A stretch of DNA of 64,000 bases from a bacterium (GTDB taxonomy: Bacteria > Zhuqueibacterota > Zhuqueibacteria > Residuimicrobiales > Krinioviventaceae): contig CAXXMD010000003.1 of assembly GCA_963675755.2 (NCBI GenBank), positions 2,496,001-2,560,000 on the forward strand. Direction: 5' to 3'. How positions within the stretch are numbered: the first letter of the stretch is position 1; each line of letters begins with the position of its first letter. The notes beneath the pieces were generated by a model. That model made no database searches, had not been told where the DNA came from, and saw nothing but the letters and a program-made list of their open reading frames with translations. Positions 1 through 64,000 of the stretch are shown here, piece after piece. A program made the position numbers and the translations under genes.

Positions 1-1
1 T

Positions 2-178
2 TCATTAACCGGCAATGGATTCTATACAGTCACTTCCTGGGATGCCTCCCATGATTATATTGAAAAATTATATCAGAAATTAATTAAATCCAGTATACGA
101 AAGGCCTTTGAAAACTTGCCGGAATATGTGAAGGAAATTGAAAAACAAAAATCGATACAAAATATAAAAACAATTTAA
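2..178 (+). CDS. 3' end of a CDS truncated by the window edge (hypothetical)
   Basis: Frame 2 is open from the edge to TAA at 176-178 (SLTGNGFYTVTSWD...KSIQNIKTI). Confidence 0.6.
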   Translation, partial: SLTGNGFYTVTSWDASHDYIEKLYQKLIKSSIRKAFENLPEYVKEIEKQKSIQNIKTI

Positions 179-217
179 TGTTTATGAGTGTGTCGGAGAG
201 GGAGTGTTAGGTGAAAA

Positions 218-271
218 AAACCGGTGCTTCGATACGTCCGTCCTTTGGACGGCCTACTCAGCAACCGGTTT
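218..271. repeat. REP-like palindromic element (CTTCGATACG-hairpin-ACTCAG family)
   Basis: AAACCGGT...ACCGGTTT ends and inner hairpin CCGTCC-TTT-GGACGG; a related copy is on the minus strand at 18497-18543. Confidence 0.65.
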
Positions 272-299
272 ACGATTGATTGTAACTGAGATAAATTCA

Positions 300-329
300 A
301 CCTCCGGGAGGTCAGGACCTCCCGGAGGT
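300..329. repeat. Perfect 14-bp inverted repeat (REP-like doublet; may also terminate convergent genes)
   Basis: ACCTCCGGGAGGTC-AG-GACCTCCCGGAGGT; one arm recurs at 19811-19823. Confidence 0.75.
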
Positions 330-344
330 GAATCTATGAAAAAT

Positions 345-1994
345 CTATTGCTGTTCTACAAACTGTGCTCGTAGTGCCACCTTGTTCACTTTACCAACAC
401 TGGTTTTGGGGATTGCATCGGCGCGTTTGACCTTGATGGTAATCGCTTCGCGCGGCACTCTGCCGGAATCCACAGCGGCTTTGACCATTTTCACAATGTC
501 TCTGTCGCTGAAATCCGCGTTTTCCCTGGCAACCACAACAGCCATTGGCACCTCTACCCAGCTTTCATCAGGATATCCGATAACCGCCACTTCGGCAACG
601 CCTTCGTGTTTGGCTATTACATCTTCCAGTTCGAGCGAGCTTAGCCACTCGCCGCCAACCTTGATCACATCCTTGGTGCGGTCAGTGATGCGGAAGCTGT
701 TGTTTTCATCAATGCAGGAAACATCATTCGTGTGCATCCAACCGCCTGCCCATAGTTGCGCGGAATGGGTATTATCTTTGAGATACCCCTGGGTCAAATA
801 TGGGGTACGCATCACGATCTCGCCCTGGGTCTTGTCGTCGCGCGGTACGTCGTTGCCGTTTTCATCCACAACGCGCATTTGTGCCAGGCCGATGGGTTTT
901 CCGGTACGGCAACGGATTTTTGCCTGTTCCTCAAAAGAGAGTTCCAACTCTTTGTCTTTTAATTGCGAGAGCGACACTACGGGACATGTTTCAGACATGC
1001 CGTAACCGCCATATACATCAATACCGCGTTTGAGTCCCTCAATACAAATGGATTTATTCAGAGCAGCACCGCCAATGACGCAAGTCCAGTTTGAGAGATC
1101 ATATTTTGCGGCTTCGGGATCTTTTAAAAGCATGTTTAAAATTGTGGGTACGCAATGGCTGAATGTTACCTTGTGTGTCAGCAGCAGCTTTAACAGCATG
1201 GAAGGTACATATTTGCCGGGATACACTTGTTTTACACCCATAAAGGTGGCCATATATGGCATACCCCAGGCGTGAACATGAAACATGGGGGTGATTGGCA
1301 TATAGACCGATTCCCGGTGAAAACGTCCCTGTGTTGACGGGCTGGAGAGTGAGGTCAACGATGCAAGGGTGTGCAATACAAGCTGTCGATGCGAGAAATA
1401 CACTCCTTTGGGATAACCGGTAGTACCGGTGGTATAAAAGGTCGTCGCGCGGGTGTTTTCATCAAAATCCGGAAAGTCATAGTGCGATTGTGCTTTTGCC
1501 AGCAGATCTTCATATTCTCCTTCGAACTGGATCTGGTTTTCAGGCACCTCACCGCCATCAGCAATAACTACAAACTTTCGGTCCTGAACAATGCGTCCCC
1601 GAATTGCCTCTAACAGCGGAATAAAATCCGCATGACAAACAATGATATCGTCTTCGGCATGCTCAATGGTGTACGCAAGCTGTTCGGGTGAGAGACGTAC
1701 ATTGATTGTGTGCAAAACCGCTCCCATCATGGGTACGGCGTAATAGGCTTCCAGATAGCGGTGCGAGTCCCAGTCCATAACCGCAACCGTGTCTCCCGGT
1801 TTTACGCCCAGATCTGCCAGTGCGTTAGCCAACCTGTGCACCCGTTCTTTCCAGGTTTTGTAGGTCAGGGTCACCTGGTCGCGATAAACGATCTCCTGAT
1901 CGGGATCATAATCGGCCGGGGCGTCAAAAAGTTGTTTGATCAACAGGGGGTACTCGTATGCCAATGGATTTTTTTCAATCATGTTCACCACCAT
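345..1994 (-). CDS. Fatty acid/acyl-CoA ligase (AMP-binding, AlkK/DmdB-like)
   Basis: YTTGTTGYPKG AMP-binding loop, GYGMSE and C-terminal PKTSVGK; start may be 1982. Confidence 0.9.
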   Translation of the reverse strand: MVVNMIEKNPLAYEYPLLIKQLFDAPADYDPDQEIVYRDQVTLTYKTWKERVHRLANALADLGVKPGDTVAVMDWDSHRYLEAYYAVPMMGAVLHTINVRLSPEQLAYTIEHAEDDIIVCHADFIPLLEAIRGRIVQDRKFVVIADGGEVPENQIQFEGEYEDLLAKAQSHYDFPDFDENTRATTFYTTGTTGYPKGVYFSHRQLVLHTLASLTSLSSPSTQGRFHRESVYMPITPMFHVHAWGMPYMATFMGVKQVYPGKYVPSMLLKLLLTHKVTFSHCVPTILNMLLKDPEAAKYDLSNWTCVIGGAALNKSICIEGLKRGIDVYGGYGMSETCPVVSLSQLKDKELELSFEEQAKIRCRTGKPIGLAQMRVVDENGNDVPRDDKTQGEIVMRTPYLTQGYLKDNTHSAQLWAGGWMHTNDVSCIDENNSFRITDRTKDVIKVGGEWLSSLELEDVIAKHEGVAEVAVIGYPDESWVEVPMAVVVARENADFSDRDIVKMVKAAVDSGRVPREAITIKVKRADAIPKTSVGKVNKVALRAQFVEQQ

Positions 1995-2357
1995 AATTTT
2001 GGGTTTTATATTGAATGATTTGCTTTTTCATTGTCAATTTGACGGGTTTTCGATGGTTTTAACATACGTAAAGTAAGGGATTGATATTAAAAGCACAATG
2101 CAAAAAATGAATATTTTTCAGTTTTTTGCTGGGGATGATAGAGGACGAGTAAATGTTTGGATCAGGAAATTTTCTTGACAAAAATGGATTTTTTGAGTAC
2201 TCTTTTAAACAGATGATATGTGAATTAGCATCTGCTTTACATGGGGTAGTTAGAAATCTAAAACCCTGTCAGGGGATCGTTGCATTTTCCTGCGGACTTG
2301 GCATGTAGGATCAAGTCAGGCCTTGCCAGGTGTGAATCGATTTGAAAAGGACCAATA

Positions 2358-3164
2358 ATGAAGATTAGATTAGTCATTTTTTTATTTTTTGTCGCCACAA
2401 CATTTGCACATGCCAGAGATAGTTTATTTGGTAATTACGAAATGATCGAATTCGATTTCAAGGGGCACGATGCTAAAATCGTAATTCCGAATGAACCTGA
2501 CAGTAATGGATACTGGATATGGAGGGCCCGTTTTTGGGGACACGAACCGCAGCTTGATATTCAATTGCTCGAACGCGGATTCCATGTTGCTTTTGTTGAT
2601 GTCGGCGGAATGTTTGGCAGTCCCGAGGCGGTAGCGTTGTGGAGCGAGTTTTATGAGTTTGTCACCCAAAAATATAATTTGAATACCCGGGTTGTGTTGG
2701 AGGGTATGAGTAGAGGAGGTTTAATTGTTTACAATTGGGCATCTCAAAATACGGATAAAGTGTTTTGTATTTATGCTGATGCTCCTGTGTGTGATATAAA
2801 AAGCTGGCCGGGGGGATTGTTCAAGGGACAGGGGAGTCCTGCGGATTGGCAGCAATGTTTAGCCGCCTATAATTTGAATCAGGAATCTGTTTTAACTTTT
2901 GAGGGGAATCCTGTTTCGACGTGCGTTCATGTTGCACGGGCTCATATTCCGGTAATCCATGTTTGCGGTGATTCAGACAAGGTTGTTCCCTATAAGGAAA
3001 ATACAGAAATTCTGGCCGATAAATTTAGGGAAGCTGGTGGAACTATCGAAATTATTTTAAAGCCGGGAGTTGGCCATCATCCGCATTCGCTAGAGGACCC
3101 CAAGCCAATTGTAGATTTTATCTTGAATAGTATCCAAAAAAGGGAATCAGGAATTTTGGATTAA
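2358..3164 (+). CDS. Secreted alpha/beta hydrolase (esterase/S9-like)
   Basis: Signal peptide, GMSRGG nucleophile elbow, GDSDKVVP Asp and GHHPH His. Confidence 0.8.
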   Translation: MKIRLVIFLFFVATTFAHARDSLFGNYEMIEFDFKGHDAKIVIPNEPDSNGYWIWRARFWGHEPQLDIQLLERGFHVAFVDVGGMFGSPEAVALWSEFYEFVTQKYNLNTRVVLEGMSRGGLIVYNWASQNTDKVFCIYADAPVCDIKSWPGGLFKGQGSPADWQQCLAAYNLNQESVLTFEGNPVSTCVHVARAHIPVIHVCGDSDKVVPYKENTEILADKFREAGGTIEIILKPGVGHHPHSLEDPKPIVDFILNSIQKRESGILD

Positions 3165-3203
3165 AATTATGCAGGGTTGTGGGCTGTTAACTTACGGCTT
3201 TGT

Positions 3204-3337
3204 GATCGCCAGGAAATCCTTCAGCCAGGGGATGCCTGGTGGAACATTTCACAGGACATTTGTCCTGATGTCTCGGACTACGTATGGGACGAATGTTCCA
3301 GGATAATGTCCTGCGATGCAGGAATCTGCATCGCGAT
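3204..3337. repeat. Intergenic multi-hairpin element rich in CAGG(A)...CCTG
   Basis: Hairpins at 3225-3239, 3252-3267, 3299-3313 and 3313-3334, plus the pair TGGAACATT (3240)/AATGTTCCA (3292). Confidence 0.55.
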
Positions 3338-3454
3338 TAAGTTTGATAACGCAATTCCGGCTACCCTTTATCCCAAAATGTAAATAAATCCGGGTGAAAA
3401 CCTGTTGCTTCCCACCATAAATTTCTGTATTTTAGCATCTTGAACGAGATTATT

Positions 3455-4186
3455 ATGCCGAAATCGACTGATCAACATATTGACAATACAGCCAAAGCCG
3501 AAAGCTGGCGCATGTTTGACCGCATATCCGGGCGGTACGATCTGCTCAATCGGCTGCTGTCCCTGCGTATCGACAAGAGCTGGCGCAAACGCATGATCTG
3601 TCATCTGCCACAGCGAGCAGGACTCACCGTTATGGATGCCGCTACAGGTACTGGAGATGTTTTACTGACCCTGGCACAAAGCGCATTTGTAAGACGAGGA
3701 ATTGGCATAGACCCGGCGCAGGAAATGCTTGCCGTAGGTCGTGAAAAAATTGCAAAACTAGAACTGACAGACAGTCTCACCCTGCTGCCAGCGAATGCGC
3801 TCGATCTGCCGGTCAAAGACAATGGCGTGGATGTGGTGACCATTTCTTTTGGCATTCGAAATGTTCCGGATGTGCCGCGCGCACTGCAAGAGATGCATCG
3901 GGTGCTGAATGAAAAGGGCAGGCTGATGGTGCTCGAGTTTTCGCTGCCCGGCAACAAAATTATACGGAATATGTATCTGCTCTATTTTCGTTATATATTA
4001 CCGAAAATCGGTGCGTGGATTTCCGGTGATGCCGGCGCGTACGGCTATTTGAATAAATCGGTTGAAGATTTTCCATATGGCAATGCATTTGCAAAACTGT
4101 TGTTTGAAGCAGGATTTTACAAGGTCTCTGTTAACCCCCTGACCCTGGGCATTGCAACTTTATATATTGCTGATAAAAAGAAATAA
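3455..4186 (+). CDS. menG: Demethylmenaquinone methyltransferase (UbiE/MenG)
   Basis: MFDRIS.RYDLLN, DAATGTGD SAM motif and FGIRNV; first gene of the men operon. ATG 3455 preferred over TTG 3440. Confidence 0.9.
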   Translation: MPKSTDQHIDNTAKAESWRMFDRISGRYDLLNRLLSLRIDKSWRKRMICHLPQRAGLTVMDAATGTGDVLLTLAQSAFVRRGIGIDPAQEMLAVGREKIAKLELTDSLTLLPANALDLPVKDNGVDVVTISFGIRNVPDVPRALQEMHRVLNEKGRLMVLEFSLPGNKIIRNMYLLYFRYILPKIGAWISGDAGAYGYLNKSVEDFPYGNAFAKLLFEAGFYKVSVNPLTLGIATLYIADKKK

Positions 4187-4198
4187 GCAGAGGATTTT

Positions 4199-5557
4199 TT
4201 GACTACCTTTGATGCCCTGAAACAAAACATTTCGGTTGAATTGAAAGAACGGTGCCATGCTCACCGTGCGGTTCCCGGTTCCGAGAATACCTTGCAGCGT
4301 ATTGAGTTGCAGGTGCAGGAAGCGGACCTGATTCTCTGGTTAAAAAATCAGAATTTTCCCCAAAAAACATACTGGTCTGAACGAGATGGCCGGCTGAAAA
4401 TGGCAGGTGTGGGTGCTGCCCATATTTTTCAAGGCAATACAAACGAATATACCGAGGTTTTTGAAGAACTGGACCGCCTGCTAAAGGGTGCGGATGAAGA
4501 TGTTCGTTATTATGGCGGCTTGAAATTTGATCCCGATCATGCGGTATCTGAACTGTGGCAGCGGTTTAAACGCTATTATTTTATTGTGCCCCGGTTCGAG
4601 CTGTTAAAGCGCGATCTGCACTATTATTTTGCTCTCAATTATGTAGTAGACCTTGAAGAACCCCAGCTTGATGAAATTCTGGCAGACCTGCAAAAACTTG
4701 ATTTTTCTTTTTATAAAGATACAAAAGAACTGCCCGCCTATACTGATTTGGCAATGGACCCGATAAAGTCCACCTGGGATCGCAATGTTCAGCAGGCGTT
4801 GACATTGATCGAGAACGGGACTTTGCAAAAGATTGTGCTGTCAGGGCGGTCAACCCTTACCTTTGACGAAACCATCAATCCTTCTCTGCTTTTTGAAAAG
4901 CTGATTGGTCAGAACTCGAACTCTTTTCATTTCTGCATTCAACCCGATGCGGAAACTGCGTTTATGGGTATTACGCCTGAGCGGCTTTATCGTCGTGAGG
5001 GGCGCGAAATATGGAGCGAGGCCATTGCCGGTACACGTCCCCGTGGTCGTGACGAAGCAGAAGATGAGGCGCTGGAAAAAGACCTGCAATCCTCAGACAA
5101 GGACATTCGTGAGCACCGCTGGGTGAGTGATATGGTGCGTTCGGGACTGGGACCCTTGTGCCGATACATTAACGATGTGGATCGTGAACGTATTCTCAAA
5201 CTGCGCCATGTTCAGCATCTGCAAAGCCTGTTTATTGGAGTCTTGCGCGACGGGATCTGCGATGGCGAGATTATTTCTCACTTGCACCCAACTCCGGCAG
5301 TAGGCGGATTCCCCAATACCATATCCATTCCCTATATTTCCGAGATTGAAGGATTTGATCGCGGCTGGTACGCGGGACCGATAGGTTGGGTAAGTCGTGA
5401 TGCCGCAGGTTTTGCTGTGGGTATCCGCTCGGGCCTAGTGAATGGCAATAAACTGACAATTTTTGCGGGTTCGGGGATTGTTGAGGGAAGTGATCCGGAT
5501 AAGGAATGGGAAGAAAATCAGACTAAAATATTAAATTTTACAAAACTCTTTCAGTGA
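4199..5557 (+). CDS. menF: Isochorismate synthase
   Basis: Chorismate-binding motifs TPERL, AIAGT, LHPTPAVGG and DRGWYAGP; operon context. Confidence 0.9.
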   Translation: MTTFDALKQNISVELKERCHAHRAVPGSENTLQRIELQVQEADLILWLKNQNFPQKTYWSERDGRLKMAGVGAAHIFQGNTNEYTEVFEELDRLLKGADEDVRYYGGLKFDPDHAVSELWQRFKRYYFIVPRFELLKRDLHYYFALNYVVDLEEPQLDEILADLQKLDFSFYKDTKELPAYTDLAMDPIKSTWDRNVQQALTLIENGTLQKIVLSGRSTLTFDETINPSLLFEKLIGQNSNSFHFCIQPDAETAFMGITPERLYRREGREIWSEAIAGTRPRGRDEAEDEALEKDLQSSDKDIREHRWVSDMVRSGLGPLCRYINDVDRERILKLRHVQHLQSLFIGVLRDGICDGEIISHLHPTPAVGGFPNTISIPYISEIEGFDRGWYAGPIGWVSRDAAGFAVGIRSGLVNGNKLTIFAGSGIVEGSDPDKEWEENQTKILNFTKLFQ

Positions 5558-5558
5558 T

Positions 5559-7310
5559 ATGGGAATTGGCTTAGAAAACATAAACGCGCTGTGGGCGTCA
5601 TTGATTATAGAAGAACTGGTGCGTAACGGCATTGAATATGCCTGCGTTTCACCGGGCTCACGCTCCACCCCTCTTACCATTGCCGCGGCACGTAACGGGA
5701 AATTGAAAAAACGTATCTGCTATGACGAACGCGGTGCCGCGTATCATGCATTGGGGTACGCCCGTGCAACCGGCAAACCCGCTCTGTTAATCTGTACTTC
5801 CGGTACTGCGGCGGCCAATTATTATCCTGCCATTGTGGAAGCAAGCATGGACCATGTGCCCATGATCATCCTGAGCGCTGACCGTCCGCCCGAACTGCTG
5901 GATACCGGTGCAAACCAGACCATCCATCAGCAGGGTATGTATGGAAAATATGTGCGCTGGCAGTACGAACTGCCTTGTCCGGATGAGAATCTTGATCCGC
6001 GTATGGTACTCACCACTGTGGACCAGCTACTGCATCAGGCAACCGGTGACAATCCGGGTCCTGTGCATCTCAATAACATGTACCGCGAGCCTCTGGCCCT
6101 GAAAACTGAAAAAGTGGATGATGCCTGTGTGCAACAACTCACCGACTGGATGGTGAACGGAACGTGTGCCTATACGGATTATGCCCAACCGGTTAAACAG
6201 CTTGATTTATCTACTGTTAAACGGATCTCCGAACTGGTAAATAACGCCAAAAGCGGAGTGATAATTGCCGGGCGTATGCAGGGTATGGATGATATTGCTG
6301 CAGTACGAAAACTGGCAAAGCATTTAAAATGGCCGGTCTTTGCCGATATTTTATCCGGCAACCGCATACAGCAGGAAAACACCATCTCTTTTTATGACCA
6401 GATGTTGGGAATCGATGAAGTAACAGAGGAATTGAATCCGGATGTAGTACTGCATTTTGGAGGACAATCTGTTTCCAAGAGATTACTGCAGTTTATTGAA
6501 ACCAAAACACCGCACTATTATATTCATACAGCCGGGTACACAGAGCGAATTGATCCTGCGCACCGGGTAACGCATCGTTTAAATGCGGATATTGCTTCCG
6601 TATGTGCGGCTTTGAAATCTCACACCTCTGCGGGGAACGCGGAAATTACCGCATTGGAGAAATTAAACGCCAAAGCATTACTGGCCGTGAACGAAATTCT
6701 GGATGAAACCCATAAAATGACCGAGCCGGGAATTGCCCGCGCTACTGCATCCGGATTACCGGAAAACTGGGGTCTGTATCTGGCGAGCAGCATGCCCATA
6801 CGGGATATGGATATGTTTGTAAAGTCACTGCCGGATAATGTGCGCATTGCCGGAAATCGTGGTGCCAGCGGAATTGACGGTACTGTTGCCTCTGCCGCAG
6901 GTTTTGCGGAAGGATTGGGAAAGCCGGTAGTGTTGATGATAGGTGATCTGGCCCTGATCCATGATATGAACTCTCTGGATGTGGTGAAAAAAGGTGCACA
7001 GCCCCTGGTATTGGTGGTGATTAACAATAAAAGTGGTGGTATTTTCCACTTTTTGCCAGTATCACAGCACAAAAAGGTGTTTGAACCCTGGTTCACAACC
7101 CCACACAACTATGCATTTGAACCGCTGGCGCGACAGTTTAATATACCCTATATGAAATGTGAAACCCTTGAAATGTTCAAGCAAGAGTTGGGCAAAGCCA
7201 CACAGAATAAACAAACCATTATTCTTGAAATTGCAACCCGTGCGGAAGAAAACCACCGGTTTCATCAGGACATCCTGGAGAGGATCCGGGAAGTTATCAA
7301 ATACCGGTAA
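5559..7310 (+). CDS. menD: SEPHCHC synthase (ThDP-dependent)
   Basis: SPGSRSTPL, DER.AA, GANQTI, NRGASGIDG and GD...NN ThDP motif. Confidence 0.95.
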   Translation: MGIGLENINALWASLIIEELVRNGIEYACVSPGSRSTPLTIAAARNGKLKKRICYDERGAAYHALGYARATGKPALLICTSGTAAANYYPAIVEASMDHVPMIILSADRPPELLDTGANQTIHQQGMYGKYVRWQYELPCPDENLDPRMVLTTVDQLLHQATGDNPGPVHLNNMYREPLALKTEKVDDACVQQLTDWMVNGTCAYTDYAQPVKQLDLSTVKRISELVNNAKSGVIIAGRMQGMDDIAAVRKLAKHLKWPVFADILSGNRIQQENTISFYDQMLGIDEVTEELNPDVVLHFGGQSVSKRLLQFIETKTPHYYIHTAGYTERIDPAHRVTHRLNADIASVCAALKSHTSAGNAEITALEKLNAKALLAVNEILDETHKMTEPGIARATASGLPENWGLYLASSMPIRDMDMFVKSLPDNVRIAGNRGASGIDGTVASAAGFAEGLGKPVVLMIGDLALIHDMNSLDVVKKGAQPLVLVVINNKSGGIFHFLPVSQHKKVFEPWFTTPHNYAFEPLARQFNIPYMKCETLEMFKQELGKATQNKQTIILEIATRAEENHRFHQDILERIREVIKYR

Positions 7311-7321
7311 GGGGAGCCATC

Positions 7322-8113
7322 ATGTCGCTTTTTGTGCATCAGTGGGGAGATCCTGAAAATCCTGCATTGCTGTTTTTACATGGATTTATGGGAAATGGTC
7401 GTACATGGGCGCCTTTTGTTAAAGAATTAAAATCCCATTATCATATTATTGCACCTGATCTTCCCGGTCATGGTGAGTCCCTGTATCTCAAAGAATCGGG
7501 GGATTATGATTTTGTAGAGACCGCTGAGCAGGTGATACAGGTACTGGATAAGCTTGAAATACCCATTGCTGCCATAGCAGGATATTCCATGGGAGGCAGA
7601 CTGGCAATGTACCTGGCCGTCCGTTATCCGGACCGGTTTAATCACTTGATTGTAGAATCCGCTTCTCCGGGGATTGATGATGCAGAGACCCGCGAGGAAC
7701 GCTACCAAAAAGACAAATCCACTGCCGATTACCTGGAAACTGCGGATCTGACTGCATTTCTGGAAGCCTGGTATGAACAGCCGATTTTTGGGGATCTGAA
7801 TCGTCATCCTGATTTTTCAGATTATGTTGCTTCTCTGTTGTTTAATGAGCCTGTTGAGCTGGTAAGAGCCGTGCGAGGGATGAGTCAGGGGGTACAGCCA
7901 CCGCTTGAAGAGCATTTGAAGGAATTGGACCTGCCTGCTCTTTTTATAGCCGGGGAACATGACGAGAAATATAGTGCTATTCTTGAACGTTTATCACAAT
8001 ATAATAATCACTTTGAGTTAAAAATTATACCTGAATGCGGGCATAACACGCATTTTCAAGATCCGCAAACATTTTTACAATTGATCAAAGAATTTTTAAA
8101 TACAGGAGGTTAA
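7322..8113 (+). CDS. menH: SHCHC synthase
   Basis: LHGF, DLPGHG, GYSMGGR and D.KY motifs; between menD and menB. Confidence 0.9.
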
Positions 8114-8114
8114 C

Positions 8115-8936
8115 ATGTCTGTTGTAGACTGGAAATCCGCAGGTGAATATACCGATATTAAATATCATAAAGCAGAAGGCATGGCAAAAATCACCATTAA
8201 CCGTCCCGAGGTGCGCAATGCGTTTCGTCCGTTAACGGTTTTTGAAATGTCAAAAGCCTTTGAAGACGCGCGTGAAGATCCCGAGATTGGCGTAATTATT
8301 CTAACCGGTGAAGGCGAAAAGGCTTTTTGCTCGGGTGGCGATCAGAAAATCCGTGGAGATTCCGGATACAAGGATGAAAAAGGCGTGCACCGCTTGAATG
8401 TGCTCGATTTTCAGCGCCAGATCCGTACGTGTCCCAAGCCTGTGGTTGCCATGGTTGCGGGATACGCCATTGGCGGTGGGCATGTGCTGCACGTCATGTG
8501 CGATCTTACCATTGCCGCGGATAATGCCATCTTTGGACAAACCGGACCCAAGGTGGGTTCTTTTGATGGTGGTTATGGTTCCAGTTACCTTGCTAGGATT
8601 GTGGGACAAAAAAAAGCGCGCGAAATCTGGTTTCTCTGTCGTCAATACGACGCTCAGCAGGCGCTTGAAATGGGACTGGTAAACACGGTTGTTCCTTATG
8701 AAAAACTCGAGGAAGAAACCGTGCAGTGGTGCCGCGAGATGCTCCGCAATTCGCCGACCGCGCTCCGTTGTCTCAAAGCCGCAATGAATGCCGATTGTGA
8801 CGGTCAAGCCGGATTGCAAGAGCTTGCGGGATGCGCAACCATGCTCTATTACATGTCAGATGAGGCACAGGAAGGTAAAAACGCCTTTGTAGAAAAACGT
8901 AATCCCGATTTTAGCAAATTTCCAAGACAGCCGTAG
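8115..8936 (+). CDS. menB: 1,4-dihydroxy-2-naphthoyl-CoA synthase
   Basis: [23 protein letters not shown] and [10 protein letters not shown]. Confidence 0.97.
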
Positions 8937-9144
8937 AATCTTTTTAACGTAAGAAACGATCTTGTAAGTTAAATTGTCAAGATTAGAACCACAGAGCCAC
9001 AAAGAACACAGAGAAAAATGATTTAGATCATGAATTCAAAATTTCTGCTGTCTTTGTGGTTCCGTAAATTTGCTTTTTTATGTGGGAATTCTAGGATTTA
9101 TTCTTGAATTTTGACTGATTGTTATATATTTTGTTTATCACAGG

Positions 9145-9173
9145 GGAACAGGACAGCTTTGGCGGGAGTGTAA
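9145..9173 (+). promoter_or_regulatory. Candidate ECF sigma promoter
   Basis: GGAAC-N18-GTGTAA, similar to GGAAT-N17/18-GTCTAA at 28013 and 29714. Confidence 0.35.
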
Positions 9174-9205
9174 TAAATCAATGTACTATTAATAAGAGGT
9201 GACGT

Positions 9206-9727
9206 ATGAAATCATATAAATTGATTTTTATTATACTGTTGTCATTGTTTGCATGCAATACGGAAAAGAATCCGGTAACACCGGAAGAGGGCTCGGGTGA
9301 TGATTATAAAATTTATCAGTTGGCTCTTGATGCGTATTTCAATGACAATGTGCCCGCAATTATTCTGCAAGATTCTACCTGGGGTGATGATATTGGCACT
9401 CACCATATATCTACACTCGAAGAAAATGGTGTAAATGTAAAAGAAGAAACGCTGCAGAACTATGAAACAATCAACCAGACAAAAGTTGCGCTCGAATCCA
9501 TTTCGGGGTATGATATTACTTTTCGCAGAGATGTTCCCGATTCAAACATGTTTTCAAAACCTAACGTCAGTCTTTCACGGGTGGGATACGATGATGGTAA
9601 AACCGAAGCTGTTGTAACAGTAGGCGTGGTCTTTGCTCCGCTTGCCGGCAGCGGTATGGTCTACTATTTGAAAAATGTCAATGGTGAATGGGTTGTCAGC
9701 GGTTCGCTGATGATCTGGATTTCGTAG
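9206..9727 (+). CDS. Hypothetical lipoprotein
   Basis: GAGGTG RBS and lipobox LFAC. Confidence 0.75.
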   Translation: MKSYKLIFIILLSLFACNTEKNPVTPEEGSGDDYKIYQLALDAYFNDNVPAIILQDSTWGDDIGTHHISTLEENGVNVKEETLQNYETINQTKVALESISGYDITFRRDVPDSNMFSKPNVSLSRVGYDDGKTEAVVTVGVVFAPLAGSGMVYYLKNVNGEWVVSGSLMIWIS

Positions 9728-9789
9728 TTGATATTTACTAGATAAATTCGCCAGTGAGCAGACCCGCGCTGATGAGCGCAGATAAAAAC

Positions 9790-9812
9790 TCCGGGGCCTA
9801 ATAGACCCCGGA
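9790..9812. terminator. GC hairpin between convergent genes
   Basis: TCCGGGG...CCCCGGA stem with an A-run upstream (U-tail on the minus strand). Confidence 0.5.
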
Positions 9813-9823
9813 AATATCAAATC

Positions 9824-11464
9824 TTATCTACTTCCCGTATGTTCTTCAACAACGCGTCGCAGCCATTTTACCATTAAAAAGATTGCAATGGCGGCCAGCA
9901 AAGCGCCGATAAAGTTGATAGTGAAAAAGACGGCCTTGTGGTCGTAGGTGTCCCACAGACTGGAAAGCACACCTGAAAGTTTGTTGCCAATTGCAGTTGA
10001 CAGGAACCATCCACCCATCATTAACGCGGTCAAACGCGGGGGACTGAGTTTGGATACCAGTGAAAGTCCCATAGGACTGAGGAACAACTCACCGATTGTA
10101 ATCACGCCATAAACTCCAAACAGCCATAGGGGAGAGCTCTTGACCAATCCGTTTTGAGATGCAAATACAGCCGCAATCATGATCAACGTAGACATGGCGG
10201 TAATAAAGAGACCCCAACCGATCTTGCCGGGTGTGGAAGGTTCTTTGCCCTTTTTACGCAGGAACCCGAAAAACATGACAACAACCGGAGTCAGAACGAC
10301 TACAAAAAAGGGATTCACAGATTGGAATATCTCAGTAGAGAGTAGTTTTAGACTCTTGCCTTCTTCCGGCCATTTGCTTTTTGCAAGATTGTTAAAATAA
10401 GGATGTGGACCCATTGCTGTGATGGCATGTCCGTCAGCGTCTACCATAGGAACACCGTGGGCGTCCAGTTTGGGTACTTCGCGTGGCGTTGTATCCACTT
10501 CCTGTACCATGCCAAAGGTACCTGCAACAGATTCTACAGAGGCGGGCATGCTGCGGTCAGTATAGCTTTCAGCCCAGATGGTAAGCGCAGAACCGTTTTG
10601 ATGAAAAATAGCCCAGAAAATGATCACAACTGCAAAAATAGATAAAAGTGCGGCAATAGGAGCCTTGTCTTCTTTGGAAGCGCGGAGCCACAAAGAGAGA
10701 TAAAACAGTGCTACAGGAATGCTTGCAAACAGAAACGCATCTGTAGAATCGGAACCGAAAATATTGTTGGGGATGAACCAACCCAAAACACCAGCCACAA
10801 TGGCGGGTAGAAATACGTTTGATCCAATCTTCCACAGGGGCATATCTTCTTTGGTTGCGGGTTTTAAAATATCTGCTTCTCGTACGTGTTTTTGTCCGCT
10901 CAGGAACCAGATAACACCCAGGTACATGCCAATACCGGCTGCGGCAAAAGCGTATCCCCAGCCAAAGTGGTTGCGCAAATATGCTGCAACAAAGTTACAG
11001 ACAAACGCGCCAATGTTGATACCCATATAAAAAATGTTGAATCCGGAGTCTTTGAGGGATTTGTATTTTTCAACATCATAAAGATTACCTACAAGTGTAG
11101 AAATGTTGGGTTTGAAAAATCCATTACCAATGATGATCAAAAACAAAGCGATCCAAAAAGCGGTCATGCCGGGCATTGCCAGGCCAATATAACCTGTACC
11201 CATCAACAATCCACCAATAATAATGGAGCGTCGATAACCCAGTATACGGTCAGCCAATAGCCCCCCTATAAAGGGAGAAAGATAAACCAGTGCCAGATAG
11301 GTGCCGTAAATATCTGAAGCACCTGCTCGTGACAATCCCAATCCACCGGTTGCTGTGTCACTCATGTACAAAAAGAATATACCAAGCATCAGGTAAAATC
11401 CGAAACGTTCCCACATTTCGGTAAAAAACAAGACTACCAGTCCTTTAGGGTGATTCTTGAACAT
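9824..11464 (-). CDS. POT/PTR family proton-dependent oligopeptide transporter (MFS)
   Basis: EMWERF (ExxERF), GGLLADR.LG and FYMGINIGA signatures. Confidence 0.93.
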   Translation of the reverse strand: MFKNHPKGLVVLFFTEMWERFGFYLMLGIFFLYMSDTATGGLGLSRAGASDIYGTYLALVYLSPFIGGLLADRILGYRRSIIIGGLLMGTGYIGLAMPGMTAFWIALFLIIIGNGFFKPNISTLVGNLYDVEKYKSLKDSGFNIFYMGINIGAFVCNFVAAYLRNHFGWGYAFAAAGIGMYLGVIWFLSGQKHVREADILKPATKEDMPLWKIGSNVFLPAIVAGVLGWFIPNNIFGSDSTDAFLFASIPVALFYLSLWLRASKEDKAPIAALLSIFAVVIIFWAIFHQNGSALTIWAESYTDRSMPASVESVAGTFGMVQEVDTTPREVPKLDAHGVPMVDADGHAITAMGPHPYFNNLAKSKWPEEGKSLKLLSTEIFQSVNPFFVVVLTPVVVMFFGFLRKKGKEPSTPGKIGWGLFITAMSTLIMIAAVFASQNGLVKSSPLWLFGVYGVITIGELFLSPMGLSLVSKLSPPRLTALMMGGWFLSTAIGNKLSGVLSSLWDTYDHKAVFFTINFIGALLAAIAIFLMVKWLRRVVEEHTGSR

Positions 11465-11640
11465 AAAAAAATCTCCTGCTAAATTCGTTCGTTAACAATC
11501 TTTTAATTTAATAAATTAATACAAGAATTCCAGATAATTCTTGAAGGATTGTGGTTGTTTTTGCAATTCTGTTGAAATTTCTTGCTTTCCTGCAAAAATC
11601 TTGGTTAATTATGTGCTTAACCAATGAAACGGAGGAAATA

Positions 11641-13935
11641 ATGCGTCATCTCAAACAGGTTGTTTATTTAATACTTGTTTTGGTTCTGGGAACCGGACTG
11701 TTTTCAACAGTATTCTCAAAAACAGAGATTAATGTGATTCCCAAACCTAATAAAATTGTGCAAAATAGCGGCAGTTTTACCTTGTCTGCAGATACACGGA
11801 TTGTTGCGGATAATGAACCTCAAATTCAATACTGTGTAAATTATCTGCTGGAAGGATTAAAACCTTTTCAAATTCAACCCGGAGTAGAGGCAAAACGTTC
11901 CGCAAAAAAGAACCAAATTATACTTTTGTTGTCCGGAGATAAAAGTAATGAAGCATACAGCCTTTCTATAAGTGAAAAGGGAGTTGAAATTAAGGCTGCC
12001 GATCCATCCGGTTTGTTTTACGGCGTGGTTACCTTGCTGCAGTTATTACCATCGGAAGCAAAACCCATGGCAACGGTAGAAATCCCTGCGGTAACCATTG
12101 AGGATTCGCCCCGTTTTGAATGGCGTGGTATGCATTTGGATGTGTGCCGCCATTTTTATCCTGTTGAATTTGTAAAGCGTTATATTGATCTGCTGGCAAT
12201 GCACAAGATGAATGTTTTCCATTGGCATTTAACAGAAGATCAGGGATGGCGTATTGAAATTAAAAAATATCCCAAGCTCACCGAGGTGGGCGCATGGCGG
12301 GTTGATCGCGAACACCAGCATTGGAACGACCGCACTCCACCCAATCCTGGCGAAGAGGCAACCTATGGTGGATATTATACACAGGAACAGATTAAAGATG
12401 TGATAAAGTACGCACAAGAGCGGTTTATTACAATTGTTCCCGAGATAGAAATGCCGGGTCATGCTGTGGCGGCGTTGGCATCGTATCCTGAACTTTCCTG
12501 CACCGGTGGTCCTTTTTACGTGATGCCTGGTGGGTATTGGCCTATTACCGATATCTATTGTGCAGGAAAAGAAGAGACTTTTGAATTTTTGGAGAATGTG
12601 CTTGATGAAGTCATTGCCCTTTTCCCCGGTACGTATATTCATATCGGCGGCGATGAAGCAAACAAAGCCAACTGGGAAAAATGTCCTGATTGCCAGGCAA
12701 GAATCAAGTCAGAAGGCCTCAAAGATGAAGCCGAATTGCAGAGTTATTTTATCAAACGTATTGAAAAGTATTTGATTTCTAAAAACAAACGGCTGATCGG
12801 TTGGGACGAGATTCTTGAGGGCGGGCTTGCTCCCGAGGCAACGGTTATGTCATGGCGCGGAATTGAAGGCGGTATTGAAGCCGCAAGTCAGGGACATGAT
12901 GTTGTAATGACCCCAACATCGTGGTGTTATTTTGATTATTATCAATCCAAAGATAACGAACCTTTGGCCATTGGCGGATTTTTACCTCTACGCAAAGTTT
13001 ATAATTATGATCCCGTACCGAATGAGCTTGAGCGGGCCAAGCGTAAACATGTTTTGGGCGCGCAGGGAAATATATGGACCGAGTATATGCCCAACGGTCG
13101 TCATGTAGAGTATATGGCTGTGCCTCGTATGAGCGCCATGTCTGAAGTCGTATGGACCGCTAAAAAGTTAAAAGATTGGGAGGATTTCCAATCCCGTATG
13201 CTTGCCCAATATGATCGTCTGGATGCAATGGGTGTAAATTACCATCAACCGGACATTCAGGGATATAAAGTAAGAAATGTTTTTCCGGATTCTCTGTTAG
13301 TAGAATTGTCATTTGTTCGTCCGAATGCGGTTATTCGGTATACGCTGGACGGATCTCAGCCTGGTTTGCATTCTCCGGTTTATGAAAAGCCTATTTTGAT
13401 CGATAAAGATGTAGAACTCAAATCTGCGGCATTTATCAATGATCGCTATGTCAGCAGGATCAAATGCGGATCATTTATGAAACGTGAACCTGCCCAAGCT
13501 GTTAAAGTATCGAATCCCAAAAACGGAGTGGCATATACTTATATCCCGGGTAGTATGAAAACCGTCAGGAATCTTGAAACTGTTAATTTTGTTGAATCTG
13601 GTACCCAAAAACAGGTAGCATTGCCTGATGATACCCAGGATGAGGCATATGGGTTGATCTATAAAGGTTATATTGATGTACCCAAAACCGGTTTGTATAC
13701 CTTTTATTTGACATCGAATGACGGAAGTGCCATGTACCTGAATGACGAGTTGATTATTGATCATGATGGCGAACACAGTGCAATTGATAAAGACGGATTT
13801 GCTCTTTTAGGAGCAGGAAAGCACCCATTCAAGATTTATTATTTTCAGGCGGGTGGCGGTAAAGAATTGATACTGGAATATGAAGGACCCGGTACGAAAC
13901 GACAGGTGGTGCCGGCTTCTGCATTGAGTCATTAA
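11641..13935 (+). CDS. GH20 beta-N-acetylhexosaminidase with C-terminal chitobiase/FN3-like and PA14 domains
   Basis: RGMHLDVCRH, HWHLTEDQGWR, HIGGDE catalytic pair and PA14-like SNDGS; ATG 11641 follows GGAGG. Confidence 0.92.
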   Translation: MRHLKQVVYLILVLVLGTGLFSTVFSKTEINVIPKPNKIVQNSGSFTLSADTRIVADNEPQIQYCVNYLLEGLKPFQIQPGVEAKRSAKKNQIILLLSGDKSNEAYSLSISEKGVEIKAADPSGLFYGVVTLLQLLPSEAKPMATVEIPAVTIEDSPRFEWRGMHLDVCRHFYPVEFVKRYIDLLAMHKMNVFHWHLTEDQGWRIEIKKYPKLTEVGAWRVDREHQHWNDRTPPNPGEEATYGGYYTQEQIKDVIKYAQERFITIVPEIEMPGHAVAALASYPELSCTGGPFYVMPGGYWPITDIYCAGKEETFEFLENVLDEVIALFPGTYIHIGGDEANKANWEKCPDCQARIKSEGLKDEAELQSYFIKRIEKYLISKNKRLIGWDEILEGGLAPEATVMSWRGIEGGIEAASQGHDVVMTPTSWCYFDYYQSKDNEPLAIGGFLPLRKVYNYDPVPNELERAKRKHVLGAQGNIWTEYMPNGRHVEYMAVPRMSAMSEVVWTAKKLKDWEDFQSRMLAQYDRLDAMGVNYHQPDIQGYKVRNVFPDSLLVELSFVRPNAVIRYTLDGSQPGLHSPVYEKPILIDKDVELKSAAFINDRYVSRIKCGSFMKREPAQAVKVSNPKNGVAYTYIPGSMKTVRNLETVNFVESGTQKQVALPDDTQDEAYGLIYKGYIDVPKTGLYTFYLTSNDGSAMYLNDELIIDHDGEHSAIDKDGFALLGAGKHPFKIYYFQAGGGKELILEYEGPGTKRQVVPASALSH

Positions 13936-13945
13936 TTGTAAATAC

Positions 13946-13973
13946 ATGCCCCAGGTAAAATTGGGGCATTTTT
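13946..13973 (+). terminator. Intrinsic terminator
   Basis: ATGCCCCA/TGGGGCAT stem followed by a T-run. Confidence 0.65.
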
Positions 13974-13983
13974 AATTCAAGGA

Positions 13984-14676
13984 TTGGATATAATGCAAAA
14001 TCAGAACAGGATTGATATTTTTTCTTTTAAAGCTGTAATATTTGACATGGATGGCGTGATTGTAGATTCCGAAGGGATGCATTTTAAAACCATGCAGGAC
14101 GTATTTGCAAAAGAAGGTGTGAATCTGGAGTATGACCATTTTATGGATATTGTGGGGCACACAACAACTCGCAATATTCAGGATATTAACAAGTGGTTTG
14201 ACCGGGACTTTGATCCCCCCGAGATGGTGAAAAAACTGCATGATGCTTTTGCAAATGAACTGGATGAAAATGGAATGGATGCACAACCCGGATTTTTCGA
14301 TCTGGTTGATCAGCTAAAATCCAGAGATATACCTATCGCTTTGTGTACGTCGTCATCCCGTGACGAAGCCGAGTATATGTTTAAAGTTATTCTAAGCAAC
14401 CATCCCGAGTATGTCACACTGTATGATATTTTTGATACCAGTGTTACGGGGCGGGATATAAAAAATCGCAAGCCGCACCCGGATCCTTATTTAAAAGCAA
14501 TGGAGGGCCTGGGGAAAAAGCCCGGAGACTGCCTGGTGTTTGAGGATTCATCGTTGGGTATAGCCTCTGCCAAAGACGCAGGCTGTGGGATGTGCATTGC
14601 CCTGCGGCATCCCTATAATGTTAATGGCATTGGACGCGCGGATTTTGTGATTGATTCGCTGTTGGAGGTGTTGTAG
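13984..14676 (+). CDS. HAD-family phosphatase (beta-PGM/CbbY-like), paralog 1
   Basis: FDMDGV, CTSS, KPHPDPY and FEDS motifs. Confidence 0.88.
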   Translation: MDIMQNQNRIDIFSFKAVIFDMDGVIVDSEGMHFKTMQDVFAKEGVNLEYDHFMDIVGHTTTRNIQDINKWFDRDFDPPEMVKKLHDAFANELDENGMDAQPGFFDLVDQLKSRDIPIALCTSSSRDEAEYMFKVILSNHPEYVTLYDIFDTSVTGRDIKNRKPHPDPYLKAMEGLGKKPGDCLVFEDSSLGIASAKDAGCGMCIALRHPYNVNGIGRADFVIDSLLEVL

Positions 14677-14695
14677 ATTTTTTTGCTTGCCGGGG

Positions 14696-14720
14696 GGAAC
14701 ATTTTATATCTTTTTCCGTA
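14696..14720 (+). promoter_or_regulatory. ECF sigma-type promoter
   Basis: GGAAC-N16-CGTA(ATA), matching the AAC/CGT ECF consensus. Confidence 0.6.
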
Positions 14721-14725
14721 ATATA

Positions 14726-14815
14726 ACAATATTTTTATAAACCCAAAGATGGGTTTTATTGATTGCTTTTCCGGTTGTTACAGAACCACCAGCACCGGAG
14801 AAAATATTTTTTTAT
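14726..14815 (+). ncRNA. Candidate two-hairpin small RNA or structured leader
   Basis: AAACCC-AAAGAT-GGGTTT hairpin, TCCGGT...ACCGGA hairpin and T-run, directly after the ECF-type promoter; ends approximate. Confidence 0.4.
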
Positions 14816-14860
14816 TATATGTATTGTTTTAACTGTATAAGCGGATGAAATGGAGACGAT

Positions 14861-15550
14861 ATGGAAAATACAAGCAGCGTTACAGTAGATTTGCTGTCTT
14901 TTCAGGCAGTTATTTTTGACATGGATGGGGTTGTTGTTGATACTGAACGTGTACATTTTGACACGACACGAAATGTATTCAAGGAATTGGGTATAATTCT
15001 TACTGATGAGCATTATGCCAACTTTGTGGGGCATACTACCAATATTAAAATTCAAAATATCATTAACGAGTTTGGCTTTGAATTGGATATTCCCTTTTAT
15101 GTAAAGGAATTACGTAAAGCATTTGAAGATCGGTTGGAGAATTATGGAGCAGATGCACGGCCCGGCTTTTTTAACCTGGTCAAGTATTTAAAGGAAAACC
15201 GAGTCAGTACTGCTTTATGTACTTCATCTACACGAGATGAAGCCGAATATATGTTTGAAAAGATATTGAGAAACCACCCGGAATATGATTCAATGGATGA
15301 AATCTTTGATATCGTCATTACGGCTGATGATGTGACACATCGCAAGCCGCACCCGGAGCCCTATTTAAAAGCCATTAAAGGCATTGGCGCAATTGCATCT
15401 GATTGCCTGGTTTTTGAGGATACCGCAACGGGGATCACTGCCGCCAAAGACGCGGGCTGCGGTGTGTGCATTGCCTTGAACCATCCCTATAATGTGAACA
15501 AGCTGGCACAAGCGGACTGGACAATTGATTCGCTTGAAGAGATGTTGTAA
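14861..15550 (+). CDS. HAD-family phosphatase, paralog 2
   Basis: Same motifs and near-identical blocks (RDEAEYMF, NHPEY, AKDAGCG) as 13984-14676. Confidence 0.88.
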   Translation: MENTSSVTVDLLSFQAVIFDMDGVVVDTERVHFDTTRNVFKELGIILTDEHYANFVGHTTNIKIQNIINEFGFELDIPFYVKELRKAFEDRLENYGADARPGFFNLVKYLKENRVSTALCTSSTRDEAEYMFEKILRNHPEYDSMDEIFDIVITADDVTHRKPHPEPYLKAIKGIGAIASDCLVFEDTATGITAAKDAGCGVCIALNHPYNVNKLAQADWTIDSLEEML

Positions 15551-15551
15551 G

Positions 15552-18407
15552 CTAGATCACCGTCCATCTGATGAGGAACAGTTCTTTTGCTTCGAATTCA
15601 TGGTGCATTCGCTGATGGATCTTTTCGATCAATTTATCGCGTTTGGCCATGATTTCATCTTCCACATCAAACAGATGTTGGCGTTTCACCCGTTTTTCAA
15701 TTTCCTGACTCTTGATCTCTACCTGCAACTGGTGCTGGCGCAGGGTATCCTGCGTCATGCGTGATTCACGACTCAATGATTTGATTTTCACCTTTATATC
15801 TTTGAGTGCACGTTCCGCGCCAATGACCATGTCGTCAGCCCAGGAATCCAGCTTGTCGCATTCCTGCGCGAAAAAGCTGTTGTTGAGATTGACAGATTCT
15901 CTGACTTTTTTCTGAATAGAGTCACGTGCGCTGATCTCAATGTGGCGTTTAACCTCGGGCGGAATTTCTTTTAACCGTGATGACGCTGCCCGTAATAAAA
16001 AGAATTTCTCACAAATATCAGGATCAATGGTTTTGCCCGCTTCGGTCAAACCCGTCCAGATGAGGTATTCCTCCGGTTCAAAGGATTGTACCTGCAAGAG
16101 GTGCAGGGCTATCCAGCCGGATTTGCCTCTGAGACGTTCAATAACCGAGATTTTTTTCGGGTGGTTGGTAATATCAAAATACAATTGTGATGGGGGAGTC
16201 TCGCCGTTTTTACCCGCGGCCAGCACAAATTCTCCCAACGGATGGGACAAACGATACAGAAATTCGCCGCTGGTATTGCTGCGGGTTTTGGAGATCATTT
16301 GGTAGTTACCCGGTTTAACCGATTCCAAAGGAGATTTGGACAGGTTGAATTTCAAAGAGTCATCAAAAAAACGGGCGTTCTGGTTCAGGATGAATTTGCT
16401 CAAATCCCAGAAATACGAGCCATATCTGTCCAATTGTTCCCGCGCGTTTTCCAATTGCATTTTGAAACGGGCATGGACCTCTTCGTCAAAATGCTCCAGC
16501 AGGGTACGGCGGGTATCGGCCATCTTGTCCTGGATCAGTTCGTCCAGTTCCAGTCGTAACTGGGAAAAGGCCTCTTCAATCTCTTCGGTGCTGCGGCATT
16601 GATCATAAATGTTGTGAATGCGTCTTTCAAAATCCACTCCGGAATCGAGATTGCCCAATACCTCATCCGATGCGCCAAAAACACCTTCAAACAGGCTGAA
16701 TTTTTTATCCAGTAATTCGTATACCCGACAATCGGTTTCGTTGCGTTTGTTGAGAAAATTGATTACCACAACATCAAATTTCTGACCGTAACGGTGACAG
16801 CGGCCAATACGCTGTTCAATGCGTTGGGGATTCCAGGGCAGATCGTAATTGATGAGCAGTGAGCAGAATTGCAGGTTAATACCTTCAGCAGCCGCTTCGG
16901 TGGCGATCATGATCTCGCCATGATCGCGAAAATATTCTACAATAGCGGTGCGCATATCCACAGCCCGGGAGCCGGCTACACGACCTGAATCTTTGTTCTT
17001 TTCCAGCCATTCTTTATAGACCTTGTTTGAGATATCGTCATTGTTGGTTCCGTTAAAGAGAATGATCTTGTCTTTGAATCCGTTTTCAGACAGAAACTGT
17101 ACCAGGTATTCCTGAGTGCGACGGGATTCCGTAAAGATAATGGCTTTGCGCAATGCTTTCATTTTGGCAAGTTCTTTGAATCCGGTATCCAGCGCTTGCA
17201 GCAGGGTTTTGGCCTTGGTGTCGGTAGCGAGACTGTTGGCATAAATAATAAGAGAATCGAGCTCTTTGATTTCATCCGCAATTTTAACGGGATCAAATTC
17301 AAGTTTTTTACCGCCATTGCGTTTTGCGCCCGCTTCGTCCAGAATGTCTTCTTCCAGATCGTCATTCACAAACATCTGGTCAAGCCATTCCGAATCTTTG
17401 ATGGTTTCACCGGCCAGTAATGCTTTCAGACGGTTCCTCATTAATCCCAGTGTGCCCGAGATTGCATAAATGGAAGACGCCAAAATTTTGCGCAATACCA
17501 GGGTCATTAAATGCCGCTGGGCGTGAGGGATTGAGTAGGTGTCTTCACGCGCGATAAATTCAGATATATGGTCATAAAGCTGATGCTCATTGTCCGTGGG
17601 TTCGTACGGCAGAGTGAGCGTTCTGCGCTTGGTATAACGGATGTACTCTGTTACCTGGTTGCGCAGGGTGCGTTTGCAGAATCGTTCCAGACGAACAGCA
17701 AGTTCTTCGCTGCCACCGGCCTTGTTAATAAACTGGGCGCGAAAGGCTTCGGGATCGCCAAAAATATGCTCGTCAATGAATGTTGAAAGTCCATACAGCT
17801 CCATGAGTGAATTCTGCAATGGAGTTGCTGTCAGTAATACTTTGTTTTTGCCATCAAGCGCCCAGCGCAGTTCATGCGCCATTTTGTTCTTGGGCTTGTA
17901 GACATTACGGAGCTTGTGGGCCTCGTCAATAACCACCATGTCCCAGTCGATTGTGCGCAGTTTTACGCCATAGCGGCTGGCAAAGTGAACAGAGGCGATT
18001 ACAATTAGATCATTATCAAAGGGATTGGGGTTGCCTTTGGCTTTGATCTGTTTATAGGAGCGGGCATCGAGAACCATATTGGGAAGATGGAATTTTTCCA
18101 TCAGCTCGATACTCCATTGTTTACGCAGTGCGGCGGGACTAATGATCAATAATTTGCGTTTTCGTTCCGCCCAGAGCTGACACAATAAAAGTCCGGCTTC
18201 GATGGTTTTACCCAGCCCCACCTCGTCCGCCAGAATAGCGCCTTTGGCCAGGGGAGAGCGCATACCAAACAGCGCTGCTTCAATCTGGTGCGGGTTCAAG
18301 TCGATGCAGGCATCGAAAAGCGAGTGGGTAAGTTTCTGGATGCTGCCCGCGTTGTGTTGTAGTGATAATTCGTGCGCGAAAAATTTCGCATGGAATGGTG
18401 TAGACAT
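15552..18407 (-). CDS. SNF2-family helicase/ATPase (RapA/DrmD-like) with C-terminal coiled coil
   Basis: DEVGLGKT, DEAH, TATP and QRIGRCHRYGQ; AAGGAG RBS. Confidence 0.9.
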   Translation of the reverse strand: MSTPFHAKFFAHELSLQHNAGSIQKLTHSLFDACIDLNPHQIEAALFGMRSPLAKGAILADEVGLGKTIEAGLLLCQLWAERKRKLLIISPAALRKQWSIELMEKFHLPNMVLDARSYKQIKAKGNPNPFDNDLIVIASVHFASRYGVKLRTIDWDMVVIDEAHKLRNVYKPKNKMAHELRWALDGKNKVLLTATPLQNSLMELYGLSTFIDEHIFGDPEAFRAQFINKAGGSEELAVRLERFCKRTLRNQVTEYIRYTKRRTLTLPYEPTDNEHQLYDHISEFIAREDTYSIPHAQRHLMTLVLRKILASSIYAISGTLGLMRNRLKALLAGETIKDSEWLDQMFVNDDLEEDILDEAGAKRNGGKKLEFDPVKIADEIKELDSLIIYANSLATDTKAKTLLQALDTGFKELAKMKALRKAIIFTESRRTQEYLVQFLSENGFKDKIILFNGTNNDDISNKVYKEWLEKNKDSGRVAGSRAVDMRTAIVEYFRDHGEIMIATEAAAEGINLQFCSLLINYDLPWNPQRIEQRIGRCHRYGQKFDVVVINFLNKRNETDCRVYELLDKKFSLFEGVFGASDEVLGNLDSGVDFERRIHNIYDQCRSTEEIEEAFSQLRLELDELIQDKMADTRRTLLEHFDEEVHARFKMQLENAREQLDRYGSYFWDLSKFILNQNARFFDDSLKFNLSKSPLESVKPGNYQMISKTRSNTSGEFLYRLSHPLGEFVLAAGKNGETPPSQLYFDITNHPKKISVIERLRGKSGWIALHLLQVQSFEPEEYLIWTGLTEAGKTIDPDICEKFFLLRAASSRLKEIPPEVKRHIEISARDSIQKKVRESVNLNNSFFAQECDKLDSWADDMVIGAERALKDIKVKIKSLSRESRMTQDTLRQHQLQVEIKSQEIEKRVKRQHLFDVEDEIMAKRDKLIEKIHQRMHHEFEAKELFLIRWTVI

Positions 18408-18496
18408 GAAACTCCTTATTTCTCCTGAAAACGCAAAGATAATAATATACGGAAATTTTCGTCGATTGCAAAGATTGAATTGTAAAAAATAGGTCA

Positions 18497-18543
18497 GTCC
18501 CTGAGTGTGATCCGCCGGTAGACGGAGAACGTATCGAAGGGAC
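18497..18543 (-). repeat. REP-like element, same family as 218-271
   Basis: Minus strand reads GTCCCTTCGATACG-[hairpin]-CACTCAGGGAC. Confidence 0.65.
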
Positions 18544-18655
18544 GAGGGCTTTTTGTCCCTCGGGAGGATTGGATAAGGATGAACAATTCAAAATCATTTC
18601 ATTTTGCAGGGAAAACAATTATATTCAGAAAATAATTCAAATCCGGGAAAATGAA

Positions 18656-19390
18656 ATGAAAAATCATATCGCATTTGTTTGTACTTTGCTGATTCTTTCC
18701 GCATCCTTTTACTGCCTTGCTAACGAAAGCCAAACCGGCGGCATTACAGAAAAGTCCGTTTATTTTGCAGATATTGACTCTTTAATGCAGGTCAAATGGC
18801 CGGATAACCGTACCATAACGATTGTTTGTCATGGTCACAGTGTGCCTGCCGGTTATTTTGAAACTCCCTTTGTGGATACTTTTAACGCGTATCCGCATCT
18901 TTGGCACCGGGCGTTAAAGGAACGCTATCCCTTTGCGGTGATCAATGTCATTGTAACCGGTATTGGTGGTGAGGATGCCGAACGCGGGGCCAATCGCTTT
19001 GAACAGGATGTGCTGACACATCATCCCGATATTATTACAATTGATTATGTATTGAATGACAGGGGGCTAGGGTTGGAAAAAGCCAGGCAGGCGTGGGAGT
19101 CTATGATTGCCACTGCGCAGGCACACAACATCAAGGTGATTTTATTGACACCTACTGTAGATAAAGGTTCGGATATGAACGACGCCACTGATCCTTTGAA
19201 CCAGCACGCACAACAGGTGCGGGATTTGGCGGAGAAATACCATGTTGCGTTGGTGGATAGTTATGCCGCGTTTAAAGCGTATGTTCAAAATGGCGGGCAA
19301 CTGGACGATCTCATGTCTCAGGTAAACCATCCCAATCGCAATGGACATGACCTGGTTGTCAAGGCATTGATGGAGTGGTTTCCGGAATAG
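18656..19390 (+). CDS. Secreted SGNH/GDSL hydrolase
   Basis: Signal peptide, block I GHS, LND and NHPN; ATG 18656 preferred. Confidence 0.82.
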   Translation: MKNHIAFVCTLLILSASFYCLANESQTGGITEKSVYFADIDSLMQVKWPDNRTITIVCHGHSVPAGYFETPFVDTFNAYPHLWHRALKERYPFAVINVIVTGIGGEDAERGANRFEQDVLTHHPDIITIDYVLNDRGLGLEKARQAWESMIATAQAHNIKVILLTPTVDKGSDMNDATDPLNQHAQQVRDLAEKYHVALVDSYAAFKAYVQNGGQLDDLMSQVNHPNRNGHDLVVKALMEWFPE

Positions 19391-19537
19391 TTTTGTATAT
19401 ATTGTATCACGTGATTGTTGAAAAAAGTTATAAATTTAAAAAATAACAATTCATCGTCCTAAACTCTCATTTTGTGTAAAATGAATTAAATTTAAACAAT
19501 AAAAATTTTGTTGAGCTTGAGACAAGTCAGAATGGTG

Positions 19538-19730
19538 TGGAGTGCATTACCTTTATGTAATGCGGGCCGTCGTAGACGGCCATAATAAAAACATATTCAT
19601 ATAATAATATTGAACTTTTCATATTACTATGGTTTAAAATATTGGACAATTAAGTCTAATCTATATCGAACCTTCGGTCCGATGCGGCGTCAGCCGGTTG
19701 GCGGACAAGCTATAAAGGCGCCGCACTCCA
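19538..19730. mobile_element. REPIN/MITE-like element with terminal inverted repeats
   Basis: Left TGGAGTGC-ATTA-CCTTTAT versus right (reverse complement) TGGAGTGC-GGCG-CCTTTAT; each arm forms its own hairpin; AT-rich interior with no ORF. Confidence 0.55.
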
Positions 19731-19922
19731 AAAACACAATTATTATTTAATTTTCACACAGACTGCCAATTTGGTAAGGAGAATTTATGGGTTTTTCTAT
19801 AGATCGAGTTACCTCCGGGAGGTGAGTTCAGCGTTTTTACTTGAAAAAATTGCTTGATTGTTTGTGCGGTATTGGCTTAATTATAAAAATCAATTGTAAT
19901 CAATGGGGATTCAGGGGAGCGC

Positions 19923-20732
19923 ATGGATCTGGAACAGGATTATCTTGAAAACGAGTATGACGATAACGCGTTGAGTTTGGATGTTGAACCCGAACCTTTT
20001 GAGCCGTATCTGGGGATTTTAAAATCTATTCTGGTTCTGGTTTTGTTGCAGGGTGTTACCTTTGTCATTGGCATCATTATGAGTGTGCTTGCCATTATCA
20101 ATAGCAATATCGAGTTTTCAAAAATTGATGCCAAAGCTTTTGAACAGCAGCTCAACACAAATGGGTATTTCCTTGCCGAAAGTACATTTTACAATGCCAT
20201 TCTCTCGCTGGCACTTTTGTATATTATTATACAATATAGACGGGGAGTGGATTTCAAGACATACATTGGATTCAACAAGGTCAGTCTAAAAGTGATTTTT
20301 GAGACGATAATGATTATCCTGGCATTAAAGGTGGTCATGGTTCTTCCGGTTTCAAGCCAATTGACACACTTGAAAGTAGATGATTTTATGCTGATATTTG
20401 TGCAATCTGATGGCCCTAAATTGTTTTTCTGGTTTACAATTGTTGTGGCTGCGCCCGTGTTTGAGGAAATTCTCTTTAGAGGATTCTTTTTGGAAAGCCT
20501 GATCCATTCTAAATTAAGTGTGCACTGGTCGATTGGTTTGTCGTCTTTGATCTGGACGTTGCTCCATACACAATATGGTTTACAAATTAATTTTTTTCTG
20601 TTTTTTATCGGATTGTTTTTTGGGTATTACAAGATCCGGTATAATTCTATCTGGCCACCCATTGCCGGGCATGTTTCTATGAATTTGACATCTTTTGCGA
20701 TTGTGTCAGCTATTCATTATTTCAATGGTTAA
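19923..20732 (+). CDS. CPBP (CAAX/Abi) family intramembrane metalloprotease, paralog 1
   Basis: EEILFRG, W..LH and H...N motifs; multiple TM helices. Confidence 0.88.
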   Translation: MDLEQDYLENEYDDNALSLDVEPEPFEPYLGILKSILVLVLLQGVTFVIGIIMSVLAIINSNIEFSKIDAKAFEQQLNTNGYFLAESTFYNAILSLALLYIIIQYRRGVDFKTYIGFNKVSLKVIFETIMIILALKVVMVLPVSSQLTHLKVDDFMLIFVQSDGPKLFFWFTIVVAAPVFEEILFRGFFLESLIHSKLSVHWSIGLSSLIWTLLHTQYGLQINFFLFFIGLFFGYYKIRYNSIWPPIAGHVSMNLTSFAIVSAIHYFNG

Positions 20733-20877
20733 TTGGATAATAGGCTCAATATGCTACCAGGGTCATAAAAAAGGACCACTAAACACAATATAAAGCACGA
20801 AAATAACTTGAATTTTTAGCTGGAACAGAATGGTTTAATTAACATATTAATTCTATAGTTAAGGGGATTCCGGGTAA

Positions 20878-21630
20878 ATGAGAATAAACGCTGCCATACG
20901 CAATCCAAAACCTTATTTGGGGATTTTTAAAACAATAGTGGTATTGGTTTTGTTTCAGATTGTTTCTGCGATTGTGACTGTAGTTTTGGGGATTATTGCA
21001 GTTGTTAAAAGTTCCTATGAATTGACAGATCTGAACATTGGAACGTTTTTTCTACAACTGACTTCCGATGGATATTTTATTGCCCAAATTACGTTTTACA
21101 GTGCAATATTGGTACTGGTAGCCCTGTACCTCATTATTGATTTGCGTAAGGGTGTGGATTTTAAAACCTATATTGGTTTGAAATGGCCCGGTATTCAAGC
21201 TATTGGTGAGACGCTTTTAATCATTATCGCGTTAATTATAATTGTGAGCGTTGCCGATCTGGAGATTATGGGTGGGCAGAACGCGGAATTTATGAAAGAT
21301 GTTGTACAGTCTAACGGCTCTGTTGTGTTTATCTGGTTTGGGTTTGCCATTGTGGCGCCGGTTCTGGAAGAGGTGTCGTTCAGAGGATTTTTTCAATCCG
21401 GGCTTGCGCATTCCAGGCTGGGTACCCATTGGGCGGTTATTCTGGTATCGCTGGTTTGGGCATTGTCGCATTCTCAATATACTCTGGGCGTTAAGGTATA
21501 TTTACTCTGTTTTGGACTGGTTTTAGGGTATTCCCGGGTGCGGTATCATTCTATCTGGCCCGCCATTGCAGGGCATGTATTTAATAATTTAATATCGATG
21601 ATTGTAACCACATTGTCAGTTTATTCTTGA
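20878..21630 (+). CDS. CPBP family intramembrane metalloprotease, paralog 2
   Basis: EEVSFRG, WALSH and HVFNN; shares PYLGI and GVDFKTYIG with paralog 1. Confidence 0.88.
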   Translation: MRINAAIRNPKPYLGIFKTIVVLVLFQIVSAIVTVVLGIIAVVKSSYELTDLNIGTFFLQLTSDGYFIAQITFYSAILVLVALYLIIDLRKGVDFKTYIGLKWPGIQAIGETLLIIIALIIIVSVADLEIMGGQNAEFMKDVVQSNGSVVFIWFGFAIVAPVLEEVSFRGFFQSGLAHSRLGTHWAVILVSLVWALSHSQYTLGVKVYLLCFGLVLGYSRVRYHSIWPAIAGHVFNNLISMIVTTLSVYS

Positions 21631-21655
21631 GTAAAACAAATAATTTATAAAAGGA

Positions 21656-22132
21656 TTGAATATGAGCATGACCAAAAAGACCGGACTGTTACTGCCACTG
21701 CTGATTGTTATTCTGTTGACACTGCTGTGGGGATGTGATTTGGAAAATACCAAAACCGCAAAATCGGATGGGGTGTGGGTGTTTTTGACGCTTCGTTACG
21801 AGAGTAATGACGGGTTCCAGTTTAATTATTATTATGGTGAAATGAACAAAAAGCTGTATAACAAAATAGCCAGCAACCTGATTACAAAAGGATTTTTTAA
21901 ACTCAACAAGGTCCGGTACTGGAACAATGATGACAAGCTGGAGCTATATGCGGATGATGTCTATTCCGGAAATATGGTGTTCCGTATTGAGGATATACGC
22001 AAACTGAACGAACTCAATGACGATCCCGTGCTTACCAATATATATGAAGAACTCTCGGAAACCGCCCAGGCCCTGAGAGACAGTACGCAGGTGGAGGAGA
22101 ATTTGAATTTTGAAGAAAATTCAGAACCATAA
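21656..22132 (+). CDS. Hypothetical lipoprotein
   Basis: Hydrophobic N-terminus ending in LWGC; start may be 21662 or 21668. Confidence 0.7.
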   Translation: MNMSMTKKTGLLLPLLIVILLTLLWGCDLENTKTAKSDGVWVFLTLRYESNDGFQFNYYYGEMNKKLYNKIASNLITKGFFKLNKVRYWNNDDKLELYADDVYSGNMVFRIEDIRKLNELNDDPVLTNIYEELSETAQALRDSTQVEENLNFEENSEP

Positions 22133-22361
22133 ATATAATTTAAAAGAGAATGAGTCAATGGGCTAGTTGGATTTGTTTTGCCCTAATACCACAAAGAAAA
22201 GGAAAAGGTATACGAAGTACAATAAGAATTTGAATTGAAAGGGTTCTTTCTTTTTAAATTATTTAGCATGATATGTGAAGGATTGAAATTTTTTAATTGA
22301 TTATTTCGCGTGGAATGTCTATTTTTTAAAGTTAAAGTTTACAATATAGATTGTGATAATT

Positions 22362-22661
22362 ATGTCAAGAAAATATCATATTTTGCCCTCAGCTGAAGGA
22401 TGGATTGTTAGATGGATTGCTAAAGGGGTGGGCAGGGAAAAGACTTTTAAGACAAAAGATCTGGCAATTGCTGAAACCAAACGAAAAATGTCAAAAGAAC
22501 CCGGTTCTCAAATGATAGTACATTCAAAGGACGGTAAAGTTATGTCAGTTCATTTGGGTGAAATAGGGTACAAAGTAAAATCTGCTAATGTTAAACACCG
22601 ATTAAACAATAAATCTGTTCGGAATATAATAGCAAAAGTAATGTACCAACAACAGCAATAA
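22362..22661 (+). CDS. DUF2188-like small basic protein
   Basis: YHILP...GW.V...F.TK..AI...IVHSKDGK pattern. Confidence 0.7.
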   Translation: MSRKYHILPSAEGWIVRWIAKGVGREKTFKTKDLAIAETKRKMSKEPGSQMIVHSKDGKVMSVHLGEIGYKVKSANVKHRLNNKSVRNIIAKVMYQQQQ

Positions 22662-22679
22662 GTTATATCTTGGGGTGAA

Positions 22680-23282
22680 ATGAATCTTAATGTCTTTGTT
22701 AATTGTCCTTTTGATGATAATTATGTTCCTCTTTTTGAAGCTATTTTGTTTTCAATATATTTTTGTGGATTTAAACCCAGATGTGCATTAGAAGTAGATG
22801 ATGCATCACAAAATCGTTTGGAAAAAATTTATTCAATTATTGAAGAATGTGATTTAGGAATTCATGATATTTCTCGAATAGAGTTGAATTTGAATAACCT
22901 TCCCCGTTTTAATATGCCATTGGAATTTGGAATTTTTTTGGGTGCAAAAAGATTTGGTGGGCGACGACAAAAATCAAAAATGTGCATGGTTTTTGATAGT
23001 GAAAATTATCGATATCAGCAATTCATTTCGGATATTGCAGGTCAGGATATTAAAGCTCATAATAATAATCCTGAACAAATAATTAGAATAAATAGGAATT
23101 GGTTTAACTCCTTAGGCAATCACCGATCATTCCCCGGGGCAAATGCAATAATTGGAAAATTCAATGATTTCCTAATCCAGAAACCTCAAATTCTACAAGA
23201 ACTCAATCTTACACCAGATGATGTGCAATATGCAGATAATATTCAGATTATTGAAGAGTGGATAAAACAAAGTCAAATTTAA
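22680..23282 (+). CDS. TIR/nucleoside-2-deoxyribosyltransferase-like (flavodoxin-fold) protein
   Basis: VFVNCPFD, I..CD.GIHDIS, PRFNMPLEFG (putative catalytic Glu) and SDIAG; AT-rich. Confidence 0.6.
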   Translation: MNLNVFVNCPFDDNYVPLFEAILFSIYFCGFKPRCALEVDDASQNRLEKIYSIIEECDLGIHDISRIELNLNNLPRFNMPLEFGIFLGAKRFGGRRQKSKMCMVFDSENYRYQQFISDIAGQDIKAHNNNPEQIIRINRNWFNSLGNHRSFPGANAIIGKFNDFLIQKPQILQELNLTPDDVQYADNIQIIEEWIKQSQI

Positions 23283-23438
23283 AAGTTTTAAGCATTGATT
23301 TTGGGATTATGATATTTCCTCCAATAAGCAAGAGATATCTAATAAGTTTGGCGTGATCCCTTTTAAATTGAGTTCCTCTGCATCTCTGCGTTAAATTATT
23401 TTGTTTGCAAATATCCCCGCAAAACCTTACATATATTC

Positions 23439-25382
23439 ATGAGATCCCGAATTACATTACTACTCTTGCTGCTGATTACCCTTGCACAATCCGACCCGCG
23501 CAAAGTTGAGGTAAAACCGTACAACGGTGCACCCGCGCTGTTTGTGGACGGAGCGCCGTATCCGCCCTTTGCGTACATGTCTTATTTTGGTGAAACGGAC
23601 TATTACAAACAGGCCGCGGAAGCGGGCATACATCTCTATTGTTTTCCCGCGTACCTGGGTGACCGTGGTATCAATACCAGATCCGGGATTGGTCCTTTTC
23701 GTCCGGCGATATGGCCGGCTGAAAATACAATGGATTATTCCAGTATCATTACTGATTTTAAAAAAGTGTTAAAAGCAGATCCCCACGCCATGGTGATCAT
23801 TCGTCTACATCTCGATCCACCGGCATGGTGGGAGGCTGCGCATCTCGAGGCGTGCCGGCAGCTACCGGATGGCAGTACGTTCCGGCAGTGCTTTGCCTCT
23901 GAACAATGGCGAAATGCTACCGGCAAAGTCCTGCGGGAGATTGTCCATTGGCTGATGGAATCGGATTATCGGGACAATCTTGTGGGTATTCATCTCGCCG
24001 CGGGCGGCACCGAAGAGTGGTTTTATCATATTAATGACTATTATGAAGATGTAAATCCTTCGGTTGCAGAAAGGTTCCGGGTGTGGCTGCGGGAGAAATA
24101 TGCAAGTCCGGACTCGCTGCAAAAATCCTGGAAAAATAATACCGTGGATTTTAAGTCTGCAATCCCTGCAGATATCAGTGGTCGGGTGCGCGAGGAACGC
24201 TGGCGCAATCCCGTAACCGAACAGCCTGTGCTGGATACGTTTCGGTTTCACACCCATACCCTGGTTGACAATATCATCTATTTTTGTCAACTTGTCAAAG
24301 AATTCAGCAATGGAGAGCTGCTTACCGGTGCGTTTTACGGTTATCAGTATTTTGTAACAGATGCGCGACGCGGCCATGGTCCCATGCAAAAATTGCTGGA
24401 CTGTGATGACCTGGATTTTCTCTCGAGTCCCAATGTCTATAACCGGGTGATGGGAGAAGACTGGCCTCCCATGAGCGCGGTACAGTCCGTGCAGCTTCAC
24501 GGCAAGCTGTGGCTGGCGGAAAATGATACGCGCACATACAAAACCGGATTGCTAAAGGAGCGCAAACCCGAGGTCCCTCCGCCAGGACAATATGAGAGCG
24601 GTGTGTGGATCGGTCCCGCGGGTGCTGATGAATCCGTTGCGCTGCTCAGAAAAAACAGCGCACGCATGCTGGCATACAATTACGGCGGCTGGTGGTTCGA
24701 CATGTGGGGCGGTTGGTTCGACAGTCCCGAATTGTTGCAGGTATTGCAGGATACCCAAACGTTGTGGAAGATGACCGCTGAAGAAACTGATACGCTTTTG
24801 CAATCCCAAATTTGTGTCCTGGTAGATGAAGAACTGGCTTTCTATGACGCCAGTTACGGCAAGCTGGCGGGAGAGATTTTAGCGAATCGATCTGCATTGG
24901 GCAAAACAGGGGCACCTTATGATCTGTATTTAATGTCCGATTGGGACCGCCTGCCAAAATTCCAATATCGGCTCATATGGCTGCTGGGTGTTCCGGAGCT
25001 TTCAGAGCAGGAAAAGAAAGTGTTCTCAGAACGGGAAGCCATGGTCATCTGGACAAATACAATTACCACGCGTGTATTGGCTCCGGAACCGGCACCGGTA
25101 ATGAACAGGGTGCGTTTTACTCCAGAGATTCTTAAACGATGGATGAAGCAGGCCGGGGTGCATTGTTATATGGATAGTGAGGATGTGCTTTACGCGGGCA
25201 ATGGCTGGCTGAGTGTGCATACCATTACGGGAGGTATGAGAGAAATCCGTCTGCCGTTTGCTGCCAGTGTTACGGATCCCCTGCAAAAAAAAGTGATATC
25301 AGATAGCTGTCAACAATTCAGTATTGAACTGCCGGCAAATTCTACTACCATTCTCAGGGTTAAGGCAGTAGAAAGTAATTAA
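23439..25382 (+). CDS. Secreted glycoside hydrolase (GH42/beta-galactosidase-like TIM barrel)
   Basis: Signal peptide, GGTEEW, F..WLREKY...L..SW and LAENDTRT. Confidence 0.65.
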   Translation: MRSRITLLLLLLITLAQSDPRKVEVKPYNGAPALFVDGAPYPPFAYMSYFGETDYYKQAAEAGIHLYCFPAYLGDRGINTRSGIGPFRPAIWPAENTMDYSSIITDFKKVLKADPHAMVIIRLHLDPPAWWEAAHLEACRQLPDGSTFRQCFASEQWRNATGKVLREIVHWLMESDYRDNLVGIHLAAGGTEEWFYHINDYYEDVNPSVAERFRVWLREKYASPDSLQKSWKNNTVDFKSAIPADISGRVREERWRNPVTEQPVLDTFRFHTHTLVDNIIYFCQLVKEFSNGELLTGAFYGYQYFVTDARRGHGPMQKLLDCDDLDFLSSPNVYNRVMGEDWPPMSAVQSVQLHGKLWLAENDTRTYKTGLLKERKPEVPPPGQYESGVWIGPAGADESVALLRKNSARMLAYNYGGWWFDMWGGWFDSPELLQVLQDTQTLWKMTAEETDTLLQSQICVLVDEELAFYDASYGKLAGEILANRSALGKTGAPYDLYLMSDWDRLPKFQYRLIWLLGVPELSEQEKKVFSEREAMVIWTNTITTRVLAPEPAPVMNRVRFTPEILKRWMKQAGVHCYMDSEDVLYAGNGWLSVHTITGGMREIRLPFAASVTDPLQKKVISDSCQQFSIELPANSTTILRVKAVESN

Positions 25383-25478
25383 CTGAATCTTTTTTCGTGT
25401 GTTTCGTGGGCAATGCTTTCAAGAGAATTTTAGAATTGTCGATGCATTAACCCACGATGTTGGTTTAATGTCCTGCCC

Positions 25479-26198
25479 TTAATACCCAATCCATAACAGA
25501 TTGCGAAAACGCTGCAAGATGATCTTGCCGACCGGGGTTTCCGCACAGCTGTTCTTCAGAATTTCAGGATCCTGGCCCTCTTTTGCAAGATAACGTCTAA
25601 CCAGATCAATATAGGCGTGCGTTATTTCTACATCAAACTCGGGATGGAATTGCAAACCCCACATGTGATTATTGTACCTGAATGCCTGATTGGGGTCCAT
25701 ACTGCTATTGGCAAGATGCACCGCGCCGTCAGCTAGTTTTAGCGCGCATTGGGTATGGGTCATTTGTCCCAATATAGAATCACCTAATCCGCCCAACAGG
25801 GGATCGGTCTGCGCTTCTTCATTCAGGTTAACGCTAAAGGTGCCAAACTCGCGTCCGTTTGGGTTGTCACCGGATTTCCCTCCCAGAGCCATGTTCAGTA
25901 ACTGGTGTCCCCAGCAGATACCCAGCACCGGCAGCATCAAGTTTGCCGATGCCCTCAGCCAGATAGCGGCTTCGTGCAGCCAGGGATAGTCATCGGTAAC
26001 CATGTAATGCGATCCGCAGATCACCACTCCTGATACATTGCTATGGTCAGGCAGTTTTTGGCCCTGACTGATATCAATGACCTTGGCGCTGTCGTGAGGG
26101 AGTTCCATTGCCGAGAGGATATGCTCTTCAAAATCCCCCCGGTTTGCCACAATTTTTGCTATTGTGCTGCCTGCTTTGACGATCAATAGAGGTTTCAT
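25479..26198 (-). CDS. Class I glutamine amidotransferase
   Basis: GICWGHQ nucleophile and QFHPE triad. Confidence 0.88.
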   Translation of the reverse strand: MKPLLIVKAGSTIAKIVANRGDFEEHILSAMELPHDSAKVIDISQGQKLPDHSNVSGVVICGSHYMVTDDYPWLHEAAIWLRASANLMLPVLGICWGHQLLNMALGGKSGDNPNGREFGTFSVNLNEEAQTDPLLGGLGDSILGQMTHTQCALKLADGAVHLANSSMDPNQAFRYNNHMWGLQFHPEFDVEITHAYIDLVRRYLAKEGQDPEILKNSCAETPVGKIILQRFRNLLWIGY

Positions 26199-26226
26199 GA
26201 GATAAATCCGGTTTTGTACTACTGGC

Positions 26227-26703
26227 CTATTTTGTTAAAAATGTGATTCTGGTAAATCCTGAATCTTTAATAACAGATAAAAGTGCATTGACATGAACCA
26301 TACCAAGCTGACTATCTATGGATAAAAACACCCGGTCCGTTTTATCGGTATAGGGAGCCAAATGTTCTCTTAGTGATTCGTATGTTTCAAATCTCGAGTT
26401 TAAAACAATATTCCCACTCCGTTCGTAAAATATATGCGGACAGGTTTTGGGTATTTTATAAGCTCTGGCCGTTTTCGCTTTTGGCAGATTAACATATATC
26501 GGTTCCCTGGGAACCAAAACAAGATACGAATGACCTAAAACAAGAACAAACGATAAAAATACAAGCACCTGCATATTGTGCTGCATTCTGTAAATGTATT
26601 TTAGAGAACGTTTACGGGCATGCCATTTTTCCAGAATAGAGCGACTGGCAAAATATTCCTGTACATTATAAAGCTGTCGTGGTTTTATTTGATGAAACAG
26701 CAT
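26227..26703 (-). CDS. ExbD/TolR-like protein, paralog 2
   Basis: Single TM, VNLPKA, V.LSIDS.L....V..LL..IK..GF.RI.F C-terminal pattern. Confidence 0.6.
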   Translation of the reverse strand: MLFHQIKPRQLYNVQEYFASRSILEKWHARKRSLKYIYRMQHNMQVLVFLSFVLVLGHSYLVLVPREPIYVNLPKAKTARAYKIPKTCPHIFYERSGNIVLNSRFETYESLREHLAPYTDKTDRVFLSIDSQLGMVHVNALLSVIKDSGFTRITFLTK

Positions 26704-26726
26704 AACCCTGCCTTCATATTCCGTTT

Positions 26727-27236
26727 TTATCTTGCTGTTGAACTGTTTGAATGGGTTACAAAAACAATATCGTTAAATCCTGCCTGGTTCAGAATGGCAA
26801 TAACCTGATGGACCTTCGGCATCTTTACATTGCAATCAATGGTTAAAAACGCCCGGTCGCTTTTACCCGTGTACTCTTGCAAGCCGTCTCCAAGTGTGTC
26901 AAATGTATGAAAACGGGCATCAAGCGTCATGTTGCCAATCCGATCCATCCAGATTTTGGGATTATGGTCTGTAATTGTATGCCATTGCGCGCTTGGTGCT
27001 TTTGGCAGGATGCACATGAGGCCTGGTACTTCGGCAGTGGGTTGTATGCCGAAAAAGGCGATACTGCCCAACCGACAGGCAAATGTTAAAAAGAAAAAGA
27101 TCCAGAGATTGTGCCTGATCCGGTTCAGGTAACGATATTTCTTTTTGCGAACAGCCCACAATTCGATTAACGAATCTGCCGAATCAAAATCTCTGATGTT
27201 GTACGGCTGTCCCGGTTTGGGTTGATGTAACAGCAT
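26727..27236 (-). CDS. ExbD/TolR-like protein, paralog 1
   Basis: Single TM, LPKA, AFLTID.NVKM.KV.QV...L.QAGF..IVF. Confidence 0.6.
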   Translation of the reverse strand: MLLHQPKPGQPYNIRDFDSADSLIELWAVRKKKYRYLNRIRHNLWIFFFLTFACRLGSIAFFGIQPTAEVPGLMCILPKAPSAQWHTITDHNPKIWMDRIGNMTLDARFHTFDTLGDGLQEYTGKSDRAFLTIDCNVKMPKVHQVIAILNQAGFNDIVFVTHSNSSTAR

Positions 27237-27263
27237 GCGTTTCCCCTCCTGTATGAATTTAGA

Positions 27264-27782
27264 TCATGCGTTCCGTATCCATTTAAATGCAGCAGCATCT
27301 CCCAGTCCAATTCCGAATCCAATCATGGCACCCAAAGGTGCATTGATCAAAACTCCTTTCCAGGTAAATAATTCCATATAGAAAAGATGATGCACCAGGC
27401 TGGAAATGAAGAACAACAGCGATACAAGTGCGACCATAGTCAGAATACTCTGAATTATGTTTTTCTCAGGTATTTTGGTATAGATAAATACGGCTATAAA
27501 GAGAGCAATGAAATATCCCCATACTACCAAGTAGGCTGGAGGATTGTGCATTTGTGTGAGTAATCCCAGTGTGATCAGGATTAATAGATTCAAATAAATT
27601 GCATTACGTAGCTGGTTTTGTCTGATAAAAGCCAGCGAAGCCGAACCTGTAAATCCCAGCAATAATAAATAGAATAGAGGATGCTGAGGATTGTTGAATC
27701 CCATCCCTAAAATCAGGATTGCAATTAAACCGCAAAAAACAGTTCCCAACAGAGTTGGCACAATTATAGCATTGTATTTCAT
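27264..27782 (-). CDS. Hypothetical integral membrane protein
   Basis: About six hydrophobic helices; ATG 27782 follows a GGGG-rich RBS. Confidence 0.7.
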   Translation of the reverse strand: MKYNAIIVPTLLGTVFCGLIAILILGMGFNNPQHPLFYLLLLGFTGSASLAFIRQNQLRNAIYLNLLILITLGLLTQMHNPPAYLVVWGYFIALFIAVFIYTKIPEKNIIQSILTMVALVSLLFFISSLVHHLFYMELFTWKGVLINAPLGAMIGFGIGLGDAAAFKWIRNA

Positions 27783-27997
27783 ACGACCCCCGCTTTTTGA
27801 GGTTATCAGGTATATCTGAAATACACATGAAAACAAGATTTATTTAAAAATATAATCAAAAAAATGAGTGATTTAAAGAACTTTTCGTTGTGTAAAGCAT
27901 TATAATTGTAACACATTGTTGATTTGTATTTAATTATTTATTACTTTGAAATGAATGATGTGCATTTTTATTAAAAATTTTATGATAATAATAAAAA

Positions 27998-28609
27998 ATG
28001 CTGCATTTCTTTGGAATGAAACCGGATTCCGGTTGTCTAAATGTTGAAGGGCGAGTTATAGAAAAGACTGACGCACAATTATTGCGTGAGGCGCGCGAGG
28101 GAAGTGGTGATTCTTTTAAGGAGCTGGTAAGGAGGTACGAGTCCCGTGTAGCCGCGACCGTAGTGGGAATGCTGGGACGATGTCCTGAAGCAGATGACGT
28201 AGGTCAGGAAACGTTTATCCGGTTCTACAAAGCCATGCATGATTTTCGTGGCGATGCGGAATTGGGAACGTATTTGACACGGATCGCCATTAATTTGTCA
28301 TTGAACGAGTTGAAAAGGAGAAAACGCCGGTTTCAGGTGTTTCCCAAATCTACAGATTCAGTGCATGACATGACAGATGACAGCATAAATCCTGATGCAG
28401 GTGATACCAAAGCAGTGATCAACAAGGCTTTGCAAAAACTGGAACCGGATTTTAGATCTGTTGTTGTACTACGGCTTATTCAGGGATATTCCACTAAAGA
28501 AGCTGCAGGAATGTTGAATATTCCCGAAGGTACGGTACTGTCACGGTTGTCCCGTGCGCAATTGAAATTAAAGAAAATACTCGAACCCTTAATGGGAGAG
28601 CAAGAATGA
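27998..28609 (+). CDS. ECF (sigma-70 group 4) RNA polymerase sigma factor
   Basis: Region 2 (ADDVGQETF, YLTRIAIN) and region 4 HTH (EAAGMLNIPEGTVLSRLSRA); true start probably near 28058. Confidence 0.92.
   Translation: MLHFFGMKPDSGCLNVEGRVIEKTDAQLLREAREGSGDSFKELVRRYESRVAATVVGMLGRCPEADDVGQETFIRFYKAMHDFRGDAELGTYLTRIAINLSLNELKRRKRRFQVFPKSTDSVHDMTDDSINPDAGDTKAVINKALQKLEPDFRSVVVLRLIQGYSTKEAAGMLNIPEGTVLSRLSRAQLKLKKILEPLMGEQE
28013..28040 (+). promoter_or_regulatory. Putative autoregulatory ECF promoter
   Basis: GGAATG-N14-TTGTCTAA; repeated at 29714-29742. Confidence 0.65.
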
Positions 28610-29043
28610 AGAAAATGCAGGAACTGTTGGTACGATCTTTTGATCAGGTCCTGTCAGCGAAGGAACAGCAGGAACTGGACCAGGCACTGGAACAGTCAAA
28701 AGAGCTTCGCCAGGAAAAAGAACAGCTTGAAAGCATGCGAAATCTGTTTTCGGCAGGGGCAGAAGAATCTTTTCGGCCCATGTTTGCAGAACGGGTTATG
28801 AACCGGATAACAACCGAAAGCGCGCAGCAACCCGCTAGTGAAATGGAATTTTTTGATTCTCTTTTGCATATTTTTCGTAAAGTTGCCATTGCCGGTGCAA
28901 TTGCAATTGTGGTGCTTGCTTCGGCTCAGTTGATTGTCAATAATCCATCTACAACAACAACTGCAACGCAGAATGTATCAGAAATGTCATTGGATGATGT
29001 ACTGGTTTCAGCTTTTATTTCCTCAATGGAGGATATGCTATGA
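28606..29043 (+). CDS. Putative single-TM anti-sigma factor
   Basis: ATGA overlap with the sigma gene; helical N-domain (LSAKEQQELDQAL) and one TM; no HxxxCxxC. Confidence 0.75.
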   Translation: MKKMQELLVRSFDQVLSAKEQQELDQALEQSKELRQEKEQLESMRNLFSAGAEESFRPMFAERVMNRITTESAQQPASEMEFFDSLLHIFRKVAIAGAIAIVVLASAQLIVNNPSTTTTATQNVSEMSLDDVLVSAFISSMEDML

Positions 29044-29558
29044 CCGTACAGACCAAATCCTCTTTTATACTGTTATTGACACTGCTTTTGGGGATACTGA
29101 TTGGCGCCCTGGGAATGAACTTTTATAAAAATCAGCGTATGGTGCAATTCAAAGATTTCAGAGAACGCGAAATGTTTATGGGACTGCATGAGCGAATTAT
29201 TCAGCCCCATTCTGAAGCACAACGCGATTCCATTTCTCAGGTGCTGGATAAATATTTGCCCCGTTTTAAAGAATTGCATGAAAAGAACAAAGAAGAGATT
29301 GAAGTTATTATAGATTCGTTGCAAAATGATCTAAAACCGATTTTATCTGAGGAGCAATGGCAGCGATTGATTGAACGCCGTGAACGTATGGATCGCTGGG
29401 GCGGTCCGGACAAGTTTGGTCCTCCCCCCGGTGACAGGCCTTTTCCTGGTCCACGTGAGGGTGAGGACTGGAAAGATCGCAGACCTCCGGGGCCCAATGA
29501 TATGCCCCCGCATGGAAGTGATGGCATGCCTCCACAACCCCCTCAAATGCCTCAATAA
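29040..29558 (+). CDS. Periplasmic Spy/CpxP/ZraP-like helical protein with Pro-rich tail
   Basis: N-terminal TM, ILSEEQ (LTxxQ-like); ATGA overlap with the anti-sigma gene. Confidence 0.65.
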   Translation: MTVQTKSSFILLLTLLLGILIGALGMNFYKNQRMVQFKDFREREMFMGLHERIIQPHSEAQRDSISQVLDKYLPRFKELHEKNKEEIEVIIDSLQNDLKPILSEEQWQRLIERRERMDRWGGPDKFGPPPGDRPFPGPREGEDWKDRRPPGPNDMPPHGSDGMPPQPPQMPQ

Positions 29559-29573
29559 GCGTTTATACAATTT

Positions 29574-29610
29574 AAAAAGGTGATTCGATAATTTGGATCA
29601 CCTTTTTTTT
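29574..29610 (+). terminator. Intrinsic terminator of the ECF operon
   Basis: AAGGTGATTC/GGATCACCTT stem plus long T-run. Confidence 0.75.
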
Positions 29611-29713
29611 TATTAAAAAAATATTTACGTTTTTCTGCGTTATTGCCCTAACCTCTTGTTTATCTTGTAAAATATGTGTGAAAATTTCAATGTATTTCTC
29701 TATTACGCTTTTG

Positions 29714-29742
29714 GGAATGTTACTGAATCTGGTATTGTCTAA
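29714..29742 (+). promoter_or_regulatory. Putative ECF promoter of the repeat-protein gene
   Basis: GGAATG-N15-TTGTCTAA. Confidence 0.65.
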
Positions 29743-29799
29743 TTTGCGCAACAGGAAATAAAGGAGAACACATCACATCAATCACCAAAGGAGAACGTC

Positions 29800-31290
29800 A
29801 TGAAGAAAAGAAATTTTATTTACAAGACGGTAACTATAATATTTTTATTCGGGCTTGTATTTTTATGGGAAGAGATTCTATTGGCACAGCCTGGTGTTGG
29901 AATGGGACATGGCGACGACAAAGGAATGCATGCCCCGTTTTTTGAATTACTCACAGATGACCAGCAAGCGGAAATACAATCGCTTGTTGAAGCCATGCGT
30001 GAAGCGGGCAGTGACCGAGAAGCCGTTCGTGAGGCGGTTGACGCAAAATTGGATGAATGGGGCATTGAACGCCCTGAGCCCCCTGAAGGTGGCGGGCCTG
30101 GCATGCATGGCGGTCCCTTTGCGGATCTGACAGAAGAACAGCGCACAGAAATTAAGACACTCGTTGAAACCCTGCGCGAAGCGGGCAGTGACCTTCAAGC
30201 TGTTCGTGAGGCTGTGGATGCCAAACTGGAAGAATGGGGCATTGAACGCCCGGAACCCCCTGAAGGTGGCGGCCCTGGCCTGCATGGCGGTCCATTTGCG
30301 GATCTGACAGAAGAACAACGTACCGAACTTGAGACCCTGGTTGAAACCCTGCGCGAAGCGGGCAGTGACCGTAAAGCAGTTCGTGAGGCTGTGGATGCCA
30401 AACTGGAAGAATGGGGCATTGAACGCCCGGAACCCCCTGAAGATGGCGGCCCTGGCATGCATGGCGGTCCCTTTGCGGATCTGACAGAAGAACAGCGTAC
30501 CGAACTCGAGACCCTTGTTGAAACCCTGCGTGAATCGGGCAGCGACCGTGAGGCCGTTCGAGAAGCTGTAAATAATAAGCTGGAAGAATGGGGTATTGAA
30601 CTACCCGAACCTCCGGAAGGCGGAAGACATGGTGGCCCCGGTAAACACGGAATGCCTTTTAAAGATTTGTTAACCGATGAACAACAAGCAGAGCTGGAGA
30701 CAATGGTCAGCAGCATGAGAGATGCTGACAGCAGTCGTGACGAGATCCACGAGGCTATCGAAACCAAGCTGGAGGAATGGGGTATAGAAATCCCGGAAAA
30801 ACCAGATCAGGATATACATGACGCCATGAAGGAATTGACAACGGAACAACGGAAACAGGTCCATGAACTGGTCAAAGATATGCATGAACAGGGAGCGGAA
30901 CGTGAAGAAATTCAGGAAGCAGTCAAGAGTCTGTTAGAATCGTTTGGGATAGAGATTGGTGACAGTTCTGAATCCAGTGAATCGGAAATCGAAACCCAAA
31001 ACCATTATGGAAGTACAATACTGGCGGCAAGTAATTTCCCCAATCCTTTTAATCCGGAAACCCGGATCAGTTTTGAACTGGGTAAGGCTGCAAGAGTACA
31101 AGTATCTGTTTATAACGTCAAAGGCCAGTTGGTAAATACCTTGATGGATGAGTACCGTAATGAAGGGACTTGCCAGGTGCAATGGAACGGAACACTGGGA
31201 AATGGTGATTCTGCACCATCGGGTATGTATTTTTTTAAAATTAATGCCGGTGGTGAAACATTAACCGAAAGAATGTTGTTAATGAAATAG
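29800..31290 (+). CDS. Secreted acidic helical-repeat protein with C-terminal FlgD-Ig/T9SS-like sorting domain
   Basis: Signal peptide, six LTxxQ-containing units and C-terminal NFPNPFNPET...SGMYF. Confidence 0.85.
   Translation: MKKRNFIYKTVTIIFLFGLVFLWEEILLAQPGVGMGHGDDKGMHAPFFELLTDDQQAEIQSLVEAMREAGSDREAVREAVDAKLDEWGIERPEPPEGGGPGMHGGPFADLTEEQRTEIKTLVETLREAGSDLQAVREAVDAKLEEWGIERPEPPEGGGPGLHGGPFADLTEEQRTELETLVETLREAGSDRKAVREAVDAKLEEWGIERPEPPEDGGPGMHGGPFADLTEEQRTELETLVETLRESGSDREAVREAVNNKLEEWGIELPEPPEGGRHGGPGKHGMPFKDLLTDEQQAELETMVSSMRDADSSRDEIHEAIETKLEEWGIEIPEKPDQDIHDAMKELTTEQRKQVHELVKDMHEQGAEREEIQEAVKSLLESFGIEIGDSSESSESEIETQNHYGSTILAASNFPNPFNPETRISFELGKAARVQVSVYNVKGQLVNTLMDEYRNEGTCQVQWNGTLGNGDSAPSGMYFFKINAGGETLTERMLLMK
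29935..30650 (+). repeat. Intragenic 177-bp tandem repeat (4 close copies; 2 diverged copies extend to about 30950)
   Basis: GAAGCGGGCAGTGACC at 30001, 30178 and 30355, with a variant at 30532. Confidence 0.92.
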
Positions 31291-31295
31291 TTTGT

Positions 31296-31325
31296 AAAGC
31301 AGAGGTACAAAACCTCTGCTTTTTT
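31296..31325 (+). terminator. Intrinsic terminator
   Basis: AAAGCAGAGGT/ACCTCTGCTTT plus T-run. Confidence 0.75.
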
Positions 31326-31347
31326 GTAATCATACGAGGGAAATAAT

Positions 31348-32217
31348 ATGAAAACAAAATTGATTATGCTCTATACTGGTTTACTCACGTTAATGTTTTT
31401 GGGTTGCAAGTCTACCACATATGAATGTTACGAGTTGAACAGCAAAATAACGATTAATGGCAATAACGCTGACTGGGAAAAAATACCCCAGTTGTATGAT
31501 GAGGATAATGAAACGGTATTTGCATTTGCTAAAAACGATTCATTTGTATTTGTGATGATCAGCTTTAACAATGAAAGCATGGTCCGCAAATTTACCATGG
31601 GCGGTGGTGGAATCTGGTGGAGTGCTGATGGTAAAAAAGAAGAAGCGTTTGGGTTGTTCTATCCTCCTGTAACTCCGGTAGCCATGGGAGAACAGGGACA
31701 ACGACCGCAGATGGAGCGTAATTCAGACACAAATCAGTCACGCCCGGGTGAGAAACGAGGTGGTGGTATGATGCAGGATGTTCCCTGGAATTTGATAACC
31801 CCCCGTTTTGTAAACAATACAACCGGTCAGGAGAAAAGTTGGAGTGAAGAACCTTTTGTGGCTACGGCAGGTGCTCAGGACAAAACAGGTGTATGTTTTG
31901 AATTCAAGATCCCGTCATCAGAGATATCCGAAAATGGAATTGATCTGGCCGCCAAAGAATTTTATGTGGGTCTGGAAATTACCGGTGTTGAAATGGAATC
32001 CATGGGCAGACCCGAAGGCGGTCCTGGTGGTGGAATGGGTGGAGGCCCTGGTGGTGGTGGTATGGGCGGACCTCCCGGAGGTGGAGGAGGCGGCCGTGGT
32101 GGTATGAGTGGTGGACCGGGAGGAGGCCCTGGTGGTGGCCCCGGTGCTTCTCAGGATAGTGATATATCTAAAGACACGAAAGCATGGTTTAAACTGATAA
32201 ATACAATAGCTCAATAA
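31348..32217 (+). CDS. Lipoprotein with DOMON/CBM9-like start and Gly/Pro/Met-rich tail
   Basis: Lipobox FLGC, ITINGNNADW and a GGPGGGMGG low-complexity block. Confidence 0.75.
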   Translation: MKTKLIMLYTGLLTLMFLGCKSTTYECYELNSKITINGNNADWEKIPQLYDEDNETVFAFAKNDSFVFVMISFNNESMVRKFTMGGGGIWWSADGKKEEAFGLFYPPVTPVAMGEQGQRPQMERNSDTNQSRPGEKRGGGMMQDVPWNLITPRFVNNTTGQEKSWSEEPFVATAGAQDKTGVCFEFKIPSSEISENGIDLAAKEFYVGLEITGVEMESMGRPEGGPGGGMGGGPGGGGMGGPPGGGGGGRGGMSGGPGGGPGGGPGASQDSDISKDTKAWFKLINTIAQ

Positions 32218-32277
32218 TAATACAATTCATATCTAAAAAATGAATTGTAAAGGATTGTAAAATTCTGGAAATGATGG

Positions 32278-32301
32278 GAACATATTTTTAACTTATACGT
32301 T
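32278..32301 (+). promoter_or_regulatory. ECF-type promoter of sRNA unit 1
   Basis: (G)GAAC-N16-CGTT. Confidence 0.65.
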
Positions 32302-32307
32302 TAAGTA

Positions 32308-32374
32308 ATTAACAACCTTTACCCAGGTTAATAGTAGAAGGACAGTTGCCCTACCCAGCGGCTGTCCTTTTTTT
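32308..32374 (+). ncRNA. Candidate small RNA unit 1 (two UACCC-loop hairpins)
   Basis: AACCT-ttaccc-AGGTT, then AAGGACAGTTGC-cctaccca-GCGGCTGTCCTT plus T-run; 5' end approximate. Confidence 0.65.
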
Positions 32375-32435
32375 GATGATTTTTGGCTGAATTGTTGTTT
32401 TTTTTTAATTTTTTTGAAAATTAATGGTTTTTTTA

Positions 32436-32459
32436 GAACTTTTTTGCATATAATACGTT
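32436..32459 (+). promoter_or_regulatory. ECF-type promoter of sRNA unit 2
   Basis: GAAC-N16-CGTT, same spacing as unit 1. Confidence 0.65.
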
Positions 32460-32465
32460 GTCTAT

Positions 32466-32536
32466 AAAACAACCCCTTTACCCGGGTTGATAGCAGAAGG
32501 ACAGTTGCAACTACCCAGCGGCTGTCCTTTATTTTT
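32466..32536 (+). ncRNA. Candidate small RNA unit 2 (paralog of unit 1)
   Basis: CAACCC-ctttaccc-GGGTTG and an identical terminator stem with loop aactaccca. Confidence 0.65.
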
Positions 32537-32555
32537 ATTAAATGTGAAATAAAAT

Positions 32556-32579
32556 GAACTTTTTTATAAATACCGGGTT
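32556..32579 (+). promoter_or_regulatory. ECF-type promoter of sRNA unit 3
   Basis: GAAC-N16-GGTT. Confidence 0.5.
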
Positions 32580-32584
32580 GAATT

Positions 32585-32655
32585 AATATACCCTCCATTA
32601 TTCCTTTTATAGTCAAAAGGGCGGTTGCTTTAATTAGACAACTGCCCTTTTTTTT
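32585..32655 (+). ncRNA. Candidate small RNA unit 3 (anti-Shine-Dalgarno 5' region plus terminator)
   Basis: UACCCUCCAUUAUU 5' region; AAGGGCGGTTG/CAACTGCCCTT stem plus T-run, related to the stem in units 1 and 2. Confidence 0.55.
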
Positions 32656-32728
32656 ATGGGATTAATTGGATATGCTCACCTGTTTTATCATTTATTATCT
32701 GAAAATAAATAATAATCTGGAGGGTAAC

Positions 32729-33271
32729 ATGAAGAGAATTATATTGGGTGTTGTATTGGCATCTATTGCCTCATTTGCGTGGGGCGCATTTTACTGGATG
32801 GGTCCGTTGAGCGCTAACGCGTTCAATATTCAACCGGATGATAACAAACTTCGTACTGCATTAAAAGAAGCTTTGCCGGAAAGCGGAACGTTTTTCGTTC
32901 CAAATCCCAATATGGCCCAGGCCGACCATGCAAAGCTGCATGAAGAGGGACCCATCGCTATGATCCACTTTGTCCGCGACGGTAAACCGTCAAATATGGG
33001 CGCGTTTATGGGATTGGGATTTTTGATAAATATGGCCCTGGCTGCTTTCCTTGCCGTTTTGTTGAAAATTGGAGCTCCCCGGTTGTCCGGTTATGGTAAG
33101 CGGGTTGGTTTTGTTGCACTGATTGGCCTGGCAGCTTCCGTGTTCACCCGGATTGGTGGTGGTGTTTGGTGGTATCACAATGCAACATGGGTATCCGTTA
33201 TGTTCTTTTATGATTTGACTGTTTATATTGTGATCGGGCTGGTTTTGGCGAAATTTGTCAAGGCTGAATAA
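32729..33271 (+). CDS. Hypothetical four-TM membrane protein
   Basis: GGAGGG RBS before ATG 32729; four hydrophobic segments. Confidence 0.8.
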   Translation: MKRIILGVVLASIASFAWGAFYWMGPLSANAFNIQPDDNKLRTALKEALPESGTFFVPNPNMAQADHAKLHEEGPIAMIHFVRDGKPSNMGAFMGLGFLINMALAAFLAVLLKIGAPRLSGYGKRVGFVALIGLAASVFTRIGGGVWWYHNATWVSVMFFYDLTVYIVIGLVLAKFVKAE

Positions 33272-33338
33272 AAAGGACTTGATAAAATGCTCGGTTTGTT
33301 CTAATTTGTATTTTATTGAAATGAAAGGAATTTGAATT

Positions 33339-34103
33339 ATGGGTTGGCTGGGCAAAGCCATTGGCGGATCTTTGGGATTTATGGTGGGTGGACCCTTTGG
33401 TGCTATTTTCGGCGCTGTATTGGGACATCAGTTTGACAAAACACAAACCTATTCACCTTTTGATGGGCAGCAACAGCGTCAATCTTTTACCGATCAGGAA
33501 AAGAACCAGGCTGTGTTTTTTGTTTCTACTTTTTCTTTGCTTGCAAAACTGGCAAGAGCAGATGGCAAAGTAACGCGCGAAGAAATTAATGTAATTGATG
33601 ATTATATAAAAAATTATTTGAATTTTGATAATGACGCCCGTGACATGGCGGTCAAGATATTCAATGTAGCCAAAGATTCAAACGAAACATTTGATGCATT
33701 TGCGCAACAGTTTTACGGTTTGTTCCGTAATGACCGGCAAATGCTCTACAGTATGTTGGAACTGCTGGTGCGAGTAGCCAAGGCAGACGGATCTATTCAT
33801 CCCAGTGAAGAGCAGATGCTGCAGCGGGCCGCGATCATTTTCAATATTGGAACGACAGAATATGAACGTATAAAGGGCATGCATGTTCAGGACAATAACA
33901 AATATTATGCAATTCTGGGTGCAACGCCAAATGATACAGATGATGAAATTAAAAAGAAATACCGTCAACTGGTTAAAGAATATCATCCCGATGCGGTTAT
34001 TGCCAAGGGAATGCCTGAAGAATTTATAAAATTTGCGACCGAGAAATTCAAGGAAATTCAGGAAGCGTATGATAACGTTATGAAAGAACGCAAAGCTGCC
34101 TGA
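33339..34103 (+). CDS. djlA: DjlA-type co-chaperone (TM + TerB-like + J domain)
   Basis: GKAIGG.LG...[14 protein letters not shown] and C-terminal HPD J domain. Confidence 0.88.
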
Positions 34104-34135
34104 TTGAACGTTGAACCAATTTAATACCAGGAAGA

Positions 34136-35044
34136 GTGTCTATGAAAATTTATGATAAAGATATTTCAAGACGCCGGTTTATCAAGGTAACGGCGGGAGC
34201 TGCCGGTGCTGCCAGTATAAGCAATGTGGCGCGCGCGGCAGATAAAAAGCAAAAACGATCAGCCACTGATAAAGTGACTTTGGGTAAATCCGGATTGGTG
34301 GTTAGCAGACTTGCCATGGGTACCGGTTCGCAAAACGGCAAGGTACAACGGCAACTGGGGCAGGATGGTTTCAATGCTCTGGTACAATATGCTTATGACC
34401 AGGGAATTACATTTTTTGATACCGCGGAAAACTATCCCGGAATGCATGATATGCTGGGTATTGCATTAAAAGGTTTTGACCGTGATAAAATCCAGATCCA
34501 GACCAAAATGCCTTGGTGGAAATCTCCTGATCCGCAAAAAGAACTGGACCGCTACCGCAAACAGTTGAATTCCGATTATTTTGATACTCTGCTAATCCAT
34601 TGTGTAACCACACCAGACTGGGACGATACCCAGAAATACATCATGGATTTTTTGATGGAAGCCAAAGAGAAAAAGTTGGTAAAAGCACCGGGAGTCTCGA
34701 TTCATGGCAGACTGCCGTTAAAGACCGCTACGCTGGACGATTGGGGCGATGTGCGTATGGTGCGCATTAATCATAATGGTGCCAGCATGGATATTGCGGC
34801 CCAGGGTGAGCAACCGGATGTGAATGCAATTGTAGCAAATGTTAAAAAAATGCACGACAGCGGCAAGGGCATAATCGGCATGAAACTCATTGGGAACGGC
34901 AAGTTCAAAGATCCTCAGCTCCGCAAAGATGCCATGAAATTTGTAATGGGACTGGATTGCGTGGATGCGGTTTCAATCGGGTTCAAGAGTCCCGCAGAAA
35001 TCGATGAAGCTATTGGAAATATGAATACGTATTTGAATATCTAA
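34136..35044 (+). CDS. Tat-signal aldo/keto reductase
   Basis: SRRRFIK, GITFFDTAENY, TK and LIH. Confidence 0.85.
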   Translation: MSMKIYDKDISRRRFIKVTAGAAGAASISNVARAADKKQKRSATDKVTLGKSGLVVSRLAMGTGSQNGKVQRQLGQDGFNALVQYAYDQGITFFDTAENYPGMHDMLGIALKGFDRDKIQIQTKMPWWKSPDPQKELDRYRKQLNSDYFDTLLIHCVTTPDWDDTQKYIMDFLMEAKEKKLVKAPGVSIHGRLPLKTATLDDWGDVRMVRINHNGASMDIAAQGEQPDVNAIVANVKKMHDSGKGIIGMKLIGNGKFKDPQLRKDAMKFVMGLDCVDAVSIGFKSPAEIDEAIGNMNTYLNI

Positions 35045-35050
35045 GTATTT

Positions 35051-35073
35051 AGTAATCAGTAATCAGTAATCAG
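35051..35073 (+). repeat. Heptamer tandem repeat (AGTAATC)x3
   Basis: Direct reading. Confidence 0.8.
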
Positions 35074-35081
35074 ATATAGAT

Positions 35082-35120
35082 AAATCCCTCTAAAACATTT
35101 CTGTTTGGGGGGATTTTTTT
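35082..35120 (+). terminator. Intrinsic terminator
   Basis: AAATCCCTCTAAA/TTTGGGGGGATTT plus T-run. Confidence 0.65.
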
Positions 35121-35209
35121 GTTTTGATCCATTCTGAAAATTTTTAAATTTTAAATGTACTATTGATGGGGCAATCTATCGATAATTTTTTTAAATTGTT
35201 TCATGGGGA

Positions 35210-36538
35210 GTGAGCATGAAAAAACAATATATTCTTCACTTTTTAATTGCAACATTGACATTAAACGCACAAACCTGGGAAGCCTATACCAGTAAAAATA
35301 ATGATGTGCAAAAACCATATGTGCAAGTTACACAGAATATTGCCGGTGACAAGATTTATAGTATAGCAATTAATAATAACAGAATTTGTTATGGCACAAA
35401 TGGCGGTGTGACACTTGAAGATGATGGTGTTTTTACATATTTTAATACATCAAATAGCAGTTTACCTGAAAATACTATTAAATTTACAGCTTTTGATAGT
35501 TCCGGGAATGCCTGGTTTGCTTCTAATAATGTATTAACGCTTTATAATGGGGACAGTTTAAAACATTTTACCTACACTGGCAGAGATTTACCGTTTTACA
35601 CAATCACAGCAATGACAGTTGATACAAATGGGAAGCTTTGGTTGGGTTCTTTGGGATTGGGAATTTTTGAATATAATGGTGATGATTTTATTCAACATTT
35701 AGATCCGGACAGTGTGTTAAGGGGACATGCTGTATCAGCATTATTGGTTGATAACAATGATAGTAAATGGGTGGGCACTGCCCAATATACAGTTTTGGAT
35801 AATGGTATTGGTGCATTCAAGTATAATGGAACTGAATGGGAATTGTTTGATCATGATAACAGCGGTATTTATTCAATTAATATTAAATCTATGGAGATGG
35901 AAGATGATGGAACTTTGTGGTTTGGGGGATATGAATGGAATGGTGTTACTCGTTATGATGGGCAGCAATGGAAGTCATATTATCAAAAAAATAGTCAAAT
36001 AATTCCGGGTTCCATTGATTGTATAGCTATTGATACAAAGGGGCGTAAATGGTTTGGCAATCAATCTAGTGGTCTGAGTATGTATGATGGAAATAAATGG
36101 ACAACCTTTAATACAGTGAACAGCCAGCTAGAAAGTAATCAGATTCTATCACTTGAAGCTCATCCTGATGGAAGCATGTATATTGGTACGGCTGTTGGAT
36201 TATCTGTTTATAATGATAATATTGTAAATACTGTGAATGAATCGAACAAGATTCCCCCCAATGTGCAATTGCTGCAAAACTATCCCAATCCCTTTAACGG
36301 CGAAACAACTATTCAATACTCTGTAGAAAATCATGCGGATATTCAGATCCGGATATACAATACAAGAGGTCAACTTATAAACACATTGTTTAGAGGGAAA
36401 CAAATACCAGGGCAGCATGCTGTTCATTGGAATGGGAAAAATGATGTCGGGGAACCCGTATCGTCTGGAATCTATTTTGTCAGGTTGACCACTGATCAGA
36501 GAAATGTTGAAACAAAACGGTTGGTTTTTTTGAAATAA
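35210..36538 (+). CDS. Secreted beta-propeller (two-component regulator propeller repeats) with FlgD-Ig C-terminal domain
   Basis: Repeated D..G..W.G and NS.L..N.I motifs; QNYPNPFN...SGIYF. Confidence 0.85.
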   Translation: MSMKKQYILHFLIATLTLNAQTWEAYTSKNNDVQKPYVQVTQNIAGDKIYSIAINNNRICYGTNGGVTLEDDGVFTYFNTSNSSLPENTIKFTAFDSSGNAWFASNNVLTLYNGDSLKHFTYTGRDLPFYTITAMTVDTNGKLWLGSLGLGIFEYNGDDFIQHLDPDSVLRGHAVSALLVDNNDSKWVGTAQYTVLDNGIGAFKYNGTEWELFDHDNSGIYSINIKSMEMEDDGTLWFGGYEWNGVTRYDGQQWKSYYQKNSQIIPGSIDCIAIDTKGRKWFGNQSSGLSMYDGNKWTTFNTVNSQLESNQILSLEAHPDGSMYIGTAVGLSVYNDNIVNTVNESNKIPPNVQLLQNYPNPFNGETTIQYSVENHADIQIRIYNTRGQLINTLFRGKQIPGQHAVHWNGKNDVGEPVSSGIYFVRLTTDQRNVETKRLVFLK

Positions 36539-36581
36539 TTGGTTTGGATGACAGGGATTTAAGGCCTGATATTAATCTAAG

Positions 36582-36612
36582 TGTGCCAGGCACCTTTGAG
36601 ATGCCCGGCACA
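36582..36612. repeat. REP-like inverted repeat between convergent genes
   Basis: TGTGCCAGGCACCT-TTG-AGATGCCCGGCACA. Confidence 0.6.
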
Positions 36613-36649
36613 TTGGAATTTGGTTAAAGAATACAATCCTGCATTAATA

Positions 36650-37483
36650 TTACAGTTCAATAAAATCAGTCCAGTCTTCCGGCCAGCCCGTTATGTAGCT
36701 GTTAAACTTGTCGAAAACAGTTTTGAATGCGCCTGAAGCATTCCAGATTGCCCAAAACAGATTTGACCCATTCGCATTTTGTTCCGGCCAGTATAGATTT
36801 CTCACATAACGGGATTCAAAAGATGTTAATAGTAAATATTTGTCAGTATTTTTGCCTCGATCTGATTTGATAACGACATATTTGCATCCGGGAATACAAA
36901 TGGAACCTATGGGGTTAAACTCGGTTTTTATAAATGATTCAAATTCTATTTTATCCACATTGGTGTTCAAAGTCAGAGTACCCATTGCATAAACAGGTGT
37001 TGATTGGTCAGTTAATTTAATGTTCCAGTTTTTTTCTGCAATATCCTCCGGTAGAATTGGATCTGCAATCTGTACAACACTCAATTCTAAAATTTTCCAG
37101 GAATTGTTCTGTTTTTCGAGAATCCGCGTAGAAGGATTCCCATTCTCTTTAAAAGTAACAAATGCCATATTGCCCACAATTCTGAATTGATAATCGGATT
37201 TTACTGGTTTCCATTCAGGATTGGCAAAATTTTCCATTTGTTCTTTCAGGTATGATGCAATAGCTTCCCATCCAAGGAATTCAGTATGTTTAAAAGACTC
37301 GGAAATAGAGTAATATGCTTGTGGTGAATGTACCCAAAGTTCGGATAATTTGTCAAAATCATTTTGACTAAAGGAAAGTGTTTCATCCTCTATTGTCTTT
37401 TGAACGGCTTTTTCATCATTGGTTAGTGCAAAAGTGCTGATAAATGAGAAAATCAAAAAAAGAACAACAGGTCTTGTAAACAT
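36650..37483 (-). CDS. Secreted NTF2/SnoaL-like domain protein with a second alpha/beta domain
   Basis: Signal peptide, GWEAI, GNMAFVTF and EKQNNSWKI. Confidence 0.65.
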   Translation of the reverse strand: MFTRPVVLFLIFSFISTFALTNDEKAVQKTIEDETLSFSQNDFDKLSELWVHSPQAYYSISESFKHTEFLGWEAIASYLKEQMENFANPEWKPVKSDYQFRIVGNMAFVTFKENGNPSTRILEKQNNSWKILELSVVQIADPILPEDIAEKNWNIKLTDQSTPVYAMGTLTLNTNVDKIEFESFIKTEFNPIGSICIPGCKYVVIKSDRGKNTDKYLLLTSFESRYVRNLYWPEQNANGSNLFWAIWNASGAFKTVFDKFNSYITGWPEDWTDFIEL

Positions 37484-37559
37484 AATGACCTCCTAAAAAT
37501 TTTTTGAATGACTATCAATTGTAAAATTGTCAGCAATCGATCAGTGATTCATGATTTCT

Positions 37560-37590
37560 GATCGTGACAGAGACCCTCTCTGTCACGATC
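37560..37590. repeat. Perfect 14-bp hairpin (REP-like or terminator)
   Basis: GATCGTGACAGAGA-CCC-TCTCTGTCACGATC. Confidence 0.7.
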
Positions 37591-37643
37591 TTGAACAGTC
37601 CTTATGTACTTCCGGCTATGATTTTCTAACGAATAGGGATTTA

Positions 37644-38597
37644 TCAAGCGGTTCTGAACAGCGGTTCTACCTGTTTGGCAACCTCGGTCAGCATGTCCAT
37701 TTCTTTGTCTGAGATTGGGGTAATGTTGGATGCAATATCTAAAGCTCTGGGAAAAAACAGGGGTTCACCGGGCGGGATAGCCGCGGTCACACCCTGGGCA
37801 AAGGTGAATCGTAGGGCCATATCTGCAAGCTGATCATCCTCAATGGAAATGGGATGGTACCAGCACTTGTCATACAGTTTTTCATCACCTTCCAGTATTC
37901 TGCCGCCTGCCAGGCCTTTTAACGCCAGAATTCCCATTTTACGTTCTTTGGCTTTGGCAACAGCCTTGTGACCAAAGTTGCCATTTAACCACGTTGCGTA
38001 ATTGATGGGCATAAGGATGGTATCAAAATCATATTTTTCCATCGCCAAAAGAGCAGCTTCTTCGCTGTGGGCCGAGAATCCCACATAACGGATTTTTCCA
38101 TCTCGCTGGGCTTTGTGAAATACTTCCATAGCACCATCAGGACCGAATACCTGCTCAACATCCTCTACAGAAGAGAGTGCGTGCAGCTGGTATAGATCAA
38201 AATGGTCGGTACGCATATTTTTCAGAGACTGGTCCAGTTCTTCCTGTGCACCGGCTCTGTCTCTCTTGTTGGTTTTGCAGGCAAGAAAAGCGTTTTTACG
38301 AAAAGGCTCTAGCGCGGGTCCTAGTTTTAATTCGGCATTGCCATAAGAGGGCGCAACATCAAAGTAATTAATGCCGCGGTCCACGGCCTGCGCAACGGCA
38401 CTATTGGCATTGTTTTGCTCTTCGTCCATAACCAGTATGCCCCCAAATCCAATTGCAGAGAGCATTTCGCCGGTACGTCCCAGTTGTCGTTTGGGGACGT
38501 TTTTTGTCGCCGCATCGCCGGTACAGCTCAATAAAGCAGCCAAAGAAATAGCAGCTCCTCCGGTCAAACCCGATTTTATAAAGTCTCTTCTCTCCAT
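37644..38597 (-). CDS. Tat-signal aldo/keto reductase
   Basis: ERRDFIK, GINYFDVAPSY and DLYQLH. Confidence 0.87.
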   Translation of the reverse strand: MERRDFIKSGLTGGAAISLAALLSCTGDAATKNVPKRQLGRTGEMLSAIGFGGILVMDEEQNNANSAVAQAVDRGINYFDVAPSYGNAELKLGPALEPFRKNAFLACKTNKRDRAGAQEELDQSLKNMRTDHFDLYQLHALSSVEDVEQVFGPDGAMEVFHKAQRDGKIRYVGFSAHSEEAALLAMEKYDFDTILMPINYATWLNGNFGHKAVAKAKERKMGILALKGLAGGRILEGDEKLYDKCWYHPISIEDDQLADMALRFTFAQGVTAAIPPGEPLFFPRALDIASNITPISDKEMDMLTEVAKQVEPLFRTA

Positions 38598-38724
38598 AAA
38601 AACTCCTTACAGATGCTATTTTTTTTATTTCAGGATGAAACAAGCATTGAAATATTACGTTTGCATTTATAACAGGTTCATTTTATATTAACATTAAAAG
38701 ATATGTAATTATTGCGGAATTGCA

Positions 38725-39813
38725 ATGAAAATAGTTGATTGGTTTAAAACCCTCAGACGGTATTTTGAAATCCTGACCGCGGATATCAGCCTTTATGATA
38801 TGGAGTACATGATCAAGCGGGAGGGTCCGAGTGTTTTTCAATTTTACAACCAGGGCAACGCAAATCCTGATAAAAAACGAAACCGTTTTTTTCAAACACT
38901 GAGTTTAATCAAAAATCTTTTTTTGGGATTTATTTTAAAAATGAATCCCACCAATCGTTGGATTTATATTCTTTCTGTCTATTTGGTTATTGCAGGATTG
39001 TTGGAAAATCATGACCTTACTGTATTAACCGGGTTTATTTTTCTGAATATTATGCTTGCGTTTGAAATGGCCGGCAAGATTATGGCGAAGGATGAATTGG
39101 AAATAGCCCGGGACATCCAAATGCAACTGCTTCCGGAAGCTCCTCCGAATTTAAAGCGCTATGATATCTCTTTTTTCTCCGAAGCTGCCCGTGAAGTGGG
39201 TGGAGATTTTTTAGATTTTATCCACAACGGGGAAAAACTGACAACGGTTATTGGAGATATTTCCGGCAAGGGGATGCGCGCCGCCATACATATGGTACAG
39301 GTGCATACAATCATCAATAGTCTTAAATCAACATCGGGTACACACGAGTTTCTAACGCAATTGAACGACCGGTTAGAAGGTGTGCTGCCCAAATCGGTTT
39401 TTGTTACCACCAGCTTTTTGTGTATGAACGGTAATGATACTGTTGAATTTTACCGTTCGGGTCATTTGCCCATGTTTAAATATGATTCTAAAACGCAAAA
39501 TTGTGAATCTATTGTACCACCAGGATTAGGAATAGGGCTTGCAAGTACAGAGAAATATGAAAAATCACTGAAATGTGAAAAATTGAATATCAATACTGGT
39601 GATGTTTTTCTGCTATTTACTGATGGACTGGTAGAAACCATGGATAGTGTGCAAAATGAGTATGGTGAAGACCGCTTGATGCAGGTTTTGTGTGAAAATG
39701 CAACGCTTACGAGTAAAGAAATTCAGGATGCCATTTTAAAAAGTGTTGCTTTGTTCCGTGGTAATCAGGCCCCCCACGATGACCTTACACTGGTCATAAT
39801 CAAATGTGTTTAA
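38725..39813 (+). CDS. Membrane-bound PP2C/SpoIIE (RsbU-like) phosphatase
   Basis: ELEIARDIQ, VGGDF.D, GDISGKG, FTDGL and DDLT. Confidence 0.9.
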   Translation: MKIVDWFKTLRRYFEILTADISLYDMEYMIKREGPSVFQFYNQGNANPDKKRNRFFQTLSLIKNLFLGFILKMNPTNRWIYILSVYLVIAGLLENHDLTVLTGFIFLNIMLAFEMAGKIMAKDELEIARDIQMQLLPEAPPNLKRYDISFFSEAAREVGGDFLDFIHNGEKLTTVIGDISGKGMRAAIHMVQVHTIINSLKSTSGTHEFLTQLNDRLEGVLPKSVFVTTSFLCMNGNDTVEFYRSGHLPMFKYDSKTQNCESIVPPGLGIGLASTEKYEKSLKCEKLNINTGDVFLLFTDGLVETMDSVQNEYGEDRLMQVLCENATLTSKEIQDAILKSVALFRGNQAPHDDLTLVIIKCV

Positions 39814-39936
39814 TATGTGTTTCTAATCATTGCGAATAATTGTTGCTCAATACATTTGTTTTTTTTCGTGTAAATCTAAATTTTTCTAATGTTCAATATT
39901 TGTAACTTTTGATTAATCCCACTTGAATTTTAAAAC

Positions 39937-39972
39937 AAAAAAAAGCCCTGATGTTTAATCAGGGCTTTTTTT
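39937..39972. terminator. Bidirectional intrinsic terminator
   Basis: A-run, GCCCTGAT/ATCAGGGC stem, T-run; between convergent genes. Confidence 0.85.
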
Positions 39973-39987
39973 GTTAATCTTGAAATT

Positions 39988-40869
39988 TTAGGGTTTTTCT
40001 ATTTGCAATTCAAAGTTTGTTCCACATAACGAGCCGAACAAGCCAATACCTCCTACAATACCGCCTTCCAACTCGGGGTGTTCCCTGTAATTGTAATGCT
40101 GCAAGTTTTCATCAATAGCCGCAATCTGCATGGTGTTTGATCCAAAGAAAACGATCATTGCATTATACCATGATATAACAGGCTGATTATCATAATCTGA
40201 TGATTCGAGGTCTTTTAACTTCATAGAAGCCCAGATACGACGGGGTTCACTGTTTTTGCCGCCATCGTATTCTTCCTGATCATCTGGAAATGTATGGCTG
40301 TCGCTGAATGGATAAATATATTCTGCGTTTTCATAGGTTTCGTTGCAAAACATTTCCACAAAAATAATCTGTTCCGGGTCTTTATGTTCCAGATAAACCG
40401 GTTTACGCAAGCCCAATTCTGTTTGATATTCATGATTCACTTCGGTATTGCTCAAATCTGTTACCATCGTCAATAAAGCAGGTACTGTTGTAACAGAGCT
40501 TACCTGTTGATCGCCGGTGTTGATGTTCAGCGCATAGGTTTTTTCCGGTTCAATCATTAAATCCTCATTGTAATAGTAACCGGGTTGAGTCGTAGATTCA
40601 ACCAGTACAGTGGTTTCTCCGCTGCCGGTTTCGGTTATGGTTACATCCGCATTGCGAATGGCCGCTTCGGATTTGTCATAATAATCATATACCGGCTGCG
40701 AGTAAAAGACCGTAATTGCATGCTCTTCAGAAAGGGGCTCGTTTCCATATAAATAACCATATACTACAATTTCTTTTTCATATTCAGGTTCTGCGGGATT
40801 TTTGTTGCATCCCATAAAAATAATTGATATTGAAAAAACTATTATTATTAATTTATATATATTTTTCAT
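39988..40869 (-). CDS. DUF4249-like lipoprotein partner of the TonB receptor
   Basis: Lipobox FMGC, IVVYGYL and C-terminal GGIGLFGS; follows the TBDR. Confidence 0.7.
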   Translation of the reverse strand: MKNIYKLIIIVFSISIIFMGCNKNPAEPEYEKEIVVYGYLYGNEPLSEEHAITVFYSQPVYDYYDKSEAAIRNADVTITETGSGETTVLVESTTQPGYYYNEDLMIEPEKTYALNINTGDQQVSSVTTVPALLTMVTDLSNTEVNHEYQTELGLRKPVYLEHKDPEQIIFVEMFCNETYENAEYIYPFSDSHTFPDDQEEYDGGKNSEPRRIWASMKLKDLESSDYDNQPVISWYNAMIVFFGSNTMQIAAIDENLQHYNYREHPELEGGIVGGIGLFGSLCGTNFELQIEKP

Positions 40870-40884
40870 GTCTGATATCCTCCC

Positions 40885-43101
40885 TTAATAATTTACAGAA
40901 AAACCAACCGTGGGAATGAATGGAAGCATGTTGGCATCATCCACAACCGCGGGATTTTGATTAGTATCAAACTGTCTGAACCAGACATTTTTATTGTTAT
41001 AGACATTGATCATCTGGATGAATATTTCACCTTGTTTACCCCAGAAAGAGGTGTCCCGAAAGAGACCAATATCAAGTCTGTGGTATGCAGGCAAGCGGTA
41101 AAAGTTTTTCTCACCTTCCAATACCGTATCGTATTCACGACCGTTTTGATCAACAACTGTATAACGGGCAGTTGCTTCTGTATAGGGTTGGCCGGAGCCG
41201 TATTTGAAAGCAAAGTTTAACCGCCATTTACGGGTCAGACGGTAATCCTGAATGGCTGTAAAGGTGTGGCGTCTGTCATAAGTAGGATAGTACTCTTTGC
41301 CAAAATTATATCCGTCAACTTGCTTTTTCGTCCAGCCCAGTGAATAGCCAAACCAGCCAGTGAATCCCCAGATGTTGTTGCGTAAATAGATGTCCATACC
41401 ATAGGCTTTGCCTTTGCCGCTCAAAAAGTTGTCGGCAGCTGACATGTTTTCAACGGATTCGTCCGCATCTCTAAATTCACGATATTCAGCAATGTTGTAA
41501 TATTTTTTATAATACCCTTCAACGTTGATAGAAAAGGTCTTGTCGTTATCATAAGAGTAACCCAAAATAAAATGATCAGCTTTGCCGGGCTCAAAAGTGT
41601 CATCAACCGGGAACCACATATCTGCAAAGCTCAAGCCTTCCATTTGTACCAGGTTTAAAAACTGGTGATATCTGCCAACGCTTAAAGTTACATCTGATTT
41701 ATCAGTCAGTATGCGCTTTAAAGAAACGCGGGGATCGAACCGTACATAATTGCCATCTGTGTATTGGTCCAACCGGAGCCCGGTTTGCAAAATTGTTAAT
41801 GGAGTGATTTTGAGATTGTCTTGAAAAAAGATGCTGTTATAATATCCTCCAAAGGAGTTACTATATTCAGTGTCTACCACATAATAGTCCAGATCAAAAT
41901 CTACATATTTAGTTTCAAATCCAAAATCCATCGAGTGACCTGAGGACGGAGTATAGGTAAGCATGCCTTTAAAAGCAAGGTCTGTCACTTCGTTAAAGTT
42001 GCCAAATTCAACCTGATCAAAAGTTATCTTGCTGTCACTGTCAAATCTGCTTCCCGCAAACACAAAGTGAGAAAACAGGTTGCTGCTGAACAGGTGGGTC
42101 CATTGAGATGAAAAAGTCCGGTTACCCCATTTTAAACCAATATCTGTACCACCGCTGCTCATATCAAGCACATCGTGACCAGAGTAAAAACTGAGGCTTG
42201 CCTGATTATTGTGATCAATATCCCAGTTGATCTTGCCATGTCCATCATAAAAATAGTAGGGGAGATCAAAATCTACCATTTTTTCAGCAAGCTCGAGATA
42301 AGTCCTACGTCCCGAAATCATCCATGAACCGTGTTTCCAGGGGCCTTCAAGGGTAGTGCTGGCACTCAAGAGGCTCAGGCTGGTTTTACCTTCAAATTCC
42401 TGCCTGTTACCTTCTTTATTCACTACATTCAGCACAGAAGACAGCCTGCCGCCATATTGTGCAGGATAACCGCCTTTTAACAGCTCCACCGATTTAATAG
42501 CGTCTGTGTTGAACGTGCTGAAAAAACCAAACATGTGATTGGGATTATATACATCGATGTGGTCAAGCAAGATCAGGTTTTGATCCGCGCTGCCGCCTCG
42601 AATATACAATCCTGCTGAAAAGTCAGACAATGTTGCAACACCCGGAAGCATCTGCAAAGAGCGGAACAGATCTGCTTCTGCAACGGACGGAATGGACTTT
42701 AATTGCGGAACCTTCATTGCAATTTGTCCCGGTTTGATATCCATTTCGCGCTGTTCACGGTCAGCTTCAACTACCACATCCTGCATTGTGATTGTTTCAG
42801 ATTCCAGATCGATATCCAGAGAAACATCATCATTGTTTTGTAAAGATTTTGTTACTATCAGAGTTTTGAAACCAATATAACGAAAACATATTTCATATGT
42901 ACCGGCAGGGATAGAAGTTAATACAAAATATCCCTTCATATTCGTAGTTGTGCCGATAGTGGTATCCTTGATCCAAACGTTGCCCATAATAATCGGTTCT
43001 TTGTTATCTTTTTCTCGTACAAAACCATGTATTGTGGCCGCGTTAACCGGTAACACCCCCGCGACGATACATATCAGGATTAACACTTTTTTCCAGTTCA
43101 T
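40885..43101 (-). CDS. TonB-dependent receptor with carboxypeptidase-regulatory-like N-domain
   Basis: LQMLPGV, IRGG..DQN, KGGYPAQYGGRLSSVL plug motif and C-terminal beta signal. Confidence 0.92.
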   Translation of the reverse strand: MNWKKVLILICIVAGVLPVNAATIHGFVREKDNKEPIIMGNVWIKDTTIGTTTNMKGYFVLTSIPAGTYEICFRYIGFKTLIVTKSLQNNDDVSLDIDLESETITMQDVVVEADREQREMDIKPGQIAMKVPQLKSIPSVAEADLFRSLQMLPGVATLSDFSAGLYIRGGSADQNLILLDHIDVYNPNHMFGFFSTFNTDAIKSVELLKGGYPAQYGGRLSSVLNVVNKEGNRQEFEGKTSLSLLSASTTLEGPWKHGSWMISGRRTYLELAEKMVDFDLPYYFYDGHGKINWDIDHNNQASLSFYSGHDVLDMSSGGTDIGLKWGNRTFSSQWTHLFSSNLFSHFVFAGSRFDSDSKITFDQVEFGNFNEVTDLAFKGMLTYTPSSGHSMDFGFETKYVDFDLDYYVVDTEYSNSFGGYYNSIFFQDNLKITPLTILQTGLRLDQYTDGNYVRFDPRVSLKRILTDKSDVTLSVGRYHQFLNLVQMEGLSFADMWFPVDDTFEPGKADHFILGYSYDNDKTFSINVEGYYKKYYNIAEYREFRDADESVENMSAADNFLSGKGKAYGMDIYLRNNIWGFTGWFGYSLGWTKKQVDGYNFGKEYYPTYDRRHTFTAIQDYRLTRKWRLNFAFKYGSGQPYTEATARYTVVDQNGREYDTVLEGEKNFYRLPAYHRLDIGLFRDTSFWGKQGEIFIQMINVYNNKNVWFRQFDTNQNPAVVDDANMLPFIPTVGFSVNY

Positions 43102-43162
43102 CTGATTCCTTTCAAACAGTATTATTAATTTGGTTGTAATTTAATTGGAATTCGGTCGGTAA

Positions 43163-43187
43163 TACGGAAAGGATTCATATAGGTTTC
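43163..43187 (-). promoter_or_regulatory. SigW-like ECF promoter upstream of the TBDR
   Basis: Minus strand GAAAC-N16-CGTA(TTA). Confidence 0.6.
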
Positions 43188-43369
43188 GTTTTACCAGCAA
43201 AAAAAATGCATTTGTATGTTTAATTTGCGCTATTGTATTATGTTTCTTGAATTTCGGCATTTTGTTTTTTTCTGGTTTTTTAATGGTGAATAAATATTTA
43301 TGTTTTGTTACATTATAAATTGTATATTATGGTTTATAAATTTTATGTGAATATGGAGTTTTTAAACAG

Positions 43370-44617
43370 GTGCAGGAAATTCTTCAATTAGGTAAACAGG
43401 CACGACAAGCTGCTTTAAAATTGTCTACACTATCCGGTGAAACCCGTCAAAATGCCATTGCAGCAATGCCTCAAAAGTTGTTTTCTGTAAAAGACGAACT
43501 TTTAAAAGCCAATGCTGCAGATGTTAAGGAAGCCAGCGAAAACGGTTTAGCGGGTCCGTTGTTAAAGCGCCTTGAGATCAGTAATAAAGTTTTTGATTAT
43601 ATGATGAACCGACTCCTGGAGGTTGCGCAGTTGCCTGATCCACTGGACAGGGTGTTGGAAGGGCATACGCGTCCCAATGGTTTGCGCGTGGAAAAGATCA
43701 GTGTGCCATTGGGTGTAATCGGAATCATCTATGAATCCCGTCCCAATGTAACGCCTGATGCAGCATCTGTATGTTTAAAAGGCGGAAATGCCGTGATTTT
43801 ACGCGGTGGATCAGAATCTTTACGCACCAATATTGTATTGGCAGATGCCATGATATCTGCTCTTGCAGAGAATGGTGTACCTGAACATGCGGTACAAATT
43901 GTACGAGTACCGGGACATGAAGCTGTTAGCGAATTATTGAAACTTGATCAATATATTGACGTATTGATACCCCGGGGCGGAAAAGGTCTCATTAAACGAA
44001 TTGCAGAGGGTACACGCATACCTGTTATTAAACATTATGAAGGATTGTGTCATTTATATCTGGCAAGTGATGTTAAAGAAGATATGGCGGTTGCGCTGGC
44101 GGTGAATTCAAAATGTCAAAAAGTTGAAGTTTGTAACGCGCTTGAAACGTTGCTGGTAGACTCGGCATCCGCTGAACGTTTGCTGCCTGTACTGGACAAG
44201 GCGTTTAAAGAAAATGGTGTGGAATTGCGTGGATGTGAAAAGACCCGGGCGTTTTTACCAGAGATTAACGCTGCAACAGAGGATGATTGGTCAACCGAGT
44301 ATCTGGCACCTGTTTTATCTGTCAAAGTTGTAGATGGAATTGAACAAGCAATGGACCATATCAATTCCTATGGTTCCGGTCATACGGATGGTATTGTGAC
44401 CCAATCCCTTGAACTGTCAAAACAGTTTGTGAATGGAGTGGACTCGGGTTCAGTACTGGTAAACGCATCTACCCGGCTTTCCGGTGGCGGTGATTATGGT
44501 TTGGGTGCAGTTGTTGGTATTTCAACTGATAAGCTGCATGCACGCGGTCCGGTTGGACCCAATGATTTGACCTCCTATAAATGGGTGGCATATGGTAATG
44601 GACATTTGAGAAAATAA
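43370..44617 (+). CDS. proA: Gamma-glutamyl phosphate reductase
   Basis: PLGVIGIIYESRPNVT, LIPRGG, VCNALETLL and ISTDKLHARGP. Confidence 0.95.
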   Translation: MQEILQLGKQARQAALKLSTLSGETRQNAIAAMPQKLFSVKDELLKANAADVKEASENGLAGPLLKRLEISNKVFDYMMNRLLEVAQLPDPLDRVLEGHTRPNGLRVEKISVPLGVIGIIYESRPNVTPDAASVCLKGGNAVILRGGSESLRTNIVLADAMISALAENGVPEHAVQIVRVPGHEAVSELLKLDQYIDVLIPRGGKGLIKRIAEGTRIPVIKHYEGLCHLYLASDVKEDMAVALAVNSKCQKVEVCNALETLLVDSASAERLLPVLDKAFKENGVELRGCEKTRAFLPEINAATEDDWSTEYLAPVLSVKVVDGIEQAMDHINSYGSGHTDGIVTQSLELSKQFVNGVDSGSVLVNASTRLSGGGDYGLGAVVGISTDKLHARGPVGPNDLTSYKWVAYGNGHLRK

Positions 44618-44630
44618 AAAAAGAGATAGA

Positions 44631-45287
44631 TTGATGAAAAAACAGTATACGCATATTTTGTGGGATTGGAACGGAACTTTGTTGAATGATATGGACCATT
44701 GTGTAGTCTCTATTAACAAAGTGTTACGAAAACATAATAAACCTGAAATTGATATGGAAACCTATTACCGGGAATTTGATTTTCCTGTTCGTGATTATTA
44801 TGAAAGAATAGGATTTAATTTTCAAGAGATCCCCTTTGAAGTCGTAGGTACAGAGTTTATAGAAGAATATTATGAAACCTGGACAGAGTGCAAAATGACC
44901 CAGGATGCTATAGATGTACTCAGGGCAGTTAAAGAGGCAGGTATTTCACAGTCCATTTTATCTGCAGCCGGCACAGACAAGCTGGAAATGTGTACCGAGT
45001 ATTTTAATATTCAGGATTATTTTACAGAATTAACAGGCCTGGATCATCATTACGCGCATGGCAAAGTTGATATTGCGCTAGAATATATGAAGCGAACCGG
45101 TATCCCTCCGGAAAAGATTTTGTTTGTGGGTGATACGACCCATGATTATGAGGTTGCAAAGACTATTGGTGTTGATTGTGTCTTGTACCAAAACGGACAC
45201 CATCCGCTAGACAAGCTGGAAGCGTGTGATGCGCCAACCATCAACTCTTTAAATCAGGTTCTGGATCTGATCAATCATTATTCATAA
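44631..45287 (+). CDS. HAD-family hydrolase (phosphoglycolate phosphatase-like)
   Basis: WDWNGTL and GDTTHD motifs. Confidence 0.85.
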   Translation: MMKKQYTHILWDWNGTLLNDMDHCVVSINKVLRKHNKPEIDMETYYREFDFPVRDYYERIGFNFQEIPFEVVGTEFIEEYYETWTECKMTQDAIDVLRAVKEAGISQSILSAAGTDKLEMCTEYFNIQDYFTELTGLDHHYAHGKVDIALEYMKRTGIPPEKILFVGDTTHDYEVAKTIGVDCVLYQNGHHPLDKLEACDAPTINSLNQVLDLINHYS

Positions 45288-46530
45288 AGTTGACTTCTTC
45301 CGGAAGGGCGTAATTGAGTTTAAAACTCGATATCAGTTCAGATACATTGAGCGTTGTATTGTTTTTAATACCAGCTGAGAAATTGAGCCATATACTGCTT
45401 TTGATATTGAGCTCTGCTCCCAGATTGAGCATAATTGTATTTTCTTCCAGTTTTTCATAGCTATACAGCCCTTCTGCAAATCCTTTCAAGCCGTTTGTCC
45501 CCAAATAGAACCTTGAAATGGCTGTAATATTTTCTTCACGCGCACCCAATCCACCCGGCTTGAATGACGCCGCATTAAAACCCAGTAATAATTGCGACGA
45601 ACTGCCAACAGGCAAACCCAGTGTTGCCCATATATTGACATTGTTTAATTGAACATTTTTTGCAAGAGAATCCGGTTTTTGTGCACCCAGTGCAAATGCC
45701 AGATCGAATTTAGTCTTGTTCCAGTTGGCTGCTTTAAACTCTGATTTTAGGCGTTCTATCTCTTTGTCCGGATCTATGCCTTTTTGTTCAACAAGTGAAA
45801 ACCGAAGATTGATTATATAATCAATCAAAGTTTTGATCTCTTTTACATTCGCGTTGTAATCCTCAGGTTTTACAGCCAGTCCTGTTAATAGATTGTTTCT
45901 TAGATCGTTTTTAATCTCTTTAACTGAATTCAATTCCGGTGCAGCCTTGTAAAGAATCCACTGGTTAAATATTTCCGATTTTTCATAGACATCAAATCCA
46001 TAATAGGGCTTGAATGATTTGTTGAATTCGTTTACCAGGTCACCATGAATATCAACAGACTGTTTGAGTATTCCCGCGGCTTTGCGTTGAAAAGACAGAT
46101 CTTGTAAAAGGTCGCCTTTATCTAAAAGGGTCATCCTTGCACCAAAAGCAAGTTTCGAAAGATTGGTGGAATCGGTTTGTGCTGCTGTTGATATTTTAAG
46201 ACTGTACCAGAGGCGGTTTTTTTTATAATCCTGAATACCGGTTCGGTCAGATTTGAACAATAAAAAGGGTGAAATTTCCACAGCAATGGTTTTGGGAATG
46301 CCCAGTTGAGAACCATTATAAAAATCTGAAAATGACATGTTGAAATCTTTGAGTGTTGAAGGACGCAATATATTACCGGGACTTTTATCCATTGCATTAA
46401 ACGCAGGGATGTCAGGTATGGCAAAGTTGAGTTCATGTTGTAGTAAGGCTGTGTGATAAGGGGCTTGAGCGTATAGAATAAATGGATTAATTATCATTAA
46501 AGCAAAAAGTAATAGCAGTCTTTTTTTCAT
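45271..46530 (-). CDS. Hypothetical exported protein, probable C-terminal beta-barrel
   Basis: Signal peptide, central helical region and amphipathic beta-strands at the C-terminus. Confidence 0.6.
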   Translation of the reverse strand: MKKRLLLLFALMIINPFILYAQAPYHTALLQHELNFAIPDIPAFNAMDKSPGNILRPSTLKDFNMSFSDFYNGSQLGIPKTIAVEISPFLLFKSDRTGIQDYKKNRLWYSLKISTAAQTDSTNLSKLAFGARMTLLDKGDLLQDLSFQRKAAGILKQSVDIHGDLVNEFNKSFKPYYGFDVYEKSEIFNQWILYKAAPELNSVKEIKNDLRNNLLTGLAVKPEDYNANVKEIKTLIDYIINLRFSLVEQKGIDPDKEIERLKSEFKAANWNKTKFDLAFALGAQKPDSLAKNVQLNNVNIWATLGLPVGSSSQLLLGFNAASFKPGGLGAREENITAISRFYLGTNGLKGFAEGLYSYEKLEENTIMLNLGAELNIKSSIWLNFSAGIKNNTTLNVSELISSFKLNYALPEEVNFMNND

Positions 46531-46534
46531 TGAA

Positions 46535-46930
46535 TCAACCTATGGTTTGAGACAAAAGAATGTTTTTAAGTATGGTTTGGGTTGCTCCGGTCAGGTTGCC
46601 GCTTTCCGCATAGAGCCCCCCAATAGATTCACCGTTTTGCTTAAATGTTACATATATATTATAGGGTTTAAAGTTTTCGACATCCAATCCTTTAAAGTTA
46701 CTGAGGAATTGTAAACGATATTTTTCGTTATTTAAATCATTAACAGGCAGGGTGATAGTCTCAATAATTGAACTGTCAGTAGAGGTTTCGATATTATCTT
46801 TAGTAACGGTTAGTATCTCTGTATCATTCAAATCATAAACTGACAGTTTGTAAGCTGCTATCATAACGCCTTCAAAAACCGGTTGTATATTTATATCGCC
46901 ATTTGCTTTTTGAAACTCTATTGATTGCAT
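46535..46930 (-). CDS. Hypothetical beta-rich protein
   Basis: AAAGGA RBS; 4 bp from the next ORF. Confidence 0.65.
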   Translation of the reverse strand: MQSIEFQKANGDINIQPVFEGVMIAAYKLSVYDLNDTEILTVTKDNIETSTDSSIIETITLPVNDLNNEKYRLQFLSNFKGLDVENFKPYNIYVTFKQNGESIGGLYAESGNLTGATQTILKNILLSQTIG

Positions 46931-47226
46931 TGTCGTCCTTTCTTGTTATTATTACACTGAAATTACAAAAAATAATATTTCAAAACAACGAATCCGTTGA
47001 ATTAATGGAATGAGAATCCATTGTAAACTGTTAAAATGATTCATAGAATACGTAAAAATGGTTTGTTTTTGTTAAGAAAAATTTGTAAATTAATTACTTT
47101 GTAACATCTTGAGTAAGTACCAGCCTGTAAATACCCTTCCGGTCAGATTAACCCGATTTACATGTTTCTCAGATGTCTTGACAGCAATTGCGGGTTTATG
47201 CATAAAAACGATTTGAGTAAAAAAGA

Positions 47227-48822
47227 ATGAATTTGTTTGAAAATCTGGGCTTGTCCCGGAAAACATTGAGAGCTATTGAAGAAAAAGGATTTACCGAACC
47301 TACCCCTATTCAGGCAGCAGTAATTCCATTATTGTTGCAGAATAAAAAAGATGTTGTAGGCCAGGCACAAACCGGAACTGGAAAGACTGCTGCATTTGGT
47401 CTTCCAATGATCGAAACTCTCGACACGGGCAAGCACACAAGTGCCCTGATATTGACCCCTACCAGAGAATTAGCAATTCAAGTTGCCGATGAGATTAATT
47501 CTTTGCAGGGAAATAAAGGATTGCGTATTGAACCTATTTATGGTGGACAATCCATTGATACACAATTGAAAAAGCTGAAAAAGGGAGTAGACATTGTTGT
47601 GGGAACTCCGGGCCGTGTTCGTGATCATTTAAAGAGAAAACGGTTAAAGCTCGATCGATTGTCTTATCTTATTCTTGATGAAGCAGATGAAATGTTGAAC
47701 ATGGGATTTGTTGAAGAGATTGAAGAGATTTTAGAATATGTGAATCCTGATCGACGTACGTTATTGTTTTCTGCCACCATGCCAAAACCGATATTGAATA
47801 TCGCGCAAAATTACATGGACGAATATGAACTGGTTAAGGTTACTCCGCAGCAGGTTTCTACCGAACTGGTTGAACAGGTGTACTATCAGGTCAATGAAGG
47901 CGATAAACTTGAAGCACTTTGCCGTGTAATGGATATGGATAAAGATTTTTACGGATTGGTATTCTGTCGTACCAAAGTGGATGCAGACAAGGTATCGCGT
48001 AAATTAATTGACAAGGGTTATAATGCTGACGCATTACACGGAGATATAACCCAACAACAGCGTGAAAAAGTGTTAAACAGTTTTAAAAGACGCACCGTAA
48101 ATGTGTTGGTTGCTACAGATGTAGCGGCTCGCGGTATTGATGTGCAGGATTTAACGCACGTTGTGAATTATACAATTCCACATGATCCTGAAGCTTATGT
48201 ACATCGTATTGGACGTACCGGACGTGCAGGAAAGATGGGTACTGCTGTTACCTTTGTTACTCCTGCCGATTATAAGCATATGAAACGAATTGAACGTTTT
48301 GCCAATGCTAAAATACAACATGGCAAACCACCCAAAGTTCGCGATATTATCAGAGCTCGTAAAGCCCGCATTAAAAATGATGTGCTGGCATATTCTGGTA
48401 GTGAAATCGATGAAATTTATTTGAAAATGGCTCATGATCTATTGGCAGAAAATGATCCTGAACAGATGCTTGCAGCCATGTTGAAATATGCTTTTCGTGA
48501 TAAGCTGGATCGTGACAATTACAAAGAAATTTCAGCTCCCCAACCCTTTGTCGAAGAAGACAATAGTAGTGGCAAAGTAAGACTGTTTGTTGCACGTGGT
48601 AAAAAAGATGGTATGAACGATAAAAAACTAAAACAACTCGTGCGCAAAGGTGTAGATGTTGCTCCCCAAAAGATAAATAATATACGCGTGTTTGACGATT
48701 TTTCATTTATTACCGTACCTTCAAAAGATGCGGATAGGATCCTTAAAATACATGGTAAAGGTGATCGTAAACGCAAACCATTGGTTGAACGAGCCAAGGT
48801 ACCGGCAGGGGCAAAGCGATAA
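47227..48822 (+). CDS. DEAD-box RNA helicase with DbpA RNA-binding domain (DeaD/CshA-like)
   Basis: Q motif, GTGKT, PTRELA, DEAD, SAT and HRIGRTGRAG. Confidence 0.95.
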   Translation: MNLFENLGLSRKTLRAIEEKGFTEPTPIQAAVIPLLLQNKKDVVGQAQTGTGKTAAFGLPMIETLDTGKHTSALILTPTRELAIQVADEINSLQGNKGLRIEPIYGGQSIDTQLKKLKKGVDIVVGTPGRVRDHLKRKRLKLDRLSYLILDEADEMLNMGFVEEIEEILEYVNPDRRTLLFSATMPKPILNIAQNYMDEYELVKVTPQQVSTELVEQVYYQVNEGDKLEALCRVMDMDKDFYGLVFCRTKVDADKVSRKLIDKGYNADALHGDITQQQREKVLNSFKRRTVNVLVATDVAARGIDVQDLTHVVNYTIPHDPEAYVHRIGRTGRAGKMGTAVTFVTPADYKHMKRIERFANAKIQHGKPPKVRDIIRARKARIKNDVLAYSGSEIDEIYLKMAHDLLAENDPEQMLAAMLKYAFRDKLDRDNYKEISAPQPFVEEDNSSGKVRLFVARGKKDGMNDKKLKQLVRKGVDVAPQKINNIRVFDDFSFITVPSKDADRILKIHGKGDRKRKPLVERAKVPAGAKR

Positions 48823-48863
48823 TACATATGAAAAGATAATTGTTTTCTAGTATTATATATTAT

Positions 48864-48899
48864 AGGGTTCGGAAATCATAATTTCAGAACCCTTTTTTT
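48864..48899 (+). terminator. Intrinsic terminator
   Basis: AGGGTTCGGAAAT/ATTTCAGAACCCT plus T-run. Confidence 0.7.
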
Positions 48900-48902
48900 A
48901 TT

Positions 48903-51146
48903 TTATAACCTCCAGGCATAACCTATCTTGCAAAAAAATACCCTGTCAGTTTCATAAAGCGGGTCCATATTATCGCCAGTATAATTATCTGTATATCCCA
49001 GATATAATGCGGTTTGCGGATTGATTTTGTATGAAAACAGTAGTTGAGTAAAAAAAGATTTATCTATTGATTTTACGTCATCATCAATATAAAGAGATGA
49101 ATTCCTTTTATAATAACAGTATTGTAATATTGACCGGATGAACATGCGTTTACTGAATTGATATACAAGTTTTATATTACTGATATGCGCATTGTATAAT
49201 CTACCGGGTTGTACATCAAGATATTCGTATTTCTGTTCCCATTCTAAAGAAAAATGATTTCCCGGTTTTAAGACAAGGTTTGTATATAACAATAGTTTAC
49301 TGCCTGCACGCTCATTGCTGTAATCGATCTGGTCTCCATATTTGCACAAAAATTCAACTAGCAAGAGAGAAGAAGGGCGGACCATAGACCAGAATCTGAT
49401 AAAACTGGTAGGATACCGTTTGCCATTGTAATAATCAAAAGCATGCTCACCATAAATCGTTATATTTGTTTGGAATGGACCTTTATAAATGATCCTGCTG
49501 GTCCATGCACTGTGCAGAGGCAGGTACATCCAATCCCTTTTAATATCATGACTTGCATACCAGTTCAATACCGTAAACCAACTGCCGGGCCCTCGCTGCC
49601 ATTTCAGCATTCCACCCAACTCTTGATAACGTATTCCAACCTGGGTAATGAATCCCAAATCTGCTCTATACCCCGGAGCAAACTGTTGATACAATCCATA
49701 CAACATATAGTTGCGATTTTCATGATAATGACTTACCGATAACGCCGAGCCGTTTACATTGCCTGGATTTTGTTCAAATGCCTTTGAAATCGAATCCGGG
49801 TATTGGGTTGAGGAATTCAATATTTGAAAACGAAACTGATCTTGAGGTGTAAAACGCAATAATCCATCTATGCCACCCAAACGGTTGGAATAGTTATCAC
49901 CCTCTCTATCTGTCAGAATGATCCCAATATTTGAGGCGTTATAATCATATTTGTAGCGCAAGGCGGTACTGGTATTCTCTTTAAAGAGGGTACCGCTTTG
50001 GGATGATTGTTTTCCCGGAATGATTAGATTTGTAATATTGTCTCGCAGACTGAAAAATCCCACAGTATGTGGCCCTTCTTTACCCGTGAGTTTTATACCA
50101 AAATCGGGATCGGCAATCGCCCGGGTGTATACCGCGCTGGTATAGGTTTTAAAATAGTCTCCACTCTCTAAAAAGAAAGGGCGCTTTTCAGCATAGTTTA
50201 TGGCGTATTGACGGTTAATATCCAGGTGTTTATTATCCGCTTCAACCTGTGAAAAATCAGGATTCAGTGCGCCGTTCAAGGCAATATTCGGAGTCAAGCC
50301 AAGACGGGCGGAAACTCCTGCATCAACATCCTGCTGATCTGTGATCATGGGTGAACCATACCCGTCCTCTCTTGTTGTGCTGTGAATAGAAGATAAAGTG
50401 GGAGCAATCTCTAAATCACGACCTGGTTTAACGTTTTGAAAGCCTTTTAATTTTAAAGCCTGACATAAATAGCAATTGTTACTGCGGTCTCTGGGAAATG
50501 CACCAAAATAATGTCTCACGTTGCGGGGATAATTGCGTACGATATCGAATCCCCATACTTGTTCTTTCGTGTTTTGTTGAAATCCTAACGAGCTAAAGGG
50601 GATAGCCATTTCTACAATGTAACCGTCAGATGTTATCCTCCCATGTGAATCCCAAATACCTTCCCATGAAATAGTATTTCCGGTTGCGTCTTTTATCAAA
50701 TCTCCCTGAATGCCAAAGGGATTACAGTAAAAATTAGTGCTGCGCTGGTTATCATTAAAAGTATCAAATAAAACCATCACCCAATCGTCGCTGAAAATTT
50801 TATCCCGGTCACAGAAATGGGCCCTGATATCTTTTGGGGAAGGATCTTTGCAGATAAATCCTACATATACATAATCTTTGTCATACATTAATAGTGCCTG
50901 GGTTTGTATCGGTGCCGGAATGTTTTCACCTGGTTGCACTTCAATATCGGCATTGACTAAAAGAGCGTTTTTCCACTGTGGTTCATCAAGCTTTGCGTCA
51001 ATATGAATTCCTGATTTGACCTGGGGGATTTGCAAAGGATTTTCTGGATTTTCATGTGAAAGTGCGTTGACTGTAAAAAGTTGCAATAATATAAATAAAC
51101 TGATGATTTTGTAATATATGTTCATATACATAGTATAATACTCCAT
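48903..51146 (-). CDS. CBM9-like + DUF5916 outer-membrane protein
   Basis: IDAKLDEPQW, EMAIPFSSL and NPDFSQVEAD...EKRPFFLE. Confidence 0.82.
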   Translation of the reverse strand: MEYYTMYMNIYYKIISLFILLQLFTVNALSHENPENPLQIPQVKSGIHIDAKLDEPQWKNALLVNADIEVQPGENIPAPIQTQALLMYDKDYVYVGFICKDPSPKDIRAHFCDRDKIFSDDWVMVLFDTFNDNQRSTNFYCNPFGIQGDLIKDATGNTISWEGIWDSHGRITSDGYIVEMAIPFSSLGFQQNTKEQVWGFDIVRNYPRNVRHYFGAFPRDRSNNCYLCQALKLKGFQNVKPGRDLEIAPTLSSIHSTTREDGYGSPMITDQQDVDAGVSARLGLTPNIALNGALNPDFSQVEADNKHLDINRQYAINYAEKRPFFLESGDYFKTYTSAVYTRAIADPDFGIKLTGKEGPHTVGFFSLRDNITNLIIPGKQSSQSGTLFKENTSTALRYKYDYNASNIGIILTDREGDNYSNRLGGIDGLLRFTPQDQFRFQILNSSTQYPDSISKAFEQNPGNVNGSALSVSHYHENRNYMLYGLYQQFAPGYRADLGFITQVGIRYQELGGMLKWQRGPGSWFTVLNWYASHDIKRDWMYLPLHSAWTSRIIYKGPFQTNITIYGEHAFDYYNGKRYPTSFIRFWSMVRPSSLLLVEFLCKYGDQIDYSNERAGSKLLLYTNLVLKPGNHFSLEWEQKYEYLDVQPGRLYNAHISNIKLVYQFSKRMFIRSILQYCYYKRNSSLYIDDDVKSIDKSFFTQLLFSYKINPQTALYLGYTDNYTGDNMDPLYETDRVFFCKIGYAWRL

Positions 51147-51360
51147 TTTTCATCTGACAATTAACGGATTTTGTCAATAGGGTTTGGATATACGTCTCTC
51201 ATGATGTGCTTGGGCATAAAATCACACCTGGTATTTAATCAAGATATTTTAGAGCCTGTTATAAATCGGGGATGTTTTTAATCTTGTATGGATGTACCTC
51301 TCTTGTGAACCCATTCGGATAATGGGAAAGGTTTCTATACGCTATTAATGTTTTTATTTA

Positions 51361-51392
51361 AAAAGGGCCGGTGTTTAAGAATCCGACCCTTT
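51361..51392 (-). terminator. Probable terminator after the BlaI/M56 operon
   Basis: AAAGGG...CCCTTT imperfect stem with an A-run on the + strand. Confidence 0.5.
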
Positions 51393-51411
51393 GTTTGGAG
51401 TCTGAAGGAAG

Positions 51412-52935
51412 CTATTTGTCAAGGTTGTTAAAATCAACAAAATCTGCTGGATTAACGTTTTCATTATTTATCAGGATTTCAAAATGAAGGTGAGGGCCGG
51501 TTGATTTGCCTGTAGTGCCTACGGTACCGATTTTTTCACCAGCTTTGAGGGTTTGACCCAAAGTTACATTGATATCCTGCATATGAGAATACAGGGTCTG
51601 TATATTGTTTTCATGCTGAATAACAACATAGCGTCCCCGACCTTTGTTAATTGTATATTGAGTAACGACAGTAACTACGGTACCATCTGCCGAAGCCAAT
51701 ATGCTGGTTCCTTTTGGTGTTTTGATGTCAATCCCGGAATGGAACCTTTTCTTTTGTGTAAAAGGATCTATCTGATCTCCATAGTCTGCACTGATTCTGC
51801 CGGTTTCAAGCGGCAAAACAAACTCTGTTTGAAATGCAGATATTGATGATGGTTCTGCTTTCGATACTGATTCAGGCATCGGTGTTTCTGCCGACACCTT
51901 GGGCAGGTATACTGCCATTGGCAGGACTAATAGTCCCAGCAGCAGTACACCTACCCTGATGATGGTGTTGTTCGTTTTCATAAGCCTCCCTCTGCTTATT
52001 TGTTGTAAACGATTTTTTATGAATTGTGAATTACGTCCAAATTCTGGTAGTAATGCGATGCGGTTTGAAGCTGCAACATTAAATTTCAATACCTGAATTA
52101 AACCCATACCATATTGTTTCCTTGATAGAGCAGGATTCTTTAATACCATTTGATCACACAAAATTTCACGCGATTGGTTGAGTCTCATATTTGTATACCA
52201 TACCAATGGATTGAAGAAATAGATAACCTGAATCAGGTATTGGAGTTTTAACCACATATCGTCATAGCGTTTAATATGCGCGCACTCGTGCGCGATAACC
52301 GGTTCTACGGTCTTGAATTCTGATACTGCCAAAGCGTGGGGCAGGCATATCACTGGATTAATAATACCAATCGTAAAGGGAATATGATATCCTTTGGTCT
52401 CCATCAGTCTAATGTTTCGTTTAATGTTAAAATGACGCTTCCAGAAATCTACTGTATGTAATAACTGTTTGTCGTTCAGTAGAGTTGAGCGTTTAATTAA
52501 CAGACGATAATGTTCCAGTCTGACGAGTAGAACAACAAGAAACAGGAATATACCAATTAACCATATTGCGACGAGTGTGTTTTGTATTGTAATAATATTG
52601 TTTTCAAGATTAGGCACCTGTAACATGGCATTATCTGCTTCAGCAATAAAGGTATTGTCTGAAATGAGCAGATTGTTTTCAGCATTTACTTGTTTAGGTA
52701 TTACTTGATATATGGCTGAAACCAAATTCCTTGCACTCCAGGGGGCTGAAATATCTGTGGGGAGAACCAGCCGTATCAGCACCAGCGTCCATAATGCATA
52801 GTGCAGGTAAGGTGATTTTTTTCTAAAAACAAAAGATAGAAAAAGAACCAACAGGAAAACCAGACTTGAAAACAACACCTGTTCTTTTAAATACTCAAAT
52901 AGCTGGTGAGAGATAGTGAACAACATGGTTTGCAT
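51412..52935 (-). CDS. BlaR1-type M56 metallopeptidase fused to an M23 peptidase domain
   Basis: HECAH, FFNPLVW, REILCD; M23 HSGID and STGPHLHFE. Confidence 0.9.
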   Translation of the reverse strand: MQTMLFTISHQLFEYLKEQVLFSSLVFLLVLFLSFVFRKKSPYLHYALWTLVLIRLVLPTDISAPWSARNLVSAIYQVIPKQVNAENNLLISDNTFIAEADNAMLQVPNLENNIITIQNTLVAIWLIGIFLFLVVLLVRLEHYRLLIKRSTLLNDKQLLHTVDFWKRHFNIKRNIRLMETKGYHIPFTIGIINPVICLPHALAVSEFKTVEPVIAHECAHIKRYDDMWLKLQYLIQVIYFFNPLVWYTNMRLNQSREILCDQMVLKNPALSRKQYGMGLIQVLKFNVAASNRIALLPEFGRNSQFIKNRLQQISRGRLMKTNNTIIRVGVLLLGLLVLPMAVYLPKVSAETPMPESVSKAEPSSISAFQTEFVLPLETGRISADYGDQIDPFTQKKRFHSGIDIKTPKGTSILASADGTVVTVVTQYTINKGRGRYVVIQHENNIQTLYSHMQDINVTLGQTLKAGEKIGTVGTTGKSTGPHLHFEILINNENVNPADFVDFNNLDK

Positions 52936-53327
52936 CAGGATTCCTCCTCATCCAGGTTTTCAAGATAAGATTCAAGCTCTTGAATTTCTTCCGGGCTGAG
53001 AGTATTTGAATCTGCAAACATGGATACTACCTGGGCAGTTTCTGTTTCAAGCACACGGTCAGCAAAAAAACGGACAAAATGTGCTAATCCTGCAGGGCGC
53101 GAGATAAGGGGGGTATAAAGGAAAATACCATGAAAATCTTCACGTTTTAACAAGTTTTTATTAACCATACGGTCCATCATGGTTTTGGTTGTTGTGTATG
53201 CCCAGCCATAAGTAACTTGAAGCTGATCATGTGTTTCGCGAACGGTTTGTTTTCCGGTTTTCCAGAGAGTTCTTAAAATATCATATTCTGCCCTGGAGAG
53301 TTCTGGTAATGGTTTGTTCTGCGTCAT
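52935..53327 (-). CDS. BlaI/MecI/CopY family repressor
   Basis: LS.AE..I...LW, WAYTTTKTMMDRM.K winged HTH; coupled to the M56 gene. Confidence 0.9.
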   Translation of the reverse strand: MTQNKPLPELSRAEYDILRTLWKTGKQTVRETHDQLQVTYGWAYTTTKTMMDRMVNKNLLKREDFHGIFLYTPLISRPAGLAHFVRFFADRVLETETAQVVSMFADSNTLSPEEIQELESYLENLDEEES

Positions 53328-53355
53328 TGTTTAGTCCTGTTTATTTTTAACATGT

Positions 53356-53369
53356 CTACTAATTTGTAG
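53356..53369. promoter_or_regulatory. Putative BlaI-type operator
   Basis: CTAC-N6-GTAG palindrome just downstream of a minus-strand TTGACA (53402-53407)/TAAATT promoter. Confidence 0.5.
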
Positions 53370-53527
53370 TAGTATTGTTAATTTATAAAATTATTTGAAT
53401 TTGTCAAGTAATAATTACAAATTCTTTTTCTTTTTTATCCGGTTTTTGCAATATTTTTTGAATGTTTATTGAATTTTACTTACATTGTATCAAATTTATT
53501 ACAATATCTAAATCGGGAGTTTGGGTA

Positions 53528-54742
53528 ATGAAAATTAGAGAGATTGTTGGTGCAATTGGACCTGCTTTTATTATGGCCTCTGTAGTATTGGGCCCCGGTA
53601 GCATAACAACATCATCAAAAATTGGTGCTGATTATGGTTACCAACTGTTGTGGATTATTGTTCTCGCTGCTATTGCTATGGGTGCATATATTATGATGGC
53701 TGCCAGATTTGGTGTATCGCATGAAAAAAGTATATTAAATACTATTGCTGACTCTTATGGCCGCTGGTTTGCGGGATTAATTGGTATTTCCTGTTTTTTA
53801 ATGGCTTCCAGCTTTCAATTTGGCAATAATCTGGGTGTAGCAACAGCTATGCAAACCATTACAGGTATACCTGAACCGGTTTGGCCAATCATGTTTACTT
53901 CAATGGCCATTATTTTGGTATTTTATGCAAAAAATTTATACAAAGTTTTAGAAAAGCTTATGATGGTTTTGGTAATGACCATGATTGTAGCGTTTTTTAT
54001 TAACCTGGTATTTACCAAACCTGATTTAGCGGCAACAGCAAAAGGATTTATCCCTACAATTCCTAATCATGCTTATAACGAAGTTGCAGCATTGGTTGCA
54101 ACCACTTTTTGTCTGCATATAGCTATTTATCAATCCTATCTTGTTCAAAACAAGGGTTGGAAAATTGATGATTTAAAAAGCAGTATGCGGGATAATATTG
54201 CCGGAATTATCATGCTTGGTGGTATCAGTATGCTGATCATTATGACATCAGCTGCTGCACTGAATCCACGTGGCATTCATATCGCAACAGCTGCTGATAT
54301 GGCTATCCAGCTTGAGGCGCTTTTCGGTCCTTTTGCTAAAATCATATTCAGCATTGGTTTATGGGCAGCTGCATTTTCTTCTTTGACTGTAAATGCAGTT
54401 GTAGGAGGAGGATTAATGGCTGATGGTCTGGGATTAGGACGTACTATGGATGAAAAATGGCCCAAGATCTTTACAGTGTTTGGAATGTTGGTGGGAATGA
54501 TGATTGCCGTATTTTTTAAAGGTAATATTGTTCATGCATTGGTTCTGGCCCAAGCCTCGTCATTGTTTGCCGTTCCCGCTGTTGCAATTGGTTTGTTTAT
54601 GATTTTGAATAATAAAAAGGTTATGGGCAAGCTTGTAAATACCTGGCAGCAAAATATTGTAGCGGTTTTTGGTTTGTTTTTAATTATGATTATGGTTTGG
54701 CGCATGTATGAAAGATTGGTTGGTTTTCTGGGTCAGCTCTAG
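53528..54742 (+). CDS. Nramp-family (YcsG-like) transporter
   Basis: IGPAF...GPGSITT...G..YGY.LLW; about 11 TM; ATG 53528 follows GGGAG. Confidence 0.85.
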   Translation: MKIREIVGAIGPAFIMASVVLGPGSITTSSKIGADYGYQLLWIIVLAAIAMGAYIMMAARFGVSHEKSILNTIADSYGRWFAGLIGISCFLMASSFQFGNNLGVATAMQTITGIPEPVWPIMFTSMAIILVFYAKNLYKVLEKLMMVLVMTMIVAFFINLVFTKPDLAATAKGFIPTIPNHAYNEVAALVATTFCLHIAIYQSYLVQNKGWKIDDLKSSMRDNIAGIIMLGGISMLIIMTSAAALNPRGIHIATAADMAIQLEALFGPFAKIIFSIGLWAAAFSSLTVNAVVGGGLMADGLGLGRTMDEKWPKIFTVFGMLVGMMIAVFFKGNIVHALVLAQASSLFAVPAVAIGLFMILNNKKVMGKLVNTWQQNIVAVFGLFLIMIMVWRMYERLVGFLGQL

Positions 54743-54766
54743 ATTTTATATATTTTATTATAATTT

Positions 54767-54803
54767 AAAAGCCCTGTATCATTTTAAATGATGCAGGGCT
54801 TTT
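54767..54803 (+). terminator. Intrinsic terminator
   Basis: AAAAGCCCTGTATCATT/AATGATGCAGGGCTTTT. Confidence 0.75.
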
Positions 54804-54889
54804 CTCGTTTTGGGGCATTTGTTATCTGGATTAACCAGGAAATGGTATATATATTGCTATATATCTTTTGAGGTAAAGAGAGGTATGTT

Positions 54890-56002
54890 ATGTATTTAAA
54901 ATTTATTGAAAGACCTTCAAAAGATGCATTACTCCAAACCTTGAAAAAAGTAGAGGAAACTACTTTATATAAATCTGTATTGATTCTCGCAACTGCTAAT
55001 CTGGAAATGACGTCGGATGATTTTTTAAATGTATTTAATTCTCTGCATATTAAGGTGTTTGGAGGATTGTTCCCACAAGTTGTGTTTGAAGATCGGTCTT
55101 TTGAAACCGGTTTGATAGTAGCTGCATTTGAACAAGATGTTGAATTGATCAAGCTTGAAAATATTAGTGATCCGAATTTTAGTATTGAAACTTTTATTGA
55201 TTCAAATCAATCTATTGATTTCAATACCATGTTTGTTTTTATAGACGGACTTGCCAAGGGTATAAGCAATGTTATTGATGAGCTTTTTAACGAGTTTGGA
55301 CTGGATGTGAATTACATTGGGGGTGGTTCAGGTAACATGTCTATGCAGCAGGCACCTTGTTTGTTTACCAATGATTCTTTTTTTGATGATGGCGCTATTC
55401 TGGTCTTGATGTCAATTCAAAGCGGTATAGGTGTAAGCCATGGCTGGAAAGATTTGACAGGTCCCTTTAAAATTACAGATTCATTTCAAAATGTCATCAA
55501 AGCAATTAATGGCGAACCTGCTTTTGAACTTTATAAACGAGTTATTGCTCAATATACAGATTTGGAGATCACAGAAGAAGCATTTTATGATATTGCCAAG
55601 TCCTATCCATTTGGTATTACCATGTTAGATGATCACAGAATTGTAAGAGATCCTATTAAGGTTGTGGATGGGAAATATTTGGAATGTGTAGGTAATGTGC
55701 CCAATGGTTCTTTTGTTTATATTCTATCTGGAAACCGGGATGACTTGCTGTCTGCTGCCAAAGAAGCATTGAAAAAGGGAGAAATGAATTATAAAGGCAG
55801 CGATAAAAAAAGTTATATTTTTATAGATTGTATCTCCCGTACACTTTATTTAAAAGAATCCTTTCTTTACGAGATTACCACGGTTTATCATCCCGAGTAT
55901 CAAATGTTTGGGGCATTGACCATAGGTGAAATCAGTAATACAGGTAAAGAATATCTTGAATATTATAACAAAACTATTGTCGTTGGAGTAATTGAATCTT
56001 GA
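54890..56002 (+). CDS. FIST signal-transduction domain protein
   Basis: VFGGLFP, IGGGSG, HGW, DCISR and GALTIGEI. Confidence 0.85.
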   Translation: MYLKFIERPSKDALLQTLKKVEETTLYKSVLILATANLEMTSDDFLNVFNSLHIKVFGGLFPQVVFEDRSFETGLIVAAFEQDVELIKLENISDPNFSIETFIDSNQSIDFNTMFVFIDGLAKGISNVIDELFNEFGLDVNYIGGGSGNMSMQQAPCLFTNDSFFDDGAILVLMSIQSGIGVSHGWKDLTGPFKITDSFQNVIKAINGEPAFELYKRVIAQYTDLEITEEAFYDIAKSYPFGITMLDDHRIVRDPIKVVDGKYLECVGNVPNGSFVYILSGNRDDLLSAAKEALKKGEMNYKGSDKKSYIFIDCISRTLYLKESFLYEITTVYHPEYQMFGALTIGEISNTGKEYLEYYNKTIVVGVIES

Positions 56003-59000
56003 AAGATGATTTGACACAATGCATGCAAAATTGTTATGAAGTTGCTTTATCTATAGGGACGAGTCTCGATTTAGATAAAATGCTTAAAAATGCATTGTTG
56101 AAATATACCAAAAAACTGAATTGCTTTGCCGGGCTTGTACTGGAGGCTGTAGATAATAACAGATATAATGTAATATTTTCAATTCCTAAACGGAATATGA
56201 CATCTTTGATAGAGATGGCTGGCTTAACTCGTGTTCATGATGACGATGTCTATTCATTATCTGATAACGATATGCAATTTCCACATTTGGTAACCATTGA
56301 TAAAGATTATGTTCAATATATGAAATTGGATGATTTTGGTTTATTAATACTATTTAAATATGGTTCTCCCTTTAACCAGTTTATATTTGATTCATTAGCA
56401 CCATTAAATGCTAAGCTTGCTCATGCTTGCATTGCTGCAAGAACGAATGAAGCATTAAAAAAGGCAAACGAAGCATTGATTAAAAAAACGATTCACTTGA
56501 ATGAATCTCAAAATCAATTGCTTGACATGATGGATGTCAATGAAAAAACCCGTGAAGCATTGATTAAAAGTGAACGGAAATATCGTTCAATATTTGAAAA
56601 TATACAGGATATCTTTTATAGAACAGATAAAGATGGTATCATAACTGAAATAAGTCCATCAATTTATCGTTATTCTGGTTTCCCAAGAGATGAAGTGCTG
56701 GGTCAACCCGTTGATTTTTTTTACAAAAACAAAAAAGACAGAATAAAATTAGACCAGGCATTGCGTGCTGAAGGAGAAGTTACTGATTTTGAAGTAAGGT
56801 TGAGACATAAAGATGGTAAAGTAATTTACACATCTGTAAATGCCCACCTGTTGTTTGATCTGCACCGACGTCCTATTGGTATTGAAGGTTCCCTTAGAGA
56901 TGTGACAAATCGAAAATTAGTTGAGATGAAGCTTACCCAGAGTAAAGAGCAATTTCAAACCATTGTAAATTCATTACCACAGGGAATCATTACCATTGAT
57001 GCGGAAACCAAAAAAATTGTCAACTGTAATCCCAAAGCTTATGAAATGTTGAAAACAACAAATGAGAGAATGCTTGGCTCTCATTGTTACAACTTTTTTT
57101 GTCCTACACCCAAGAACTGCTGCCCGATTGATAGAAATATTGAAGTTGTTAATGATGAAAAATTTATAACCGCAGCAGATGGTGAAAAGATACCGGTTAT
57201 GAAAACGGTTGTTACTTTCCATGATAACAATAAAAAGTATTATCTTGAAAGTTTAATTGACATTCGAGACAAAGTTAAGGCAGATGAAGCATTAAAAACT
57301 TCAGAAAGCAAATACAGAAGTTTGGTAGAAAATATTCGTGATTTAATATTTACGATTAGCCCTGATGGAACAATAACCTATGTAAGCGATAGTATGGAAG
57401 AAATTTTGGGTTATTCTCCCGACTACTTTTTAGGCAGAAAATTATTAGATATTGTACCGGAAACAGAGCAACGAAGAGCTCAGGTATTGTTGAAAAAAGG
57501 ATTTAGTGGAAATAAAGTTACTCAATATCAGGTTAGTACCCGTCACAAAACTGGTGAACTGGTTTGGCTTGAAGTATCTTTTTCACGAATATGGAACAAT
57601 GAACAGATTGAAGGTGCGTTGGCAATTGCCAGGGATATTACAGAAAGAAAACGTTTTGAAAATGAACTGGTTAAAGCCAAAGAATCTGCAGAAGAAGCAA
57701 ATGAATCTAAAAGTAGGTTTTTAGCAAATATTAGTCATGAAATTAGAACCCCTATGAATTCTATAATTGGTTTTGGTGATCTTTTGGGTGATTTGTTAAG
57801 CGACAAGACACAGTTGGAATACTTGGGCGCTGTCAAGTCCAGTAGTCATGCACTTTTGGCCTTATTGAATGATATATTAGACTTGTCTAAAATTGAAGCA
57901 GGCAAAATGGAGCTGAAATATAAATTTATAGATATTTATGAATTTATAAATGATATAAATCAACAGTATATATTCGCAGCACAAAAAAAGAATGTAAAAT
58001 TTGAAGTAGAGATAGATCCTAAATTGCCGCATATGCTTTCAATTGATGAAGTACGTGTAAGACAAATATTGATAAATTTGATCGGGAATGCTATTAAATT
58101 TACTCATAAAGGTAAGGTTGTTGTTTCTATAGGTTTTGACAAAAATAATAAAACCGGCAAGTGTATAGATCTTGTCTTCAAAGTAAGTGATACAGGAATA
58201 GGCGTGCCTGAAGATCAATTTGAGAAAATTTTCCAATCTTTTGTTCAAAAAAGTGGTCAGGATAATCGAAAATACGGCGGTACCGGTTTAGGGCTTGCTA
58301 TTACAAAACGTTTAACTGAAATGATGAATGGCGATATAAGTATTGAAAGCAAGTTGAATGTAGGCAGTAGCTTTACAGTTCATTTGAAAAAAATTGAATA
58401 TCAGGAACATGCCGCAAGCCACAAAATTCTTGTTGATAATTATACAGATGTCGAATTTTTAGGGCAATCCATTTTGATTGTTGAAGATAATAATATGAAT
58501 CAACGTCTGATGAATAAATATTTTCAAGATTACAATTTAAACATCCGTCAGGCGATGAATGGTGTAAAAGCGATGAAGATTTTAAAAACCTTTACACCTT
58601 CATTGATTTTAATGGATCTACAAATGCCGGAAATGGATGGTTATGAAACCATACAGGAAATAAAAAAGATTGGAAGGCTTGAAGATATACCGGTTATCGC
58701 TTTTTCAGCCACCATGGTTTCAGATTCTAATCGTGAATTTATTGATAAATATTTTAACGAGTTTTTAAGAAAACCTGTCATTAAAAAGGATTTGATTCAT
58801 GCAATCAGCAAGTATCTGAATCATATCAAAGTTGATGAAAATAACACCAGGGTGGATCTGACTCAAAATGAATCGAATGTCATATTTGATCTGTCTGAAA
58901 CCAAAAATGAATTTTTTGATGCTCAATTTATAGAATATTGGAATGACATAAAAGAGACTATGGTTATTCAGGAGATAATTGATTTCACGAATAAAGTTGA

Positions 59001-59139
59001 AACCATATCAAAGGTTCAAAACGATATAGAACTGCAAAAATGGAGTGAAATGACCCGAAACGCAGCTAATAATTATCTTGTTGAAGATCTTGAAGAATTG
59101 ATAACAATTTTTGATGATTTTATAGGCGAAACCAACTAG
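55999..59139 (+). CDS. Multi-PAS hybrid histidine kinase with receiver domain
   Basis: Three PAS/PAC, FLANISHEIRTP, NLIGNAIKFT, GGTGLGL and receiver LMDLQMP. Confidence 0.93.
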   Translation: MKDDLTQCMQNCYEVALSIGTSLDLDKMLKNALLKYTKKLNCFAGLVLEAVDNNRYNVIFSIPKRNMTSLIEMAGLTRVHDDDVYSLSDNDMQFPHLVTIDKDYVQYMKLDDFGLLILFKYGSPFNQFIFDSLAPLNAKLAHACIAARTNEALKKANEALIKKTIHLNESQNQLLDMMDVNEKTREALIKSERKYRSIFENIQDIFYRTDKDGIITEISPSIYRYSGFPRDEVLGQPVDFFYKNKKDRIKLDQALRAEGEVTDFEVRLRHKDGKVIYTSVNAHLLFDLHRRPIGIEGSLRDVTNRKLVEMKLTQSKEQFQTIVNSLPQGIITIDAETKKIVNCNPKAYEMLKTTNERMLGSHCYNFFCPTPKNCCPIDRNIEVVNDEKFITAADGEKIPVMKTVVTFHDNNKKYYLESLIDIRDKVKADEALKTSESKYRSLVENIRDLIFTISPDGTITYVSDSMEEILGYSPDYFLGRKLLDIVPETEQRRAQVLLKKGFSGNKVTQYQVSTRHKTGELVWLEVSFSRIWNNEQIEGALAIARDITERKRFENELVKAKESAEEANESKSRFLANISHEIRTPMNSIIGFGDLLGDLLSDKTQLEYLGAVKSSSHALLALLNDILDLSKIEAGKMELKYKFIDIYEFINDINQQYIFAAQKKNVKFEVEIDPKLPHMLSIDEVRVRQILINLIGNAIKFTHKGKVVVSIGFDKNNKTGKCIDLVFKVSDTGIGVPEDQFEKIFQSFVQKSGQDNRKYGGTGLGLAITKRLTEMMNGDISIESKLNVGSSFTVHLKKIEYQEHAASHKILVDNYTDVEFLGQSILIVEDNNMNQRLMNKYFQDYNLNIRQAMNGVKAMKILKTFTPSLILMDLQMPEMDGYETIQEIKKIGRLEDIPVIAFSATMVSDSNREFIDKYFNEFLRKPVIKKDLIHAISKYLNHIKVDENNTRVDLTQNESNVIFDLSETKNEFFDAQFIEYWNDIKETMVIQEIIDFTNKVETISKVQNDIELQKWSEMTRNAANNYLVEDLEELITIFDDFIGETN

Positions 59140-59149
59140 GGGTGTTATT

Positions 59150-60403
59150 GTGATGAATGAAAGCGAAATTAGAGATTCACTTGTTCTGGTAGTAGATGAT
59201 AATCCTAATAATATTCAGGTATTGGGAAAAATATTGACAATACATGGATTCAAACCAGCAATTGCAACAAGTGGTAAACAAGCAATCAAAATTACACAAA
59301 AACGAAAGCCAGATTTGATTTTAATGGATATTATGATGCCGGAAATGGATGGATTTGAAACAACCAAACAAATCAAGAGCAATCCGGAATTGATAGATAT
59401 TCCTGTTATTTTTCTTACTGCCAAAATTGAATTGCAGAGCAAGCTGCGAGGCTTTGAGCTGGGAGCAGTTGATTATATTACAAAACCTTTTGAATCCATT
59501 GAGGTTATGAAAAGAGTAGAAACTCATCTAAAGCTCAAAAAAGCAATTGATATAATAAAAAAATATAACAATGAACTTGAAGTTCTTTTAGAAGAGCGTA
59601 CACGGGATCTGATCGAAACAGAAAGACATGCAGCTTTTAGTTTAATGATACAGGGACTCATACATAATTTTAAAAATGTACTGACCGGAATATACAGTTA
59701 TGGGGATTATTTGCAATATAAAATGACCGATCTTGAAGAAAAGTTGTCAAATAATGATTTGGATCTGGATGGGATTAGTGAAAGAATTACTGAAATGATT
59801 CCCTATTGTGATAAAGTTGTAGAACGGTCTCATGATATGAATGAGATGGTTAGCTCGCTTATGGTAAAAAGCCGCCAGGATAAAAGTACAGAGTTGCAAC
59901 TTGTTGATTTGAATGATTTGCTGAAACGCGAATTGGATTTTTATAATGCCAATTTGAAATACAAACACAATGTTACCAAAGAGATTTATCTAAGTGATGA
60001 GTCCTTGTATGTGCAAATTGTGCCTGGTGAAATGACACAGGTCTTTCAAAATCTTATCAGTAATGCTTTGGATGCATTTGGAGATACCAAAAAAGCAATT
60101 CTTGAATTTACTTCTGGCAGAGAAAATGGCAATGTTTGGGTTTCAATTAAAGACAATGGCCCCGGTATTCCTCAGGAAATTCAAACAAAAATATTTGACC
60201 CTTTTTTTACTACCAAAAAAAGAGCAGATAATCAAGATGAAGGGCCATCAGGTACAGGTTTGGGTTTGTACATGTGTAAACAAACTGTAGAATCATACGA
60301 TGGAGAGTTGAAACTTGAATCTCAAGTGGGTCAGGGAACCCGTTTTAAAATAATATTGCCGGAAGGTAATAAAGGAAATGGGCTAGAAAACATTATTTGC
60401 TGA
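59150..60403 (+). CDS. Receiver-histidine kinase hybrid
   Basis: VVDD, DIMMP, KP; H-box GLIHNFKN, NLISNA.D, DNGPG and GTGLGL. Confidence 0.9.
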   Translation: MMNESEIRDSLVLVVDDNPNNIQVLGKILTIHGFKPAIATSGKQAIKITQKRKPDLILMDIMMPEMDGFETTKQIKSNPELIDIPVIFLTAKIELQSKLRGFELGAVDYITKPFESIEVMKRVETHLKLKKAIDIIKKYNNELEVLLEERTRDLIETERHAAFSLMIQGLIHNFKNVLTGIYSYGDYLQYKMTDLEEKLSNNDLDLDGISERITEMIPYCDKVVERSHDMNEMVSSLMVKSRQDKSTELQLVDLNDLLKRELDFYNANLKYKHNVTKEIYLSDESLYVQIVPGEMTQVFQNLISNALDAFGDTKKAILEFTSGRENGNVWVSIKDNGPGIPQEIQTKIFDPFFTTKKRADNQDEGPSGTGLGLYMCKQTVESYDGELKLESQVGQGTRFKIILPEGNKGNGLENIIC

Positions 60404-61196
60404 TTAATTTTGATGCACCTGCAGTTTTTTCTTTTCTATTGATCCAATATAGAATGTTTTCCTGACTGCGGTCCCATGCTATGCCCTGGCCATGATTATC
60501 AATAGATATTGTTTCTTTCCATAGTAATACCGAGCCTGCTTTGGGGAGTGATAATACATATACCTCACCCAGATCATGTCCTGTGCAGTATAAATTTCCA
60601 TTCGGTCCCCAGGAACCACCCGAGTTACTCATAGGTTTGAATTTTTCAATGATTGTGTCCGGAAAAGTCCAGCTTTGCACTTCTTTCCAGTTTTTATCGA
60701 GTTGTACCAGTACCGTAGATTCTACTCCCTTGCCGGTTTGTGCTTTAAAACGTTCATAGTGAGAAAAAACCGCCCACCATGAATCATTAAAAAAATCTAC
60801 CCAGGTGCAAGAACCCCATTTAATTCCAAAACTGTGCGAACCTATGTGCTCAAGCGTTTCAGTATCCCAGATTTCTATAGAACTGGTCATGGGTATACCC
60901 GGATAGTTGGAATGGGCCGCATATAGTTTTCCGTCTATGATTACACCGCTATCCAGATGTATAATGGGTTCCTGTTCTGAACTCTGCCAGGATTTCAAAA
61001 GTTTATGTGTTGTTTTATCATACTTGGCGATCTTTTTTGTAGAAATAGCATAAATAGCATGGTTGTCAACCGCTATACCTTGATGGGCTTCGGGGCAACG
61101 GAATTTCAATAGAGTCTGAAATTCGGACTGCTGTGAAAATGAGTACATTGAGGATAAAAGTATGAGCAGAATTGTTTGAAATGCTGTTTTTTTCAT
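60393..61196 (-). CDS. Hypothetical secreted protein (beta-propeller-like)
   Basis: Signal peptide and repeated QGIA(V/W)D motifs. Confidence 0.7.
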   Translation of the reverse strand: MKKTAFQTILLILLSSMYSFSQQSEFQTLLKFRCPEAHQGIAVDNHAIYAISTKKIAKYDKTTHKLLKSWQSSEQEPIIHLDSGVIIDGKLYAAHSNYPGIPMTSSIEIWDTETLEHIGSHSFGIKWGSCTWVDFFNDSWWAVFSHYERFKAQTGKGVESTVLVQLDKNWKEVQSWTFPDTIIEKFKPMSNSGGSWGPNGNLYCTGHDLGEVYVLSLPKAGSVLLWKETISIDNHGQGIAWDRSQENILYWINRKEKTAGASKLISK

Positions 61197-62776
61197 AACC
61201 GCCCCATTATTTGAGCACAGATGATAATAATTACAAGCGCTATGGGATAAACAGTAGCATAAGCAATTTGCGGAGCATCACAGTCTGTCATGGGATCAAT
61301 TGCAGCCAGGCCGGGGGTACTGGTCATACCGCCGGTTAATGCACCCAGTAAAGTAAGAAAATTGATTTTGAATAAAAATCTTCCAATAAATGTACCTATA
61401 ACCAACGGTACCAGGGTAATTATTGCACCTACAATGAATAAACTTATGCCATATTGTTTATAACTTTCAGTAATATGAGACCCAGCTTCGGTACCTACTG
61501 CGGCCAGGAAAAACAATAGTCCCAATGTTCTCAATAGCTGGTTAGCTGTTCCGGACATTGACCAGACAATGGGGCCGGTTCGACCCAGTTTGCTGAGCAA
61601 TATCGCAACAGTTAAAACACCGCCGGTCAAACCCAGGCTAAAGGATGTGGTCCCATACAGGGGAATACGGAGTTTGCCGATTAGGATACCTAAAACAATT
61701 CCCACCGCTATGGGAAGAAAATCAGTCTCGGAAAGTTTACTGGCATTGTTACCCAGCAGTTTTATAATATTTTTCATGTTTCCCTGATCACTGGCAATCA
61801 TCAGTTTGTCACCCATTCGAAGTTGATTGTTCGGACTGGGGGAAATATCGATACCACTTCGGCGAATTCGTGTAACATTGGCGTTATAATTACGCAGCAG
61901 GTTCAATTCGCCCAGGGATTTTCCTACAACTTTTTTATTTGTGATCAATATCCACTGCACATCATAACCCTTGCCGAGGGGCATTTCATCTTCTGTTTTT
62001 GAACCAATTAAAATTTTAATTCGTTCAAGATCTTTTTCAGAACCAACTGCTTTAATCATATCTCCGGTATAAAGAACTGTTTCCGCTACAGGGGTTATGG
62101 CTTCATCTTTGTGCATCACTCTGGAGATTGTAGCGCCTGTCATGGTTTTTACCTGCATCTCGCGCAAGGTTTTTCCATTTACATTTACATTCTCAACCAA
62201 AAAATTTGCGTTAAAGATTTTTGGGTATTGTGAATAAGCTTCTTTGTTATGATCTAGTACTGCCTGATGAATGTCAACTTTGATGGCTTTGGGAAGCAGT
62301 CTAACGAAAAGAATAACTCCCAGCACACCAAAAGGGTATGCAACACCATATCCGATTGAAGCAATAGGAGAACCTGCGCTTTCAATTGCAGCTGCAAGTC
62401 CTGGTGTACTTGTCAAGGCCCCGGTTAAAAGGCCTACACCAATTTTATAATCAATACCATAAATGTTTACCAGAGCAATTGCTATCAATGTTGCGCTGAT
62501 CATCATGGCAACAACAGTCAGTATGATCTTGAGCCCTTGCTTTTGAAACGACTCGAAAAAACCAGGCCCGGCTTGAATACCAATTGTGAAAATAAATAAC
62601 AAAACACCAATTTTGTTAAAATCCTGGGGGACGATAATACCAAAATAACCCATTACAAGTGCAACAAATATCACCGCAGAGATATCTAGCGATATTCCTT
62701 TAATCTTGATATGACCAAACAAGATTCCAAGGGCTATAATCAAAAAGAGCGCGAAATAACTTTCAGACAACAGCAA
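61193..62776 (-). CDS. AspT/YidE/YbjL (aspartate:alanine exchanger family) transporter with TrkA-C domains
   Basis: Duplicated G..TSTPGLAA, GPGFF and two cytoplasmic TrkA-C repeats. Confidence 0.9.
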   Translation of the reverse strand: MLLSESYFALFLIIALGILFGHIKIKGISLDISAVIFVALVMGYFGIIVPQDFNKIGVLLFIFTIGIQAGPGFFESFQKQGLKIILTVVAMMISATLIAIALVNIYGIDYKIGVGLLTGALTSTPGLAAAIESAGSPIASIGYGVAYPFGVLGVILFVRLLPKAIKVDIHQAVLDHNKEAYSQYPKIFNANFLVENVNVNGKTLREMQVKTMTGATISRVMHKDEAITPVAETVLYTGDMIKAVGSEKDLERIKILIGSKTEDEMPLGKGYDVQWILITNKKVVGKSLGELNLLRNYNANVTRIRRSGIDISPSPNNQLRMGDKLMIASDQGNMKNIIKLLGNNASKLSETDFLPIAVGIVLGILIGKLRIPLYGTTSFSLGLTGGVLTVAILLSKLGRTGPIVWSMSGTANQLLRTLGLLFFLAAVGTEAGSHITESYKQYGISLFIVGAIITLVPLVIGTFIGRFLFKINFLTLLGALTGGMTSTPGLAAIDPMTDCDAPQIAYATVYPIALVIIIICAQIMGRL

Positions 62777-62928
62777 AATGAATCTCCAATATTTGAGGGG
62801 ATAATATACAAAAAAGGAAACACAATTTAAATCAAATTTTAGTATTTAGTGTTATTAAGTTTGGTGTGATTTTTTTTTGTTTTTTAATTGAAATATACTA
62901 AGTTAGTTAAAGGAATAGAGGAAAGGTA

Positions 62929-63414
62929 ATGAAAACTTTAAAAGAGATAATTTATATTATTACAATATCAGTTGTGTTGGGTTTGCTGGTAAATATGTTT
63001 CATCCCAGGGCAGCAGCATTATCCTGGGAGCGCCCCTCACCCATAATGAATGAAAACGATGGGATGGAGCTTGGTAATAGTCCTGAAATCATTCCAATTG
63101 AAGCGTTTAAGGATTTGATAGCAAAGGATAATATATTAATCATAGACGCCAGATTACCGGAAGAGTTTAGTGCAGGGCACATTCCCGGGGCAATAAATGT
63201 TTCATTTGATCTGCTAGGGGAGCATATACAAAAAATATTACAAGAATCAAGGGACCGGATCCTTGTAACTTATTGCGACGGCCCTCCTTGTGATAAAAGT
63301 GTTGTGTTGGCAACCGAGCTAAAGAGTTTGGAATTTACTACAGTTTATGTCTATTATGATGGATTGGCAAACTGGCTAGAAAATGGAAATCCATTAAACC
63401 GGGAGCAACAGTGA
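62929..63414 (+). CDS. Membrane-anchored rhodanese-like protein
   Basis: IDAR..EEF..GHIPGA and YCDGPPC. Confidence 0.85.
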   Translation: MKTLKEIIYIITISVVLGLLVNMFHPRAAALSWERPSPIMNENDGMELGNSPEIIPIEAFKDLIAKDNILIIDARLPEEFSAGHIPGAINVSFDLLGEHIQKILQESRDRILVTYCDGPPCDKSVVLATELKSLEFTTVYVYYDGLANWLENGNPLNREQQ

Positions 63415-63833
63415 TGAATAAATGGATATTACTGGGAATTCGTCTGGTGTTGGCCGCGGTTTTTATTTATGCGGGCATAGGGAAAATACTGGATCCTGCT
63501 GGCTTTACTGCTGATATTGAAAATTACAGGCTTTTACCCTATTTTCTTTCTGCTTTGACTGCTGTGGTATTACCCTGGATTGAGGTGATTTGTGGAATCT
63601 TGCTGATAACCGGAAAATGGATCAGCGGCGCATCTTTGATCATTATAATATTGAATATTGTTTTTATTTTTGCCATAACAAGTGCTATTTTGAGGGGATT
63701 AGATATAAATTGTGGATGTTTTTCTTTGAGTAAAGAAGGTTCAAGCGTTTCTATAATTCGTATTGCAGAAGATATTTTGTTTTTAGGATTTGCTATGGCG
63801 ATTTTCTTTTCTAATCGGAAATCGAATCTGTAG
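63411..63833 (+). CDS. MauE/DoxX family membrane protein
   Basis: RLVLA.VF..AG..K, LPWIE and GLDINCGCF. Confidence 0.88.
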   Translation: MMNKWILLGIRLVLAAVFIYAGIGKILDPAGFTADIENYRLLPYFLSALTAVVLPWIEVICGILLITGKWISGASLIIIILNIVFIFAITSAILRGLDINCGCFSLSKEGSSVSIIRIAEDILFLGFAMAIFFSNRKSNL

Positions 63834-64000
63834 AATTTATCAAGAATTTTGAATTTTTGTCTGTTTATCCTTGTTTATCAATAAAATTTTCATTATTACT
63901 TTATATTATCAATTAGTAAATGTTTTATTTTTGTAGTAAAATTAAATTTGAATGATTTAAATAAAAAAATCAACCTTGTTAACAACACAAATGATATTGT

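Follow-up and report, generated by a model that had tools for sequence, protein, structure and literature searches.

Positions 32,278 to 32,655 of the window (the whole 64,000-nucleotide stretch that was analysed) carry three consecutive units on the plus strand, each with a promoter motif, a short predicted RNA and an intrinsic terminator. We read them as independently transcribed, ECF-dependent small RNAs of about 70 nt. The prediction for units 1 and 2 is that they base-pair over the Shine-Dalgarno sequence of a SusC-like receptor mRNA and so repress its translation; we give this reading as a whole a probability of about 0.55. Envelope stress would cause an ECF sigma factor to fire the three promoters, and each RNA would stop at the terminator of its unit. 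On the receptor leader, units 1 and 2 would make first contact through loop and linker and then pair further, to about 31 bp with G.U pairs included, and this pairing would block ribosome entry on the receptor mRNA. The duplex could in addition expose the receptor mRNA to double-strand RNases, and synthesis of an abundant outer-membrane protein would be reduced. Unit 3, by its unpaired UACCCUCCA, may act on GGAGGGUA-type ribosome sites, including that of the neighbouring membrane-protein gene.

The three promoter-RNA-terminator units claimed in an earlier note were seen in the sequence, in the folds and in the T-runs, and they span 32278-32374, 32436-32536 and 32556-32655. The note had placed GAAC-N16-(C/G)GTT at 32278, 32436 and 32556, where it is indeed present with a spacing of exactly 16 nt. 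The motif of unit 1 (32278..32301) ends in CGTT and has a wider reading as GGGAAC-N15-ACGTTTAA; that of unit 2 (32436..32459) reads AGAACTTTTTT...CGTT, and that of unit 3 (32556..32579) ends in GGTT. The predicted RNA of unit 1 (32305..32374, about 70 nt) is formed by hairpin 1 (32314-32329, loop UUACCC), a linker, a terminator hairpin (32338-32369, loop CCUACCCA) and a U-run. Unit 2 (predicted RNA at 32463..32536) has the same arrangement: hairpin 1 (32470-32489, loop CUUUACCC), linker AUAGCAGAAGGA, terminator hairpin (32497-32529, loop AACUACCCA) and a U-rich tail. Both siblings fold as two hairpins, as had been proposed, with loops and linker identical between the paralogues, and the stem change described between them, AACCU/AGGUU in unit 1 and AACCC/GGGUU in unit 2, is present. 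UACCC is found in all four of their loops and, as also claimed, in unit 3, where it lies in the single-stranded 5' part. Unit 3 differs in kind from the two siblings: its predicted RNA (32583..32655) has a terminator hairpin only, preceded by an unpaired C/U-rich 5' part that contains UACCCUCCA at 32589-32597 (UACCC at 32589-32593).

On the plus strand, units 1, 2 and 3 fold with -24.5, -27.6 and -20.8 kcal/mol and z-scores of -4.6, -5.5 and -5.7, none of 200 shuffles being as good; the z-scores of the minus strand are -2.4, -1.7 and -2.3. A GC-rich hairpin with a stem of 12-13 bp followed by a T-run closes each of the three units, and in unit 3 it consists of a 13-bp hairpin and eight U. A simple terminator scan passed over all three terminators, which were seen instead in the folds and T-runs; they fall outside its rules because the loops have 8-9 nt or the stems are bulged. 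A minus-strand ORF of 107 aa (32293-32616), antisense through all three units, was rejected as a gene; in the congener, indels of 8 and 41 nt fall within it.

Conservation was followed from this genome (G000) to a congener (G001), a genome of another genus (G017) and metagenome contigs (L062-L065). In G001 all three units and their motifs are kept, and the RNA bodies are 86-93% identical versus 36% and 74% for the spacers, which include a 41-nt indel; the divergence of the inter-unit DNA had been described correctly. The RNA of unit 1 is identical at 67 of 70 positions, an 8-nt insertion after the T-run set aside, and its promoter keeps both boxes and their spacing with a changed sequence between them. 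Unit 2 is identical at 24 of 27 promoter positions and 93% identical in its RNA, where the terminator-stem changes (U.G to C-G, and G-C to a G.U pair) maintain pairing on the plus strand only. Unit 3 keeps GAAC and GGTT, and its RNA is 86% identical. At the same place and with the same gene order, G017 has a single unit, composed of GGGAAC-N16-CGTT, a hairpin and a terminator with loop CCUUACCCU. L063 and L064 also have one unit each at the syntenic site, with GGGAAC-N16-TGTT followed by GUACCUUUUACC or GUACCUUUGACC and then a terminator.

The stems of the units from G017, L063 and L064 have sequences other than those of G000. Over seven sequences from about three independent lineages, the terminator helix is 97.6% paired, 5 of its 12 pairs are changed on both sides, and its covariation score was reached by none of 500 shuffles. 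Slid registers are 27-67% paired, and several stem pairs are G.U, which pair on the plus strand only. The earlier expectation that homologues would conserve both promoter and loop motif was borne out for the promoter, with GAAC-N16-(C/G)GTT reported as kept in all 9 units, which come from five sources, and TGTT as the downstream box in L063 and L064. It failed for UACCC, which is absent from the terminator loop of these two contigs. The element common to the lineages is ACC(C/U)UU(U/G)AC and, judging from these sequences, UACCC is not the invariant core of the family.

Model R1, searched in 61 genomes, gave strong matches to units 1 and 2 of G000 and G001 only. Model R2, searched in 151 genomes of the phylum, gave three matches in G000, two in G001 and one in G017, and the RNA of unit 1 was matched by both models. 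R2 had been built without unit 3 and nevertheless matches it (40.1 bits, E 4.5e-4). As strong matches are limited to the units of a few genomes, the units are not a dispersed repeat, the alternative that had been raised before, and by these searches the family has a narrow distribution, with members in 3 of the 151 genomes from the phylum. Weak R1 matches in G011, G004 and G040 were rejected as plain terminators after genes, as were weak R2 matches in G089 and G132, plain terminators with no GAAC box; further weak R1 matches lie in G017:C10, G051 and G057 (E 0.06-0.09). Among 10 loci with a homologue of the glycine-rich protein encoded upstream of the array, the homologous site carries a unit in G017 only. 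In G014 and G005, which belong to G017's own genus, the homologue is followed just by a plain terminator. No unit was found at the locus of L065 (31% identity), and L062 offers just 139 nt of upstream DNA, too little to judge.

Promoters were called on motif alone. In the window, GAAC-N16-SGTT occurs 6 times, where shuffles yield 3.24 +/- 1.94; as 12 of 100 shuffles reach 6, this count by itself is not significant, but three of the six matches lie on one strand inside 378 nt. Genome-wide there are 395 matches, 37 of them outside ORFs of at least 110 aa. In 18 cases TACCC and a five-T run follow within 110 nt and, by reading, only the three described here are promoter-hairpin-terminator units.

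The ECF sigma gene adjacent to the array, listed from ATG 27998, had been proposed as the driver, which the sequence comparison makes less likely. That ATG is not conserved, reading ATA in G001, and the gene has its own promoter motif, GGAAT-N15-TTGTCTAA (28013..28040, plus strand), which lies inside the ORF as listed and is kept in G001 and G017. A like motif, GGGAAT-N16-TTGTCTAA (29713..29742, plus strand), precedes the gene of an LTXXQ/Spy-like, T9SS-tailed protein (29800-31290; Pfam LTXXQ, Metal_resist and Por_Secre_tail) and is also kept before its G017 homologue. A paralogous ECF sigma is encoded on another contig (G000:C2:841215), in an operon with a 132-aa and a 135-aa protein; both sigmas score above the NCBIfam ECF superfamily cut-off. 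Orthologues of the paralogue's gene are preceded by AGAACTTTT-N12-CGTT in 5 of 5 genomes examined, a motif equated with that of the units, and the small RNA promoters share AAC and GTT with this conserved self-promoter, which they resemble more closely than that of the adjacent gene. On motif grounds, the three promoters are probably not read by the adjacent sigma, and the paralogue is the likelier of the two to fire them. Some features are shared with the type of the local sigma: unit 1 and the G017 unit begin with GGGAAC (local GGGAAT), and TTGTTTA of L063 and L064 is close to TTGTCTAA.

The predicted target of units 1 and 2 is a SusC-like TonB-dependent receptor gene (G000:C3:252413-255766, minus strand), 2.27 Mb from the array, whose product has CarboxypepD_reg, Plug and TonB beta-barrel domains and whose leader carries GGGUAAAGG on the ribosome site. 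Both RNAs are almost continuously complementary to the 5' leader and Shine-Dalgarno region, over about 31 bp plus 7-8 bp. The single-stranded parts involved, loop 1 CCUUUACCC, the linker and loop 2 CUACCCA, follow the same order as their complements in the leader. The first leader hairpin of the receptor shows AGGGUAG in its loop, and three GGGUA occur in 4 of 4918 start regions. Among 4918 start regions scored with RNAduplex, that of the receptor comes first for both RNAs, at -62.0 for unit 1 (runner-up -50.2) and -64.5 for unit 2 (runner-up -55.7). The local alignment scores 21; of 300 dinucleotide shuffles per RNA, one of unit 1 and none of unit 2 scored that high. Cofold binding energies to the receptor are -25.7 kcal/mol for unit 1 and -25.3 for unit 2, compared with means of -2.7 and -2.55 (sd 2.1 and 1.8) and minima of -14.6 and -11.7 over 700 random start regions, and with -11.1 and -12.9 for the next best among the top 45 candidates; both RNAduplex and cofold disregard kinetics and proteins. 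This match between the small RNAs and an outer-membrane protein start region is an in-silico result, and the long complementarity could instead be left over from an inverted duplication, with no working interaction.

The receptor leader is identical in G001 across the complementary stretch and diverged upstream of it, G000 and G001 being too close to show covariation between small RNA and target. For the G017 RNA, neither the leaders of 12 receptor paralogues nor a BLAST search of the G017 genome gave a comparable target, so that support for the receptor as target comes from a single genus. The idea of a repressive arm acting on envelope proteins thus gained a candidate, the receptor, within that genus. 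The wider idea of a general pairing with ribosome sites found no support: genes with a GGAGGGUA ribosome site encode exported or signal-peptide-like N-termini in 10 of 14 cases versus 265 of 537, with no significant enrichment (p = 0.08). Secondary targets (another CarboxypepD_reg-type protein and two exported repeat proteins) were discarded, their -10 to -13 kcal/mol lying within the range of the random sample. The start region of the adjacent gene was discarded too, as 61 and 382 of 800 random regions bind units 1 and 2 equally well.

The UACCCUCCA of unit 3 is the perfect complement of UGGAGGGUA (32718..32726, plus strand), the ribosome-binding region of the downstream gene. This gene (32729..33271, plus strand), the syntenic anchor of the locus, encodes a 180-aa membrane protein with no Pfam or NCBIfam match; of 41 relatives, 3 have a homologue, as do 4 metagenome contigs. 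In trans, unit 3 and the downstream start region reach -15.5 kcal/mol, a value attained by 7 of 800 random start regions. The two sequences may also meet in cis, and the units could be parts of the neighbouring mRNAs, unit 1 being the upstream 3' end and unit 3 a downstream 5' leader or attenuator in which UACCCUCCA closes the ribosome site on read-through. We consider this unlikely. No separate terminator lies between the upstream gene, for a glycine-rich lipoprotein-like protein (31348..32217, plus strand), and unit 1, and in the minimum-energy structure of the read-through RNA 32583-32745, UACCCUCCA and UGGAGGGUA form a helix that encloses the terminator hairpin (z -4.0 here and -6.8 in G001). 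The 73 nt from unit 3 to the ATG are 86% conserved and, by eye, leaders of the homologous genes in L062-L064 contain CCUACCA-like stretches near ribosome sites. However, every unit has its own conserved promoter motif, the stop of unit 3 is strong, and past it the downstream gene has a putative promoter to itself, GGGAT-N17-CTGTTTTA (32658..32687, plus strand; read by eye). This promoter-like motif is kept in six loci, with GG(G/A)AT-N17-nTGTT before the homologous gene in G001, G017, L062, L063 and L064 (by eye). Parts of local mRNAs would, moreover, leave unexplained why units 1 and 2 are complementary to so distant a gene.

GGA loops of RsmY and RsmZ bind CsrA, and the RNAs of the array might similarly be decoys that titrate an RNA-binding protein through UACCC as the protein site, which we regard as very unlikely. 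One pentamer does recur in four loops of two siblings, the genes are multiplied in tandem, and the genome (98% complete) encodes CsrA and one RRM-type protein but gave no match for Hfq (PF17209), for which control genomes were positive. CsrA is, on the other hand, an unlikely partner of a motif that is not GGA, the loops of L063 and L064 have lost UACCC, and the receptor complementarity covers linker and stems with G.U pairs, needless for a protein site. A precedent exists in Bacteroides, whose RRM protein RbpB binds the paralogous FopS RNAs according to excerpts of the paper (PMC11697453). A functionless array, either a stack of terminators with chance promoter-like words in AT-rich spacer or a decaying inverted copy of the receptor leader, is highly improbable. 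The window motif count and the narrow distribution are compatible with this, and the plus strand of the receptor leader resembles, by eye, a degenerate unit devoid of promoter and GC stems. Yet RNA bodies and boxes are kept where spacers decay, loops and linker are identical between the paralogues, and the unit persists with different stems and compensatory pairs in a second genus and two metagenome contigs.

We thus favour small RNAs that are transcribed from their own promoters and act on the receptor; since no Hfq gene was found, their pairing would be Hfq-independent. A bolder version, conceivable and yet doubtful, is that they form a regulator specific to KSB1 that arose when the receptor leader was duplicated in inverted orientation. 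Contact at three sites (loop, linker, loop) would zip to about 40 bp without Hfq, and two paralogous envelope-stress modules would be cross-wired, the RNA genes ending the cluster of one sigma and being fired by the other. A full-text search combining small RNAs with the uncultured phylum KSB1 found only one paper, on an unrelated matter. The array supplies a small RNA, one outstanding predicted target (about 31 bp of pairing) and two candidate sigmas.

The units are likely an undescribed small RNA family of a known kind. Rfam 15 gave no match in the whole window at gathering cut-offs, and with loose thresholds the best score in 32150-32750 was at most 21.8 bits, far below cut-offs of 50-100, in accordance with the earlier view that the family is undescribed. 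The covariance model of RsaE/RoxS (RF01820) reached 15.9 bits versus 79 (E 5.6), in unit 3 only. OmrA and OmrB of Enterobacterales are adjacent paralogous small RNAs that repress TonB-dependent receptors (cirA, fecA, fepA), and they are OmpR-controlled, Hfq-dependent and pair by a 5' seed. The array resembles them in having adjacent paralogues and a TonB-dependent receptor as its (here predicted) target; it differs in its unrelated sequence and in control, Hfq dependence and seed.

MicA, RybB and MicL are Hfq-dependent and encoded by single genes. In these enterobacterial, sigmaE-dependent RNAs, the envelope-stress ECF sigma drives small RNAs that lower outer-membrane protein synthesis, as set out in the excerpted part of PMC4102768. 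The array would likewise be the repressive arm of an ECF envelope-stress response, sigma dependence and repression being here predictions. The sequences are unrelated, the genes stand in tandem and not singly, and no Hfq was found. If our reading is right, the E. coli logic, in which an envelope-stress sigma activates small RNAs that cut outer-membrane protein synthesis, operates also in a deep uncultured FCB branch.

Pairing of C-rich loops with G-rich ribosome sites is known from RNAIII and other UCCC-loop RNAs of Staphylococcus, where the loops start the pairing (PMC4615179, in part). The array would share this with them and with RsaE, including at times several loop contacts per mRNA, in another phylum and with another motif. 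In Alphaproteobacteria, the cuckoo RNAs (CcsR1-4) are tandem siblings under stress-sigma control in a conserved neighbourhood, according to passages of PMC4615179 and PMC8034643. The first of these defines them as 2-4 adjacent hairpins, each with CCUCCUCCC in the loop (PMC4615179). RNase E releases the CcsR RNAs from the 3' UTR of a single mRNA, which is transcribed from one RpoHI/HII promoter. As far as these passages go, the likeness lies in tandem siblings, in two hairpins with the same C-rich, anti-Shine-Dalgarno-like loop motif on variable stems and in a genomic neighbourhood that is conserved, with stress-sigma control as a predicted further point. The loops, however, are UUACCC, CUUUACCC, CCUACCCA and AACUACCCA, with UACCC or CCUUUACC as motif in place of CCUCCUCCC. 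Every unit of the array brings a promoter motif and a terminator with it, the phylum is different, and the genes flanking the array encode proteins without a Pfam family and not DUF1127.

A close parallel by mode of action, the only ground on which we set the units beside it, is FopS (with GibS) of Bacteroides thetaiotaomicron; Rfam gave no sequence likeness. In the excerpted text of PMC11697453, these multicopy sibling RNAs of an organism without Hfq block translation of SusC-like outer-membrane transporters by pairing beside the start codon. They are tied to membrane-assaulting stress and bound by RbpB (PMC11697453). The same excerpts describe 14 dispersed loci with a housekeeping sigma promoter and pairing by a 5' seed, in contrast to three tandem units with ECF-type motifs whose loops and linker are predicted to pair over about 31 bp (PMC11697453). 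Common to both are sibling RNAs, the same superphylum, no Hfq found, a SusC-like transporter, here as candidate target, and the presence of an RRM protein, for which this genome has one gene (PMC11697453). If our reading holds, the Bacteroides logic, by which paralogous small RNAs silence SusC-like transporters, would be found in this branch as well, with unrelated sequences and no Hfq.

Three putative sRNA units lie in tandem on the + strand of the window, at 32278-32374 (unit 1), 32436-32536 (unit 2) and 32556-32655 (unit 3). Each opens with GAAC, followed after exactly 16 nt by CGTT (units 1 and 2) or GGTT (unit 3), and ends in a GC-rich hairpin and a U-run about 70 nt past this promoter motif. 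Units 1 and 2 form two hairpins each, carry UACCC in all four loops and differ in the first stem by one U-A/C-G swap. The earlier note had described these features, from the equally spaced motifs and the terminators to the UACCC loops and the swap, and all are seen in the sequence. In unit 3, a C/U-rich 5' part containing UACCCUCCA is unpaired and precedes the terminator. On the + strand, units 1, 2 and 3 fold with z-scores of -4.6, -5.5 and -5.7, equalled by none of 200 shuffles; on the - strand, the scores range from -1.7 to -2.4. AUG is absent from all three, and a minus-strand ORF (32293-32616) was discarded, as it is interrupted by indels in the congeneric genome G001. The bare GAAC-N16-(C/G)GTT pattern has six matches in the window where 3.2 are expected, a number that is not significant alone; three of the six lie on one strand inside 378 nt. 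In the whole source genome (G000) the pattern matches 395 times, in 37 cases outside long ORFs, and, judged by reading, the promoter-hairpin-terminator layout follows the motif at units 1-3 only.

All three units are retained in G001, with their boxes and spacings. The RNA bodies share 86-93% identity with those of G000, against 36% and 74% for the spacers, which also contain a 41-nt indel, so the DNA between units has indeed diverged as claimed. In the unit 2 terminator stem, G001 changes U.G to C-G and G-C to G.U, and pairing is preserved only in the + strand RNA. The gene for a 180-aa membrane protein downstream of the array is present in 3 of 41 relatives. G017, from the same family and a different genus, retains the entire gene order of the locus: sigma, 144-aa and 155-aa proteins, LTXXQ protein, glycine-rich protein, the RNA, a 183-aa membrane protein, TerB-DnaJ protein and aldo-keto reductase. 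Its unit, at the same site, consists of GGGAAC-N16-CGTT, a hairpin and a terminator with loop CCUUACCCU, the stems being different. In the metagenome contigs L063 and L064, GGGAAC-N16-TGTT is followed by GUACCUUUUACC or GUACCUUUGACC and then by a terminator whose loop lacks UACCC. Thus, of the proposed conservation of promoter and loop motif, the promoter is kept across lineages and UACCC is lost in these two loops; the lineages have in common the promoter, the terminator and ACC(C/U)UU(U/G)AC rather than UACCC itself. Over seven sequences from about three lineages, pairing in the terminator helix reaches 97.6%, and both sides are changed in 5 of 12 pairs; its covariation score was matched by 0/500 shuffles, and slid registers were 27-67% paired.

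A covariance model built from units 1 and 2 (R1), run over 61 genomes, recovered just these two units, in G000 and in G001, which speaks against a dispersed repeat; its three best further matches were ordinary terminators. Over 151 genomes of the phylum, a further model (R2) gave three matches in G000, two in G001 and one in G017, and it matched unit 3 although this had been left out of the model (40 bits, E 4.5e-4). R2 matches in two other genomes (G089, G132) proved to be plain terminators. At the syntenic site of two genomes of G017's genus, the search for a unit found a terminator only. Rfam 15 gave no match at gathering scores, loose scores being noise, which bears out the claim that the family is not a known one, and literature searches on small RNAs in KSB1 and on sibling sRNAs with an ECF sigma turned up no account of it. 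The family is real but narrow; it is new and, by the tests run, a relative of none of the compared sRNAs. The plain terminator after the glycine-rich protein gene in G014 and G005 (loci L041/L042), GGACGATTG...CAATCGTCC, resembles the unit terminator stems GGACAGTTGC and GGGCGGTTGC, and this gene's terminator may be the origin of the units. The G001 locus (L034, G001:C1:505500-512600) carries about 3.7 kb extra between the LTXXQ and glycine-rich genes (~2400-6150), possibly an insertion, with four ORFs of 275, 271, 292 and 309 aa; its LTXXQ ORF has 378 aa versus 496 aa.

A predicted target of units 1 and 2 emerged when the array was compared by BLAST with the genome that carries it: unit 2 weakly matches C3:255769-255803, with an equivalent weak match at the corresponding place in G001. 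The match is the leader of an opposite-strand gene (C3:252413-255766, minus strand), so that the mRNA is complementary to the unit RNA. The encoded protein (1117 aa) has CarboxypepD_reg, Plug and TonB beta-barrel domains and is thus a SusC-like receptor; two genes without a Pfam family lie downstream. The leader reads UGGGUAG, 10 nt, UCCUUCUGCUAU, UAAUUA, GGGUAAAGGAGG, 7 nt, AUG, and its blocks can pair successively with loop 2, the linker and loop 1 in units 1 and 2. The intervening arm pairs through G.U; the whole comes to about 31 bp, interrupted by two mismatches, and a further 7-8 bp. When RNAduplex was used to rank the start regions called by a rough gene finder (-90 to +21; 4918 in all), the receptor came first for both unit 1 (-62.0, next -50.2) and unit 2 (-64.5, next -55.7). 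The alignment score of 21 was reached by 1/300 and 0/300 dinucleotide shuffles, respectively. With the cost of opening both RNAs included, predicted cofold binding is -25.7 (unit 1) and -25.3 kcal/mol (unit 2), against means of -2.7 and -2.55 and minima of -14.6 and -11.7 for 700 random regions, and runners-up of -11.1 and -12.9 among the top 45 candidates. AGGGUAG lies in the loop of the leader's first hairpin, three GGGUA per start region occur in only 4 of 4918, and G001 is identical to G000 across the complementary stretch, with divergence upstream. In G017, neither BLAST of the genome nor 12 receptor paralogue leaders yielded a matching target for its RNA, so the sRNA-receptor pair is supported in one genus, without covariation. 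The suggested repression of envelope proteins thus gains a predicted SusC-like target in one genus and lacks a G017 counterpart. Two genes for exported repeat proteins of 813 and 362 aa (G000:C3:3472742 and 3475306, +) likewise have GGGUA motifs in their leaders, one leader holding three, and these leaders are predicted to bind the units moderately (-7 to -13 kcal/mol).

The units had been tied to the adjacent ECF sigma gene, listed from ATG 27998. Inside this listed ORF, GGAAT-N15-TTGTCTAA is conserved (28013-28040); the G017 sigma is likewise preceded by that motif (TTGTCAAA), and a GGAAT-type motif with N16 lies upstream of an LTXXQ/Spy-like gene in G000 and G017. GGAAT-type sites hold AAT and GTC in 5/5 and are most simply taken as the adjacent sigma's own promoter type. 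The sRNA promoters hold AAC and GTT in 9/9 sites. Exact GAAC-N16-CGTT stands within 450 nt upstream of two of the 27 sigma-70-family genes of G000. The first motif (C3:1278194) overlaps its own ORF start; the second precedes a paralogous ECF sigma (G000:C2:841215), whose operon continues with 132-aa and 135-aa proteins, and AGAACTTTT-N12-CGTT is retained before the paralogue's orthologues in G001, G017, G014 and G005. Both sigmas pass the NCBIfam ECF superfamily model, with 29% identity between them. Towards the local type point GGGAAC at the start of unit 1 and the G017 unit, compared with local GGGAAT, and TTGTTTA in L063 and L064, one base off TTGTCTAA. As AAC/GTT is found in the sRNA promoters and in the paralogue's motif, versus AAT/GTC at the adjacent sigma, we take the paralogue to be the likelier driver, and the tie to the sigma at 27998 probably does not hold.

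The paralogue's module (G000:C2:841165-842608; L052 1666-3109) has the layout of the window's cluster, with a sigma of 190 aa and a self-promoter GAAC-N16-CGTT conserved in five genomes; neither the 132-aa nor the 135-aa protein matched an NCBIfam family. Further intergenic GAAC-N16-CGTT sites in G000 precede two HlyD-type efflux adaptor-like genes and small beta-barrel-like protein, TonB-receptor-like, sigma-54 activator-like and ABC ATPase-like genes, named from reading translations; these genes may form one regulon of the same sigma. As for the adjacent sigma (27998-28060), ATG 27998 precedes the promoter motif of this gene, reads ATA in G001 and is probably not the true start. ATA at 28058-28060, with GAAGGG before it, is kept in G000, G001 and G017 and followed by conserved (E/T)KTD(A/Q)QL; since a conserved canonical start codon is absent, a non-canonical start seems possible.

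In G000 and G001 alike, UACCCUCCA of unit 3 is exactly complementary to the ribosome site of gene 32729, UGGAGGGUA. Unit 3 could instead be a cis leader of this gene, as the minimum-energy fold pairs UACCCUCCA with UGGAGGGUA in cis when the terminator is read through. However, past that terminator, immediately ahead of the gene for the 180-aa membrane protein, stands a promoter-like GG(G/A)AT-N17-nTGTT (32658-32687), conserved in six loci (the window, L002, L033 and L062-L064), which may be the membrane protein gene's own ECF-type promoter. Given this conserved motif, we regard unit 3 as an RNA in its own right. Acting in trans on the ribosome site of gene 32729, such an RNA has a predicted energy of -15.5 kcal/mol, in the top 1% (7/800) and not unique. 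GGAGGGUA is present at 14 ribosome sites in G000, with no significant exported-protein bias among them. A perfect GGAGG lies 4-10 nt ahead of the start codon in 537 G000 genes. By a crude rule based on hydrophobicity, 265 of these (49%) encode a signal-peptide-like N-terminus, so exported proteins may be over-represented among genes with strong ribosome sites in this genome.

Beyond the observed anatomy, conservation and complementarity of the units, we infer a mechanism in five steps. Envelope stress would free an ECF sigma, which would fire the three unit promoters, and the RNAs would stop at their own terminators. The loops and linker of units 1 and 2 would then dock on the receptor leader and cover its ribosome site, stopping synthesis of an abundant outer-membrane protein, and unit 3 would target GGAGGGUA-type sites. 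The genome (6.48 Mb in three contigs, 98% complete, 39-40% G+C), of which the window spans C3:2496001-2560000, encodes CsrA and one RRM protein, and Hfq was not found in it; the T9SS sorting domains of neighbouring proteins are consistent with the FCB group. In its way of working, FopS of Bacteroides comes closest: these paralogous sRNAs prevent translation of SusC-like transporters and meet the RRM protein RbpB (PMC11697453). MicA, RybB and MicL under sigmaE are closest in logic (PMC4102768), and the cuckoo/CcsR RNAs are closest in anatomy, being tandem siblings with two hairpins, a repeated C-rich loop motif and a stress sigma (PMC4615179, PMC8034643).
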